From positions 186,001 to 250,000 of the forward strand of contig NIVC01000764.1 in assembly GCA_002269645.1 (NCBI GenBank): a stretch of DNA of 64,000 nucleotides, read 5' to 3'. Made by a program: the position numbers and the translations under genes. This document shows positions 1-64,000 of this stretch, one piece after another. Under the pieces are notes generated by a model that saw nothing but the letters and a program-made list of their open reading frames with translations, was not told the DNA's origin and ran no database searches. Positions within the stretch are counted from its first letter, which is position 1. Each line of letters begins with the position of its first letter. This stretch comes from Macrostomum lignano. Taxonomy: Eukaryota.

Positions 1-1168
1 CAATCGATATAAATCAATCAATCAGTCGGATTCCGAAATCATGCAAACTAAAGTACACAGGGCATGTACTTTAGTGCAGCCCAAGGCGGCGAAGCGGCTG
101 GAATTTGTCACTAGAGTTAGTCAGGAGTGTGCAGAAGAATAAGTTATCCATTGAATTATTTGGTTGACTTAATTATAACATTAATTGGAAGTGAAAAAGT
201 GTTAGTGGGGCCGGCCCAAGCGAGTGGTACGTGCATTTACGAGCGTATAAGACTTTAAAATTAGGGGGCTAGCTGGGCGCAGATAACGAAAGGAGGGGTT
301 GGATCAGTGCGCGATTGAAGAGCCAATCAGAAGGCAGCGAGGGACAGAGATAAGAATAACAAGACTGAACAAGACAAGAGAGGGAGAGAACAAAGTAAAC
401 AAAGACGAGTGCACATGAACCTAACAAATGACTAAGAAAGTCTAGTAGCGACGTGAGGATCGCTGGAGGGCTCTGATACATGTACTTCTGCCGACGAGTT
501 GATACATTTCAGGCCAAAAGCGATCAAGTACATCTATTGTACATGTATTTTCTGGGAATCCAATAATGTAATAGTGCATCCAGTGGTGTAGAAAGACTCG
601 CATGTCCATGCTCTGAGGCCTGACAAGCCTGAGGATGCCGAACCCATCACAATGCATACAAACAAATCGTTTAGAAGGCGATTTGATCTTAATAAAAAGC
701 TGTCATGCTTAGTACCAACGATTATATCCCTTGTGTTGATTTGAAAAGCGAACTTCAAAGAAATCATACGAAGTCTGCATACACCGTTATGCTTAAGCAT
801 GATTGACGTTGAAAGCTACGATGTTGCAGTAAATTTTGCCAAAAATTCTGGCTAGCGAAAAAAAATTCCAAAAATTTAGAAACTAGAGAAGGCGTTAAGC
901 TCTATTTGCTTGACAAGCTGCTCAAATTTGACAAATGTGGGATATAATTTCATCGGTTAAAATGAATAATGCTTCAATTCTTTTGTCTGTGGATAGAGTA
1001 ACTAAATGACTCCTTTTAGAAGTAGCTGGCTTGCGTGAGCCGCACAAACAGTCGGTTACTGCTTGAGCTGCTTTGTGCCATGTCTATGCAGATTGAATTA
1101 CCAAGCACAATGTGAACCTGTATTTTATTGTGTACATTTGCCAAAGGACTCAAACTATACTTGTGAAG

Positions 1169-1220
<52 letters not shown>

Positions 1221-1368
1221 GGCAGGCAGGCAGACAGACAGACAGACAGATAGACAGACAGACAGACAGACAGACAGGCAGACAGACAGACAGACAGACA
1301 GACAGGCAGGCAGGCAGACAGACAGACAGACAGACAGGCAGGCAGGCAGACAGACAGGCAGACAGATA
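1169..1368. repeat. (GACA/GGCA)n microsatellite
   Basis: Continuous gacagaca/ggcaggca run; the overlapping TDRQ/CLSV ORFs are repeat artefacts. Confidence 0.97.
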
Positions 1369-1514
1369 GAAAGACACGTCATGGGGATCCTTGTCTTTTA
1401 ATTGGCTAGCGAAGAGGCTGCACTGCCATTGGATTCCAAGTCAATAAATACGGGGCACAGCAGTTCTCGGCAATTTCCCTGCCCACCCGATCAGCTCGGA
1501 CAGCCCGATAAGCC

Positions 1515-1823
1515 ATGCCTAGCAACAAGATCACCGTAGCAGAGTGCAAAAGCCGACGTGAGTCGTCGCGGCTGTCGCCGTCGCAGTCGCAGCCGCGGGA
1601 GGCGGCCGCCCTGGCGGCGATCCCATTCGCCGAGAAGCCACTGGCTCTGAGAGTCTTCGGATTGTTGCTGGGAGTTGCTCTGTTGCTGCTGCTGCTGTAC
1701 CAGGCTCGGCAGCTGTACACTGAGTATTCGCAATCGCCCACCGTCGCTTCGATGACTGCTGTGGAAAATTCACCGTTTCCCAGCCTGCTGATTTGCAACA
1801 GCGTGCCAGCGAGTTACACCACG
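1515..1823 (+). CDS. DEG/ENaC (ASIC-like) channel, exon 1 (N-terminus, TM1, FPxxxICN motif)
   Basis: ATG 1515; hydrophobic TM1 (LRVFGLLLGVALLLLLLY) followed by FPSLLICN, a variant of the family FPAVTICN motif; donor ACG|GTGAGC at 1824, phase 0. Confidence 0.85.
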
Positions 1824-1865
1824 GTGAGCTCTGACTTGTTGCTGCGCAATATCCTGATAGATCTT

Positions 1866-2283
1866 TCTGTCTGATTGCAGTTCTGTCTGATTGCAGTTCT
1901 GTCTGGTTGCAGTTCTGTTTGGTTGCAGTTCTGTCTGGTTGCAGTTCTGTTTGGTTGCAGTTCTGTCTGGTTGCAGTTCTGTCTGGTTGCAGTTCTGTCT
2001 GGTTGCAGTTCTGTCTGGTTGCAGTTCTGTCTGATTGCAGTTCTGTCTGATTGCAGTTCTGTCTGGTTGCAGTTCTGTCTGGTTGCAGTTCTGTCTGGTT
2101 GCAGTTCTGTCTGGTTGCAGTTCTGTCTGGTTGCAGTTCCGTCTGATTGCAGCTCTGTCTGGTTGCAGTTCTGTCTGATTGCAGTTCTGTCTGGTTGCAG
2201 TTCCGTCTGATTGCAGTTCTGTCTGGTTGCAGTTCCGTCTGATTGCAGCTCTGTCTGGTTGCAGTTCTGTCTGATTGCAGCTG
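1866..2283. repeat. 16-bp minisatellite (ttgcagttctgtctgg) in channel intron 1
   Basis: ttgcag recurs with 16-nt period. Confidence 0.95.
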
Positions 2284-2336
2284 TTTACTTGCAACAGTCT
2301 GATGGCACAATTCTGCCTGACTGCCACTAATTGCAG

Positions 2337-2790
2337 GTGTCAGCCCGAGCCCAGAAGTGGTTCTCCACCATCGCCTCGATGGCCCGTCAGTTCAACGAGT
2401 CCCAGTTCAACAGTGGTCAGGAGGACTTGCTGGCCATCTTCTTCAACTCGATGCCAGATGGTCTGGCCGCGGAACTATTCGGCATCTGGCCGGAGACCTT
2501 CCTGCTCGACTGCGTCATCAATGGGATTCGCCAGTGCGTCAAAGACGTTCACTACAGACTGTGGCGGCACGAGCTGTACCTCAACTGCCTGCAGTTCGAA
2601 TTCGATCCAGCCGAGGCGGCCGCGGTGACCTCACTGGAGATGACACTGTTTGCCGAGAGCCTGGCCGGCACGGAGGAGGCGATGAGGCAGCTGCCCAGCC
2701 TTATGGGAGTCCCCCTGACCACCGTGGCCTTCGATGGCAGCATCAGCGCAGACAGATCAGCTGGGGTGGCCGTGTTCCTGCACGACCCGG
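2337..2790 (+). CDS. DEG/ENaC channel exon 2
   Basis: Acceptor ctaattgcag|GTG, phase 0; encodes LDC..C..LNCLQFEF and GVAVFLHDP (family GVRVFIHDP motif); donor CCGG|GTGCGA, phase 1. Confidence 0.85.
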
Positions 2791-2821
2791 GTGCGAGTCA
2801 GGGACTGCTGCACTCTGAGAT

Positions 2822-3690
2822 TTTGGGATTCTAGGATCAGGGAGGGACTCCGGGATTCAGGAGTTCTGGGATTTTTGGGATTCTGGGATCTTTTTTTTAT
2901 TAGAGGCAGGGGGGTTGTGTGCACCCTGGCGCACTTTAAGCGACATAGGCACACAACCGGCGAGAGGCATTACTGCCCATTCCGCCGACTCCCCTGAGCA
3001 GGCATACAAGCGCGCGGATACGTACGCAGGCACACACTCACACAGGAGTGTACAGCGGCCCTAACTTTATATTATCGTTAGGCATGTACACTTCACTGCG
3101 CCTTGGGGGTTGGCTCTCAAGGCCGTTAATTGCACGAGCAGAGCCAAGCCGAGATTCCAATTCAGCCCCAAATTAATGTGACTGCACTTGGAATCGAGTC
3201 TGGGTCGCTGGCACACCAGAGCAGCTGCGCTACCGCTGGGCTACGCTACCCCTTGGGATTCTGGGATCAGGGAGGGACTCATGGATTTTGGGATTCTGGG
3301 ATCAGGAAGGGACTCATGGATTTTGGGATTCTGGGATCGGGGAGGGACTCAGGGATTTTTGGGTTTCTGGGATCAGGGAGGGACTCAGGGATTTTGGGAT
3401 TCTGGGATCGAGGAGGTAATCAAAGGATTTTGGGATTTGGGATCAGGAAGGGACTCTGGGATCAGGTAAGGGACTCTGGGATTTTTAGATTTTGGGATTC
3501 TGGGATCAGGGAGGGAATCTAGGATTTTGAGCGTCGGGGAGGACTCTGGGACTTCGGGATCAGGGAGGGACTCTAGGATTTTGGGACTCGCGGGAGGACT
3601 CTGGGATTCAAAGATTTTAGGATTTGGGGAGAGGACTCTGCGATCTGGAACTCGATGAGGGATTTTGTGATTCTGGGGATCTGAGATGCG
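2822..3690. repeat. Degenerate gggattctgggatcagggagggactc minisatellite, split by a SINE
   Basis: Repeated gggatt/ggactc units at 2822-2890 and 3253-3690. Confidence 0.85.
2891..3252 (-). mobile_element. tRNA-derived SINE (non-CORE family) with poly-A tail
   Basis: Minus strand starts GGGGTAGCGTAGCCCAGCGG (A-box like), then GACTCGATTCC (B-box like), ends CTCTAATAAAAAAAAA; ttgggattctgggatc on both flanks (2875-2890, 3253-3268). Confidence 0.7.
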
Positions 3691-4179
3691 CGGATGTACT
3701 TCGGTTGGGTCTGCGGTTCACGATGGCTCAGAGTTTTGGGGGCGAATTGGTGTTGATTTTGTTAATTAATCCTGTAATCACCTGCGCATAACCCAGGGCC
3801 CTACTCAGTTCATTCCTGATTGATACCTGCAGGCAGCCTGGCCTCAATCTTCATTTTGAATAATTCCTTTTCCTAGGCATCCTAGCTGGAATTATTTTCA
3901 CAGCTGATAAAATTTCTCACGGGCTCACACAATTTCATTTGTTAAATATTTGCAATTTGCATCCTTTACAGCCTTGTGCTGCTCTTAATATTTCACAGGA
4001 GAATTTTCAATACTTCTCGACATACGGCACTGAAAACTGTGGCATTGGTAGCCGAACTGATGTTTACGAGATTAATAATTGCTTTAGAGAAATTTGAGAA
4101 TGCCTTCATGCTTTGTCAACTGGATCCAGATGATATCTGAATGTTGCTATATAAACTGACTGTCTTCACTCTCAACTCT

Positions 4180-5050
4180 CCAATGTATACTCACACATCT
4201 CTACTCTCTCCCCTCTCCCATCTACTCTCCAATCTACTCTCCCATCTCTACTCACACATCTCTACTCTCTCCACTCTCCCATCTACTCTCCCAACTACTC
4301 TCCCATCTCTACTCACACATCTCTACCCTCTCCACTCTCCCATCTACTCTCCCATCTCTACTCTCCCATCTCTACTCACACATCTCTACTCTCTCCACTC
4401 TCCCATCTACTCTCCCATCTCTACTCTCCCATCTCTACTCACACATCTCTACCCTCTCCACTCTCCCATCTACTCTCCCATCTCTACTCACACATCGCTA
4501 CCCTCTCCACTCTCCCATCTACTCTCCCATCTCTACTCTCCCATCTCTACTCACACATCTCTACTCTCTCCACTCTCCCATCTACTCTCCAATGTCTATC
4601 CTCCCATCTATAATCTTCCATCTACTCTGCCATCTCTATTCTCCCATCTCTACTCTCACATCTCTACTCTCTCCACTCTCCCATCTACTCTCCCATCTCT
4701 ACTCTCCCATCTCTATTCACACATCTCTACTCTCTCCACTCTCCCATCTACGAGTACTCTCCCATCTACTCTCCCATCTACTCTCCTCTCCCATCTACCT
4801 ATCCCTACCCTCTCCACTATCCCATCTACTCTCCCATCTCTACTCTCTCCACTATCCCATCTATTCTCCCATCTCTTCTCGCACATCTCTACTCTCTCCA
4901 CTCTCCCATCTACTCTCCAATGTCTATCCTCCCATCTATAATCTTCCATCTACTCTCCCATCTCTACTCTCTCCTATCTCTCCCATCTCTACTCTCCCAT
5001 CTCCACTCTTCCATCTTACTCTCTCCACTCTACCATCTCTACTCTCTCTG
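4180..5050. repeat. CT-rich degenerate minisatellite (ctctcccatctact)
   Basis: Visible tandem units; the S/L/P/T/H-rich ORFs here are artefacts. Confidence 0.93.
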
Positions 5051-5122
5051 GACAGTCAACAGTATCATTGATGTCATTCCTGATTTCGTTTTATTTTCAA
5101 CTCCAAATCCCGATCCCCACAG

Positions 5123-5391
5123 AGTACTATCCCCATAGGAACTACAAGGTGATGCTGAGCACAGGCCGAGCAGTCACTCTGGTCTACAACAGACAGCTGT
5201 TGAGAATGAAGAACACCGCCAGCAGGCCCTGTCTGGACCAGCCTGAGCAGGTGGAATACCGGGTCTACAACAGCAGTGGCGGACCGCCAAACTGGCGTAA
5301 ATTTGAAGGCCGATTAGCGGACTGCAAATTAAAGGACACGATGGACTTCTACGAGAGATTTTGCGCCTGCAGGCCGATTGGATATCCGGTT
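5123..5391 (+). CDS. DEG/ENaC channel exon 3
   Basis: Acceptor ccccacag|AG completes the phase-1 codon GAG, giving FLHDPEYYPH...LSTG; Cys-rich thumb motif DCK...FCACRPIGYP; donor GTT|GTGAGG, phase 0. Confidence 0.85.
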
Positions 5392-5504
5392 GTGAGGATT
5401 CTCGTTCAGTTGAATATTATCCGACCCAATTTTGCATTGGCTACTTGTACGCCCCACTATTAAGTAGTGATGAGGGTGGCTCAATCTGCACCTGCCCTAC
5501 CCGC

Positions 5505-5866
5505 CCCTAATTGTCTGCTACTTCGCCCCTAATCCTCCTCTAATCCTCTCTTAATCCTTTATTTCTGACTCCCTAATCCTGCTTTACTCGAATCCCAAAT
5601 CTACATCCACTCCCTAATTCACCCCCTAATCGGTTCACTAATCCACTCCCTAATCCTCCTCTAATCCACTCCCTAATCCTCCCCTAATCCGCTCCCTAAT
5701 CCTCCCCTAATCCACTCCCTAATCCTCCCCTAATCCGCTCCCTAATCCTCCCCTAATCCGCTCCCTAATCCTCCCCTAATCCACTCCCTAATCCTCCCCT
5801 AATCCGCTCCCTAATCCACTCCCTAATCCTCCCCTAATCCATTCCCTAATCCGCTCCCTAATCCTC
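5505..5866. repeat. CCCTAAT-based minisatellite in channel intron 3
   Basis: Units ccctaatccactc / ccctaatcctc / ccctaatccgctc. Confidence 0.93.
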
Positions 5867-5874
5867 ACTGGCAG

Positions 5875-6330
5875 GACCGCCGCCGAGAGCGGCTGCCGCT
5901 TTGCCTGGACCGCGGCAGCCCCGACTTCAACGCCAGATACGCCTGCTACAGGAGGGCCCGGTCCAACTTCACCAATTCCAGCGGGAGCAGCAGAAACTGC
6001 CTGGAGCCGTGCAGCCGCGGCCAGCACGGCCTGTCAATCAGCAGCACCCTGTGGCCGCTGTCGGGCAACGTCAAGGATTTGATTGACAGCTGGGTAGTGC
6101 CGTTGCTGATGTCGCGCATGGCAACCGGAGGAGCGGCCTACCTGGCCAATCTGAGCAGTCTGGTTGGGGATAATCCCCAATCGGATTTGGTAAATGCCAC
6201 CGGGCTGGAGTACTCGAGCTTCAACGAGCTCAAGCAGCTGGCCCCGCTCAGATTCAATGCCAACCTGTCGCGGCAGGTGTGGAGCCAGTACCTCAGGGAT
6301 GTGGTGGGCAGCAACTTTGTCAAGCTGACT
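5875..6330 (+). CDS. DEG/ENaC channel exon 4
   Basis: Acceptor ctggcag|GAC, phase 0; open frame DRRRERLPLC...NCLEPC...SISSTLWP (family C..PC...S...WP motif); donor ACT|GTAAGT at 6331. Confidence 0.88.
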
Positions 6331-6394
6331 GTAAGTTGGGGGCGAGTGGGGTTCGGATGAAGGGGTGTGTCTTAAGACAGGGAATTCGAGGATA

Positions 6395-7739
6395 AGATAT
6401 GGGATTAGGACATGGGAGTGGAGGATTAAGATATGGGAGTGGAGGATTAAGATATGGGAGTGGAGGATTAAGATATAGGAGTGGAGGATTAAGATATGGG
6501 ATTAAGAAACGGGAGTGGAGGATTAAGATATGGGATTAGGACACGGGAGTGGTGGATTAAGATATGGGATTAGGACACGGGAGTGGAGGATTAACATATG
6601 GGATTAGGACACGGGAGTGGAGGATTAATATATGGGATTAACACACGGGAGTGGAGGATTAAGATATGGGATTAACACACGGGAGTGGAGGATTAAGATA
6701 TGGGATTAGGACACGGGGGTGGAGGATTAAGATATGAGATTAAGACACGGGAGTGGAGGATTAAGATATGGGATTAGGACACGGGAGTGGAGGATTAAGA
6801 TATGAGAATAAGGCACGGGAGTGGAGGATTAAGATATGAGAATAAGGCACGGGAGTGGAGGATTAAGATATGGGATTAAGACACGGGAGTGGAGGATTAA
6901 GATATGGGAGTGGAGGATTAAGACACGGGAGCGGAGGATTAAGATATGGGAGTGGAGGATTAAGATATGGGATTAGGACACGGGAGTGGAGGATTAAGAT
7001 ATGGGATTAGGACACGGGAGTGGAGGATTAAGATATGGGATTAGGACACGGGAGTGGAGGATTAAGATATGGGAGTGGAGGATTAAGATATGGGATTAAG
7101 ACACGGGAGTGGAGGATTAAGATATGGGAGTGGAGGATTAAGACACGGGAGAGGAGGATTAAGACACGGGAGAGGAGGATTGAGACACGGGAGAGGAGGA
7201 TTGAGACACGGGAGAGGAGGATTGAGACACGGGAGAGGAGGATTGAGACACGGGAGAGGAGGATTAAGACACGGGAGAGGAGGATTGAAACACGGGAGAG
7301 GAGGATTAAGACACGGGAGAGGAGGATTAAGACACGGGAGAGGAGGATTAAGACACGGGAGAGGAGGATTAAGACACGGGAGAGGAGGATTGAGACACGG
7401 GAGAGGAGGATTAAGACACGGGAGAGGAGGATTAAGACACGGGAGAGGAGGATTGAGACACGGGAGAGGAGGATTAAGACACGGGAGAGGAGGATTAAGA
7501 CACGGGAGAGGAGGATTAAGACACGGGAGAGGAGGATTAAGACACGGGAGAGGAGGATTGAGACACGGGAGAGGAGGATTAAGACACGGGAGAGGAGGAT
7601 TGAGACACGGGAGAGGAGGATTAAGACACGGGAGAGGAGGATTAAGACACGGGAGAGGAGGATTGAGACACGGGAGAGGAGGATTAAGACACAGGAGAGG
7701 AGGATTAAGACACGGGAGAGGAGGATTAAGACACGGGAG
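6395..7739. repeat. Purine-rich minisatellite: 21-bp gggagaggaggattaagacac plus longer related units
   Basis: Fills channel intron 4 and ends about 17 nt before the acceptor. Confidence 0.96.
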
Positions 7740-7756
7740 GGTCCCACAACCCGCAG

Positions 7757-8044
7757 GTGCGACCCGACTCCAAGCCGGCCATGCTGGTCTCAGAGGAGTG
7801 GAAGTACACAGTTGTGAACATATTCAGCGAGGTGGGCGGCCTGCTCGGCCTGTTTCTCGGCTGGTCGGCGATGTCCGTAGTGGAGCTGGCGCACCTGCTT
7901 TACGGCTTGAGTCGTTTGGCGATTCTGCGCCTGGGGCAGCGCAAAAAGCGGCACGAGGTGGCCGTGGCAAACCCAAACCCGCCGATTGCTAATACTACTG
8001 CCGAAGCTACTAAGGGCAAGAGTAGTATAGCAAAGATTTTTTGA
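7757..8044 (+). CDS. DEG/ENaC channel exon 5 (TM2, stop)
   Basis: Acceptor ccgcag|GTG; FSEVGGLLGLFLGWSAMSVVE is the TM2/GxS signature; the five exons total 1776 nt = 591 aa + stop. Confidence 0.92.
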   Translation: MRPDSKPAMLVSEEWKYTVVNIFSEVGGLLGLFLGWSAMSVVELAHLLYGLSRLAILRLGQRKKRHEVAVANPNPPIANTTAEATKGKSSIAKIF

Positions 8045-8113
8045 TTGACACTGATTGCTAGATGAGACACTATGGGGTTTGAAGCAGCTTGGATGCGTTG
8101 TGAGGAGGGACAA

Positions 8114-8470
8114 TGAGTCATGATGGGGCCAGATGAGTCATGATGGGGCCAGATGAGTCATGATAGGGCTGGATGAGTCATGATAAGGCCAGAAGAGTCA
8201 TGATAGGGCCAGATGAGTCATGATACAGCTGGATGAGTCATGATAGGGCCAGATGAGTCATGATGGGACCAGATGAGTCATGTTAGGGCCATCAGTCATG
8301 ATGGGGCCAGATGAGTCATGATAGGGCTGGATGAGTCGTGATAGGGCTAGATGAGTCATGATAGGGCCAGATGAGTCATGATGGGACCAGATGAGTCATG
8401 TTATGGCCATGAGTCATGATGGTGCCAGATGAGTCATGATGGTGGAGCCAGATGAGTCATGATGGGGCTG
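8114..8470. repeat. 20-bp minisatellite (atgagtcatgatggggccag)
   Basis: Tandem units just downstream of the channel stop codon. Confidence 0.93.
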
Positions 8471-9036
8471 GATAGCCAGTCAGAGAGCACGGGTGCGGCC
8501 TTTAAATTTCAATTACACAACCGAATTAGGAGCAGACAATTTCTTTCTCAATAATATTTGCACTGCACGCCCTTTTTCTACTGGTCAGTTTGTTGATAAA
8601 AGCTTGAAGTTAAACAACACTGCATTAAACATGCACTGCCTATCCCCAAAACGAAGTTTTCAAAAAACCAAATTAAACGAACAACCATTCTGGCTGGTCA
8701 TTTAGGACATTGACAGTAGTATGAGCGGAAAACGTTATAATTAATTTATTAAATAAACAAATCCATTTATTTTAAAAATATTACCAATTAAAGAGTACAA
8801 AAATCTGTATCAATTCTTTTAAACTAACTTACTCGCGCCAATTAATTAACAAAAAAGCAGCAAAGTGATGGTCAAAAATATCCAAAATGGACAATCAATA
8901 ACGATTGCAGAATTATTTTACAAGGCAATATTTGCAAGGGAACCAAGACGGAAGCTTGAACAACAGTATATTGATGATATAATGATACCGGAAGCTGACG
9001 ATTTTGTTCACATGCGCCTAGAACCGGGACTTATAG

Positions 9037-9066
9037 GCAGACAGACAGAAAGACAGACAGACAGAA

Positions 9067-9097
<31 letters not shown>

Positions 9098-9154
9098 AAG
9101 ACAGACAGACAGACAGAAAGACAGACAGACAGACAGACACACAGACAGACAGAA

Positions 9155-9199
<45 letters not shown>

Positions 9200-9218
9200 G
9201 GCAGACAGACAGACAGAA

Positions 9219-9297
<79 letters not shown>

Positions 9298-9304
9298 AAG
9301 AGAC
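9037..9304. repeat. (GACA)n microsatellite
   Basis: Visible run. Confidence 0.96.
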
Positions 9305-10639
9305 ACAGCTAGGGATACCAAAACCAACCAAAAGCAACACAGAATTATGCTCAACAGCAGCCGATATGTATCGAAAAGAAACATTAAAGCAAAAAAAAAG
9401 CAAGCGAAATGTCAAGTTTGAATGGCGCCATTCTGTTATAATTGCGATGAAGCGGCGTAGGAATTAAGTAACCACAAGCACTCTTAGAAGCACAGCGGGC
9501 AGAGCTGAATGGGCAACAAACAACTCATAGGAGAAATCGAACAGCGCACAATTAAAAAAAAACAAACAAAAAATTGAACTGGCGCCAGAAAATTGAAATA
9601 TTCTGTTTTATTGGCAAACAAGCGGATTTCGAATTGAACAGATAATATTTTCTTGAAAATTTATAAACAAAAAATAAAGTGGCAGTATACCGTATCTTGT
9701 TATTCAACATAAATTCGTAGCTCGAATAATTTCAACTTTTAGCGCCTCTTTATGCACACAACAGCAAAGCACACAATGTTGAATAAAATATCGAAAATGC
9801 TAGCATACATTCATAACGATACTAATAATATGTAATAATTATGTTAATTATGAAGACTGCGGCATATAAAGCTGAATAAAAACACCTAACAAGTCTTTCT
9901 GTCTTATTTTTGAAAATTGCTTGAACAGCCTACTTAGAGTAGAAATATACGAAAAACTGTTGACAAAATAAAAAAGTTTTTTAATAAATAAATTTTACAC
10001 ACACATTTAGCCTACTTGAAGTAGGTGCATATGCGGGAAAACATTGAAACTTGTACAGGAAAGCTATTGGCGATAAATGATGGACAAAAACTGACAAAAT
10101 ACAACAGAATTAAAGCAATTTAAAGCAGCAGCAGCAGGCGATAGAGGAATACAAATTCATCACTTATAATAACCAATTAGATGGGGCACTTAGTCAATAA
10201 GTAAATAATGAATTAAATAAATTATTTATAAAAAATGGAGAAATAATTAAATATATTCGATATATTTAAAGACTTGGAGGGGGGCAAATGAAGGTTAAAT
10301 TTGTGAACAATTATTTACAGAAAACATATTTAACTGACAAAAATAACAATGGATTTTGCTGAATGCAGTAGAAATATAATAGAAACAATCCACTGAGAGC
10401 GACACCTGTGTGTGACGAAACAGTCCGGTAAATATTCGGTGGGAAATAAAGAAAAATAGTTTCGCTGCTATGACTACTGACCAGGAAAGTTGCGAGTAGC
10501 GAGTCTCGGACAGATGATGTACAATTAACCAGGTCACTTAGGTAACAGCTTAACATCCTTATACACATCCATCTGTATCCCTTGGTAACAGCATAGCAAC
10601 TGATCCGTGATAACATCTGCACACTAATCGATAGCAATA

Positions 10640-10975
10640 GTTCCATCCATACTGCAACCCGTTAGCAACAGTCTAGCAACGGATGTAACATAGCAAACTC
10701 ATAACAAGATATTTGTCACAGCAGCAGCTTAGCAACGGAAATTTAACATAGCAACCGCATAGCAACAACATAGTAACAGCATAGCAACGGATCAGTCACA
10801 AAGAAACCACGGTTTTGTCCTATGGCAACTGCATAGCAACAGATTCATGGCATAGCAACCGCATAGCAACCAGATAGTAACAGCATAGCAACGGATCAGT
10901 CACATAGCAACCACGGTTTTGTCCAATGGCAACCACATAGCAACAGATTTATGGCATAGCAACCGCATAGCAACG
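10640..10975. repeat. Degenerate catagcaac repeat cluster
   Basis: Many tagcaac motifs, with longer duplicated blocks. Confidence 0.8.
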
Positions 10976-11119
10976 CATTTCGCCTCCGCGACAAAAATTA
11001 TCATATTTACATTTTCCGCTGAAAACCGTCAAACAATCTCCATATTGACAGCGTTGAATCGAACTACATCAAGATTACGTAATACTAGAATTTAACAAAT
11101 CCATAGAAATTCAATCCAA

Positions 11120-11734
11120 TCAATAGGTGGAGCGCGGAGTCTCCGGCTCGCATTTCAGATCGCCATGGGCAACTCCAGCCTCGTCGGCTTCATCATCGTC
11201 GGTGGCAAGGCCCATCCGCTGGCGCTGGCGCTGCTGCAGCTCGAACACCTCAATGAGCAGGGGGTCCAGCTCCTCGTACCGGAAGCCCACAATGTGGCAC
11301 AGCTGGCTAAACTCGTTAGCCAAATCTTCCAAATCGGACAGCCGGTTCATCAGATCGAAGTACACCCGCCTGGCGCACTGGGCCGGGAAGCTGTGCTGGA
11401 TGTAGCGCCTGAACAGCAGGATGTAGCCCTGCTGGATCCTGTCAACACGGTGCATGTTGCACAGGTTCGGCCGGGCGGGGTTGTAAAACTCGATCAGCTG
11501 TAGCAGGGTGAGGGCCAGCTGATCGCCCTGGCTAACCGAATGGTACTCGACCATGAATCTCTGGTAGCGATGCAGCAGGGCCTGCCCGTTGGGATAGACG
11601 CTGAGAGACTGGGACAGGCAGGCCAGGGACAGGGTGTGGTGCCCACCGAGGCTGTTGGACTGGAAGCTGAACGTGTTCTCCGCCGGGTTGTAGATGGAAA
11701 CGCCGCGCATGAGGATGAAGTGGAACACTCCGCC
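11120..11734 (-). CDS. HR96: Nuclear receptor NR1J/HR96-like, last exon (LBD C-terminal part, AF-2)
   Basis: Acceptor aatccgcag|GGC, phase 0; GGVFHFILMRG, FYNPARPNL, AF-2-like PLLIEVF; TGA at 11122-11120. Confidence 0.88.
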   Translation of the reverse strand, partial: GGVFHFILMRGVSIYNPAENTFSFQSNSLGGHHTLSLACLSQSLSVYPNGQALLHRYQRFMVEYHSVSQGDQLALTLLQLIEFYNPARPNLCNMHRVDRIQQGYILLFRRYIQHSFPAQCARRVYFDLMNRLSDLEDLANEFSQLCHIVGFRYEELDPLLIEVFELQQRQRQRMGLATDDDEADEAGVAHGDLKCEPETPRSTY

Positions 11735-11745
11735 CTGCGGATTGG

Positions 11746-12420
11746 GGATGAGGCTGCTGGATTATCTAGATGAGGCTGCTAGATCATCTAGATCAGGCTG
11801 CTAGATTATCTAGATCAGGCTGCTAGATTATCTAGATCAGGCTGCTAGATTATCTAGATCAGGCTGCTAGATTATCTAGATCAGGCTGCTTGATTATCTA
11901 GATGAGGCTGCTAGATTATCTAGATCAGGCTGCTAGATTATCTAGATCAGGCTGCTAGATCATTTAGATCAGGCTGCTAGATTATCTAGATCAGGCTGCT
12001 AGATTATCTAGATGAGGCTGCTAGATCATTTAGATCAGGCTGCTAGATTATCTAGATCAGGCTGCTTGATTATCTAGATGAGGCTGCTAGATTATCTAGA
12101 TCAGGCTGCTAGATTATCTAGATCAGGCTGCTAGATCATTTAGATCAGGCTGCTAGATTATCTAGATCAGGCTGCTTGATTATCTAGATGAGGCTGCTAG
12201 ATTATCTAGATCAGGCTGCTAGATTATCTAGATCAGGCTGCTAGATCATTTAGATCAGGCTGCTAGATTATCTAGATCAGGCTGCTAGATTATCTAGATG
12301 AGGCTGCTAGATCATTTAGATCAGGCTGCTAGATTATCTAGATAAGGCTGCTAGATTATTTAGATGAGGCTGCTAGATTATCTGGATGAGGCTGCTAGAC
12401 TATTTAGATGAGGCTGCCAG
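11746..12420. repeat. 22-bp minisatellite (aggctgctagattatctagatc)
   Basis: Tandem units containing palindromic tctaga, abutting the receptor acceptor. Confidence 0.96.
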
Positions 12421-12906
12421 ATTTTGCAGGGCAATGGCCATTTAGAGCAACTGCATTGGGCCACTAGATCATACATTTAGGCCAAAAAGTTATTAATATT
12501 AAATTCGCTTTGCTCTACTTAGCTTTGAAGATAGCGAGACAAAAAAATATAGGAAATTCCTATCTTGCTACTGTATAATCAGCCATAAAAACAGCGCATC
12601 TACGGTAAAAAGTGTTTTTTTGCAATCGCAAGCAGTTTTTAAAAACTTGTCTAAATTTAGTCGTCAGCATATTGTTTATCAATTGGCCGATTACTGAAAA
12701 ACTGTTAACTGATTCAACAGATTAAAGACTTGATAGTCCAGCCGCACCTGTGGCAGCAGCGCACCATGGCGGACGGATAAAGTTTGCCTAGTCAAATGGG
12801 GCTTAAAGAAACAGTTTGCACACAATTGAAAGAGTTTAACCATGCGACTCCTGTACGAGTGCAGGTGCAGTAGGCTGCAATTGCTGACTTATTAGGACGC
12901 TCGCCA

Positions 12907-13350
12907 GCACAGACAGACAGACAGACACTAAGACAGATACAGACAGACAGACACAAAGACAGATACAGACAGACAGACACTAAGACAGATACAGACAGAC
13001 ACTAAGACAGATACAGACAGACAGACACAAAGACAGATACAGACAGACAGACACTAAGACAGATACAGACAAAATGACACAAAGACAGATACAGACAGAC
13101 AGACACTAAGACAGATACAGACAGACAGACACAAAGACAGATACAGACAGACAGACACTAAGACAGATACAGACAGACAGGCACTAAGACAGATACAGAC
13201 AGACAGGCACTAAGACAGATACAGACAGACAGACACAAAGACAGATACAGACAGACAGACACAAAGACAGATACAGACAGACAGACACAAAGACAGATAC
13301 AGACAGACAGGCACTAAGACAGATACAGACAAAATGACACAAAGACAGAT

Positions 13351-13399
<49 letters not shown>

Positions 13400-13402
13400 T
13401 AC

Positions 13403-13445
<43 letters not shown>

Positions 13446-13448
13446 TAC

Positions 13449-13511
<63 letters not shown>

Positions 13512-13514
13512 TAC

Positions 13515-13553
<39 letters not shown>

Positions 13554-13606
13554 TACAGAGAGACAGACAGACACACAGGCAGACACACAGGCAGACACAG
13601 AGACGC
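12907..13606. repeat. GACA-based compound microsatellite
   Basis: gacagatacagacagacag units. Confidence 0.95.
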
Positions 13607-13638
13607 TAAGTCAGGCAGTCAGCAGTCCAAAAGCTCAC

Positions 13639-14297
13639 CTTAATCAGGTGAATCATGTCCTTCTGCTCGATCAGACTGTACTCGGGCAGCCGTTTAACAA
13701 ACAGCACAAACCGCTGCACAAATGACAGCGTGATGGCAAACGGAGCCTCCAGAGTCACCGGCGCGTTAGTCGCCGACCTGATCCTGTCCGAGTCCTGCGG
13801 CTCCACGTTGTTCATGACGCCGTCCAGGGCGCCTCTGATCACGTCGATGATGGCGGCGCTGGCCGGCGACAGCGGCCGCCTGTCAGTCCAGCGCGGCATC
13901 GCCGGCTCCGGCTCCTCCTCGCGCAGGAACGCCAGCACGCTGGGCCGGCCGACTGCGGCTGGCGACGCTCCGTCGACCACGCCAGGAGGAGGCGACGCCG
14001 AGACTACGGCGGCTCCAGCGGCGGTCGTGACGCCTGACGATGAGGCCAGAAGGGTCGGCGGAGGCGGCACCTGGCAGTGCGATCCGGACGAAGGCTGGAA
14101 GCCGCCGCCGCACTTGCCGGAGCTGCAGCAGCCCGGATTGTGCTCCAGCTTGAACACGGGCATCGCCAGTGACGCCTGCGGCTGCTGATCGACTGACAGG
14201 AGCGTCGGCATTGGCGGCGTCCGGGTCGGGGTGGAGCCGGAGCGGCACTCCCGGTTGCAGCGGGTCTTGGCCCGGCGCTGCTGCAGTTCGGTCTCGT
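13639..14297 (-). CDS. HR96: NR1J/HR96-like exon (hinge and LBD signature)
   Basis: Acceptor ccgcag|AC, phase 1 (WILNETELQQRR); FVKRLPEYSLIEQKDMIHLIK LBD signature; donor AAG|GTGAGC, phase 0. Confidence 0.88.
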
Positions 14298-14334
14298 CTG
14301 CGGCGGGGGGGGGGTTTGGAAGAGATTGGGCATC

Positions 14335-15303
14335 ATTGGCTTCAGGACCTGAGGTCAATGATGTCTGATTGCTTCAGGACCTGAGGACAATGATGTCTGA
14401 TTGCTTCAGGACCTGAGGACAATTATGTCTGATTGCTTCAGGCCTGAGGACAATTATGTCTGATTGCTTCCGAATCTGAGGACAATGATGTCTGATGGCT
14501 TCAGGATCTGAGGACATGATGTCTGATGGCTTCAGGATCTGAGGACATGATGTCTGATGGCTTCAGGACCTGAGGACAATGATGTCCGATTGCTTCAGGA
14601 TCTGAGGACAATGATGTCCGATTGCTTAAGGGTCTGAGGACAATGATGTCCGATTGCTTCAGGGTCTGAGGACAATGATGTCCGATTGCTTCAGGGTCTG
14701 AGGACAATGATGTCTGATTGCTTCAGGGTCTGAGGACAATATCCGATTGCTTCAGGGTCTGAGGACAATAATGTCTGATTGCTTCAGGACCTGAGGACAA
14801 TGATGTCTGATGGCTTCAGGGTCTGAGGACAATGATGTCCGATTGCTTCAGGGTCTGAGGACAATGATGTCCGATTGCTTCAGGATCTGAGGACAATGAT
14901 GTCTGATGGCTTCAGGATCTGAGGACAATGATGCCGGATTGCTTCAGGACCTGAGGACAATGATGCCTGATTGCTTCAGGACCTGAGGACAATGATGCCT
15001 GATTGCTTCAGGACCTGAGGACAATGATGCCTGATTGCTTCAGGACCTGAGGACAATGATGCCTGATTGCTTCAGGACCTGAGGACAATGATGCCTGATT
15101 GCTTCAGGACCTGAGGACAATGATGTCTGATTGCTTCAGGACCTGAGGACAATGATGCCTGATTGCTTCAGGACCTGAGGACAATGATGTCTGATTGCTT
15201 CAGGACCTGAGGACAATGATGTCTGATTGCTTCAGGACCTGAGGACAATGATGCCTGATTGCTTCAGGACCTGAGGACAATGATGTCTGATTGCTTTAGG
15301 TTC
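14335..15303. repeat. 32-bp minisatellite (gattgcttcaggacctgaggacaatgatgtct)
   Basis: Fills the intron between the receptor exons at 14297 and 15383. Confidence 0.96.
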
Positions 15304-15382
15304 TGATGGCAGGTTAATTAAATTGTTTGTGGAACCTGAGGACCTAATAAGATAAGGCAATAAAAGTACATCGAGTACTCAC

Positions 15383-15500
15383 TCAGAATCCAGTCCTTCT
15401 TCATGCCAACGCTGAAACACTTCTTTAACCGGCAGGCCGAACAAAATTTCCTCGTATTGACCGACACGTCGCAGGCGCCTGAGAAATTGCATTTCTGCTC
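15383..15500 (-). CDS. HR96: NR1J/HR96-like exon (second zinc finger)
   Basis: ttcttctag|GAG...EQKCNFSGACDVSVNTRKFCSACRLKKCFSVGMKKDWIL; donor A|GTGAGT, phase 1. Confidence 0.95.
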
Positions 15501-16341
15501 CTAGAAGAAAGTAAGAGTTGCAGACTAGAAAAAAATAATTAATTACTCGTTGAAGAAAGGCCGTTCGAAATTCGAATAGAAATCACAAACATTCGTAGCA
15601 CGTGCGTGGAGCTAATGTATTTTTTTACTATTAGACTTGCTGTTTAGTTTTCATTAGAAGCATCAGTGCACGAGCACTAATAAGAGCTGAGAAGAGAGAA
15701 AAAAGCAGTCATGGGCGTGCAAGAAAGCTGCTCAGCGCCCACCGAAAACCTTTGGGTAGCAGACAGACAGACAGACAGACAGACACACATGGATACAGAA
15801 ATAATATCCGAAACAAGCAGGTGAGTAGCGAGTCTCCCAAAAGAATTTCTATCTTGATAAAGCCTAACCATCCCTAACCTTAGGCTTAGGCATTATCTTC
15901 CCGTGAAGCCAGGTGTGCGTGTGTGTGCGAGACGTCTGATCCGCTAGACAGCATATTGGATCTATCTTCTATGCTCTTGCATAGATATATAGGTAAGAAC
16001 ACACAAGGTAATCTGGTCGAGTCAGTCTACAATAGCATTGAAGCCTCCAGAGGAACACTAAGAGCATGTGTATAGTCCACCTACAATAGCCCAACAAATA
16101 ATCCAATGAAAGCCTTAATATATAAAACGCAAAGGAAAAAGAACTAAGGAAATTAAAAATTTTTTTATTGATTACCGATAGCTATAAGCACATGGGTAAA
16201 GTGAAAGAGAGGACTTGACACTGATCTTAAATGCATGAGATGGGGGATTTAGAACAAAGAAATATTAATTACAGACAAAGAAGTTGCAGCAGATTAAGGG
16301 GCGGTTGTGAAATGAGTTGACAGGAAAAGGTTAGGGATACT

Positions 16342-16946
16342 AGGAAGGAAGAGAGAGGGAGAGAGGGAATAGGGAGAGAAAAAGAGGGAGATGGATAGAG
16401 GGAGAGGGAGAGAGGGGGAGGGAGAGGGAGGAAGAGGGAGGGAGAGAGAGAAGGGAAGGAAGAGAAAGAGGGAGCGAAGGAGAGAGGGGGGAGAAAGGGA
16501 GAGAGGGAGAGGGGGAGAGAGGGAGAGAGGGAGAGAGGGAGGGAGAAAGGGAGAGAGGAAGAGAGGGAGGGAGAAAGGGAGAGAGGGAGAGGGGGAGAGA
16601 GGGGGGAGAAAGGGAGAGAGGGAGAGAGGGAGAAAGGGAGAGAGGGAAGAGGGAGGGAGAGAGGGAGAGAGGGAGAGAAAAAGAGGAAGATAGATAGAGG
16701 GGAAGGGAGAGAGGGAGAGGGAGGGAGAAAGGGAGAGAGGGAGAGGGGGAGAAAGGGAGAGAGGGAGAGAAAAAGAGGAAGATAGATAGAGGGGAAGGGA
16801 GAGAGGGAGAGGGAGGGAGAAAGGGAGAGAGGGAGAGGGGGGAGAAAGGGAGAGAGGGAGAGGGGGGAGAGAGAGGGGGAGAAAGGGAGAGAGGGAGAGA
16901 AAAAGAGGAAGATAGATAGAGGGGAAGGGAGAGAGGGAGAGAGGGG
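16342..16946. repeat. GA-rich low-complexity repeat
   Basis: gggagagaggg runs. Confidence 0.95.
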
Positions 16947-17410
16947 ATGGAGACTCTAAGAAAATCTAACTGAAAACAGTCCAAAAGTACAGAAGATCCT
17001 AACCGAGGCCTTTGGTGTCATGCGCTTCTTCCCTGCCTGCAATCCGAGCAGGCGAGAGATGAGAAGGGAAAGCAGGAGAGACAGTCGGACAGACAGGGAA
17101 AATCCTGATAATAATTAGTTGAAAACAGTCCATAATTAGCTATAGCATCAGCTCAGACTGCAAGCAATCTGTACTATTGACTGTGTAACCTACTGAGATG
17201 AAGCAAGCCCGATAGCTTATACTGCGTACTTATTCATTCACTAACAACACTGAAGTTATAAAAACACGCACTAATTTTAGACATTAATAATAAACCGACC
17301 AGTCTGTAACTTTGGATTCAAAGTGGCCAGAATGGAACGCCTTAAATTCATAAAGTTTTCCTAGCCATCTGGTTTAAAATGATCATATACTGCAGCACGA
17401 GGAACGTATT

Positions 17411-17715
17411 GGAATTGTAGCCTAGTAGTCAGAGCGTCGGACTCCGTCGGACCCTGATCGAAGGCCGGGGGTTCGATTCTTGACTCACTCGGAACAATTT
17501 GTGTCCTTGAGCAAAACACTCTTAACTCTGCATTGCTTCAGTTCACCCCAGCTGTAAAATGGGTGCCAGCATTAGCTGGGGTAATTGAGGGTTTGTGTGG
17601 CGACCCCTCAACAGCCTTCAGATGCGCCGCGCAATAGCTGCGGCTGAGCTGTCGGTTGCACATCTGCCCATTAGGACAGGTGTAATCAATTATTATTACG
17701 AGCTATTATTATTAG
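17411..17715 (+). mobile_element. tRNA-derived CORE-type SINE
   Basis: A box TAGCCTAGTAG, B box GGTTCGATTC, then CCTTGAGCAAAACAC..TTAAC..TGCTTCAGTT..CTGTAAAATGGG resembling the MIR/CORE domain; (TAT)n tail; second copy at 43041-43334. Confidence 0.8.
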
Positions 17716-17814
17716 TTAGGACGTTTAACTAATGCTTTAGATAGAAATTCAGGTCATAGACTACATTAATTTGGTGAGGGGGGGGGGGTTCGAACGACGC
17801 AAACTCATGCCAAG

Positions 17815-18475
17815 GACCACTAAAAGAAGGACGGGACACTTCGTCTCCCGGAAAATTTATTGAAGGCTGATTTTCACGGAAAAATGCACTAGCAAGATAG
17901 GAACTTTTCACTTTTTTCACTTTAAAATGGTGATAGCTTTTTATTGGAAGCAGATACAATGCTCTTCTTTTGATATAACTTACAAAACATGTTGCTTCGA
18001 CGGATTTTATAAAGATTTTTCCATGATATGTCTAATTCATTGCTTATTCATTTTAAGTTTTTAAATATGTACCTACCTTAGCTATACTAGCTATGTGTAG
18101 ACATGAATTAGGCATATAATTATAGCCAACTGTTTTTTAATGATATATTGCTAATAAATATATACATTGGATTAATCAGATATTGTAAAATTCAAGTTAG
18201 TCACCAGTTAGGCCTAGCTTTAGACTATAATTGCTGCATGATATAGCTAGTAACTAAAATAATATGAAGATCAATTATTCATGAAAAAATCTTTATAAAA
18301 TCCGTCGAAGCAACATGTTTTGTAAGTCATATCAAAAGAAGAGCATTGTATCTGCTTCCAATAAAAAGAAAAAAAGTGAAATGTTCCCATCTCGCTAGTG
18401 CACCTTTGCATGAAAATCAGCCTTTAATAAATTTTCCAAGAAACGAAGTGTCCCGTCCTTCTTCCTCTAGTGGTC
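17815..18475. mobile_element. Foldback/MITE-like element with about 200-bp imperfect inverted arms
   Basis: gaccact..aagaaggacgggacacttcgt...ataaagattttttccatg at left is mirrored by catgaaaaaatctttataaa...acgaagtgtcccgtccttctt..agtggtc at right; no TSD found. Confidence 0.8.
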
Positions 18476-18534
18476 AGGAGTCAGCGGTATGGGCTGAGTT
18501 GCCGTGAGCATTCAAAATGAGCTCCCTCCCAAAC

Positions 18535-19092
18535 CTTTTTCTTGAGCGCATTTCGCCTGAAAAACGCTTTACACGATTCGCAGGTGACAGCGTCAAAATT
18601 ATAGCCCAGCGCTTTGTCGCCGCACACGTGACAAAGAAACGGCTCGTCAGCTTCTGGCATTTGCACTTTGTACCGGCGCTTCCGGTGCGGCGGCTGGCCG
18701 GAAGCGGCAGCCGACGATGGTCTCGACGCCGCCGAGGATGTTGACGCGTTACTGTTCGATCCAACGGTGACCGAAGCGGCGGTGGCGGCGGCGGCAACGG
18801 CGGCGGCGGAGGATGTCGCGGCGATGTCCAGCTGATTGTCCGAGGAGTTGGACACCAGCGAATGGTTGGCGATGGAGCCAGACGGAGAGTTGTATGACGA
18901 GCTGGCCGAGCAGGCGTCTTCGTCATCAACTGCCACCAGACTGGAGAGGCTCTGATGATGCTGCTGCTGATGATGCTGCATACGCATTTGGACCTGCTGA
19001 TGGTGCTGCTGCAGCTCTTGGAACTGCTCCTGGTTGAGCTGGTGCAGCTGCTGATGCTGTTGCAGCAGGAGGCGCGGACTCAAATAGGAGCC
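18535..19092 (-). CDS. HR96: NR1J/HR96-like exon (Q/H-rich A/B region, first zinc finger)
   Basis: CHVCGDKALGYNFDAVTCESCKAFFRRNAL; the ESCKA P-box is characteristic of NR1J (HR96/DAF-12/NHR-8); acceptor ccgcag|GGC, donor AAG|GTTTGG, both phase 0. Confidence 0.93.
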
Positions 19093-19871
19093 CTGCGGCT
19101 GCGGGGGGGGGAGAGATGTTCAGATGTTCAGCCTCACAAACTTGACAAGTCTCTGTGCCATATCTGCACATCTACAGACTTTGTCTCAAAAATCTTACAG
19201 CCTCTTTAATGAGACCATTTTGCATGCCTTTAGAAATAAAATCCTAATAAAACCATTAAAGACAAAATCGCGATTTCCTAAATTGCTGCTTAAAGTCGAG
19301 TCCACAGCTGTGAGCCATCCAGCAATTATCAAAATTACAATATTCACCAACGAGTTATCTGCCTCGTTACACGTAAATAGAAAGAAATGACAGAAAAATG
19401 GCAGATTTAAGGACCGATGTTAAAAGAAACTGTCTCAGTCACACAGCCAGACAGACGGTTAGACGGAAAAAAGTACAGGAAGTTTCATTACTTTAATGAG
19501 ACCCGAACAAACAAGAGAGCAGAGCACACAGCTCAATGGGAAAAACAGTTGCAAAAATAAAAGCAGGACAGAAAAAAAGTTGGTTCCACCAGAATCCAGG
19601 GCCGCGGCCCATTAATCAAAGTCATTTAAAGCAGTTTCTTGCTTCATTCAAAACAGACAATTGCAGACGACCAAATAAAGTCTCCAAAACAGAAAACTTC
19701 CAGACACAATGCCGATTTCATTAATTAAAGCGAAAAAATTTTGGGGATTAAAGCTTCGCGAAAAATTCTAGTATTCACGTCTCAATGACAAAGCTTTGAC
19801 TTAATCATTTTTTTCAAAGTCAACTAACGTACTCTGGTAAGTCAGTGCGTAAAGACGTACACTTAAGAAAA

Positions 19872-20256
19872 GTCGACAAATGACAAATGACAAGTGTCAA
19901 GCGCCAAAGATTTTGGTTTCATAAACATGGGTCCTTACTCGTGTTAAAAATAACTCAATTTTATGTCTATGGTTAAGACACAATATGAAATCGACCCAGA
20001 GTTGAGCCCACAGACCACAATTTTAGGATCTGTGTTTTAGACAGACTTGCTTTAAAGACGGCCTCTGCGTTCTTCTTGGACTTCAATACACAGCTTTGCG
20101 ACTTGCCAAAAACACATGACAAGAGGAAGTATTTTCACACGGAAGCATCCAGCTTAGTGCATGTCTATGGACGAAACCCCCGAAGAAGCGCTTGTAGTTT
20201 GTTAAATTTCGCTTGTCACTTGTCACTTGTAACTTGTCATTTGTAATCTGTCCGAC
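19872..20256. mobile_element. Possible small MITE with inverted TGACAA(A/G) subterminal repeats
   Basis: gtcgacaaatgacaaatgacaagtgtcaagcg versus cgcttgtcacttgtcacttg...tgtccgac. Confidence 0.45.
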
Positions 20257-20957
20257 AAGTGCTTTATGAAATAAGCCCCTGACGACTGATTTTAGCGCAC
20301 CGTGCCCTAAATTGCGAATTGATTTCTGTTGTCATTGCTTTCTGTGGTTTGTCTGTGTCAGATTTCTGTCACGCTGGCATACAGCGTCACCAATTGGAAT
20401 GAAGAAATAACTGAGATTTATTTTTATTATCTAGCCAGTATTTTGCTTATCTAAGCCTTTTTTCGTACGAAAAAATCGTATTGTGTTGCACTTTCACAAG
20501 CAGCGAGACGCAACCTACGGTCTCGTGCGTGCGCTAACCAGGCTAGTGCGTGGAGACGACAGACACGGCAGCAGCAGCAGCCGCAGCGGCAGTAGCAGAT
20601 AAACAAAAAACGAAGACCCCAAAACGAAACCCGCTGCAACAGCGATAAGACCGTAGAATACATGGCCTTAATATAAGAGTTCTATCTATCCATTGTACAA
20701 ATGCTGCGGTCAGCAACAAGTTTTTCAATTTATTTACTTTTGTACGCGCCTATTGCTTTGGGTGTTACCTATATTTAGCAAGTTAGCAAGTTATCATATC
20801 AGGTCAGTTGTCTGTGTTAAAAGTCTGCGTTAAAATTTCAAATAACCCAGACTAACCACGTAGGCTAAACTGAACTAACCGAACCCTAATCAGTGAGTGC
20901 CGGCCCACTACAGTTGTCTAAGGGACCCAACGTATGTCTTTTAAAAACTTTACTCAC

Positions 20958-20972
20958 CTGATAGCTGTTCAT
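20958..20972 (-). CDS. HR96: Candidate proximal first coding exon of the receptor (MNSYQ)
   Basis: ATG AAC AGC TAT CAG|GTGAGT: consensus donor, phase 0, in frame with the exon at 19092; would give a 654-aa protein. Confidence 0.6.
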
Positions 20973-22654
20973 TGAACTATAGTTTAGTTTTTTTGTGGAG
21001 AAATTGAAAATTTATTGGTACTTCTGTTCGATTCAATACAATATTTAGCTTTCTCACGCGGCTGGCAGAGGCAGAAGCTTGGCTTGAAGCAAAACAACGG
21101 CTTCAGTGGCTAAATGAAATTTACTAAGCTAGTTAGAGAGGAAAGTAAAGACGATCTAAGAGAATCTGCTGCGCAAAAAGCAAAAGGAAGGCAGACCATG
21201 CAATTTGGTGCGGTTCTCCTCGACTTGCCTCCTCTTTTTAGGCTCTTTCTTACCCGCCGCCTCGCTGATCTCTCATAGGCTGAGGGAACCACTTGCAGAA
21301 ATTGGGAAAGAGAGGCAAGGGAGAATGCAAGCGATAAATTTAATGTGGCCAGCTTCGCCTGTCAGATTTCCTGGCCCTGATAGGCTAGCTATAATCCCTA
21401 CGATGAAGACTGGAAGCTGGGAGCCAGGTAGACCAATAATCTAGGTAGAATAAAAAAATCTGAAATAATCTGCAAAGTTGTTCAAATACTCACACGAAGT
21501 CCGCCCAATAATGTCAATGCTAATCCGCTCATTACTATGGAGAAATTCAAATCAGGCAGATCCTCGTTAGCAATTTGTTTCAACTGGTCGTCGCTAGCTG
21601 GCATGGTTACTCAAGTTGTTGAGAGGAAATCTTAAGATTGAAACATGAAACAAAGTACTGTAAAGAAATTTCTTTCTGTTATTGCAGCCAATGTTGCGCT
21701 TATTTAGGTCTATATATGAGCGACAAGTGAAAACATGAAAAATAAAGAATTATAAAAATCGTTCTCGACTGCGCGAGACAAATTTTTTTTATATATAACT
21801 TCAGGGCCGTGATCTATGCCTGCATTTGCATTTTTACGTACATGCGCGCGTGAGGGCACTGATTTGTGCAGGATTTTTGCGCTTCTACTATAAGCGCAAC
21901 TGTGACAACCAACCAGCCAACACGACAAGACCAGACGAGAGCCGGGGTTTCGGGGGTGGCTAGTTAAGTGCTGTGTCTGGTAAATTTTGGCTTGGCAGTT
22001 TTTTTTAGCTGTGAACATTTCTAGGCCTAGACTTGGACTTGTTGACAGGCTAAGGCCGAGAGGCTATAGGAGGACGAAAAAGTACGGAGAAGACGAAGTC
22101 GCTTCACAAGGCTGGCTAGCCAATAAAACATTATCGACTTTGAAAGTGACACGGCGGCTTGCATTGGATTCTTTTTTTTCAACGCAAATTTGCATTCGAA
22201 ACAGATTTGCAGCTGCTGCAAAAAGTTTCGGTTCAGCTGCTCTGCGCACCAAACTTGGAGGTGGAGAGAGGTGGAGGGGCGCAGGGTCGAGAAAAAGCAC
22301 GGAGGGTGCGGTCTGACTTCGTAAGAAAGTTCAGCTGCCTGAGGCAAGAACGACCCGCATTGTTGTATCGCTTGGATGTTCTCAGATGAGTACATGTAGA
22401 AAAATAGTACTTTTTAAAGACGCAAACTTTTATTGAGTCCCCAATGGGTGTAACATAGATTAACTAGGGAAAAATAGAAGCAGAAAATACAGTGAAAATC
22501 TATAAATAAAGGGTTCTGCTCTGTTTGCAGTCAGGGGCTACGACGATGGCATTTTCGACGATATTACTTACTAAATAGGCTTCTATTTTTTTCGGACTAT
22601 AGTTGACAATCTCTTTCAGTGTCACTATCGGAACAGAAAGTCCCGACTAGCGTA

Positions 22655-25600
22655 CGAAAAACAAAAAACAACAAAAAACAAAATACGCTGTCATGATGGT
22701 AAAAGTCAGCGTCACAGGGCGCGCTTCATGGCTTGGGCGCGAACAAAGGCCGCGCCACCGGCAGTGTCCGGGGCGCCGGCGTCAGCCAGCAGACAGTCGA
22801 CATAACGCCGAGTTCGCGCTTGACCTCGCCGGTAGGGTGCCTGCAGCGTGAGCAGCAGCACCTCCTGCACCGGCTGTGGGCAGTACGACTCGGCGCGGAT
22901 GAGATGGCCTGCGAGCTGGAGTCGCCGACGGCGCAGATCACTTGGACGTGGCAGGCCAGCGCGGCGATAGAGTGCCGCGTTGGTGACTCGCTCGACGCCG
23001 ATGTTGAAGGCGGCGCGCAGCAGACCAGCGTGCGCCGCATCGACTTGCTGTTCGAGTGAGTCCGTCAGCGTCCAGGTCTCGGCGTTGTACAGCAGGACGG
23101 TCTCGATTACCGCCTGGAACAGCGCCGCCCTCTGGCGGTCCGGTAGGGCCTCGGACTGCAGGACTGCCCTCACAGAACGAAAGGCAGCCCAGGCAAGCCC
23201 GCGGCGGCGTCGCAGGTCCTCGCGAGCGTCTGGAACCAGACCGCCGAGGTAGACGAACTGCTGACATCGCGGGAGTTCGGTCGCCTGCCCGTCAGCGCCT
23301 CGGCAAAATATTGCAGCCTCGATGTCGTCCGGCACGCAGAGCACAACGGTCTTCTGCGTGTTGACCACCAGGCCGACACTCGCCGCAACGGCAACCAGCC
23401 TGTCCAGCTGCCGTTGGGCGCCCTCGACGGTCGAGGACAGCAGGGCGAGGTCGTCGGCGTAGCCAAGCACGCTGAGCCGCTTCTCCGGTTGACGTCGACC
23501 CACGCGTCGCTGCAGCAGAAAACCGTCGTCGTCGGTAGGAAGAGCAGTCCGCAGCACCCAGTCAAGCACCAGGACGAACAGAAACGGCGCCAGCGTATCT
23601 CCCTGAAGCACTCCGGAGGATGTCTCAAAGGAGTCCGATAGGCCGTCCGGTGTTGTCACAGCAGCTGTCGTATCACGGTACATCGCCATGACGGCGGAGA
23701 TCAGCTGCTCAGGCACGTTGTACGCGCGGAGCACCATTGGAAGCACGGCTCTGACAACCGAGTCGAATGCCTTCTTGAAATCAATAAAGATTAAAATCAG
23801 TATCGACTGACGAATCCGCGCCTCCTCGATGACTCGGCGAAGAGCCAGGATCTGCGCCACTGTGCCGCGATGGGGCCGGAACCCGTTCTGCTCTGGGCGC
23901 AGGTACGGATCCAGCACGGGCTGCAACCGCGAAAGCAGCATCCGGTTGAACAGCTTCGCTGCACAGGACTGAAGGCAGATGCCTCGATGGTCTTCAAGCC
24001 TAGTGGTGCCCGGCTTCTTTGGAACAGCGACGATGTGCGCCGTGGTCCATTCGTTGGGCGCCGCCTCACCGAAGAGCACGCGGTTCATCACTCTGGCGAC
24101 CTCAGCGGCCACACAGGGGATGCGCAGCGCCTCGATGGGCACCTCGTCCGGACCCAGCGCTTTCCCGCCCGGTGACTGCTGGGCGAGCTTGACAACGTCG
24201 GCTGCGTTGACTGGGGCTACGCTGAAACTCTCCTCTGCCGGCAGCGGCGTCTCCGGCGGCAGCGTCAGACTGTCTGGCAGCGGGGGTGGCGGCGCGTTGA
24301 CGATGGCGGCGAAGAACTCGCGCAGCTCGTTCCTACGCTCGTCCGGCGTGTCACCAGCCAGGTTCAGCGGATTGCGCCGCTTTCGTCCCGTCAGAGCGTT
24401 GATGGCGGACCAGGCCACGCGCCCTCTGGCATCGGGCCCAGCGGCAGAGACAGCCTGAATGGCGTCATCGACAGCCGCTTGTTGGCGCTGCAGGTAGACA
24501 GCTGCCAGAGCTGCCTCTGCCTCGCGGGTTGGTCGCCTGCTCAAGCGGAGCTTCTCCAGATCTTCCCTCGCTGCCTGAATCGCGGGGTCGTCCTGCCAGA
24601 CCGGCTGCCCACGTTGAGCCGGCTGCATCATCGGGACTGCTTGCTCCGCGGCGGTTCTGATTGCAGCGCACACTTCCGCATACTCGGCACTTCCACGCTT
24701 GTCGCCCAGCGCGGTGTTAAAGGCGCTAGCAAAGCGACGCTGCGTATCGGTGGCTCTGAGCGCGCGGTAGTAGCGCCGCGGTGGCCGCTTCGGCGGACGG
24801 TAGAGCGGATCGCGAAGGTTGAGGTCGCAGATGAGGAGCCGGTGATCGGACCGCAGAGCCAGCGGCGTGATGGTGCGGCAGTTGACGGCGCGACGACGCT
24901 CACGGAAACGCACGAGCACGTGGTCGAGCTGTGCTTGTCTCCGGGTTGCGTTCCTGCCACGCGCGTTCCGTCGCCTCCGCTTGCAGCCCACGAAGGTTGC
25001 GAGACCGCTCAGTGGCTTGCGGAAGCGGGTGTTGGCCGACACCATGTCCTGCCTCTCCAGGAAGTCCTCTAGTGCCTCGGTGTTGTTGTTCCCGCGTGGC
25101 GTCACGAACAGCGACCTCTCGGACCTACGCAGGACTGCGTTCAGGTCTCCGAGGGCGACCGCTGTGTCACGCTGCGCCGTCGCCTCTACCTGCACTGAGA
25201 GCTGCTCGAAAAACTCTTGAGCCTCGTCAGGGCGTGTGGCAGGGGGCGCGTACGCGCAGAACAGGCGAGCATTCCGACCGCGTAGCCGGACGTCGATCCG
25301 AAGCAACCGGGGGACAGGGAGATGCAGCGACAGCTCTGCTGCAGCCTCGGCCCGATCAGCGCTCCAACTCCTCCACGGCCTCGCTGGTCCGCAGAAGTAT
25401 AGTAGAGGGTCCACCCGGCGCCCAAGTCCTCACAATGAAGTCCCGGGTCGGCCTTGATAGACACCTCCTGCAGCGAGATGATGTCGCAGCTCAGGTCGTA
25501 CGCCAGCTTCGCCAGCACCCCTCTACGCCAAGCAGCCTTGAGAGTGCGGCAGTTGAGCGTCCCGACCCGAAGCATGCCCTGTGGTACGGCTGGGGCTCGA

Positions 25601-25830
25601 TGCAGTTGAGCCTCACGGTCCCCGGCGCCACCCGGAGGATCCGAGTGGACCGCGCGGCAGCTCGACGGGCGGCGCCACGCAGCCGGCCTCGTCGGTTCCG
25701 CTCACGCCGGCGCTCAACACGCCGACGGGCGCTCCGCTGCCCTCGCTTGGTCCTGCCGCATTTGGCCGCCGCAGCAGTTAAGCGCGGCTCTCCGCTCTGA
25801 CCACGAGGAGGTAGCGGCATTTATCTGCAC
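22655..25830 (-). mobile_element. RTE-clade non-LTR retrotransposon, near full length
   Basis: Single APE+RT reading frame, short 3' UTR with hairpin and TTG/TTTTTG tail; 5' boundary approximate, no TSD found. Confidence 0.88.
22712..25575 (-). CDS. APE endonuclease + reverse transcriptase ORF with one frameshift near 25310
   Basis: GTLNCRTL, SLQEV, GDLNA, SDH (APE); QNGFRPHRG, IDFKKAFDSV, GVLQGDTLAPFLF, YADD (RT); LLYNAETWTL and RRGQARTRRY C-terminus typical of RTE. Confidence 0.9.
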
Positions 25831-26979
25831 CGTGGTGCAAATAAATTAAGACGAGGACGAGTACGAGTTTATTGATAACAGCAGATGGCAGAGAAGATAA
25901 TGCTATATGGTGTACACTCGCGCGTCATCAATGACAATTGGTTAGTGTTACCTCTGAGAGACGCGATATAGATTAGTTGGATTAGCCAAGCAATGCTTGC
26001 AGCTACGGAGGAAATCTCAGACTGCGTGAACTTCGATAGTGCGCTATCATATGACACTGGCATTGCGCACAAGTCTTCTAGGCCCGAAAGTACACGAATT
26101 ATTCTTAAATGCCACGGTTACTGATAGCCGTCTCTGCGATAGCTTGACCCTATCTGCAAAAATCACAACGTAGATTTTATATTCAGTCTAATTTCAAGTT
26201 CGAGCAATAATCTAAAGTTTTTTCTGCTATAGTAAAACTTATTATTATGTAGGCCTTCTATTCCGTTATTGTAATTACAATACTCCAGTAGTTAGGTTAT
26301 ATAAAAATCCGTCTATACTTAAAATAAGTGGTTAATTGGCAATCGCTAGTCCAGTCGTAGGGGAAAGTGACTGATACCGCATCTTGAGCTTCGCATTACT
26401 CCCTTCGGTTGTTCTGATGGGCATCGATACGAGTAAACACCTTGATTTACTCGAGAGGTCGCTCTATTGTGCGCAGGCGGATACAAGTTACATAGTGCCT
26501 GTATGAAAATCTGGCCATGATAGTCAAACCTCTGCTCCCCGCCCAGCCACTGTCTTGATGGTAGACAAGCCGTTTCATGAAGCTGGACTGAATGATTCGC
26601 CTTCCACTACTAGCCTTTATGGCATTATAGGAAATGGTAAGCTTACTGCCTCTGATCCTAATAGGAGTAAAAATTTATTGTCATTGTACAATAAAAATAT
26701 GAATACTTCAAGTTTTTAACGTCTCCTTGTCGTCTCCTTGTCGCCCGAGGATTTCTCATTAACGCCCGCAAAGCATAAGTATTACTATCATTTTGCCATA
26801 GACATTTGTGTCCTTGACAAAGTGGGACAAAATTAGCATTAGAGTAAGTTTGAAATAGACAATCGGGCGTTAAATGTCATTGTACCACGACCTTTGTGCC
26901 CGCTGGGCACTTATTCTTGCCTTTTAATGCCATAAACTACATTTAAGCCCGCTGGGAGGGAGGGACAAAAGAGGAATGG

Positions 26980-27948
26980 ATGAAGAGTGATGCGGCCCCC
27001 AAATTCTATAAGAGATATGTTGATGACACTCTTTTGGTTTTCAACGAAGGGACTGACTATAGCCGATTCTTAGACATTTTGAACAGCACTCATCCCAACA
27101 TAAAGTTCACTGCTGAAGAAGGTGGGAAATCTATACCTTTTTTAGACATTCAGATTAATTTTGAAAACGATTGTGTGTCCACCAAAGTTTATCGTAAACC
27201 CACCTACACTGGTCTTCTGCTAAACTTCAATGCTCTCTGCCCAACCCAGTGGAAAGTGGGCCTGCTGCGTGGTATGCTCCACCGGGCTTTCGAAATCTGT
27301 AGCACCTGGACTAGTTTCCATGAAGAAATTTGCTTAATTAGCACCTATTTTTCCAAAAACAACTACCCGAAACGGTTCCTCGATTACCACATTAGGAAAT
27401 TCATTGATGGTAAAGTCGCGAATCCGAACAATAGACAGAATAGGGAAGAACAGAAAGATCTGAGGATTGATTGCACCCATATCTCCATTCCTTTCTATGG
27501 GCCTGCTTCTGTTCATTTTAAAAAGAACCTCATCAGAGCGTTTAATAAGTATTTAAATGTGAAGCTCATGGTCACTTTCCGTTGCGAGAAAATCGGTCGT
27601 TTTGTCAAGAATTTGAAATGCCGCGTTCCCAGCTCCTTACGGACAGGTGTCGTTTACCAATTTCAATGCTCTGACGACCAGAGTATCACCTACATAGGTG
27701 AAACTACCCGACACCTGTACCTGAGAAGTAGAGAACATAGGCAAAAGATGTCGGCCGTGCACGACCACCTGATGATATGCAAAGAATGCTGTGACAGCCA
27801 AATAGATAAAAACTTTTCCACCATCCATGCGTGCTCAAATGAGTACAGACTAAAAGTGCTTGAAGCCCTGTATATAAAATCGCGTAAACCAATCCTAAAT
27901 AAGCAACTTGCCAATCATGGTGCCAGTGCCCTCCTTAGAGTATTCTAG
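26980..27948 (+). CDS. Penelope-like element ORF, 5'-truncated (RT C-terminal half + GIY-YIG endonuclease)
   Basis: RYVDD, HPNIKFT, PFLD, VYRKPT; GVVYQFQC...YIGETTRHL..R..EH...LEALYI..KPILN. Confidence 0.92.
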   Translation: MKSDAAPKFYKRYVDDTLLVFNEGTDYSRFLDILNSTHPNIKFTAEEGGKSIPFLDIQINFENDCVSTKVYRKPTYTGLLLNFNALCPTQWKVGLLRGMLHRAFEICSTWTSFHEEICLISTYFSKNNYPKRFLDYHIRKFIDGKVANPNNRQNREEQKDLRIDCTHISIPFYGPASVHFKKNLIRAFNKYLNVKLMVTFRCEKIGRFVKNLKCRVPSSLRTGVVYQFQCSDDQSITYIGETTRHLYLRSREHRQKMSAVHDHLMICKECCDSQIDKNFSTIHACSNEYRLKVLEALYIKSRKPILNKQLANHGASALLRVF

Positions 27949-27965
27949 GTGTACACTTGTGCTCA

Positions 27966-27987
27966 TCTCACTCTCTCTCTCTCTCTC

Positions 27988-28041
<54 letters not shown>

Positions 28042-28050
28042 CCTCTCTCC
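27966..28050. repeat. (CT)n microsatellite in the Penelope 3' region
   Basis: Visible run. Confidence 0.95.
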
Positions 28051-28185
28051 CCTCATTGCAACTCTGTGAGCGCTCCGTCGGACTGTACAATCTACTGTTA
28101 ATTTATATACATTTCTGATTTTTATCGACCCGTTCTTACTCTTAATTGTTAAATATAAATGAACAAATAAATCATTACTAATTTT

Positions 28186-28230
28186 AAGAGCCTGAAGATG
28201 CCTGACGCGAGGCGAAACATGTCGCATAAA
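28186..28230 (+). ncRNA. Minimal type I hammerhead ribozyme motif in the Penelope 3' terminus
   Basis: CTGAAGA 28192-28198; stem II GCCT/AGGC; GAAAC 28214-28218; palindromic ACATGT stem III; GTC cleavage triplet ending at 28223. Confidence 0.72.
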
Positions 28231-29217
28231 AAATGACAGCGCTCACCTTCTTAATTCTCGTATTAAGGAAGCAAGTTATATGTGAGTGACTATTTAGCTA
28301 AGCTAAAAAAGCTAGTAGTCTCATAATTTAAAACTAACGAGCTCGTCGTCCGCAAGCTATTTATTAAAACTGCAATATTTTAAAAAGCCTCAACCAGACG
28401 CACAAAAATGCTAAAAGTCTAAGGAATTTTGAGCACAACGTTAATAACCGCAGTGCTCAGACACTTTCCGGACTTCCCCCTAATGCCGAAGTAATTATTT
28501 ACCTCCTTTATTGTCGTCTGCCCCTAGCCTGCAATTCCAATTGCAGCGTCTCCTCTCCCCTCACGGCTAATAAACAAGACGCGCAAGGATTTGTACTTTT
28601 ATAAGGAAAGCGAGCGGGATTCTAAAAATAAAAACACGCGCATATTACAATAAAAAAATCAACAACAAAAAAGTTTTCAAAGCTTAAAAATAAAACGCAG
28701 TTATCCAAATAATGTTTGGATTACTATTGTCGATAATTGGGCCACTATCGACTCGCTGCCTCTTAAGGAGACCCAGGAAACTAGAATCACGGATTGGCAA
28801 TCAAGCTTCGTATGCCACACAGAAATTATGACAACTATATTGGCAAAAGATAAACACCAGATCTTTGTTCAAAATCTCCATGGTGTGCAAGTCTAATAAT
28901 GAAGACATCAAGAAAAATATCCTACATAGCAGCCGGTCCCTGTTTTCAAGATTGTTTAAAAAAGCCCCCCCCCCTGGTGTAAAACTATACATAAAGTACT
29001 TTCCCATCGAGTCAGCTCCCATGCATATTACTCAAATACTCTAACAAGGCCAACGGACCCGTATGGCCTTATTAAAATCCAACTGCGCAATTCATAGGGC
29101 AACTTAGTGCGAAAACTGCTGTATAATAAACTTGCCAAAAAAGTGGAAAGAATTACATACCAAAACCATGGCAGCCTGAATATAGCAACGAAATTTAAGA
29201 CAAGTCATTTATACTGC

Positions 29218-30005
29218 AACTCAGATGTCAAAATGAGACACTTCATCTCACTAGACTCAGATGTGAAAAAGAGACACTCCATCTCACTAGACTCAGATGT
29301 GAAAAAGAGACACTCCATCTCACTAGATTCAGGTGTGAAAAAGAGACACTTCATCTCACTAGACTCAGGTGTGAAATGAGACACTCCATCTCACTAGACT
29401 CAGATGTGAAAAAGAGACACTCCATCTCACTAGACTCAGATGTGAAAAAGAGACACTCCATCTCACTAGATTCAGGTGTGAAAAAGAGACACTTCATCTC
29501 ACTAGACTCAGGTGTGAAATGAGACACTCCATCTCACTAGACTCAGATGTGAAAAAGAGACACTCCATCTCACTAGATTCAGGTGTGAAAAAGAGACACT
29601 CCATCTCACTAGACTCAGATGTGAAAAAGAGACACTCCATCTCACTAGATTCAGGTGTGAAAAAGAGACACTCCATCTCACTAGACTCAGGTGTGAAAAA
29701 GAGACACTCCATCTCACTAGATTCAGGTGTGAAAAAGAGACACTTCATCTCACTAGACTCAGGTGTGAAATGAGACAATTCATCTCACTAGACTCAAATG
29801 TGAAATGAGACACTCCATCTCACTAGACTGAGGTGTGAAATGAGACACTCCATCTCACTAGACTCAGATGTGAAAAAGAGACACTCCATCTCACTAGATT
29901 CAGGTGTGAAATGAGACACTTCATTTCACTAGACTGAGGTGTGAAAAGAGACACTTCATTTCACTAGACTCAGATGTGAATTGAGGACTCAGATGTGAAA
30001 TGAGA
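29218..30005. repeat. About 35-bp minisatellite (catctcactagactcagatgtgaaaaagagacact)
   Basis: Visible tandem units. Confidence 0.95.
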
Positions 30006-30344
30006 TAACGCGACACCTGATCTCGTGAATCAAATATGGAATATCAAATGAGACACTACATCAATCGTTCTTATTTAAAATCATTCTTTTTTAACTCGCA
30101 TTTCTGTAGTTTAAATATTTTTCATATCAAGCAACTCGAGCATCCTGCGCTTATATTTTTCACATTCATAAATCCGAACCATTTTTTGGACAGCGGCTGA
30201 CTGCATGGGGCGCGTGCCCCAGTTACTGGACAGGAGAGAGACGCGGGCACGCCGGTGTGACCTCAGATTTCAAAGACGGGGAAGTACGAATGCATTGTAC
30301 AGCCGTAAGACCTATCTTGGACTTTTAAACTTAAACTAAGTCGA

Positions 30345-30840
30345 CAAGAGCTCAAGGACGTCAGGTAAAATTACTCAGGTCTACAAGAACTCAAGGACGT
30401 CAGGTAGAATTACTCAGGTCTACAAGAACTCAAGGACGTCAGGTAGAATTGCTCAAGTCGACAAGAGCTCAAGGACGTCAGGTAAAAGTACTCAGATCTA
30501 CAGGAACTCAAGGACATCAAGTAGAAGTACTCAGGTCTACAAGACCTCAAGGACGTCAGGTAGAATTGCTCAAGTCGACAAGAGCTCAAGGACGTCAGGT
30601 AAAAGTACTCAGATCTACAGGAACTCAAGGACATCAAGTAGAAGTACTCAGGTCTACAAGACCTCAAGGACGTCAGGTAGAATTGCTCAAGTCGACAAGA
30701 GCTCAAGGACGTCAGGTAAAAGTACTCAGATCTACAAGAACTCAAGGACGAGGTAGAATTGCTTGCTTAGATAGACAAGAACTCATAAAATTCAGGTAGA
30801 ATTAACCAGAAAGACAAGAACTCTAGGACGTCAGGTAGAA
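30345..30840. repeat. 39-bp minisatellite with 117-bp higher-order unit
   Basis: caagaactcaaggacgtcaggtagaattactcaggtcta; the translated repeat has a 39-aa period. Confidence 0.92.
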
Positions 30841-30968
30841 TTGCTTGGATAGAACAGACTCAATGAGAATTGCTCACATGGGCAAAGAACTCAATCAAAG
30901 CTAAGGATTTGGAGACAAAGGATCAAGAAAGCAAGATAATTCTCAGTAAATTACATGCTTCAACCTAC

Positions 30969-30977
30969 CTGATGATC
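30969..30977 (-). CDS. Candidate 9-nt microexon (DHQ) of the receptor
   Basis: ctctctgatctgatcaccttcag|GATCATCAG|gtaggt; phase 0/0. Confidence 0.25.
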
Positions 30978-31571
30978 CTGAAGGTGATCAGATCAGAGAG
31001 TAGGACAGTCTAATACACGGTTAATGCTAGGCAAGAGAGGCGTGCTTAAAGATTAACTGATTTAACTGACACTGAAGCTCATTTTATTCAATCGAGGACA
31101 GGGCGCACACACAAATGCAAAAGCGGAGCTGTTGTCGGCAAACAAGAAAAAGATAAATTAAAATTTGCAATGCTAATTTTTACAAGTACATTCAACCCGA
31201 TTGCGGGCGAACTGAATTGAAAGAAGTGAAGAGCTCAAAAATACGCAGGATATAAAGTCTGTATGTAGAAAAACTGATTGACAAAAAAGAGAAGAGTCAG
31301 AGGTTTGTTAAACTTCGTAGCATTCAATGCATTAGAAGATTATTAGTGTTCTGTGTTCTACATCATGTTTAGTACGAGGGGTGTTGTAAAGTTTCCACGC
31401 TTGAAGCAACAAACGCATGGGTTTTATAAAACGATCTGTAAATTTAAATTGTCTCTGGCTATCCAGTCACTGATGTTGTTTTTCCTTGCCGCTGACATGT
31501 CAGAATGAAGTTCCGTTGGCTCTCAGCAAGCAGCAAGTTGCCCGTGGCAAATGTAAAATGAGCTGCCTAGG

Positions 31572-32380
31572 CCATGGCTCAATATGGGATTTGCTGAGAT
31601 GCCATGGCTCAATATGGGATTTGCTGAGATGCCATGGCTCAATATGGGATTTGCTGAGATGCCATGGCTCAATATGGGATTTGCTGAGATGCCATGGCTC
31701 AATGGGGGGATTTGCTGAGATGCCATGGCTCAATATGGGATTTGCTGAGATGCCATGGCTCAATATGGGATTTGCTGAGATGCCATGGCTCAATATGGGA
31801 TTTGCTGAGATGCCATGGCTCAATATGGGATTTGCTGAGATGCCATGGCTCAATATGGGATTTGCTGAGATGCCATGGCTCAATATGGGATTTGCTGAGA
31901 TGCCATGGCTATATGGGATTTGCTGAGATGCCATGGCTCAATGGGGGGAGTTGCTGAGATGCCATGGCTCAATGGGGGGAGTTGCTGAGATGCCATGGCT
32001 CAATGGGGGAGTTGCTGAGATGCCATGGCTCAATGGGGGAGTTGCTGAGATGCCATGGCTCAATGGGGGAGTTGCTGAGATGCTATGACTCAATCAGGGA
32101 GTTGCTGAGATGCCATGGCTCAATGGGGGAGTTGCTGAGATGCCATGGCTCAATGGGGGAGTTGCTGAGACGCTATGACTCAATCAGGGAGTTGCTGAGA
32201 TGCCATGGCTCAATGGGGGGAGTTGCTGAGATGCCATGGCTCAATGGGGGGAGTTGCTGAGATGCCATGGCTCAATGGGGGGAGTTGCTGAGATGCCATG
32301 GCTCAATGGGGGAGTTGCTGAGATGCCATGGCTCAATGGGGGAGTTGCTGAGATGCTATGACTCAATCAGGGAGTTGCTC
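31572..32380. repeat. About 30-bp minisatellite (ttgctgagatgccatggctcaatatgggat), changing variant mid-array
   Basis: Visible tandem units. Confidence 0.95.
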
Positions 32381-33062
32381 AGATACCAATGAGATTACTA
32401 CTATCATATTTCATGACAGGTATAGCCGCTGAGTCATATTGTCCGAAATACATAGTACATAGTATTTTTAATGTATTGTACTTTGTCAAGAAGAAACAAA
32501 ACAGCAATTTCGCTTTCTTTTGTTGTTGCTGCTGACGCACCTGCGTCTAGACACTTAATTAAAACCATAGAAACGCAACAATTTATAGCAATGAATGGAT
32601 GAAATTATCCAAGAAATATTGCATTGCAACGCCCTTAATTCAAATACTAAAAGCAGACAGAGAAGCAATAGAAATATTAAATAATATTAAAGGCGCGGTC
32701 CGTTTCTGCGGCTTCTCTTGCCGCTAAATCGGAATTTCTACAATTTTTTCTCTTTTAGAAGCAGCAAAAAGCAACACAACCGATAGAAACCCTTCAACAG
32801 TAGCAGCAGAAAGAAATTGGTGCAGTCAAGCATCGTTTGAAACTAAAAGCAGTTAAGCTAACAATAATTTGATCAGTACGTCTGCTTCAATTGCGTCTAG
32901 ACGTATAACAATAAAATAAAAAACAATTTTCATAATCAAAATGAACTACTTGGCTAAGTAGAGAAATAGGAGAATACCAACAATTTTTATATAGAAAACA
33001 CATTGGATTTAGATAGAAAAGATTTTCATTTTTAGTATTTAGATAGAAAAATAACGACTTAC

Positions 33063-33159
33063 CTGTTCATCATTGACGTACAATTCGGTATTATTAGCTC
33101 TGGGTGGCCACTGCTGAGCCTGAGCTGACAGCATTAGTGAGAACGGCTGTGTGAGGGCT
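33063..33159 (-). CDS. Candidate distal 5' exon of the receptor (...MLSAQAQQWPPRANNTELYVNDEQ)
   Basis: Acceptor ccccattccag, donor CAG|GTAAGT; open frame ending in phase 0, compatible with the exon at 19092. Confidence 0.5.
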
Positions 33160-33242
33160 CTGGAATGGGGCGAGAAGTTTCGATGCACAAGCTGCATTGC
33201 ACTGACTGACGACTATCGATATGATGAGGCAACTAGAACTCA

Positions 33243-33785
33243 GGGAGTGTGGCGGGTGTCTGCATTGGATGAGGGAGGGTAGCGGGTGTCTGCACTGAGT
33301 GAGGGAGGGTAGCGGGTGTCTGCACTGAGTGAGGGAGGGTAGCGGGTGTCTGCACTGAGTGAGGGAGGCTAGCGGGTGTCTGCAGTGGGTGAGGGAGGGT
33401 AGCAGGTGTCTGCAGTGGGTGAGGGAGGGTAGCAGGTGTCTGCAGTGGGTGAGGGAGGGTAGCAGGTGTCTGCAGTGGGTGAGGGAGGGTAGCAGGTGTC
33501 TGCAGTGGGTGATGGAGGCTAGCGGGTGTCTGCACTGAGAGGGAGGCTAGCGGGTGTCTGCACTGAGTGAGGGAGGCTAGCGGGTGTCTGCAGTGGGTGA
33601 GGGAGGGTAGCAGGTGTCTGCAGTGGGTGAGGGAGGGTAGCAGGTGTCTGCAGTGGGTGAGGGAGGGTAGCAGGTGTCTGCAGTGGGTGAGGGAGGGTAG
33701 CGGGTGTCTGCAATGGTGATGGGGAGGGTAGCGGGTGTCTGCACTGAGAGGGAGGCTAGCGGGTGTCTGCAGTGGGTGAGGGAGG
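33243..33785. repeat. 30-bp minisatellite (gagggagggtagcaggtgtctgcagtgggt)
   Basis: Fills the gap between two candidate small exons. Confidence 0.95.
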
Positions 33786-33790
33786 CTCAC

Positions 33791-33831
33791 TCCACAGCCA
33801 ATGCGACCCAGCACAGGTGAGCTAAATTAAG
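33791..33831 (-). CDS. Candidate 41-nt exon
   Basis: gcactgcag|CTT...GGA|gtgagc; phase 0/2, which links 36852 in frame to 33159. Confidence 0.3.
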
Positions 33832-34334
33832 CTGCAGTGCTTTAAAAAACGCCCAGTGCTACCACTACAATTTAGAAGGACATTTGAGAAGCTGTCGATT
33901 CCTCGCTCAGTCAGTAGCCGGGGGGGGGGGGTGACAACAGACGCCAGACAGGAAATGGACAGAAGCAACAATGCGCAGGAAACACATCCATACACTGTGT
34001 GATGAGTAGAAGCAGGCTATTCTGAGAAAAGTCGATAATCTTGGAAAAAAATTCGCTGCCCTCTCACCCAACTTCCGGCACGCTTTCAATCTAGTAATCA
34101 TGTAACGAGTGAGTGTCAGGGGGAGGTAAAGAGCTGGCGAGGATCAAGTTAACAGCAGGAGCATGGCAACCAGCAGATTGTCAAATGGCGACAATTAGCA
34201 AATATGCGACTGCCATCAAAGGGCAGAGCAGGGCAGGGGGGGGGCGTAGGAAAGGCTGCAGTGCGGTGGCACTCTTGCCATGGCTATTCTGTGACTGCTA
34301 TGCATGCTTAGGCCAACAGCATCCATTACATCAC

Positions 34335-35275
34335 ATCAACAGTATCAATCTCAGCATATATCTATCATACAAGATTAAACTTATCAATCACACAAGATCA
34401 ATATTATCAATCAGACAATATCATTATTATCAATCACACAAGATCATATATACTAAAAATACAACACTAAAAATCACACAATATCAACAGTATCGATCAC
34501 AGCACATCAACAGTATCAATCACACAAAATGAACAATATTATCAGACAAGGGCAATATTATCAATCAGACAAGGGCAATATTATCAACCAGACAAGGGCA
34601 ATATTATCAACCAGACAAGGGCAATATTATCAATCAGACAAGGGCAATATTATCAATCAGACAAGGGCAATATTATCAATCAGACAAGGTCAATATTATC
34701 AATCAGACAAGGACAATATTATCAATCAGACAAGGGCAATATTATCAACCAGACAAGGGCAATATTATCAATCAGACAAGGACAATATTATCAATCAGAC
34801 AAGTTCAATATTATCAATCAGACAAGGTCAATATTATCAACCAGACAAGGACAATATTATCAATCAGACAAGGACAATATTATCAATCAGACAAGGACAA
34901 TATTATCAATCAGACAAGGACAATATTATTAATCAGACAAGGGCAATATTATCAATCAGACAAGGAGAATATTATTAATCAGACAAGGGCAATATTATCA
35001 ATCAGACAAGGTCAATATTATCAATCATATAAGGTAAATATTATCAATCAGACAAGGACAATATTATCAATCAGACAAGGACAATATTATCAATCAGACA
35101 AGGGCAATATTATCAATCAGACAAGGACAATATTATTAATCAGACAAGGGCAATATTATCAATCAGACAAGGTCAATATTATCAATCATATAAGGTAAAT
35201 ATTATCAATCAGACAAGGGCAATATTATCACTCAGACAATATCAATATTATCAATCAGACAAGGTCAATATTATC
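34335..35275. repeat. 23-bp minisatellite (caatattatcaatcagacaaggg)
   Basis: Visible tandem units. Confidence 0.95.
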
Positions 35276-35964
35276 CATTCCCAAAGCCTACAAACCAGCT
35301 AGTTTCAAAGCAAAGCACACTGAATAGTCTCAGTTGCATTCGAATGAGACAACATTAAAAATAAATATTTAGTGTTGGTATATTTTTGTTAAAATACTGG
35401 AATATTTAATTCACTTTTGCCAATACTATTAATTAAATTAGAAAGCTGGGTAGAAGTATGAATTAAGTGAGGACAAAAAAAGTACAATAACTGCATGAGA
35501 GTCATACAGAGTGTGTTAAGTCATACAATGGTATACAATATACCCAGAACACGAGGCTAAAAGTACACGTATAAGTGCTTTTTGCATTTTCCTGATACAA
35601 ATGACAATAGAGACGCAAAATAATTGAGATAAAACGCTGTCTTTATGATATAAAAGTACAAAAAATAACTTGTTTTATCGGGCAACGTGCAAAGTCGACA
35701 CGAATCGACGTGTGGAATTTATTGAAGATTAATAATTCTTATCAGACTAGAAAAGCTGAAGCTTGGGTACATATTTTGTAAGGTTATTTTTGGCCCCAAG
35801 ACAAGACAACGATATTGACACTGGGAGCGGGTCTCAAAACGCAAAAGCAGAAATACAATGCTGTCGAAAACAAAGAGCAGAAAACACACAAAAGCCGCTT
35901 AAAATAGGTAAAAAGCGCTACCAATGGCAGGAAGCAGATTTATTTCAGGCATTTCAGATAATTA

Positions 35965-36555
35965 TTTGAGTCATTCAGACAATCAATGACTTGAGTCATT
36001 TCAGACAATGATTTGAGTCATTACAGACATTGGTTTGAGTCATTCAGACAATAAATAATTTGAGTCACTTCACATAATGATTTGAGTCATTCAGACAATC
36101 AATGATTTGCGTCATTTTAGATGTTGATTGGAGTCATTTTAGATAGTGATTTGCGCTATTTCAGACAATCAATGATTTGAGTCATTTCAGATACTGATTT
36201 GCGCTATTTTAGACAATCAATGATTTGAGTCATTTCAGATAGTGATTTGCGCTATTTTAGACAATCAATGATTTGAGTCATTTCAGATAGTGATTTGAGT
36301 CATTACAGACATTGGTTTGAGTCATTCAGACAATAAATAATTTGAGTCACTTCAGATATTGATTCGAGTCAATTAGACAATCAATGAATTGAGTCATTTC
36401 ACAATGATTTGAGTCATTCAGACAATCGATGATTTGCATCATTTTAGATAGTGATTTGCGTCATTTTAGATAGTGATTTGAGTCATTTTAGATAGTGATT
36501 TGCGCTATTTCAGACAATCAATGATTTGAGTCATTAGACAATTATGAATTGAGTC
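35965..36555. repeat. Degenerate gatttgagtcatttcagacaatcaat minisatellite
   Basis: Visible repeated units. Confidence 0.9.
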
Positions 36556-36851
36556 AAAAAAAAACGCAGACAGACCAATTTAACAGCTACCTCGGACACT
36601 TTAATTAGTTCAACTGAATTTATCTTGGCAACACTTTTAACTGACAGAAAATAATAGAAACTCTGGCCGACTGGCCGATTATAAACGCATTAAATCAATA
36701 ATAATTACTTTAATATTAAAGAATCGTCATTCCCTACCGCTTTCCCAGCAACATTATTTGCAAGCGATTGATTGAAAGTTAAATTACTACTGCTACTAGT
36801 AGTAACATCCGCACTATTGCAAACCCGATCGAAATAGTTATGCTTGGCTAC

Positions 36852-37127
36852 CTTGTAATGCTTCAGATACAGCTGCATTGAGCTAGCCGAAATGGCGTTG
36901 CTACGCTGACGCGGCTTCAAGACTTGAGGCTGCTGCTGCTGCTGCTGCTGTTGTTGCCGAGCAGCTCGAATATTCGACAACTGCTCCGAAAGCTGCTGTT
37001 GCGCGGACGAGTCGTCCGCATCTGCGGCGCTAAACTCGGCGCCTTCGCTGGTGCTGCCGCTGCGCAAGGATTGCACCGAGGCCGTAGTTGATTCCGCTTT
37101 GCCCAGATCGTCCGGTTCGCTCAGCAT
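36852..37127 (-). CDS. GC-rich poly-Q coding exon, possibly the distal first exon of the receptor
   Basis: ATG 37127; S/Q-rich 92 codons; composition turns AT-rich after AAG|GTAGCC at 36851; gene assignment is inference. Confidence 0.45.
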
Positions 37128-37704
37128 CTCAGATAATTGATGATAACACACACTGCACACAACTGCTTATCCGATATTGACGAGAACGGAACGGAAAAAG
37201 GAAAGGAGAGTGGAGGGGAGGGTAAGGAAAGAAGTACTGACGAATCAGCCCGACTAACCAATCGCAATGCAAGGTAAACAGACTGTTTCTTGAGTTTAAG
37301 TTATACTCTTTGCTTAAGACAGCACAGGTCAACAACAACAACAAGGATCTTCTTGATCATTTTTCGTCGGCCCTCTCAACAAAAACTAAACTCATTCCTT
37401 AACCCTAGCCTTAATTCCCAATTGATGATTTTGAAAATATCCACTGGGGATTTTCCTGTTCAACCCCCTTACCCTGCCCAGCTGCTCCAGGCAAACAAAT
37501 AAACATATTGATTAGAAAGATAAGGACCGTCAGGAGCCTACGGTAAAGACACGGGCTGCTGGATATCGAAGGTAGAAGGGTATAAAAGCAGGAAAAATAC
37601 TTTTAATTGACACTTTCAACACTTAAAATGCCCTCTGTTTAAAACTGCTTTGCCCTGTCAGTACGCTCGTAGGGAGCTTCTTCTGTCATATCTGTCCTTC
37701 AGTA

Positions 37705-38772
37705 CGGAGCCTCTTCTACCAACAAACCTTCGGTAGGGAGCCTCTTCTACCAACAAACCTTCGGTAGGGAGCCTCTTCTACCAACAAACCTTCGGTAGGG
37801 AGCCTCTTCTACCAACAAACCTTCGGTAGGAAGCCTCTTCTACCAACAAACCTTCGGTAGGGAGCCTCTTCTACCAACAAACCTTCGGTAGGGAGCCTCT
37901 TCTACCAACAAACCTTCGGTAGGGAGCCTCTTCTACCAACAAACCTTCGGTAGGGAGCCTCTTCTACCAACAAACCTTCGGTAGGGAGCCTCTTCTACCA
38001 ACAACACTTCAGTAGGGAGCCTCTTCTACCAACAAACCTTCGGTAGGGAGCCTCTTCTACCAACAAACCTTCGGTAGGGAGCCTCTTCTACCAACAAACC
38101 TTCGGTAGGGAGCCTCTTCTACCAACAAACCTTCGGTAGGGAGCCTCTTCTACCAACAAACCTTCGGTAGGGAGCCTCTTCTACCAACAAACCTTCGGTA
38201 GGGAGCCTCTTCTACCAACAAACCTTCGGTAGGGAGCCTCTTCTACCAACAAACCTTCAGTAGGGAGCCTCTTCTACCAACAAACCTTCGGTAGGGAGCC
38301 TCTTCTACCAACAAACCTTCGGTAGGGAGCCTCTTCTACCAACAGACCTTCGGTAGGGAGCCTCTTCTACCAACAAACCTTCGGTAGGGAGCCTCTTCTA
38401 CCAACAAACCTTCAGTAGGGAGCCTCTTCTACCAACAAACCTTCAGTAGGGAGCCTCTTCTACCAACAAACCTTCGGTAGGGAGCCTCTTCTACCAACAA
38501 ACCTTCGGGTTGGGGCCTCTTCTACCAACAAACCTTCAGTAGGGAGCCTCTTCTACCAACAACACTTCAGTAGGGAGCCTCTTCTACCAACAAACCTTCG
38601 GTAGGGAGCCTCTTCTAACAACAACACTTCAGTAGGGAGCCTCTTCTACCAACAACACTTCAGTAGGGAGCCTCTTCTACCAACAACACTTCAGTAGGGA
38701 GCCTCTTCTACCAACAAACCTTCGGTAGGGAGCCTCTTCTACCAACAAACCTTTAGTAGGGAGCCTCTTCTA
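37705..38772. repeat. Highly homogeneous 31-bp minisatellite (gggagcctcttctaccaacaaaccttcggta)
   Basis: Head-to-tail units with no spacers. Confidence 0.97.
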
Positions 38773-39083
38773 CCCTTAACACTTGTCACGCGTGTTAAAG
38801 TAAAACAACTTTGCCCCCTCTCCGAAAGACCATGAATTCAATGAAGCCGGATTCGTGCGATCACAGGATTTATACATCAAACTGCATTTCTTTCCTATAC
38901 CTGTCGCGTGAGTTAAAAGCTTATTTAGTGATACGGATGCGAAATAAGAGTATAAAGTGCTTGCTTAAATGACATCAGAAAGATTAATATGCTGAGCCTA
39001 ATCTTTCAAACCAAACAGTTGGTTTTTCTAGCAAACCTGCTTCTGCTACACAGCAGTTTGATGATAAATGGAGATTCTTAAAT

Positions 39084-39538
39084 AAAATGGCACACGCATC
39101 ATCAAAATGAAATGGCACACGAATCATCAAAATGAAATGGCACACGCATCATCAAAATGAAATGGCACACGCATCATCAAAATGAAATGGCACACGCACC
39201 ATCAGAATGAAATGGCACACGAATCATAAAAATGAAATGGCACACGAATCATCAAAATGAAATGGCACACGAATCATCAAAATGAAATGGCACACGAATC
39301 ATCAAAATGAAAATGAAATGGCACACGCACCATCAGAATGAAATGGCACACGAATCATCAAAATGAAAATGAAATGGCACACGCACCATCAGAATGAAAT
39401 GGCACACGAATCATCAAAATGAAAATGAAATGGCACACGCATCATCAGAATGAAATGGCACATGCATCATCAAAATGAAATGGCACACGCATCATCAAAA
39501 TGAAATGGCACCCGAATCATCAGAATGAAATGGCACAC
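39084..39538. repeat. 25-bp minisatellite (aaatggcacacgcatcatcaaaatg)
   Basis: Visible tandem units. Confidence 0.95.
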
Positions 39539-40474
39539 ATTGTTATATATTGTATTTTGTGCCACGTGACAGCGTCAGAGTAGGCAAGCCTCAGACAAAA
39601 AATAACTCAGTACCAAAGTCAGTGGACAAGAAACGCGCTTCCACCAGCCTCTGCGGGCAAGCAAGAGAGCCACCTTCCCTCCTTCGCCTTCCTTCTGCGC
39701 ACTTTTCAGACTTAGAAATAGAAAAAATCTGGGGCGTCGCCGATCTCAGAAGACCCGCGAGGAAGAGGAAGCCTAAAAACCGACGCGCCCACGCACAAAA
39801 AAAGATTTTCTGTTGCATTCACAGATTGATATAAATGCATTTTTGTTAATGCTCGGCTCTTTTATTTGTTAATGCTCAGCTTTATTATCTTTGATGGATG
39901 GCTTCAAATGTCTTTGCATGGAATTCGCGCTCACAGTCCCAGCCTAAACCAAGCGAGCCAACTGACGGGGACAAATGTACCTAAATGGCGATCCTTCTTC
40001 TGCTTTCAGCCTGCAGACTACACCAGCTGTAGCAAAAAACCTCGCTTGAAGTCGGAGCTTGATTTTTCAAAATAAAAAAATTAACGATAATTTGTATTAG
40101 AAAAATACTTAACTAATACATCAAATCATTTTACTCTCTGCGGCTAAAGTACAAATATATGCATATATATACAGGCGAGTAAGTTTTAATATTAATACGC
40201 GCGTATTTCTACTGATTGCCAGAGGAGTCAGTAGTATTTCAAGGGTGTGTTTTTTCATATATATGATAAGTATAACTAACTTTTTAACGTGAAGTATAAA
40301 TCATAAATTTACGTATACAATAATAAAACAAAAATTATTTATTAGATACTCATACTGCTTGTTAATGCAATAACTTAAATCTGTACTATAAAAATATCTA
40401 CTTGCTAACATAAATTCGTAAAATTGTATGTATATGTGCACGAGTTTCTTGCATCTGTCAATAATTACTTTAAT

Positions 40475-40850
40475 TTGTACAAGAGCTGCTCTCATCTGTA
40501 CAAGAATTGCATGCATCTGTACGAGAACTGTTCTCATCTGTACAAGAGCTGTCGTCAGAAAAAGAATGGCCCTCATCTGTACAAGAACTACTTATTTGTA
40601 CAAGAACAACTTATCTGTACAAGAACTACTCATTTGTACAAGAACTACTTATCTGTACAAGAACTACTCATCTGTACAAGAACTACTCATCTGTACAAGA
40701 ACTACTCATCTTACGAGAACTACTTATCTGTACAGGAACTGCTCTCATCTGTACAAGAACTACTTATTTCTACAATAATTACTCATAGTACTCATCGGAA
40801 ATACTCATCGGTTTGTTTACCCAAAGCAGCAACACAGTTCCAGAGAGGAT
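40475..40850. repeat. 19-bp satellite (atctgtacaagaactactc) array A plus unique right flank
   Basis: Same unit and same flank as array B. Confidence 0.9.
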
Positions 40851-41614
40851 CACCGCATTCATGCATAATTTCTATACTGTCATCAGCCGCATCAACACTA
40901 AAGCTCATAGCCCATACATGAATAGAATTAGATAATTTATAGCAAGCATACAAGATTCAAAGGAGATCAGAACCCTAATTAAATATGCAGCACAATGCCA
41001 TATTCATCCACAACAGAAGTGAACAGTAGAAAAATCAGAATTTACTATTATTTTGATAAAACTAGTCAGAAATAACCATAAAGTAGAGGGGGGTGGTAGG
41101 GGTCTACCGCGCAGTCAGTGAATACTGCGCACATATGTTTCTGATTTATAAATAAAATATAATATATAGCATACGATACTTATCATCAATACTTAGAGCA
41201 GGAAAACTGCGCGGCAATGCCAACAGCGCACGGATTTGGAGCAATAAAAAAGAAGGAAAGAAAAATTTTCAAGCCCCACAAGCGCCCGGGGTACCAGCGG
41301 AATCCAAGTAAAATTTCGAGCGCCTGATATAGGCTTGAAGCCAAGATGAGGCAAGGGCGGGTGGCGCTACATATGAATTATAATTTACAACTGCTTAACA
41401 GACACAGGAGCCAGTGCAGACAACGGCGGGCCAGAGGCTGAAGCGAAGCGAACTAGTAAAAGCAGTAGAAAGGCCAGTACTCGTAGTCAGGAAATGTTAT
41501 AAAGCGATTGCATATACACTGAAGTATATGCAGACAGTCAGGAGATGCACATTACATATATGTACACAGGCAGATGGTCACACATGCCAGACATGTTAGG
41601 GCAATGTACACACA

Positions 41615-42237
41615 CATCTGTACAAGAAATACACATCTGTACAAGAATTGCTCATCTGTACAAGAACTACCCATCTGTACAAGAACTAGACAACTGTACA
41701 ATAACTCTTCATCTGTACAAGAACTAGACATCTGTACAATAACTCTTCATCTGAACAATTTCTCATCTGTACAAGAACTAGACATCTGTACAAGAATTAC
41801 TCATCTGTACAAGAATTACTCATCTGTACAAGAACTACTTATCTGTACAAGAATTACTCATCTGTACAAGAACTACTTATCTGTACAAGAATTACTCATC
41901 TGTACAAGAACTACTTATCTGTACAAGAATTACTCATCTGTACAAGAACTACTCAGCTGTACAAGAATTAATCTTCAGAAAAAGACCTACTCATTTGTAC
42001 AAGAACTACTCATCTGTAAAAGAAGTACTAATCTGTACAAGCAAGAACTACTCATCTCTACAAGAATTACTCATCTGTACAAGAACTACACAACTGTACA
42101 AGAACTACTCATCTGTACAAGAACAACTCATCTGCACAAGAACTGCTCATCTGTACAAGAATTACTCATAGTACTTATCGGAAATACTGCAGCATCGGTT
42201 TGTTTACCCATAGCAGCAACCCAGTCCCAGAGAGGAT
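41615..42237. repeat. 19-bp satellite array B plus shared right flank
   Basis: Flank actcatagtact..atcggaaatact..ggtttgtttaccca..agcagcaac..cagagaggat is shared with 40781-40850. Confidence 0.9.
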
Positions 42238-43040
42238 GACTGCATTTAATATAATTTATTACAGACAAGATTAATTGATTTTTGCAAATACTGAATTTAT
42301 AAAAATGACCTACAAATGTCCTTCCAATGCAAACAATTTGACCTTTCAGTTAGGATAGATTTAAGCAAAAACACAGTTACAGAGCTTGAATAGATTCTTA
42401 CCAGTGCAGGTGTATTAGTTTTCTGATAGCCAATATTCACTTCAACAGCAAATTTGGTGCACAGAAATCATTAAAGCTGCAATCATTTAGTGATATAAAA
42501 GTTGCTTTATTAAGTTGGATCATTAATTTTATTAGATACATATCATATAATTATTTAACGATCATTTAAAAAGTGCTTAAATCTTTAAATCTGAGTGCTC
42601 TCAATAGGTGAGTGTCATTCTCTTCATGATAAAGACAGTTTCATACAGTTTAAAAGCATTTTAATTATATCTGCACAATCTCTTCAATTTTATATAGCTG
42701 GTAGACACGGTTTACTAGAAAAATGTAGCATATTTGTATCTAAAGAGCTTTTTTGCAACAGTTTAATGCTGGTTTAGTTAATTTTGTGACATGCCTACCT
42801 TGGCAACCTGAGCTGGATATTGTGAATATGAGTTAAGTATCAAAAATTTCAGTAAAATTATAAATTATATATGTAAATAAATAAACATACTAAATTATAA
42901 CAAATAAAATTGTTAAATTTAAAAAATTAAGACAAACCAAATTTAAGAAAAAATGCCTTTGAATTATTCTATCACCTTTTTTCAGCCTATTTTATACTGC
43001 AAGTTCTGTGCTTAATAAAGTGCTAAAGTTCTAAAATTTA

Positions 43041-43334
43041 TAATAATTATTGATTACACCAGCCCCAACTTGGCCAGATGTGTAGCCAATACCTCATCTG
43101 CAGCTATTGTGCAGTGCTTTTAAAGGCAATATATGGCTGTTAAGCCTAAGGACTAGGTCATCATACACCCTTATTACTCCAGCTAATGCTGGCACCCATT
43201 TTACAGCTGGGTGAACTGAAGCAATGCAGAGTTGAGTGTCTTGCTCAAGGACTCAAATAGTTCCAATGGGATTGGGAATCAAACCCTTGACCTTTAAGTC
43301 ACAAGTCTAATGGTCTGAACACTATGCTACAACC
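43041..43334 (-). mobile_element. Second, CpG-decayed copy of the CORE-type SINE
   Basis: Reverse complement aligns with 17411-17715 (ccttgagcaagacactcaactctgcattgcttcagttcacccagctgtaaaatgggtgccagcattagctgg). Confidence 0.85.
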
Positions 43335-45271
43335 CTCTCATAGAATCAACTAGACTGCAAAAAATATATAATTATGTCCCATCTCATCAACATGTATATG
43401 TCTTATGTCTAAAAATCACAAAGAATCTATTTACCATTCTATAATTCACTTTGTTATATAGTCATTAGGCTAAGAATGATAAAATAGATTCCTAAAGCCA
43501 ATAGGTTAAGCTGTGCCATTTTTATGCTTTTTAGACATTGTACATATATGACTATAGGCCTACATCAAAGATACTATATAACTAGATAGATCACTTCTTA
43601 TCTCGCTGTGGGAAGCAAAACTGATACTAATCTTAGGACAGTAGTGTAAAAGCAACTTATAAGAAACATTCTTATTAGTGACTAAAATGAAATCAATTAC
43701 AATCTTCTACAGTATACATTCTCAACTTTAAGGTAGGCTTTTGCTAGCCTAAATTTCCAGTAAATGATTTCCTTTTCAACCCTATTGCTAGCCTATAGCA
43801 GTGTAGAGGGGGGAGATGAAAGGGTGGAGGCCAAGAGCTATATAAGCCATCTAGCTAAGCAGAGCTTTTTTGTGTTGCCTTAACTTTAATAAAAGCCAAC
43901 CAACAAAGTTGCCCTAAGGGAAGGATGGGAGGTTGGTGAAAGGGTTAAGAGCTGTGCAAGCCATAATGTACACACTATGTGGTCTATGAACCAATCTTAA
44001 TATAAGCATTGAATTTGCCTTTGTTTTAAGAGCATTTGGCTAAGTCTAGTTTCTTATCTTTCCTCACAGAGATCATGCATCTAGTGTTTCCAGTGTGATT
44101 TGCAATCATGTATATATAATCAAATAGTTTTTCAATGGCCAATGGCCATAGCCATGCAAAATTTGATATTCAGCTCAAAAGGTGTACAGCCACTTGCACA
44201 AATACAACTCAAGCTGTCAAGCATTCACTGGTGATACCAGAACTCCAGTGTGAATGCACAGATTCCCGACAGATGAGGCTACTTAATAGGAAAGAATTTT
44301 TGAGCTAAATTTTGAGCTTATAGTGATTCTTTAAAATAATACATTTTAAGATTATTATATAAAATAATCTATAAAAACTAGATAACATATTATATAAGAA
44401 TTTACCATATTATTATAAGTAATATTAACAAATGCAATTATATGGTTTAGTATGATAAATTTTCCAAAAAAGCTATATACCAAATATACTTAAGACTTTG
44501 GAATATGTAGGATACCAGAATTTTCTATGGCAATTGCCACTTTTTTAACTGGTATATATGATATAGCCTTATTAACCAAATTAATATAATAACATTGAAC
44601 CCTTGTATAAGGCTGGTACTCAGGCAATAGAGCTATAGAAAATATGAATATATTTTATATTATATTATATTATTTATATTTATTTATTATTTATATTTTA
44701 TTATATTAAAAATTGTATGATACTATAATATAATATATATTCATATTATATTATATTATAGTATCATACAGACTATGTGAAGAAGCTAGATATATAACCC
44801 TAATTGTGTATATCCTTTATGCTTGGCATGTTTTATTGTTCTTGCATTTACAAAATAGTTCATTAATAATGTATATCTAGTGATAGATATATTAATGTAT
44901 ATAATATAATATTTAATATTTAGTATTTAGTAATAAATATTAATAAATAATATATAATATATAATATATAATATATAATTGTATATAATATTTAGTGATA
45001 TATATTATAGCAATTCAAGCAATTCAAGCAATTCAAGATTGTAAACTATACATACATTTTTGTATTATAAGATGCCCAAAATATGCAATATATTTGCAAA
45101 GGTAGTTGTTATTTGCATAGTACAATAAAAAAATTACTGGTGTTATTTATTTGTCAACTGAAATAAATAGGCCTACCTTATAAATAGTTAACTATTTATT
45201 TACCTAATATTTGCCCTGCCTTGTATTTTTTTATTTTCATAATGAGTTTCAACTAACTAAAGCTGGTGGAT

Positions 45272-46598
45272 GGCCCATTCCATTTAAGATAGACATATTT
45301 GGAAAATAGAAAAAAGTCAATATTTTTGCTTGTCATTACCTTATCAGCCAATTTTTTTACAAAATCTTTTTGTATGTAATGTATATAATCTAAGAATAAA
45401 AAAATGATAAAATGTTGGATTAGTATGTTATCAAGTGGCAAAAAGTCATTTTTGTAAAAATTTGGACATTTTTCGAAGCAAAAGACATCATTAAGTTTAT
45501 ATACCTTTTAAAAACAAATAGAAAGCTTTGGAAGGTTAAAACAAACTATAGATAAAAAGTATAGTACTTGCATCATCAGATAAAAGTATTGGTGACCAAA
45601 TAATCTATTATATTTTTAATATATTGGTACTTCAAAGTTACTGAATTGACAGAAAAAAAAATGTTACGACCATAATGTTACGACCATAAGGCTGCCTTTT
45701 CTTTTGTATCTTTGTTGCCTTTTTGAGTTTATATATTCTACAAAAGAGTATGATTACTGTGGATGTTTTTAGTCAAATTTTAAAAAAATGTATTGCAAAA
45801 TATCAAAAAAATGTTATAAGACTTTTACCTTTAGTTTCTATATGTCAAAAATCCTGTTGTTACGACCATAAGTGCCATTCAAGGATAGAATAGCTTCTAT
45901 ACTAATGATGATATCTATATGAAACTATAAAAATATTCTTGACAAAATTATCTTTCATTTAAAATATTGGTTTAGTATATTCTATTATTATATTTCATTT
46001 TATAAGTAAAAATAGCCTGTCATGTTACGACCGTGCTTATATGGAACGAGCCTTAGGTACTTTTTAAAAACAAATAGAAAGCTTTAGAAGGTTAAAACAA
46101 ACTATATATAAAATTATAGTACTTGCATCATCAGATAAAAACATTAGCAACCATATAATCTATTATATTTTTAATATATTAGTACTTCAAAGTCACTGAA
46201 TTGACAGAAAAAAAATGTTACGACCATTATGTTACAACCATAAGGCTGCATTTTCTTTTGTATCTTTATTGCCTTTTTGAGTTTATATAAAAGAGTGTGA
46301 CTTCTAAAAATGTTTTTAGTCAAATTTAAAAACAATTATTGCAAAATATCAAAAAAGAAAAATATGACTTTTACATTTTAGTTTCTATGTCAAAAATCCT
46401 GTTGTTATGACCATAAATGCCATTCAAGGTTTAATAGCATCTATACTAATGATGATATCTAAATGAAACTTTATAAACATATTCTTGACAAAATAATCTT
46501 TCATTCAAAATATTGGTTTAGTATATTCTATTTTTAGATTTCATTTTATAAGTAAAAATAGTCTGTCATGTTACGACCATAATTATATGGAATGGCCC
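45272..46598. mobile_element. Non-autonomous TIR element with an internal about 555-bp tandem duplication
   Basis: GGCCCATTCCAT (45272) and ATGGAATGGCCC (46587-46598) are near-inverted; block from about 45505 repeats from about 46060; many TGTTACGACCAT motifs; no TSD identified. Confidence 0.55.
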
Positions 46599-47014
46599 AG
46601 ATAGAGTTTAGGTATGATTAAAATATTTTATAGCTAGGGATTGACTAACTATGATTTTTGCATGCATGACTAGAATAATACCATGTATGAAACCATGCAT
46701 GACTATGAATTTTTTATAGTATACATTTTAATTTAAAAATAGAACTATTAGTATTAATACTACTGAGTTTAATAATTTTTTAAGCCTTGTTTTTATCATT
46801 TTTATTGTTTTAATATATTTTATTATATGGCTTTGTTACATCTATGTTAATTTATTGCAATTTTGATTTGTTTTGACTGTGCTATAACAGAAAAAAGTAA
46901 GGTTTTATTCATAGAATTCATGAATTGTGATTGGCAAGACTGGGCATGATTTTTTCCTTAAGATCATGGTTTTCGTGATTATGACCATGATCATAATCAA
47001 TCCTTAGTTGTAGC

Positions 47015-48318
47015 CAATGTTGCCACAGACTTTCATAAGAAAAAATGAGCGCAGGCTTAAAAAAATAGCGCAGCACATATACTTCATTAAAATACACTGA
47101 AAAAATTAGCTGACAAATTATGTCAGAAGTAGTGCACTATATTTTCCAATTTACTAGTTTTGTTTATTTTCTTTGCTTAAAAATTGTTTAAAACTATGAG
47201 TACCTCACAACTCACAAAGTGCAAAAAGATGAAAGATATATACGATCGGTTATATTTAAAGTAGTTTTAATGAATATTGACTTGCATCATTCATCAATCG
47301 ACATGACACATCCTCAAAACTTTACAAGGCACAAAAAGATGAAAAAAATTTCCCCATTGAATCATTTATCAATAAAGAATAATTAATAGTCAGTCACAAA
47401 AGTCAAAGCACTTTGCTAATTTACTTTCTAGTTCCTACGCTGCTTCTTCTGATTAACAGCATTACTAGAACTACGACTGGCGCTCTTCCTCAAAACACCC
47501 TCTCGCTGGTCCACTTGCACAAGCATCTCCCGTGCCTGCTTCCGCATCTCATCGATGTTTAGCTACTGCTGCACCATACTCGTATCTTCTTGCTCCAGCC
47601 GATCCCTTTCTGCCGCCTTCTCCCACTCCACCACATCACGCCAGTGCTTATCTAGCTCAGCCTGCAACTTGGCCATTTTCTCCTCATTCTTCTTCGCCCA
47701 AGCCCGGTCATCTGCCTTCGCACAAGCCACAAATCTGGCTTCAAACAGTGTGGGAGTGATCACAACTTCCGACACCCGGCTGACACCAACTGAGAGCTTG
47801 AGCCACGTCTTGACAGTCAGCAGCGAATCTAGAGTGACATCGCTGAGCTTGTTGCGCTCTTTAGTCAAGTCGCTTGACACCCACTTCAGCATACGCTCGC
47901 TGTCGGCATTGCCATGTGGAATATAGCAAGCACTCTGGGCAAGCTTAGTCAACAGCGGATATTTCTCAGAAGACAACGGAGACCAGAAATGCTCGGGAAT
48001 CAAACCATCATCGAAATCAGCTTCAGATGAGCTGACCCGAAGGCTCGTTGTCTCGGCACATGGATGAGAAAGATGCAAAACACATTGTTTCGTTAACCAG
48101 TGAGCAAAGTAAGCTGTCGATTCGTCCATTGTCATATATTCTCTTAACAAAACTTTGCAAGTACATAATTTTGATGAGAAAATCGTCAGTTACAGTCACA
48201 CAAAGCAAGAAAAAAAATTTTGCGCAGAAGAGACAGAAAAAGTGCAGAAATAGCACAATAGCGCAGGTACTGTAAAAAAGTGCAGATGCGCTAAAAAAGC
48301 GCAGGTGTGGCAACACTG
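47015..48318 (-). mobile_element. hAT DNA transposon, internally deleted
   Basis: TIRs CAATGTTGCCAC / GTGGCAACACTG; identical 8-bp TSD GTTGTAGC at 47007-47014 and 48319-48326; transposase remnant inside. Confidence 0.93.
47563..48150 (-). pseudogene. hAT transposase C-terminal dimerisation-domain fragment
   Basis: FW....KYPLLTKLA....IPHGNADSER......TKERNKLS..TLDSLL. Confidence 0.85.
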
Positions 48319-49975
48319 GTTGTAGCATAGCATTTTTATTTGCTTATATTATCAATAATGCAAAGTACAAAAGTACAAAAGGTGTTTCAAAAGAAATGAA
48401 CAAGAATATGACTCATTTGCTTTCAAAAAGATAGATTAATGGTTAAATATAATTGTACTATAGCTAAAAGTACTACACAATATATATACAACTAGTATTT
48501 ATTTTAGTTACTATATAAATAACAATAGTATTATTTACAAATTACAATGCAAATAATAAGTATCTTTTAAATAACTCTAAAAGCTTTTAGAGTTCATAAA
48601 GTTCCAAAATTACAAAAAAATTGTTTTGCCAATATAGGCCTACTTTAAAAAATATTTAACAAATCTAAAAACTTTATTAAAAAAACTGGAATAATGATAC
48701 TACTTTACTAGACAATAAAATTAACAAAGTTCTAATCTAATAGTATTGATTGAAATTAAATGAAAAACTTTGAAATTAGATATCTTCAAAACTTTTATTC
48801 CTAAATTTTTTATCAAAATCAAAATTTGCATTTAAAACTTAGAAAATTGGATTCAAAATTTGAAATTTGAAAAATTAAAATTAAAAATTTGGAATATCTC
48901 AACTCTAGGTCTAAATTTTGGAATACTTTAGCTAGCAAACATCCCCCAATAGCAAATAACCCTAGATAGAAAGCATCCCTAGATAGCAAGAATCCCTATA
49001 TAGCAAGCATAGGGCCTGCCTAGATAAAAAGGATCATTATAGATAGATAGCCAGCAATCCCTTTTTAGATACTAAGTACCCTCCACTTCCCAAGAGCAAG
49101 CATTTCCCAGATAGTATGCATCCTTCCAATAGCAAGCATTTCCTAATAGCAAGTAGGCCTATCTATTAGAAGACAAGTAGCTAATGCAACAATTGCCTTA
49201 GCTTTAGAGTGGCTCCATTTTTTTACCTGATACATTTTTTATATTGTACATAATGTTCTTTTTTGTTTTATAGAATGCTTATTTTATGTTTGATATTGTG
49301 GCTCCTTATGTTTGGCATTGTTGCTTTTTTACATTTCAAATAAGTGTCTCTTTTATGTTTGACATGGTAGTTCTTTTATGTTTGATATACATGTACATGC
49401 ACAATTTCCAAAATTCAGTTGGCTATGCAACTTAGTTTTAACAAAAATGCGATATCATTTTTAGTCAAATATGCGACTTACATGTGTTGACAAAGTGTTG
49501 ATAATGATAGTCATTAAATCTGCTTTGTTACCAAAGTGGCTGTTTACTGAAATGGCTGTTAATAAAGTGGATTGTATTTGTGCCTTTTATGTTTGATATG
49601 ACACTTCTTTGATATATTATAGGCTTAAAGGGTACTTTTTGTTTAACATTTTTAAATAAAAACTTTTTAAATAAAAAAACTTACACTATTTAGATTCAAA
49701 CTTAGGTTGCTACATTGTCATTAGCAGTCTTAAACTGTTCAAATCTAGTCTAGGTTAGCTCTTATAAAATTTATAATATAAATTATAAGTCTTTATAATT
49801 CAATATGCCTACTGAAAAAAAATTGGTTAGAGTAAAAGTTATGACATAGGCTCTAATTAATTTCTCAGTCAGCGACAGACCATTTTAAGTATATTGGAAT
49901 GGAAGTTCTTATAAATATTAATTAGTGAAGAGTAAACATGAGAATTGACATACAATATATGATGATTAAGTCAAA

Positions 49976-50841
49976 TGTACCAGGGGGTGTTTAACTAAAT
50001 TGTAGACTATCCTACCGATGTCACCAAGTTGTTGCAGGCTTAAACTCTCTCTAGAAATTATCCTACCGCAGGCACCAAGTTTTTGTAGGTGTCTTTACTA
50101 TTATGGTATTCTTATTCCACTATGCCACCAAGTTGTCGCAGGGCTATACACTTCCTAATTTATAATTACGCTACGGAATCAAGTTGTTGTAAATTAAGAT
50201 AGTTATTACTCCATAAAATTGCTTAGTCAATTGCTGCTTCTTAGAAAATATCAAGTCTAGAATTCTAATCTAAGGACTCCTTGAATCTATGCAAGGCGCC
50301 CTGGTAGCAGTGTCGAGCGGCAAACACTGGTCTACATGTAATTATGAATCTCACTACTATTATTATTACTACTATTAGTTCCCTATATTTAGTTGCGGGC
50401 TCCCTGGGAAGGAGTTGCCCGACTCGTCAACCGTCTATTTCTGGCTTCTCACAGCTTTCCTGGCCTCTTACGGCTTTTTCTGGCTTCTTACAGTTTTTCT
50501 TGGCCTCTTACGGCTTTTCTGGCTTCTCACAGCTTTCTTGGCCTCTTACGGCTTTTCTGGCCTCTTACAGCTTTTTCTCCTGTCTTGCTTTCCAGTGACT
50601 AAGACAACACGTTTTGCTTTTCTTGACCGAATCGAGGAAACGGCGGGCGAAGTTTTTAAAGCCCGAAAACGCTTGTATTTATAGGTTTACTGAGGGGGAG
50701 GACGGGTGCGCGGGACGTGGTTAAACAAAATATCAATTTAAACAAAATAATTATTTTTCGCTATAACAAAATAATTCCGTAACCAAGAAATTTGGCGTAA
50801 ATTCGAAATGGTATACGTATAAAAATATTGGGCCTGCCTCA
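49976..50841 (-). repeat. 3' LTR
   Basis: tgtaccaggggg...gggcctgcctca, duplicate of 58645-59511; includes about seven 19-20 nt ctggc(t/c)tct(c/t)ac(a/g)gcttt units at 50440-50575. Confidence 0.97.
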
Positions 50842-50846
50842 ACTGG

Positions 50847-50856
50847 CTTCCCTTCT
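50847..50856 (-). other. Polypurine tract AGAAGGGAAG
   Basis: Purine run 5 nt from the 3' LTR. Confidence 0.55.
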
Positions 50857-51212
50857 ACATATTTATGAATAAACTAGTGAGTGAATAAATGTGTAGTTAA
50901 AGTGCAAAGGGGGCTTTTAATCACAAAACGTAGGCACTAAATAAAATTGGCTGACACTTAAAACATTAAAACAGCACACAACATGGTAATATCAGTAATA
51001 TAGTTAGTGGAAGAATTGAGCAAGGTTGGCTATTATTAAAATGGCACGAAGTTGAGCGTACAAAAAGATGTTTGGCTAAATATAAAGTTGCACAAAGTTG
51101 AGCACACAAAAATTTTGGCTAAATAGGTATCCATGCAAAATTAGTGAAGGCTAAATAGGTATGCATGCAATGCGAAAAAAATAACAGTACATGACAGTTC
51201 AATTATAGTCAC

Positions 51213-51575
51213 CTAATTATCATTCAGATTAAATTCGTCCGGCAAAAGGTCGCGTAGAGGCCATCCGACTTGCTCGGCGAGCCACTTAATCTCGATGATA
51301 AGCAGCGTGCGAAAGTACGGCTGGCCAGCCGCATTCAGGTCATGAAGTACGTAATTCACGGCGCGGCGCCAAGCCGCGGCAGCTTGCTCAGGCGTGAATT
51401 CTTGGCGAAGCACAATGCAGGCTGGCCGGACCTGGGCCCGCTGTGGCAGCGGCCGGTCCAACCGCAAGTGGCCGATTCGCATTAGATATTCCTTCAGGGC
51501 AGCAATCAGTCGCTTCATTCTTGCCTGCTGTTCTGGCGACAAACCGTCCATGATGGCGCTGAAGTCGGCGCCCAT
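51213..51575 (-). CDS. Accessory ORF3, C-terminal part (predicted globular/helical, unknown function)
   Basis: 120-aa complex-sequence ORF inside the element; the frame is open upstream to about 52119 without a start codon. Confidence 0.55.
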   Translation of the reverse strand: MGADFSAIMDGLSPEQQARMKRLIAALKEYLMRIGHLRLDRPLPQRAQVRPACIVLRQEFTPEQAAAAWRRAVNYVLHDLNAAGQPYFRTLLIIEIKWLAEQVGWPLRDLLPDEFNLNDN

Positions 51576-52516
51576 CGCAGCAAGCCTTTGGATGTCTTGG
51601 TTGCCGGGGCAAACAAATAACTTGCAGCTGCACGGCAGGTTGACGCCTGTGGTGGCACTGCAGTCTGCGGTGGCGGCTGCTGATGCGACGGCGGTGGCTG
51701 CTGATGATGCTGAGACGGCGGTGGCTGCTGATGATGCTGAGACGGCGGTGGCTGCTGATGATGCTGAGACGGCGGTGGCTGCTGATGATGCTGAGACGGC
51801 GGTGGCTGCTGATGGTGCTGCGGCGGCGACTGGTGGCGGTGCCGCGGCGGAGACTGGTGGCGGTGCCGCGGCGGAGACTGGTGGCGGCGCTGCGGCGGCG
51901 ACTGCTGACGCTGCTGTGGCGGCGGCCGCGGAGCCAGCCTGCGGTGCACTGGCAGCTGCTGTCGGACTTTTGCTCGCGACGCCACACGCCGAGGCTGCGA
52001 CCGCTGAGCCGGCCGCTGCTGCTGAGGCGGGGCAGCTAACATCAGTGTGGGCCGCGCGCCAGCCGGGTGCCTCTGCATAACCGTCGGTTTTACCACCACG
52101 GACTGCACCGACTTCACTCTAACGAGCTCCTGTCGTGCTGCCGGATCCTGGGACACTGGCAGCCCTGACGGGGCCGGCCTCTTTGCTTGTGTACCCTGAT
52201 CCGTTTCTGCAGCAGGTCGCTTTGGCTTGGTGGAGGGCTCCGGTGGCTGCGAGGGCCCGGGCAGGTCAGCTGGCTGACGCTCCCGTAATGGCTCTGACGG
52301 CGGTGCCAGCGTCGGGGCAGGCTGCTGCGTAGCAGGCGGCTGCGACGGGGCCTCAGCTAGCTGTTCTTGCTCGTTTTGCTGCGCTGAACGCTCTGGCTGT
52401 GGTTGCTCAGTTTGCTCATCTTGCTGCATGGGCCAAGGCCCTTCAAGCTCTTTTAATAGATCGTCAAATTCACTACCGTCTGCTAAAATATTTAACTCTT
52501 CGTCTTCTTTATCCAT
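51515..52516 (-). CDS. Accessory ORF3, N-terminal part (acidic start, P/Q-rich, 27-bp repeats)
   Basis: 333-aa ORF on the pol strand between integrase and PPT, downstream of promoter-like motifs. Confidence 0.65.
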   Translation of the reverse strand: MDKEDEELNILADGSEFDDLLKELEGPWPMQQDEQTEQPQPERSAQQNEQEQLAEAPSQPPATQQPAPTLAPPSEPLRERQPADLPGPSQPPEPSTKPKRPAAETDQGTQAKRPAPSGLPVSQDPAARQELVRVKSVQSVVVKPTVMQRHPAGARPTLMLAAPPQQQRPAQRSQPRRVASRAKVRQQLPVHRRLAPRPPPQQRQQSPPQRRHQSPPRHRHQSPPRHRHQSPPQHHQQPPPSQHHQQPPPSQHHQQPPPSQHHQQPPPSQHHQQPPPSHQQPPPQTAVPPQASTCRAAASYLFAPATKTSKGLLRWAPTSAPSWTVCRQNSRQE

Positions 52517-52584
52517 AACGGATTTGCTCTTGACTGCTTCTTTATTGCTACTTAATTGCTGCCTTATTGCTCTGTTGAGGATGA

Positions 52585-52808
52585 GGAACTGATTGCGTCA
52601 GGGATCTCGCTTATATAGGTTTACAAACATTCCACTTTGGGGGGTATCATGTTTCAAGCTTATTCAAACAAACAATTATTTGTTTAAATGGCAGGTCTTC
52701 TCTCATTGGCTGATGATTCTTCCTTATTGGCTGTCGGTCTCTTCGCCTCTCTCCTCCTATCCACGGCCTCGAAATCCCTTCACTTCTACGCCTCCTCTCA
52801 TTGGCTCT
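52585..52808 (-). promoter_or_regulatory. Candidate internal promoter for ORF3
   Basis: Three CCAAT boxes (52800-52804, 52726-52730, 52705-52709), TATATAA 52617-52611, TCAGTT initiator with A at 52590, ATG at 52516. Confidence 0.55.
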
Positions 52809-52842
52809 CACTCCTCCTTCTCCTTCCTTCCTTCTCCTCCAC

Positions 52843-54560
52843 TCAGAAACTGAGATTGTTCAACAAAGACAGCACAGTGGCCAGCCGCTTCAAGCAACAA
52901 TAGCACTTGGGGGGCTTGACCTGCCTGCGTGTATTGTATCTCCTCTCTGAATTAGCTTCCTCGTGCTCATGCTCAATCTCATTGTTCTCTCTGGCGTCTT
53001 CTGCATTGCTCATTATTCCTTCTTCTTCTACTGCACTCTCTGACTCTTGGCTCTCATCTTCGCTCTCAGTTGCTGGTTCCGTTTCGGACTCTCTCATTTG
53101 GCATTGCCATTGCACTCGCTCATCCTCAGATTCAGTGTCATACTCAGACTCTTCACTAATCACTACCTCCTTATGCTTCCTCGGCGGGTGGCTTCCCTTA
53201 GCTTTAGGTTCCCTCCTCGACTGATTTTTCTTCCGGTGCTTCTCCTGCTGGCTTCCCTTAATTGGCAATTCTGCGGTCGAATTAGGAACTAGTGTTAAAT
53301 TGTCCCTATGCACTAATAATTTATTCCCTACAAGCTCACCATCTTCCTCTCTCTGCACTCTAAATACTACATCTGAGATCTGTTCGATCACTCTATAGGC
53401 GGCTCTCTTCTTTCTGTGAAATTTGTTAGACTCCTCATTGTCTAACTGCGGGTTATTTATTAGCACTAAACTCCCTACTGGTACTTCCTTAGGCTGCTTG
53501 GCTGTTTCAGCAATATTCTTTCTATTATCAGCAACTTTCTCGAGCTTATCTCTCACGATTTTTCTGGCAATTTCTAGCCTTTCGGCATGATCTGCGACAT
53601 AGGCTGGATAGCCTGAGTACTGATTTGGCTGGCGAATTTGACTGTCTAGTGGCAAAACTGGCTCCCTTCCGAATAACAGGAAATGGGGTGAATAGCCTGT
53701 GGTTTGATTCACACTAGTGCGCACTGCAACAAGCGCTGCTGGGATCATTAAATCCCAATTGCTATGGTCCTTCTTAATTAAACAGTTAATGATGGATTTC
53801 ACTTGCTTGTTAAACCTCTCTACCAAGCCATTACTTTGGGCATGGTACGGGGTGGTACAAGTGTGTTTAACATTGTACAAATCGCAAAACGCTTTAAACT
53901 GTCTGCTTGTGAAGGTTTTCCCATTGTCAGTATGTATCCAATGGCATTGACCATATTCGCTGAAAATTCGCTCCTGTAAGATCTTGATCACGGTATCAGA
54001 CTTCTGATTACGGATCGGGAACGCGAATGGGTAGCGGGTAGTGCTATCAACTACAGTCAGCACATATCTATGGCCTCTCTTGCTTTCTTTCAAAATGGGG
54101 CCTATGATATCGATATGTAGGCGATGAAATGCCTCGTTAACTGGGAATGACTGCACTGGAGCCTGAACAGGGCATCCTCTTTTGCTTTCCAAACACGGAA
54201 TACACTCAGATATGTACTTCTCAATGGCTGTCACTAAGCCAGGTCTCCAAAATCTCTCCCTAACTCTTTGCACTGTCTTGTCACGACCCAAGTGTCCTGC
54301 TAGTGGGCTATCGTGTAGATCAGCCAGCACTAATTTGTCCAGCGACACTGGCAACACAATTTTGCTTACTCCTTCTTCTTCAATAACAAGCATATCGCTT
54401 TCGATTTTCATTTTCTCGTAAAATTTGCTCAACTGCCTTAATTCTGAGCTAATGCTCTTTTGCTCGGCGGGGGGTTCCTTTTCTTCGAGTTTGCAATTTA
54501 GCAAAGTGCGAATATTGGGGTCTTCTCGCTGGGCATTAACGATCTGCTCTTCCGCAGGGG
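52843..54560 (-). CDS. pol: Integrase part of pol (separated from RT/RH by a frameshift near 54557-54561)
   Basis: AQREDP; H..HLG...C..C zinc finger; HIDIIGP, HTDNG, NGLVERFN (DDE); acidic C-terminal tail. Confidence 0.93.
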
Positions 54561-57500
54561 GTTGGGTAGGAAGTCAACTAATAATGCTCCAACCTTCAGC
54601 GTGCCATACTCCTCACTGTGCTCAGATTGTGGGGTGACTCTGCTCGATTGCATAATGCAGGAGCTCTGTGTTTTCACACTGTCAATCCTTACACTCTTCT
54701 CACCAGAGACTATTTTATTCCTCTGTGGCTCAGGGGGGTTGGTCTCTCCTTCTCTCAGCTCAGTGGGGGGCTGGGTCAGATCGCTCATGCTGTCCTTAGC
54801 CTTCCCATTCTGGTTCTGCTTTGCACACACGCGTTCGCTGGGGATAAACTCCTCTTTATCAGTTCTTATCTCTTGGTTCACTTCGGCTCTTACGCCTTTG
54901 CTGGTGATTTTGCTTATCTCTCGACTCTTCTTCTCGGCTTCCGCCTTCTCATTGGCTTTACAATCTGGCTGGGCAGCCTCGGCTGGCCTTCGGGACAAGC
55001 TATCGGCATTTGAATGTTTCGCGCCACTCCTATGCTCGATTTCAAATTGAAACTCGTTGAGGCGCTCAATCCATCTGCCTAAAATGCCCTGGGCTTCTGT
55101 CTGCCTTAATAACCAAAGTATAGCCTTATGGTCGGTCCTAGCTAGAAATTTCTTTCCTATTAGATAGAAGCGGAAATGCCTCATGGCATCTACTAGAGCT
55201 AGCAACTCCTTGCGAGTTATGGGATAGCGTTTTTCTGACTCCTTCATAGCGCGACTAAAGTAGGCGATTGGTCTCTCGACACCGTCTGATTGGATTTGTC
55301 CTAAACAGGCACCTATGCGTCCATCACTGGCGTCTACATCGAGAACCATCTTCACCTTCTCATTGTCTATGAACTCAGGGTATGCTAACACGTCAGTACT
55401 CATCATACGGGTTTTCAATAGCTCAAACGCTTCATCATGCTTTGCTGTCCATTTTGCTTGGAAGTTTTGAACTCCCTTACGAGTCAACTGGAAAAGAGGA
55501 TGCGCTACTTCAGCATAATTTTTGACAAATCTGCTGTAGTAGTTGCACAATCCTAAAAAGCTTCTTAATTCCTTTACTTCCTTTGGCTTTGGCCAGGTCC
55601 TAATGGCTTCAATCTTGGCTTCGTCTGTGCGAATGCCATCTCTGCCTATCACATGGCCTAGATACTTGAGTTCAGAGTGAAATAAGTTGCACTTTTTCGC
55701 TCTCAACTTTAAACCTGCGGTGATCAATCTCTGAAACACCTCTCTTAGATGGGATAAATGCTCCTCAAATTGCTTCGAGTAAGTAACTATATCGTCAATA
55801 TACGACATTGCAAACTTATGCTGGATTCCGGCTAGCACTAAGTTCATCAGTCTTTGAAATGTACCGGGCGCGTTGGATAACCCTTGCGCCATAACCTGGT
55901 ACTCAAACTGTCCTCGCGTCAGAGTAGAGAACGCGGTCATGAACTTATGCTCTTCCTTTATAGGCACTTGCCAATAACCTGAGTTAAGATCTAAACTACT
56001 AAAGTACCTACTGCCAGTAAGATTAGAAAAAGTTTCTTGAATATTGGGGAGGGGATAGGGAAAATAGTTAACTCTAGAGTTGAGCACTCGGAAATCACTC
56101 ACTATTCGGATGGTGCCATCCTTCTTTGGCACAATGACTAATGGGGTAGAATAGGTAGAATAGCAGGGGCGAATGAGATTCTTGGCTAGCATGTCGTCTA
56201 GCTGGGCGTCGACTTGCTTTTGGAGATGAGGGGGGATGCGGCGGGTAGGGATTCTAACAGGGGTCTCGTCCTTCAGGGAAATTTCATGAGTGACTAGATG
56301 AGTCAATCCCATGTCTAAATCATGCTGGGAAAATGCTTCTCTATTCTCTCTCACGAGATCAATTACTGCTTTTCGCTGACTTTCAGATAAATTGGCACCA
56401 ATACTAATTTCGCTCACCCAAGCATCTTCAGTTGCCTGAGCTTGATAGACACGTCCGGCGGGTTGTGCGGCATCTTCGGCAATTGTCGGCGAAGCTGATT
56501 CGGCGGCGGAAGGCGATGCTGACCAGTAGACGAGGTCCTTGGCTCTCATGGGCTTGGCCAGACCAATCAATGTCGACTTCGGCAGTCTCACGTCGACAGA
56601 GTGTCGATTCACGATCTCCACGATGGCACTGCCGTCTCTCATGGTGACCAATGTCGGAACCATCTCTACTGTCAATTCCTTGGCTCTCACGCCTTCTCCG
56701 ATCACTTCTACTGTCATAGGAGTGCCATGATTGAGCTCATGGTCTTTCGCTAGCCTAATGGGAACTCTCAATGCACTATTAGCAGGTACTACTGCCTTTT
56801 CTCGAGTATAAACTCGGCAAATTCTAACTGCTTGGCGAGTGTACTGCATAGGCACACAGAGGCCTCTTTTTAGTACAAGCATGCCATTGTCTAAATCAAT
56901 GCTCTTACAGTGGGAAAGGAAGAAGTCCATGCCAAGAATGTTATCACATTCATAGCTGCACAGCAAAAAGCTGGTATTAATTTGAATATCTCCAAAGGTT
57001 ACAGACACACTAGCTTCTCCTTCTAGCTGCACTGAGGAACCATCAAATGTGGTAACTCTCTTATTGGTTTCTCGGATTTGCTCTGTCTTGATCACCTTGG
57101 ACCATACTGACTTGCTCAGGAAGCAGTTTCCGGCTCCGGTGTCAAGCAAGAAGTCAATTTCTTGACCTTCAACGTCTCCAAAGACAATTGCTTCGCTACT
57201 TTTCTCGCTTATCAAATCAACTTTTGCTTTCTCAGCTGCTTTCTTAGCTTCTCGATATTTCGCTTTGCGAGATTTTCTCGCCTTCTGCTTTGCATTTGCT
57301 GGCTTAGTCACTGGGGACTTTGTCAACTCGGATGCTGATGCTTTTGCATCTGACTCACTGGGCTCTGACGCCAATAACTCAAACATATTAGGAGATAGCG
57401 CGATGGGAGACGCGCTGTTTACAAGTGCATTACGCATTGGTGCTCTATACATGGGTGCATTACGCGTTGGTGCATTACGCATTGGTGCATTATGCATTGA

Positions 57501-57644
57501 ATTCCTGGAAAATGGGACTTGTCGCCATCCTCCAGGGAGTGGGTTGAAAACGGGTTTGCGGGAGAAATGAGAGGCCTGAGCTTTGCTTTGGGGTTTCCTA
57601 GAGGGACGTGGCCTCGAATATCGACCCTCGAATCCTAGTTTCCC
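54498..57644 (-). CDS. pol: pol: protease, reverse transcriptase, RNase H
   Basis: FLLDTGA, LDLNSGYWQV, YIDD, LDVDAS, RTDHKAI, NADSLSR; the frame is open from the slippery site at 57644 to ATG 57497 (49 codons). Confidence 0.95.
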   Translation of the reverse strand, partial: GKLGFEGRYSRPRPSRKPQSKAQASHFSRKPVFNPLPGGWRQVPFSRNSMHNAPMRNAPTRNAPMYRAPMRNALVNSASPIALSPNMFELLASEPSESDAKASASELTKSPVTKPANAKQKARKSRKAKYREAKKAAEKAKVDLISEKSSEAIVFGDVEGQEIDFLLDTGAGNCFLSKSVWSKVIKTEQIRETNKRVTTFDGSSVQLEGEASVSVTFGDIQINTSFLLCSYECDNILGMDFFLSHCKSIDLDNGMLVLKRGLCVPMQYTRQAVRICRVYTREKAVVPANSALRVPIRLAKDHELNHGTPMTVEVIGEGVRAKELTVEMVPTLVTMRDGSAIVEIVNRHSVDVRLPKSTLIGLAKPMRAKDLVYWSASPSAAESASPTIAEDAAQPAGRVYQAQATEDAWVSEISIGANLSESQRKAVIDLVRENREAFSQHDLDMGLTHLVTHEISLKDETPVRIPTRRIPPHLQKQVDAQLDDMLAKNLIRPCYSTYSTPLVIVPKKDGTIRIVSDFRVLNSRVNYFPYPLPNIQETFSNLTGSRYFSSLDLNSGYWQVPIKEEHKFMTAFSTLTRGQFEYQVMAQGLSNAPGTFQRLMNLVLAGIQHKFAMSYIDDIVTYSKQFEEHLSHLREVFQRLITAGLKLRAKKCNLFHSELKYLGHVIGRDGIRTDEAKIEAIRTWPKPKEVKELRSFLGLCNYYSRFVKNYAEVAHPLFQLTRKGVQNFQAKWTAKHDEAFELLKTRMMSTDVLAYPEFIDNEKVKMVLDVDASDGRIGACLGQIQSDGVERPIAYFSRAMKESEKRYPITRKELLALVDAMRHFRFYLIGKKFLARTDHKAILWLLRQTEAQGILGRWIERLNEFQFEIEHRSGAKHSNADSLSRRPAEAAQPDCKANEKAEAEKKSREISKITSKGVRAEVNQEIRTDKEEFIPSERVCAKQNQNGKAKDSMSDLTQPPTELREGETNPPEPQRNKIVSGEKSVRIDSVKTQSSCIMQSSRVTPQSEHSEEYGTLKVGALLVDFLPNPLRKSRSLMPSEKTPIFALC

Positions 57645-58534
57645 TGATTGGGGTTGCGGGCAGGGAATCGACTCTGGTTGTTAAAGCCAGGTCGCACTAC
57701 ATTCTGTGTTGGCTTCCACGGAATCTGCCTCCTTATCTGCTGCTGCATCAGCGGGCGAAGCTGTGGCTGGAACGCCTGAACTCTTGGCTGATAGTATTGC
57801 GGCCTAGTCTGAGTAACTGGCGGCTGCTGCTTTTCAGCTTGCAGTTCCTGAATTAGCTTCTTCTGCTCTTCGAGCTCAGATTTCTGCTGCTTAATTAGCT
57901 TTTCTAACTTGCTCTTCTCATCATCTTCGTCTCTCACGACTCTGACACCGTTCTTATGCGACATATGCCAGGCTGCTTCTATTCTCCTAAGCATGCGTCT
58001 GGCCTCCTGCAGGCTAGTGGGCTGAGCAAAAATGAGTTTCTCCCGGGTATCGGAGGAAATTCTTACTCCCTTGATAAATTGCTCGATTACTTCCTCTTCA
58101 CGCTGTTCTGCGTTCATATTTGGGAACGCCCTAGCTGCTAGTTCGATCAAAGCATCGGCGAACACGTCGGTTGCCTCGTTTCTACCCTGCATCCTACCTC
58201 TAAACTCCTCTCTGCACTCGGATGAACTACCAATCCGGCCAAATCTTTCTACCAATCTCTCCTTAAACTCCTCATACGTCAAATCCTCAGGTAGATTTAA
58301 TCGCTGCACTGCTGCAAACGCAGTCGATAAGTCTAGATTGGCTAATAGTTCAGTCTTCCTGTGCTCTTGGTCTATCCCTTCCTGATCACACCTTTGGTCG
58401 AATGCGGTTAACCATATTCGCACATCCTGGCTGGGAGTGTACTTTTGGATCTTTACATGCCTCATAGGCCCTAGTTCTAGCCTGTTCCTAAGCTCCTCTG
58501 CTAATAAACCTATAGCGTCATTAAGTGCTGCCAT
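57635..58534 (-). CDS. gag: gag
   Basis: 299 aa directly after the PBS; capsid-like W...F...C, LTYEEFKERLVERFG, MQGRNE..D.FAD.L..LA..AFP; no CCHC knuckle. Confidence 0.9.
   Translation of the reverse strand: MAALNDAIGLLAEELRNRLELGPMRHVKIQKYTPSQDVRIWLTAFDQRCDQEGIDQEHRKTELLANLDLSTAFAAVQRLNLPEDLTYEEFKERLVERFGRIGSSSECREEFRGRMQGRNEATDVFADALIELAARAFPNMNAEQREEEVIEQFIKGVRISSDTREKLIFAQPTSLQEARRMLRRIEAAWHMSHKNGVRVVRDEDDEKSKLEKLIKQQKSELEEQKKLIQELQAEKQQPPVTQTRPQYYQPRVQAFQPQLRPLMQQQIRRQIPWKPTQNVVRPGFNNQSRFPARNPNQGN
57638..57644 (-). promoter_or_regulatory. -1 ribosomal frameshift heptamer G GGA AAC
   Basis: X XXY YYZ in the gag frame immediately before TAG; pol lies in the -1 frame. Confidence 0.8.
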
Positions 58535-58598
58535 TGTACTCTCACGTTATTTGCTGTACTCTCACGTTATTTGCTGTACTCTCACGTTATTTGCTGTA
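58535..58598. repeat. 3 x 20-bp tandem repeat in the gag leader (tgtactctcacgttatttgc)
   Basis: Three exact copies abutting the gag ATG. Confidence 0.95.
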
Positions 58599-58629
58599 GC
58601 GGTCGACTTAGTCGGATTCCAATCCCTTT

Positions 58630-58641
58630 CCGCTGCCACCA
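58630..58641 (-). other. Primer binding site TGGTGGCAGCGG (tRNA-Leu type)
   Basis: 3 nt inside the 5' LTR; complementary to the recalled metazoan tRNA-Leu 3' end ...CCGCTGCCACCA. Confidence 0.85.
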
Positions 58642-58644
58642 AGT

Positions 58645-59511
58645 TGTACCAGGGGGTGTTTAACTAAATTGTAGACTATCCTACCGATGTCACCAAGTTG
58701 TTGCAGGCTTAAACTCTCTCTAGAAATTATCCTACCGCAGGCACCAAGTTTTTGTAGGTGTCTTTACTATTATGGTATTCTTATTCCACTATGCCACCAA
58801 GTTGTCGCAGGGCTATACACTTCCTAATTTATAATTACGCTACGGAATCAAGTTGTTGTAAATTAAGATAGTTATTACTCCATAAAATTGCTTAGTCAAT
58901 TGCTGCTTCTTAGAAAATATCAAGTCTAGAATTCTAATCTAAGGACTCCTTGAATCTATGCAAGGCGCCCTGGTAGCAGTGTCGAGCGGCAAACACTGGT
59001 CTACATGTAATTATGAATCTCACTACTATTATTATTACTACTATTAGTTCCCTATATTTAGTTGCGGGCTCCCTGGGAAGGAGTTGCCCGACTCGTCAAC
59101 CGTCTATTTCTGGCTTCTCACAGCTTTCCTGGCCTCTTACGGCTTTTTCTGGCTTCTTACAGTTTTTCTTGGCCTCTTACGGCTTTTCTGGCTTCTCACA
59201 GCTTTCTTGGCCTCTTACGGCTTTTCTGGCCTCTTACAGCTTTTTCTCCTGTCTTGCTTTCCAGTGACTAAGACAACACGTTTTGCTTTTCTTGACCGAA
59301 TCGAGGAAACGGCGGGCGAAGTTTTTAAAGCCCGAAAACGCTTGTATTTATAGGTTTACTGAGGGGGGGGGACGGGTGCGCGGGACGTGGTTAAACAAAA
59401 TATCAATTTAAACAAAATAATTATTTTTCGCTATAACAAAATAATTCCGTAACCAAGAAATTTGGCGTAAATTCGAAATGGTATACGTATAAAAATATTG
59501 GGCCTGCCTCA
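58645..59511 (-). repeat. 5' LTR
   Basis: TG...CA; TATAAAT on the minus strand near 59350. Confidence 0.97.
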
Positions 59512-60099
59512 CAAACTAAGTCTAAATCTGGTCATACATGTTTGGTCATAGCTCAAGTCATAGTCAAAGGCCTGTTAGAGCAGAGCTAGACTACGCTAGA
59601 CTGAATTGTGCTAAGAGGGGGGCTACACAACACTGTAGATAACAACACTTTACTCTACTACACAACATCCATAGTACACACTACAAGTCTACGATCCGGT
59701 CAGCCGCAGAGTCAAGTGAGGTGGGGGCGGAGAAAAGAAAATAAAACTTGAGCTTTTGAAAATCGGCCGGGCTGCTGACACGAAACTAAAGAAGCGCTTA
59801 TAATTTTAACAAGCTGTTGAAACCCGCGGATTTTGAACCCGGGGAATTCCAATCCCGGAACTATTTTTCCATGTTTTCTGAAATCTGAGGCCATACTCAA
59901 ACAAAAACTTTTTAATAGTTAGTAGGATAGAGATAGACATCAAATGGAGTACATTTGTGTAAAATTAGAATTTGAGTCAAACATTGATCTTGTTGGTTGG
60001 GTTGCTTTTTACTTTAAATAGGCAGTTAATGTCTGTCTGACTCTAAAACATGTATCGGCAAACTCTGGCCTCTGCCTCTGACTCTCTGAGTCCCTTGGA

Positions 60100-61320
60100 T
60101 CCTTTGAAACTTCTATCTTCTCTTCTGTTTCCTCTCCTCTCTCGTCCCTCGTCTCTCCTCTCTGCTCTCTCTCCTCTCCTCTCTTCTCTTTTTCCTCTTT
60201 CCTCTCCCCTCTTTTCTCTTCTTTTTCATCTCTCTTATCTCATGTCTTTTCTCTTCTTTTCTCTTTCCTCTCCTCCCACTCTTCTCTCATCTTATCATTC
60301 ACCTCTCCTCTCTCTCGTCTTTATTTGCTCTCTGATCTCTCCTTTCTCTTCTCTCTCTTCTCTTTTATCTCTTTTTATTTCTCTCTGCTTCCCCTCTCTC
60401 TGCTTCCCCCTCTCTCTGCTTCCCCCCTCTCTCTCTGCTTCCCCCCCTCTCTCTCTGCTTCCCCCCTCTTTCTCTGCTTCCCCCCTCTCTCTGCTTCCCC
60501 CTCTCTCTCTGCTTCCCCCTCTCTCTCTGCTTCCCCCCTCTATCTCTGCTTCCCCTCTCTCTCTGCTTCCCCTCTCTCTCTGCTTCCCCCTCTCTATCTC
60601 TCTGCTTCCCCCTCTCTCTCTGCTTCCCCCTCTCTCTCTGCTTCCCCCTCTCTCTTATCTCTCCTCTCCCATCTTTCTTCTCTCTACTCTCTCCCCTCCA
60701 TTCTCCTCTTTTCTCTCCTCTCGCCTCACTCACATCTCTCTCCCTTTGTCTCTCCTCTCGTCTCTGTAATCTCTTCTCTCTTCTCTCTCCTTTGTTCTCT
60801 CTACTCTCCCATCTCTCGTCTGTTCATTTTCGTCTCTGCTCTCAGCTCATCCCCCTCTTTCATCTGTCATCTTTACTGTCTTATATGTTCTCTCATTCTG
60901 TCCTCTGTACTCTTTTCTTTCACCTCTTTTGTCTCCTCACTTTCCTTTCTCCTTTCTTCTATTCTCTTCTCTTCCCTCTTCTATATACTCTCTCCCTCTC
61001 TTGTCTCGTCTCTTCTCTCTCCCCTCTCCTCCTTTATCTCTCATCTCTCATCTCATCTCTCTTTACACCTCTCTCATCTGTACAACCTTATCTCTTCTCT
61101 CTTCCAAGTTCCATTTACTCTCTCATCTCTCCTTTCTCCTCTTTACTAACTCCTCTCTGCTCTTCTCTCTGCTCTCTCCTCTCTACCCGCTCCTCTCTAC
61201 TCTCTCCTCTCATCGTCCTCACTCCCTCATATCTCCTATTATCTTTTATCTTTTCTCTTATTCTCTCTCTCACCTCTCCTCTCTTTTCGAATAGTCTATT
61301 CCTTCTTCTCTCCACTCTCA
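60100..61320. repeat. CT-rich low-complexity region including ctctctctgcttcccc units
   Basis: Visible; the S/L/P-rich ORFs are artefacts. Confidence 0.95.
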
Positions 61321-63194
61321 ACTGCCCCTCAGCCATAAGCAGGATTCTTTTCTGGCCTTTGAGGTAAAAGTCTGCCCATTCCTGCTTGGAAAGCCAGTTT
61401 TTGGGACGTAGTACTCTCATGGCTGTTCTCATGCTTTGATCATGTCATCTTTCTTGCCAATTTGCAAGCCCTGAAAAGAATTTGTGTATCTTCAGCTCCA
61501 CTGCAGTCTGCATCAGTCTAACAACCAAGGAAATTACGCATTTCTTAGGAGGCCATTTAAATTTTAAAGTTACCTTATGCGAATCTTAATGTTAAAATTT
61601 TCATGGTGTAACTAATTTAGTAGGATTGCATTGTAATCAGTTATTCATTAATTTTTCGCTATTTTTTTTAAACCATCCCACATCGCCTTGATTTGCCATC
61701 CTTGTTTAACTGCTTCGACTTGTCTATACAGAGGACAGTAAGTTTGAATCTCTCGCTAAACTCTCTCCTCTCAACGCCTCTCCACTCGCGGGGGTACAGA
61801 GAAGGCTATTAAAAAGTTATTCCAAAACACTGTACACTCGCTATGTACATTGAGCCCTATCGCCTGACCCTTCGTCTGGCCCTGGGGGAATGAGTGAGTG
61901 AGTGGCACAAACAACAGAAAAAGCAGACAAACTTCACATGCTTACAGTTTCTGTTCTGATTGAGTTAGAGAGTTGAAACTTTACATTTAGACAGAGAATG
62001 AATCAAAGAAGAATTGTGTTAAGTTAGAAGTCAATCGCTTCACGTGGAGCAAACTTATGGCAACCGAAAGTTAGGCATTTTAAAACCTGATTCACACCCT
62101 TTGCCCAGATCGGGAAAGAGAGGCAGGCGGGTGGAGGTTGGGGTGGTTGCTACGCTGAAAAAACAGCCTAACTTTAAAAGTGCACAGCGGCTTTCAGGAT
62201 TAACTTTGAGATTTGAAATTTTACACGATTGTGTCAAAATAGTTGAAAATTGCCTGTGTCAAATTTGAAGAGAATCGGTAGAAGTGGAGCGGCGCTATGG
62301 AGGATTTAGTGAAAAAATCGCGCATTTTGAGCAGTTTTTTGTACTTTTAGGTAGGAAGACTTGAGTCTAGGAAATTTAAAGGTAGCCTAAGACATTCTCC
62401 GTAGTAAGTTTAGGGTGGGTGTAAAGTTTGGTGTAATTTGGTTGAGCGGTTTGGGAGTCCATAGCGATCAAAATTGTCCACACACACACACACACACACA
62501 CAGAGTTTTGATTTTTATATGTAGAGATTACTATGCGAGGTGGGGCAATTTTAACTTTTGAATTACCGCCGGCGTTGCGTTCGCACGAATTGAATCCGGA
62601 AAATCGCGCCGACGAATCTTAACGAAATTTCTCCTGAATACTCCGGCTGCCGGGGGGTGGTAGTTCGGTCGTAGGCGGGCGGTCTTCGTTAGGCACGGTC
62701 GTTCAGAGACACCGAAAATTAATGTACCTCGTATGCTTGACTTATTACTATCAGTAGAGTAGCGCTGCCACAACCGTAATTTACGTATTACGGAACGTTG
62801 AAGTCTCAGAGATTTCTTTGAGTTGAGAACTTGACTATTTTTAAGCACCGTGGGCAAAAAACTCAATAAAGGTTAAGGTTTCAAGATAATTAATAAGCGA
62901 TTAAGTATCGTTCAACGTTTATTAAACCACAAAAGAACTAAGGAATATAGTTATGCTAGCAAGGTAACTTATTAAGATCGGCGACCTGACAAGTAGATGA
63001 GAGCCGGCAGTGCCGCGAGCGCGCTAATAACAGTTAACTAAGTTTAAGCACAAACGACTGGTCTCAAATTGAGCTAAATTGATTCAGAAGTTAACGGTTA
63101 AATTGCAGCAGGGGATGACGAGAGGGAAGGGAGGGAAAACCAAAAAGAAAAGGAGAAGGAGGCATGAAAACAAACGGCACCCGGGAACATCATT

Positions 63195-64000
63195 AACAAC
63201 AACAACAAGTAAGGCCCAAGGTTCGATTTTGGGCGTCACAGGTCGCGCCTCAGAGCACGGGAGCGGAACCAGGCCGGTCTACCGGCCTGGTCTGGGGCGC
63301 CAGCATCGGCCAGCAGGCAGTCCGGATACCGCCGAGTGCGCGCCTGCCCCCGCCGGAAGGGCGCCGGGAGCGCAAGCAGCAGCGTCTCCTGCGCCGGCTC
63401 GGGGCAGTACGCCTCAGCGCGGATGAGGTGGCCTGCCAGCTGGAGCCGCCGACGGCGGAGCAGATCGCTGGGGCGGGCCAGGCGAGCTCGGGCGTACAGC
63501 GCCGCGTTGGTGACATGCTCTCCGCCGCCGATCTTGAAGGCAGCGCGCAGCAGGCCGGCGTGCGCCGCGTCGACCTGTCGCTCGAGCGTCTCACCGCCTG
63601 GAACAACGCCGAGCGCTGGCGGTCTGGCAGGGCCGCAGAGTGCAGGACGGTTCTCATGGAGTTGAAGGCCGCCCAAGCGAGTCCACGGCGACGCCTCAGG
63701 TCGTCGAAGGCGTCAGGTACCAGGCCGCCTGCTGAACGCGCGGCAGCAGCGTTGCCTGCCCATCAGCGCCTCGTTAGTAGATGTCGGCTTGGATGTTGGT
63801 GGGCATGGTGAGCACGACGGTCTTTTGCGTGTTGATCACCAGGCCGACGCTCGCAGCAACGCCAACCAGACGGTCCAGCTGACGTTGGGCGCCCTCGACG
63901 GTTGAGGACAGCAGGGCGAAATAATCGGCGTAGCCCAGGATGCTGAGGCGACGCTCTGGCTGGCGGCGGCCCACACGGCGTTGCAGGAGGAAGCCATCGT
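63195..64000 (-). mobile_element. Degenerate 3' part of a second RTE subfamily copy (runs off the window)
   Basis: Homologous to 22712-23530, but with YADD changed to YADY, a stop, frameshifts and loss of the IETVLLYNAETWTL segment; (TTG)n tail. Confidence 0.9.

Follow-up and report, generated by a model that had tools for sequence, protein, structure and literature searches.

Movable LTR ends built from tRNA-Leu primer-site cassettes in a Ty3/gypsy clade of Macrostomum lignano

A clade of Ty3/gypsy retrotransposons in the flatworm genome of Macrostomum lignano carries movable LTR ends built from cassettes, an arrangement that seems to be undescribed. The modules that make up these ends are heritable, and any one of them can be the true integrated end of the element. 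We observed modularity of the arrays, variable termini, sharing of modules between families, three insertions with unequal LTR pairs, and internal primer sites that match the tRNA perfectly. LTR ends and the primer site are usually taken as single, fixed signals. We consider it probable that the modules are gained, lost and swapped during reverse transcription by a combination of internal priming and out-of-register strand transfer, a process that needs no benefit to the element.

The window element and its terminal array

The element lies at positions 49976..59511 (minus strand) of the window, by which we mean the whole 64,000-nt stretch of contig NIVC01000764.1 that was analysed, and is flanked on both sides by the 4-bp target duplication CAAA. 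Its 5′ LTR (58645..59511, minus strand, 867 bp, TG...CA, with a TATA-like box at LTR nt 160, 59347-59352) and 3′ LTR (49976-50841, minus strand, 866 bp) are one substitution and one indel apart, and the element is a young Ty3/gypsy copy. Between the LTRs, all on the minus strand, lie a gag frame of 303 aa (57635..58546), pol (52843..57680), a third ORF (51213..52597) and a polypurine tract (50842..50859) that ends in a 3-nt gap mirroring the gap at the other end. In the window copy pol occupies two frames, one encoding protease, RT and RNase H (54498-57680) and the other integrase (52843-54573), giving the Pfam domain order protease-RT-RNase H-integrase. The best solved-structure match of the RT is Ty3 RT, and the nearest named proteins (the three best protein matches) are M. 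lignano proteins, one of them with a 100% match in this genome. Classification as Ty3/gypsy draws on the direct TG...CA LTRs, the target duplication, the tRNA primer site, the polypurine tract, the domain order and an RT nearest to that of Ty3.

Several further features of the element and its surroundings were recorded. The split of pol in the window copy falls between RNase H and integrase (54498-54573). The third ORF, which also spans two frames in this copy and is a single ORF of 454-480 aa in four of seven sibling loci, has a TATA-like box of its own, a middle part rich in Gln and Pro, and a C-terminal stretch of 115 aa that is conserved (30-50% identity in other lineages), and it gave no Pfam match and no usable Atlas match. 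Mirror-image 3-nt extensions lie outside TG...CA at both ends (50842-50844 and 58642-58644), the primer-side one being 4-5 nt long in other lineages compared to 3 nt here. A 20-nt unit is repeated three times in the leader before gag (58537-58596) and a short tandem repeat lies inside the LTR (about 59110-59250), both differing in unit number among copies. Elsewhere in the window, positions 1000-42000 hold dense minisatellites with periods of 16-36 nt, and a 905-aa frame with an RT domain (22712-25429, minus strand) probably belongs to a non-LTR retrotransposon.

Beyond a 3-nt gap (58642-58644) from the 5′ LTR lies the true primer-binding site for tRNA-Leu(AAG/TAG) (58622..58641, minus strand), which is exact over its first 12 nt, carries a 3-nt A bulge replacing one T, and is again exact over the following 5 nt. 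Inside the LTR this junction recurs as a series of minus-strand modules of about 52 nt, each consisting, in element sense, of a 3-nt gap, a decayed copy of the tRNA-Leu primer site, a spacer and an LTR-end motif. The end of the last module is the end of the LTR. Module D, the terminal one (58645..58698), comprises a gap at 58696-58698, a site at 58678-58695 (15/18 matches), a spacer at 58654-58677 and the LTR end itself at 58645-58653. Module C (58699..58749; gap 58747-58749, site 58729-58746 with 15/18 matches, spacer 58708-58728, end motif 58699-58707) is the real LTR terminus in copies L003, L012 and L013, and Module B (58750..58802; gap 58800-58802, 17-nt site 58783-58799, spacer 58759-58782, end motif 58750-58758) is the real terminus in copies L006, L010, L016 and L020. 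Module A (58803..58853; gap 58851-58853, decayed site at about 58834-58850, a spacer, and an end motif at 58803-58811) is the most decayed and takes the first position wherever it occurs; upstream of it lies the end motif of the LTR body (58854..58862, minus strand). An identical four-module array is present in the 3′ LTR (49976..50193, minus strand). A 786-nt contig from an independent run (X1) covers the whole array with two differences; none of the runs listed as containing the array is recorded as RNA.

The array is confirmed as real, and it is more extensive than was seen in an earlier note made from the letters of the window. That note had placed the primer-site-like stretches correctly, and its unit make-up (primer site, gap and LTR end), its spacing of 54, 51, 53 and 51 nt, its report of the same four units in the 3′ LTR (50009-50193 in our coordinates) and its assignment of the strongest decay to the unit furthest from the LTR end were all reproduced. 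The 15/18 tRNA-Leu match that it claimed for the two units nearest the LTR end (D and C) holds against a tRNA-Leu(AAG/TAG) gene of the same genome. Its description of the spacers as unrelated is right for pairwise comparisons within the window copy (one of six pairs at p 0.04) but not across clusters, where spacers resemble one another, and its U5 label is a putative one, drawn from position and not from a mapped polyA site. By eye, the 8 nt after the terminal site (58614-58621, minus strand) match the further T-arm complement of tRNA-Leu at 6/8 positions, a match that may help the terminal site to beat the internal ones.

The 3′ end of tRNA-Leu(AAG/TAG) accounts for 12 of the 34 hits of a tight pattern in this genome, and ARAGORN called Leu genes in all ten of the tRNA-Leu(AAG/TAG) pattern matches scanned. 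A two-core pattern with cores 38-50 nt apart matched the genome 233 times compared to 27 for the reversed control, and three of 30 two-core loci inspected were unrelated tandem repeats. Across 158 modules the mean match to the tRNA-Leu end was 14.8 of 18 positions, above the 10.4 obtained for shuffles in which the fixed first four letters were kept and the rest shuffled, and all modules align to the same 3′ 18 nt of the tRNA. The terminal site is intact at nt 1-9 and broken at nt 12-14 in all lineages, being bulged in 24 of 27 cases and perfect in the other three; three matches of the terminal-site pattern were unrelated GC-rich sequence. Viral and metagenome contigs returned 0 and 0 matches to the array pattern, which is specific to the window junction and little informative on other animals.

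Modules across copies and LTR families

Other copies carry the same units whole, in different numbers and orders. The parsed set holds 95 distinct arrays, 175 distinct module sequences, 42 spacer clusters and 15 LTR groups under analyst-chosen cut-offs, with LTR groups cut at an arbitrary score and arrays constituting non-independent samples. Over the 42 spacer clusters the period has a median of 52 nt (range 49-62). Alignment of LTR copies shows that unit number and order are polymorphic: within the window's family, 33 arrays display 18 orders, five module types act as the LTR terminus, and 6 of 17 co-occurring module pairs are found in both orders. Arrays reach 7 and 10 modules, and they include exact tandem duplicates of one module (L125/L126) and, in the 10-module array (L202), four near-identical copies of one module.

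Associations between neighbouring parts of the modules point to where exchange takes place. Across 96 junctions the primer site is linked to its downstream spacer at z 18.0, compared to z 3.3 for the upstream spacer, and because the site travels with the downstream spacer far more than with the upstream one, most exchange is placed where the primer site begins. For the att motif the links to its two neighbours are of nearly the same strength (z 6.2 and 4.9), and primer-site variants move between spacers too; ordinary template switching in the shared 30 nt therefore contributes as well.

Perfect 18/18 sites occur in 7 of the 158 module sequences, and several of them sit on spacers that carry decayed sites elsewhere. 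Decay proceeds mainly by G-to-A change (193/316 site changes), with wobble pairing kept in only 30/316. The mean tRNA match is 13.6 in first modules, 14.8 in middle and 14.6 in last ones, and decayed modules merge into the LTR body upstream.

To place these arrays, an RT tree of 36 rows, all from this genome, was used, in which 33 rows in five lineages are split with full support from three outgroup rows. Arrays occur in all five lineages, between which RT four-fold sites are 0.18-0.51 identical and silent sites are saturated; the outgroup, with 65% identity in RT protein, carries a single bulged site without the 52-nt array. In 11 cases, LTR groups that can be aligned over no more than 0-251 nt of their upstream 600 nt have spacers with 90-100% identity, and in one of these cases the spacer is the same at every position where the alignment of the upstream 600 nt covers just 136 nt, at 77% (the missing upstream alignment of the F1 locus L006, whose LTR is truncated, was not counted as evidence). 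On these alignments the simplest reading would be exchange between families, with strong conservation as the alternative. Furthermore, some copies lack any intact module, and one of these, the young copy C1098 with identical LTRs, marks the array as dispensable.

Two observations touch on the limits of the clade. Outgroup copies L211 and L212 carry an isolated 11-nt primer-site-like stretch in the LTR, about 115 nt upstream of the primer site, perhaps the trace of an older duplication. Short elements without a pol match (L174, L175, L178, L179, L182, L222 and others; about 4-6 kb between arrays) have a diverged gag-like frame and the third ORF, and they hold LTRs and module arrays in common with coding families.

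We tentatively raise the possibility that the modules are selfish cassettes of about 52 nt, each combining a primer site and an integrase end, which might spread between long-diverged LTR families via plus-strand transfer in mixed particles. If true, 40 or more cassettes would form a pool whose evolution is separate from that of the elements carrying them, and they would be the smallest known retro-parasites.

Unequal LTR pairs and the origin of the arrays

The two LTRs of single insertions were compared in 65 pairs, 57 of which are distinct by flank; four were set aside and 53 scored. Those set aside were C1098 (tandem element), C1382 (unlike LTRs), C221 (rearranged 3′ end) and C617 (interrupted). 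The LTRs of C1382 (L189) come from different subfamilies (about 66% identical) and lack a clean target duplication, and the 3′ LTR of C221 (L286) contains an inverted piece and a second polypurine tract and LTR start, followed by the last module end with a matching target duplication. Among the scoreable pairs, 50 have matching arrays and three differ by whole modules.

In the first unequal pair, C391, the target duplication AATA fits both ends and the LTRs are identical at 945/946 positions. An internal end motif closes its 3′ LTR immediately ahead of a perfect 18/18 site, and its 5′ side retains the module with the perfect site, followed by the bulged terminal site; in the sibling C723 that module is present in both LTRs. 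Priming by tRNA-Leu at the internal site would be expected to give this structure, and this one insertion suggests that an internal site may act as a backup for the same tRNA-Leu. The short-read contigs compared with the insertion did not show its junctions. C759 (duplication GGTT, LTRs identical at 719/719 positions) has one extra module in the 3′ LTR only, and C1860 (duplication CAAG, LTRs 97.7% identical, with the differences of about 2% spread evenly) has three extra modules in the 3′ LTR only. Pairing of the minus strand with an internal site during plus-strand transfer would be expected to give both structures, although the longer 3′ LTR could be due to a later deletion in the 5′ LTR, above all in C1860. 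Two insertions with a perfect internal site, C3711 and C723, have full-length, equal LTRs, and the terminal site was therefore used in them.

These pairs can be accommodated in the following scheme. tRNA-Leu would sometimes prime at an internal site, yielding a shorter 3′ LTR, and plus-strand transfer, for which the primer site is the only homology, would sometimes land on the wrong copy, so that modules would be deleted, duplicated or joined from two co-packaged RNAs. Because the plus strand copies the tRNA itself (available text of PMC7472051), transfer onto an internal site would give a perfect site on an old spacer; the tRNA copy would thus reset that site, which would then decay by G-to-A change. 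With ordinary template switching as a further source of shuffling, the array could maintain itself as a by-product without any needed benefit to the element. Against this mechanism, internal priming is represented by one insertion, C391, which is the only one of 53 pairs with an internal end of the 3′ LTR at a primer site. No heritable module gain was caught unambiguously among the insertions, and the model leaves the steady period and the origin of new spacers without explanation.

Persistence of arrays in all five RT lineages despite saturated silent sites, together with the steady period and the average of 14.8/18, could instead reflect selection for an RNA-level role with the same tRNA-Leu, such as extra primer loading into particles or bridging of two genomic RNAs, with shuffling left to ordinary template switching across the 30 nt in common. 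Drosophila gypsy is a known case of tRNA bridging by two sites (available part of PMC1635307). We regard such a role as unlikely, given that the site changes counted above mostly destroy pairing, that young copies without intact modules exist, and that the array folds no better than shuffles (z +1.0). A hairpin of the end motif with the site was also rejected, there being no fold signal (the same z) and an equal G loss at three positions predicted to differ. Shuffling might alternatively take place at the DNA level after insertion, through unequal recombination or gene conversion between genomic LTR copies rather than reverse transcription, as the unlike LTRs of C1382 would allow and as would fit 5′ deletions in C759 and C1860 by slippage between direct repeats. 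Such exchange, however, does not give a decayed module a site with full complementarity to the tRNA, nor does it account for C391, whose 3′ LTR terminates precisely at an internal end motif and whose target duplication matches, and the 50 of 53 pairs with matching arrays imply that new orders mostly exist at insertion. Post-insertion shuffling accordingly seems quite improbable as the main source.

The earlier note had offered explanations of its own. Internal sites might be decoys that absorb 3′ tRNA-Leu fragments, in which case the bulged terminal site would stay out of their reach, and the conserved break at nt 12-14 of the terminal site would suit this idea, resembling the mismatched sites favoured in mouse ERVs (available text of PMC7472051) and fitting a known priming-versus-silencing trade-off. 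A first mismatch profile looked sponge-like, but this seed-sponge reading failed once the alleles were thinned to 30 (G loss 0.63 in the 5′ half compared to 0.67 in the seed half, p 0.44). With the seed match intact in only 28/100 site alleles, wobble-keeping changes as rare as noted above, no half-site bias, and decoys on the same RNA being targets too, we think it very unlikely that the sites would serve in this way. Backup priming by other tRNA isoacceptors would be in keeping with site variants that are stable within a module type, but by eye no tRNA-like 3′ end other than Leu(AAG/TAG) itself equals a variant site among the matches listed in two pattern searches (34 hits of the tight pattern, and 100 of the 104 hits of a looser pattern), and 67/116 variants carry indels, making this role scarcely credible. 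The proposed CRISPR-like record, in which the LTR end would acquire new spacers of foreign or host origin in chronological order, could draw on a weak polarity, the first module being more decayed on average (see means above), and on the merging of decayed modules into the LTR body. It is contradicted by the 6 of 17 pairs found in both orders, and for the two of four window spacers searched for an outside source (D and C) every match lies inside arrays (11/11 and 8/8). Spacers of different clusters are moreover alike beyond shuffles (z 10.5, partly shared composition), and a derivation from leaders was rejected, as spacers do not resemble them (8.08 compared to 8.85 shuffled). An ordered record of captured sequence is thus extremely improbable.

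Relation to known systems

In its LTRs (TG...CA), 4-bp duplication, primer site, polypurine tract and domain order, the window element is like Ty3/gypsy (Metaviridae) elements with a tRNA-Leu primer site; unlike in the usual Ty3/gypsy element, its LTR has no fixed end, and the module in last position, whichever one that is, forms the terminus. A whole clade thus has a movable end built of cassettes that pass between families, and its arrays would constitute a genomic record of strand-transfer errors, primer-site resets and co-packaging of distant families, with countable rates (the array is altered in about 3 of 53 insertions). LTR ends of this kind would be misplaced by annotation tools that settle on the first primer site or require the two LTRs to be equal. 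Engineered retroviral vectors with two primer sites, described by Voronin and Pathak in 2004, reportedly show frequent initiation at both, the same step as is inferred here; those vectors are artificial, whereas the arrays described here are natural, with up to 10 sites, each of which has its own LTR end.

In agreement with the earlier note, which knew of no such arrangement, our literature search found such arrays nowhere described, with subscription papers, Repbase reports and the 2020 M. lignano classification outside the search. The main text of a survey of M. lignano LTR elements (PMC12801592) does not mention PBS, primer binding, tandem or tRNA, and the searchable part of its supplements has 0 matches for four terms and no mention of primer sites.

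Helenus and TRIMp3 have tRNA-related sequence inside the LTR; according to the available part of PMC10886601, that of Helenus is a tRNA-derived promoter piece in a non-coding miniature element, whereas in the present elements, coding ones included, the repeated part is just the 18-nt complement of the tRNA end. Identity with Helenus/TRIMp3 was rejected, as Rfam gave no match in window positions 49500-60000 and the window element is coding. In Drosophila gypsy and Ty3, too, a single RNA carries two sites for one tRNA, but the second of these binds a different region of the tRNA and is located close to the 3′ end of the genome (PMC1635307, available part); a bipartite primer site of this type was rejected, since all modules here correspond to the same 3′ 18 nt. 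Mouse ERVs have mismatched, sometimes reverting primer sites, much as the terminal site here is mostly bulged and perfect in 3/27 cases, but they have one site per element, and no internal copies are described in the available text of PMC7472051.

MAL-type isolates of HIV-1 naturally carry an extra primer-site copy beside the real one, which, in the available text of PMC3185550, is a single 23-nt insertion downstream of the site, without LTR-end motif, spacer or array. Plus-strand transfer in HIV-1 relies on the primer site for guidance and can end up at an incorrect position (available part of PMC12657518). Aberrant second-strand transfer there gives defective proviruses, whereas in the elements described here the repeats would make such slips precise and viable.
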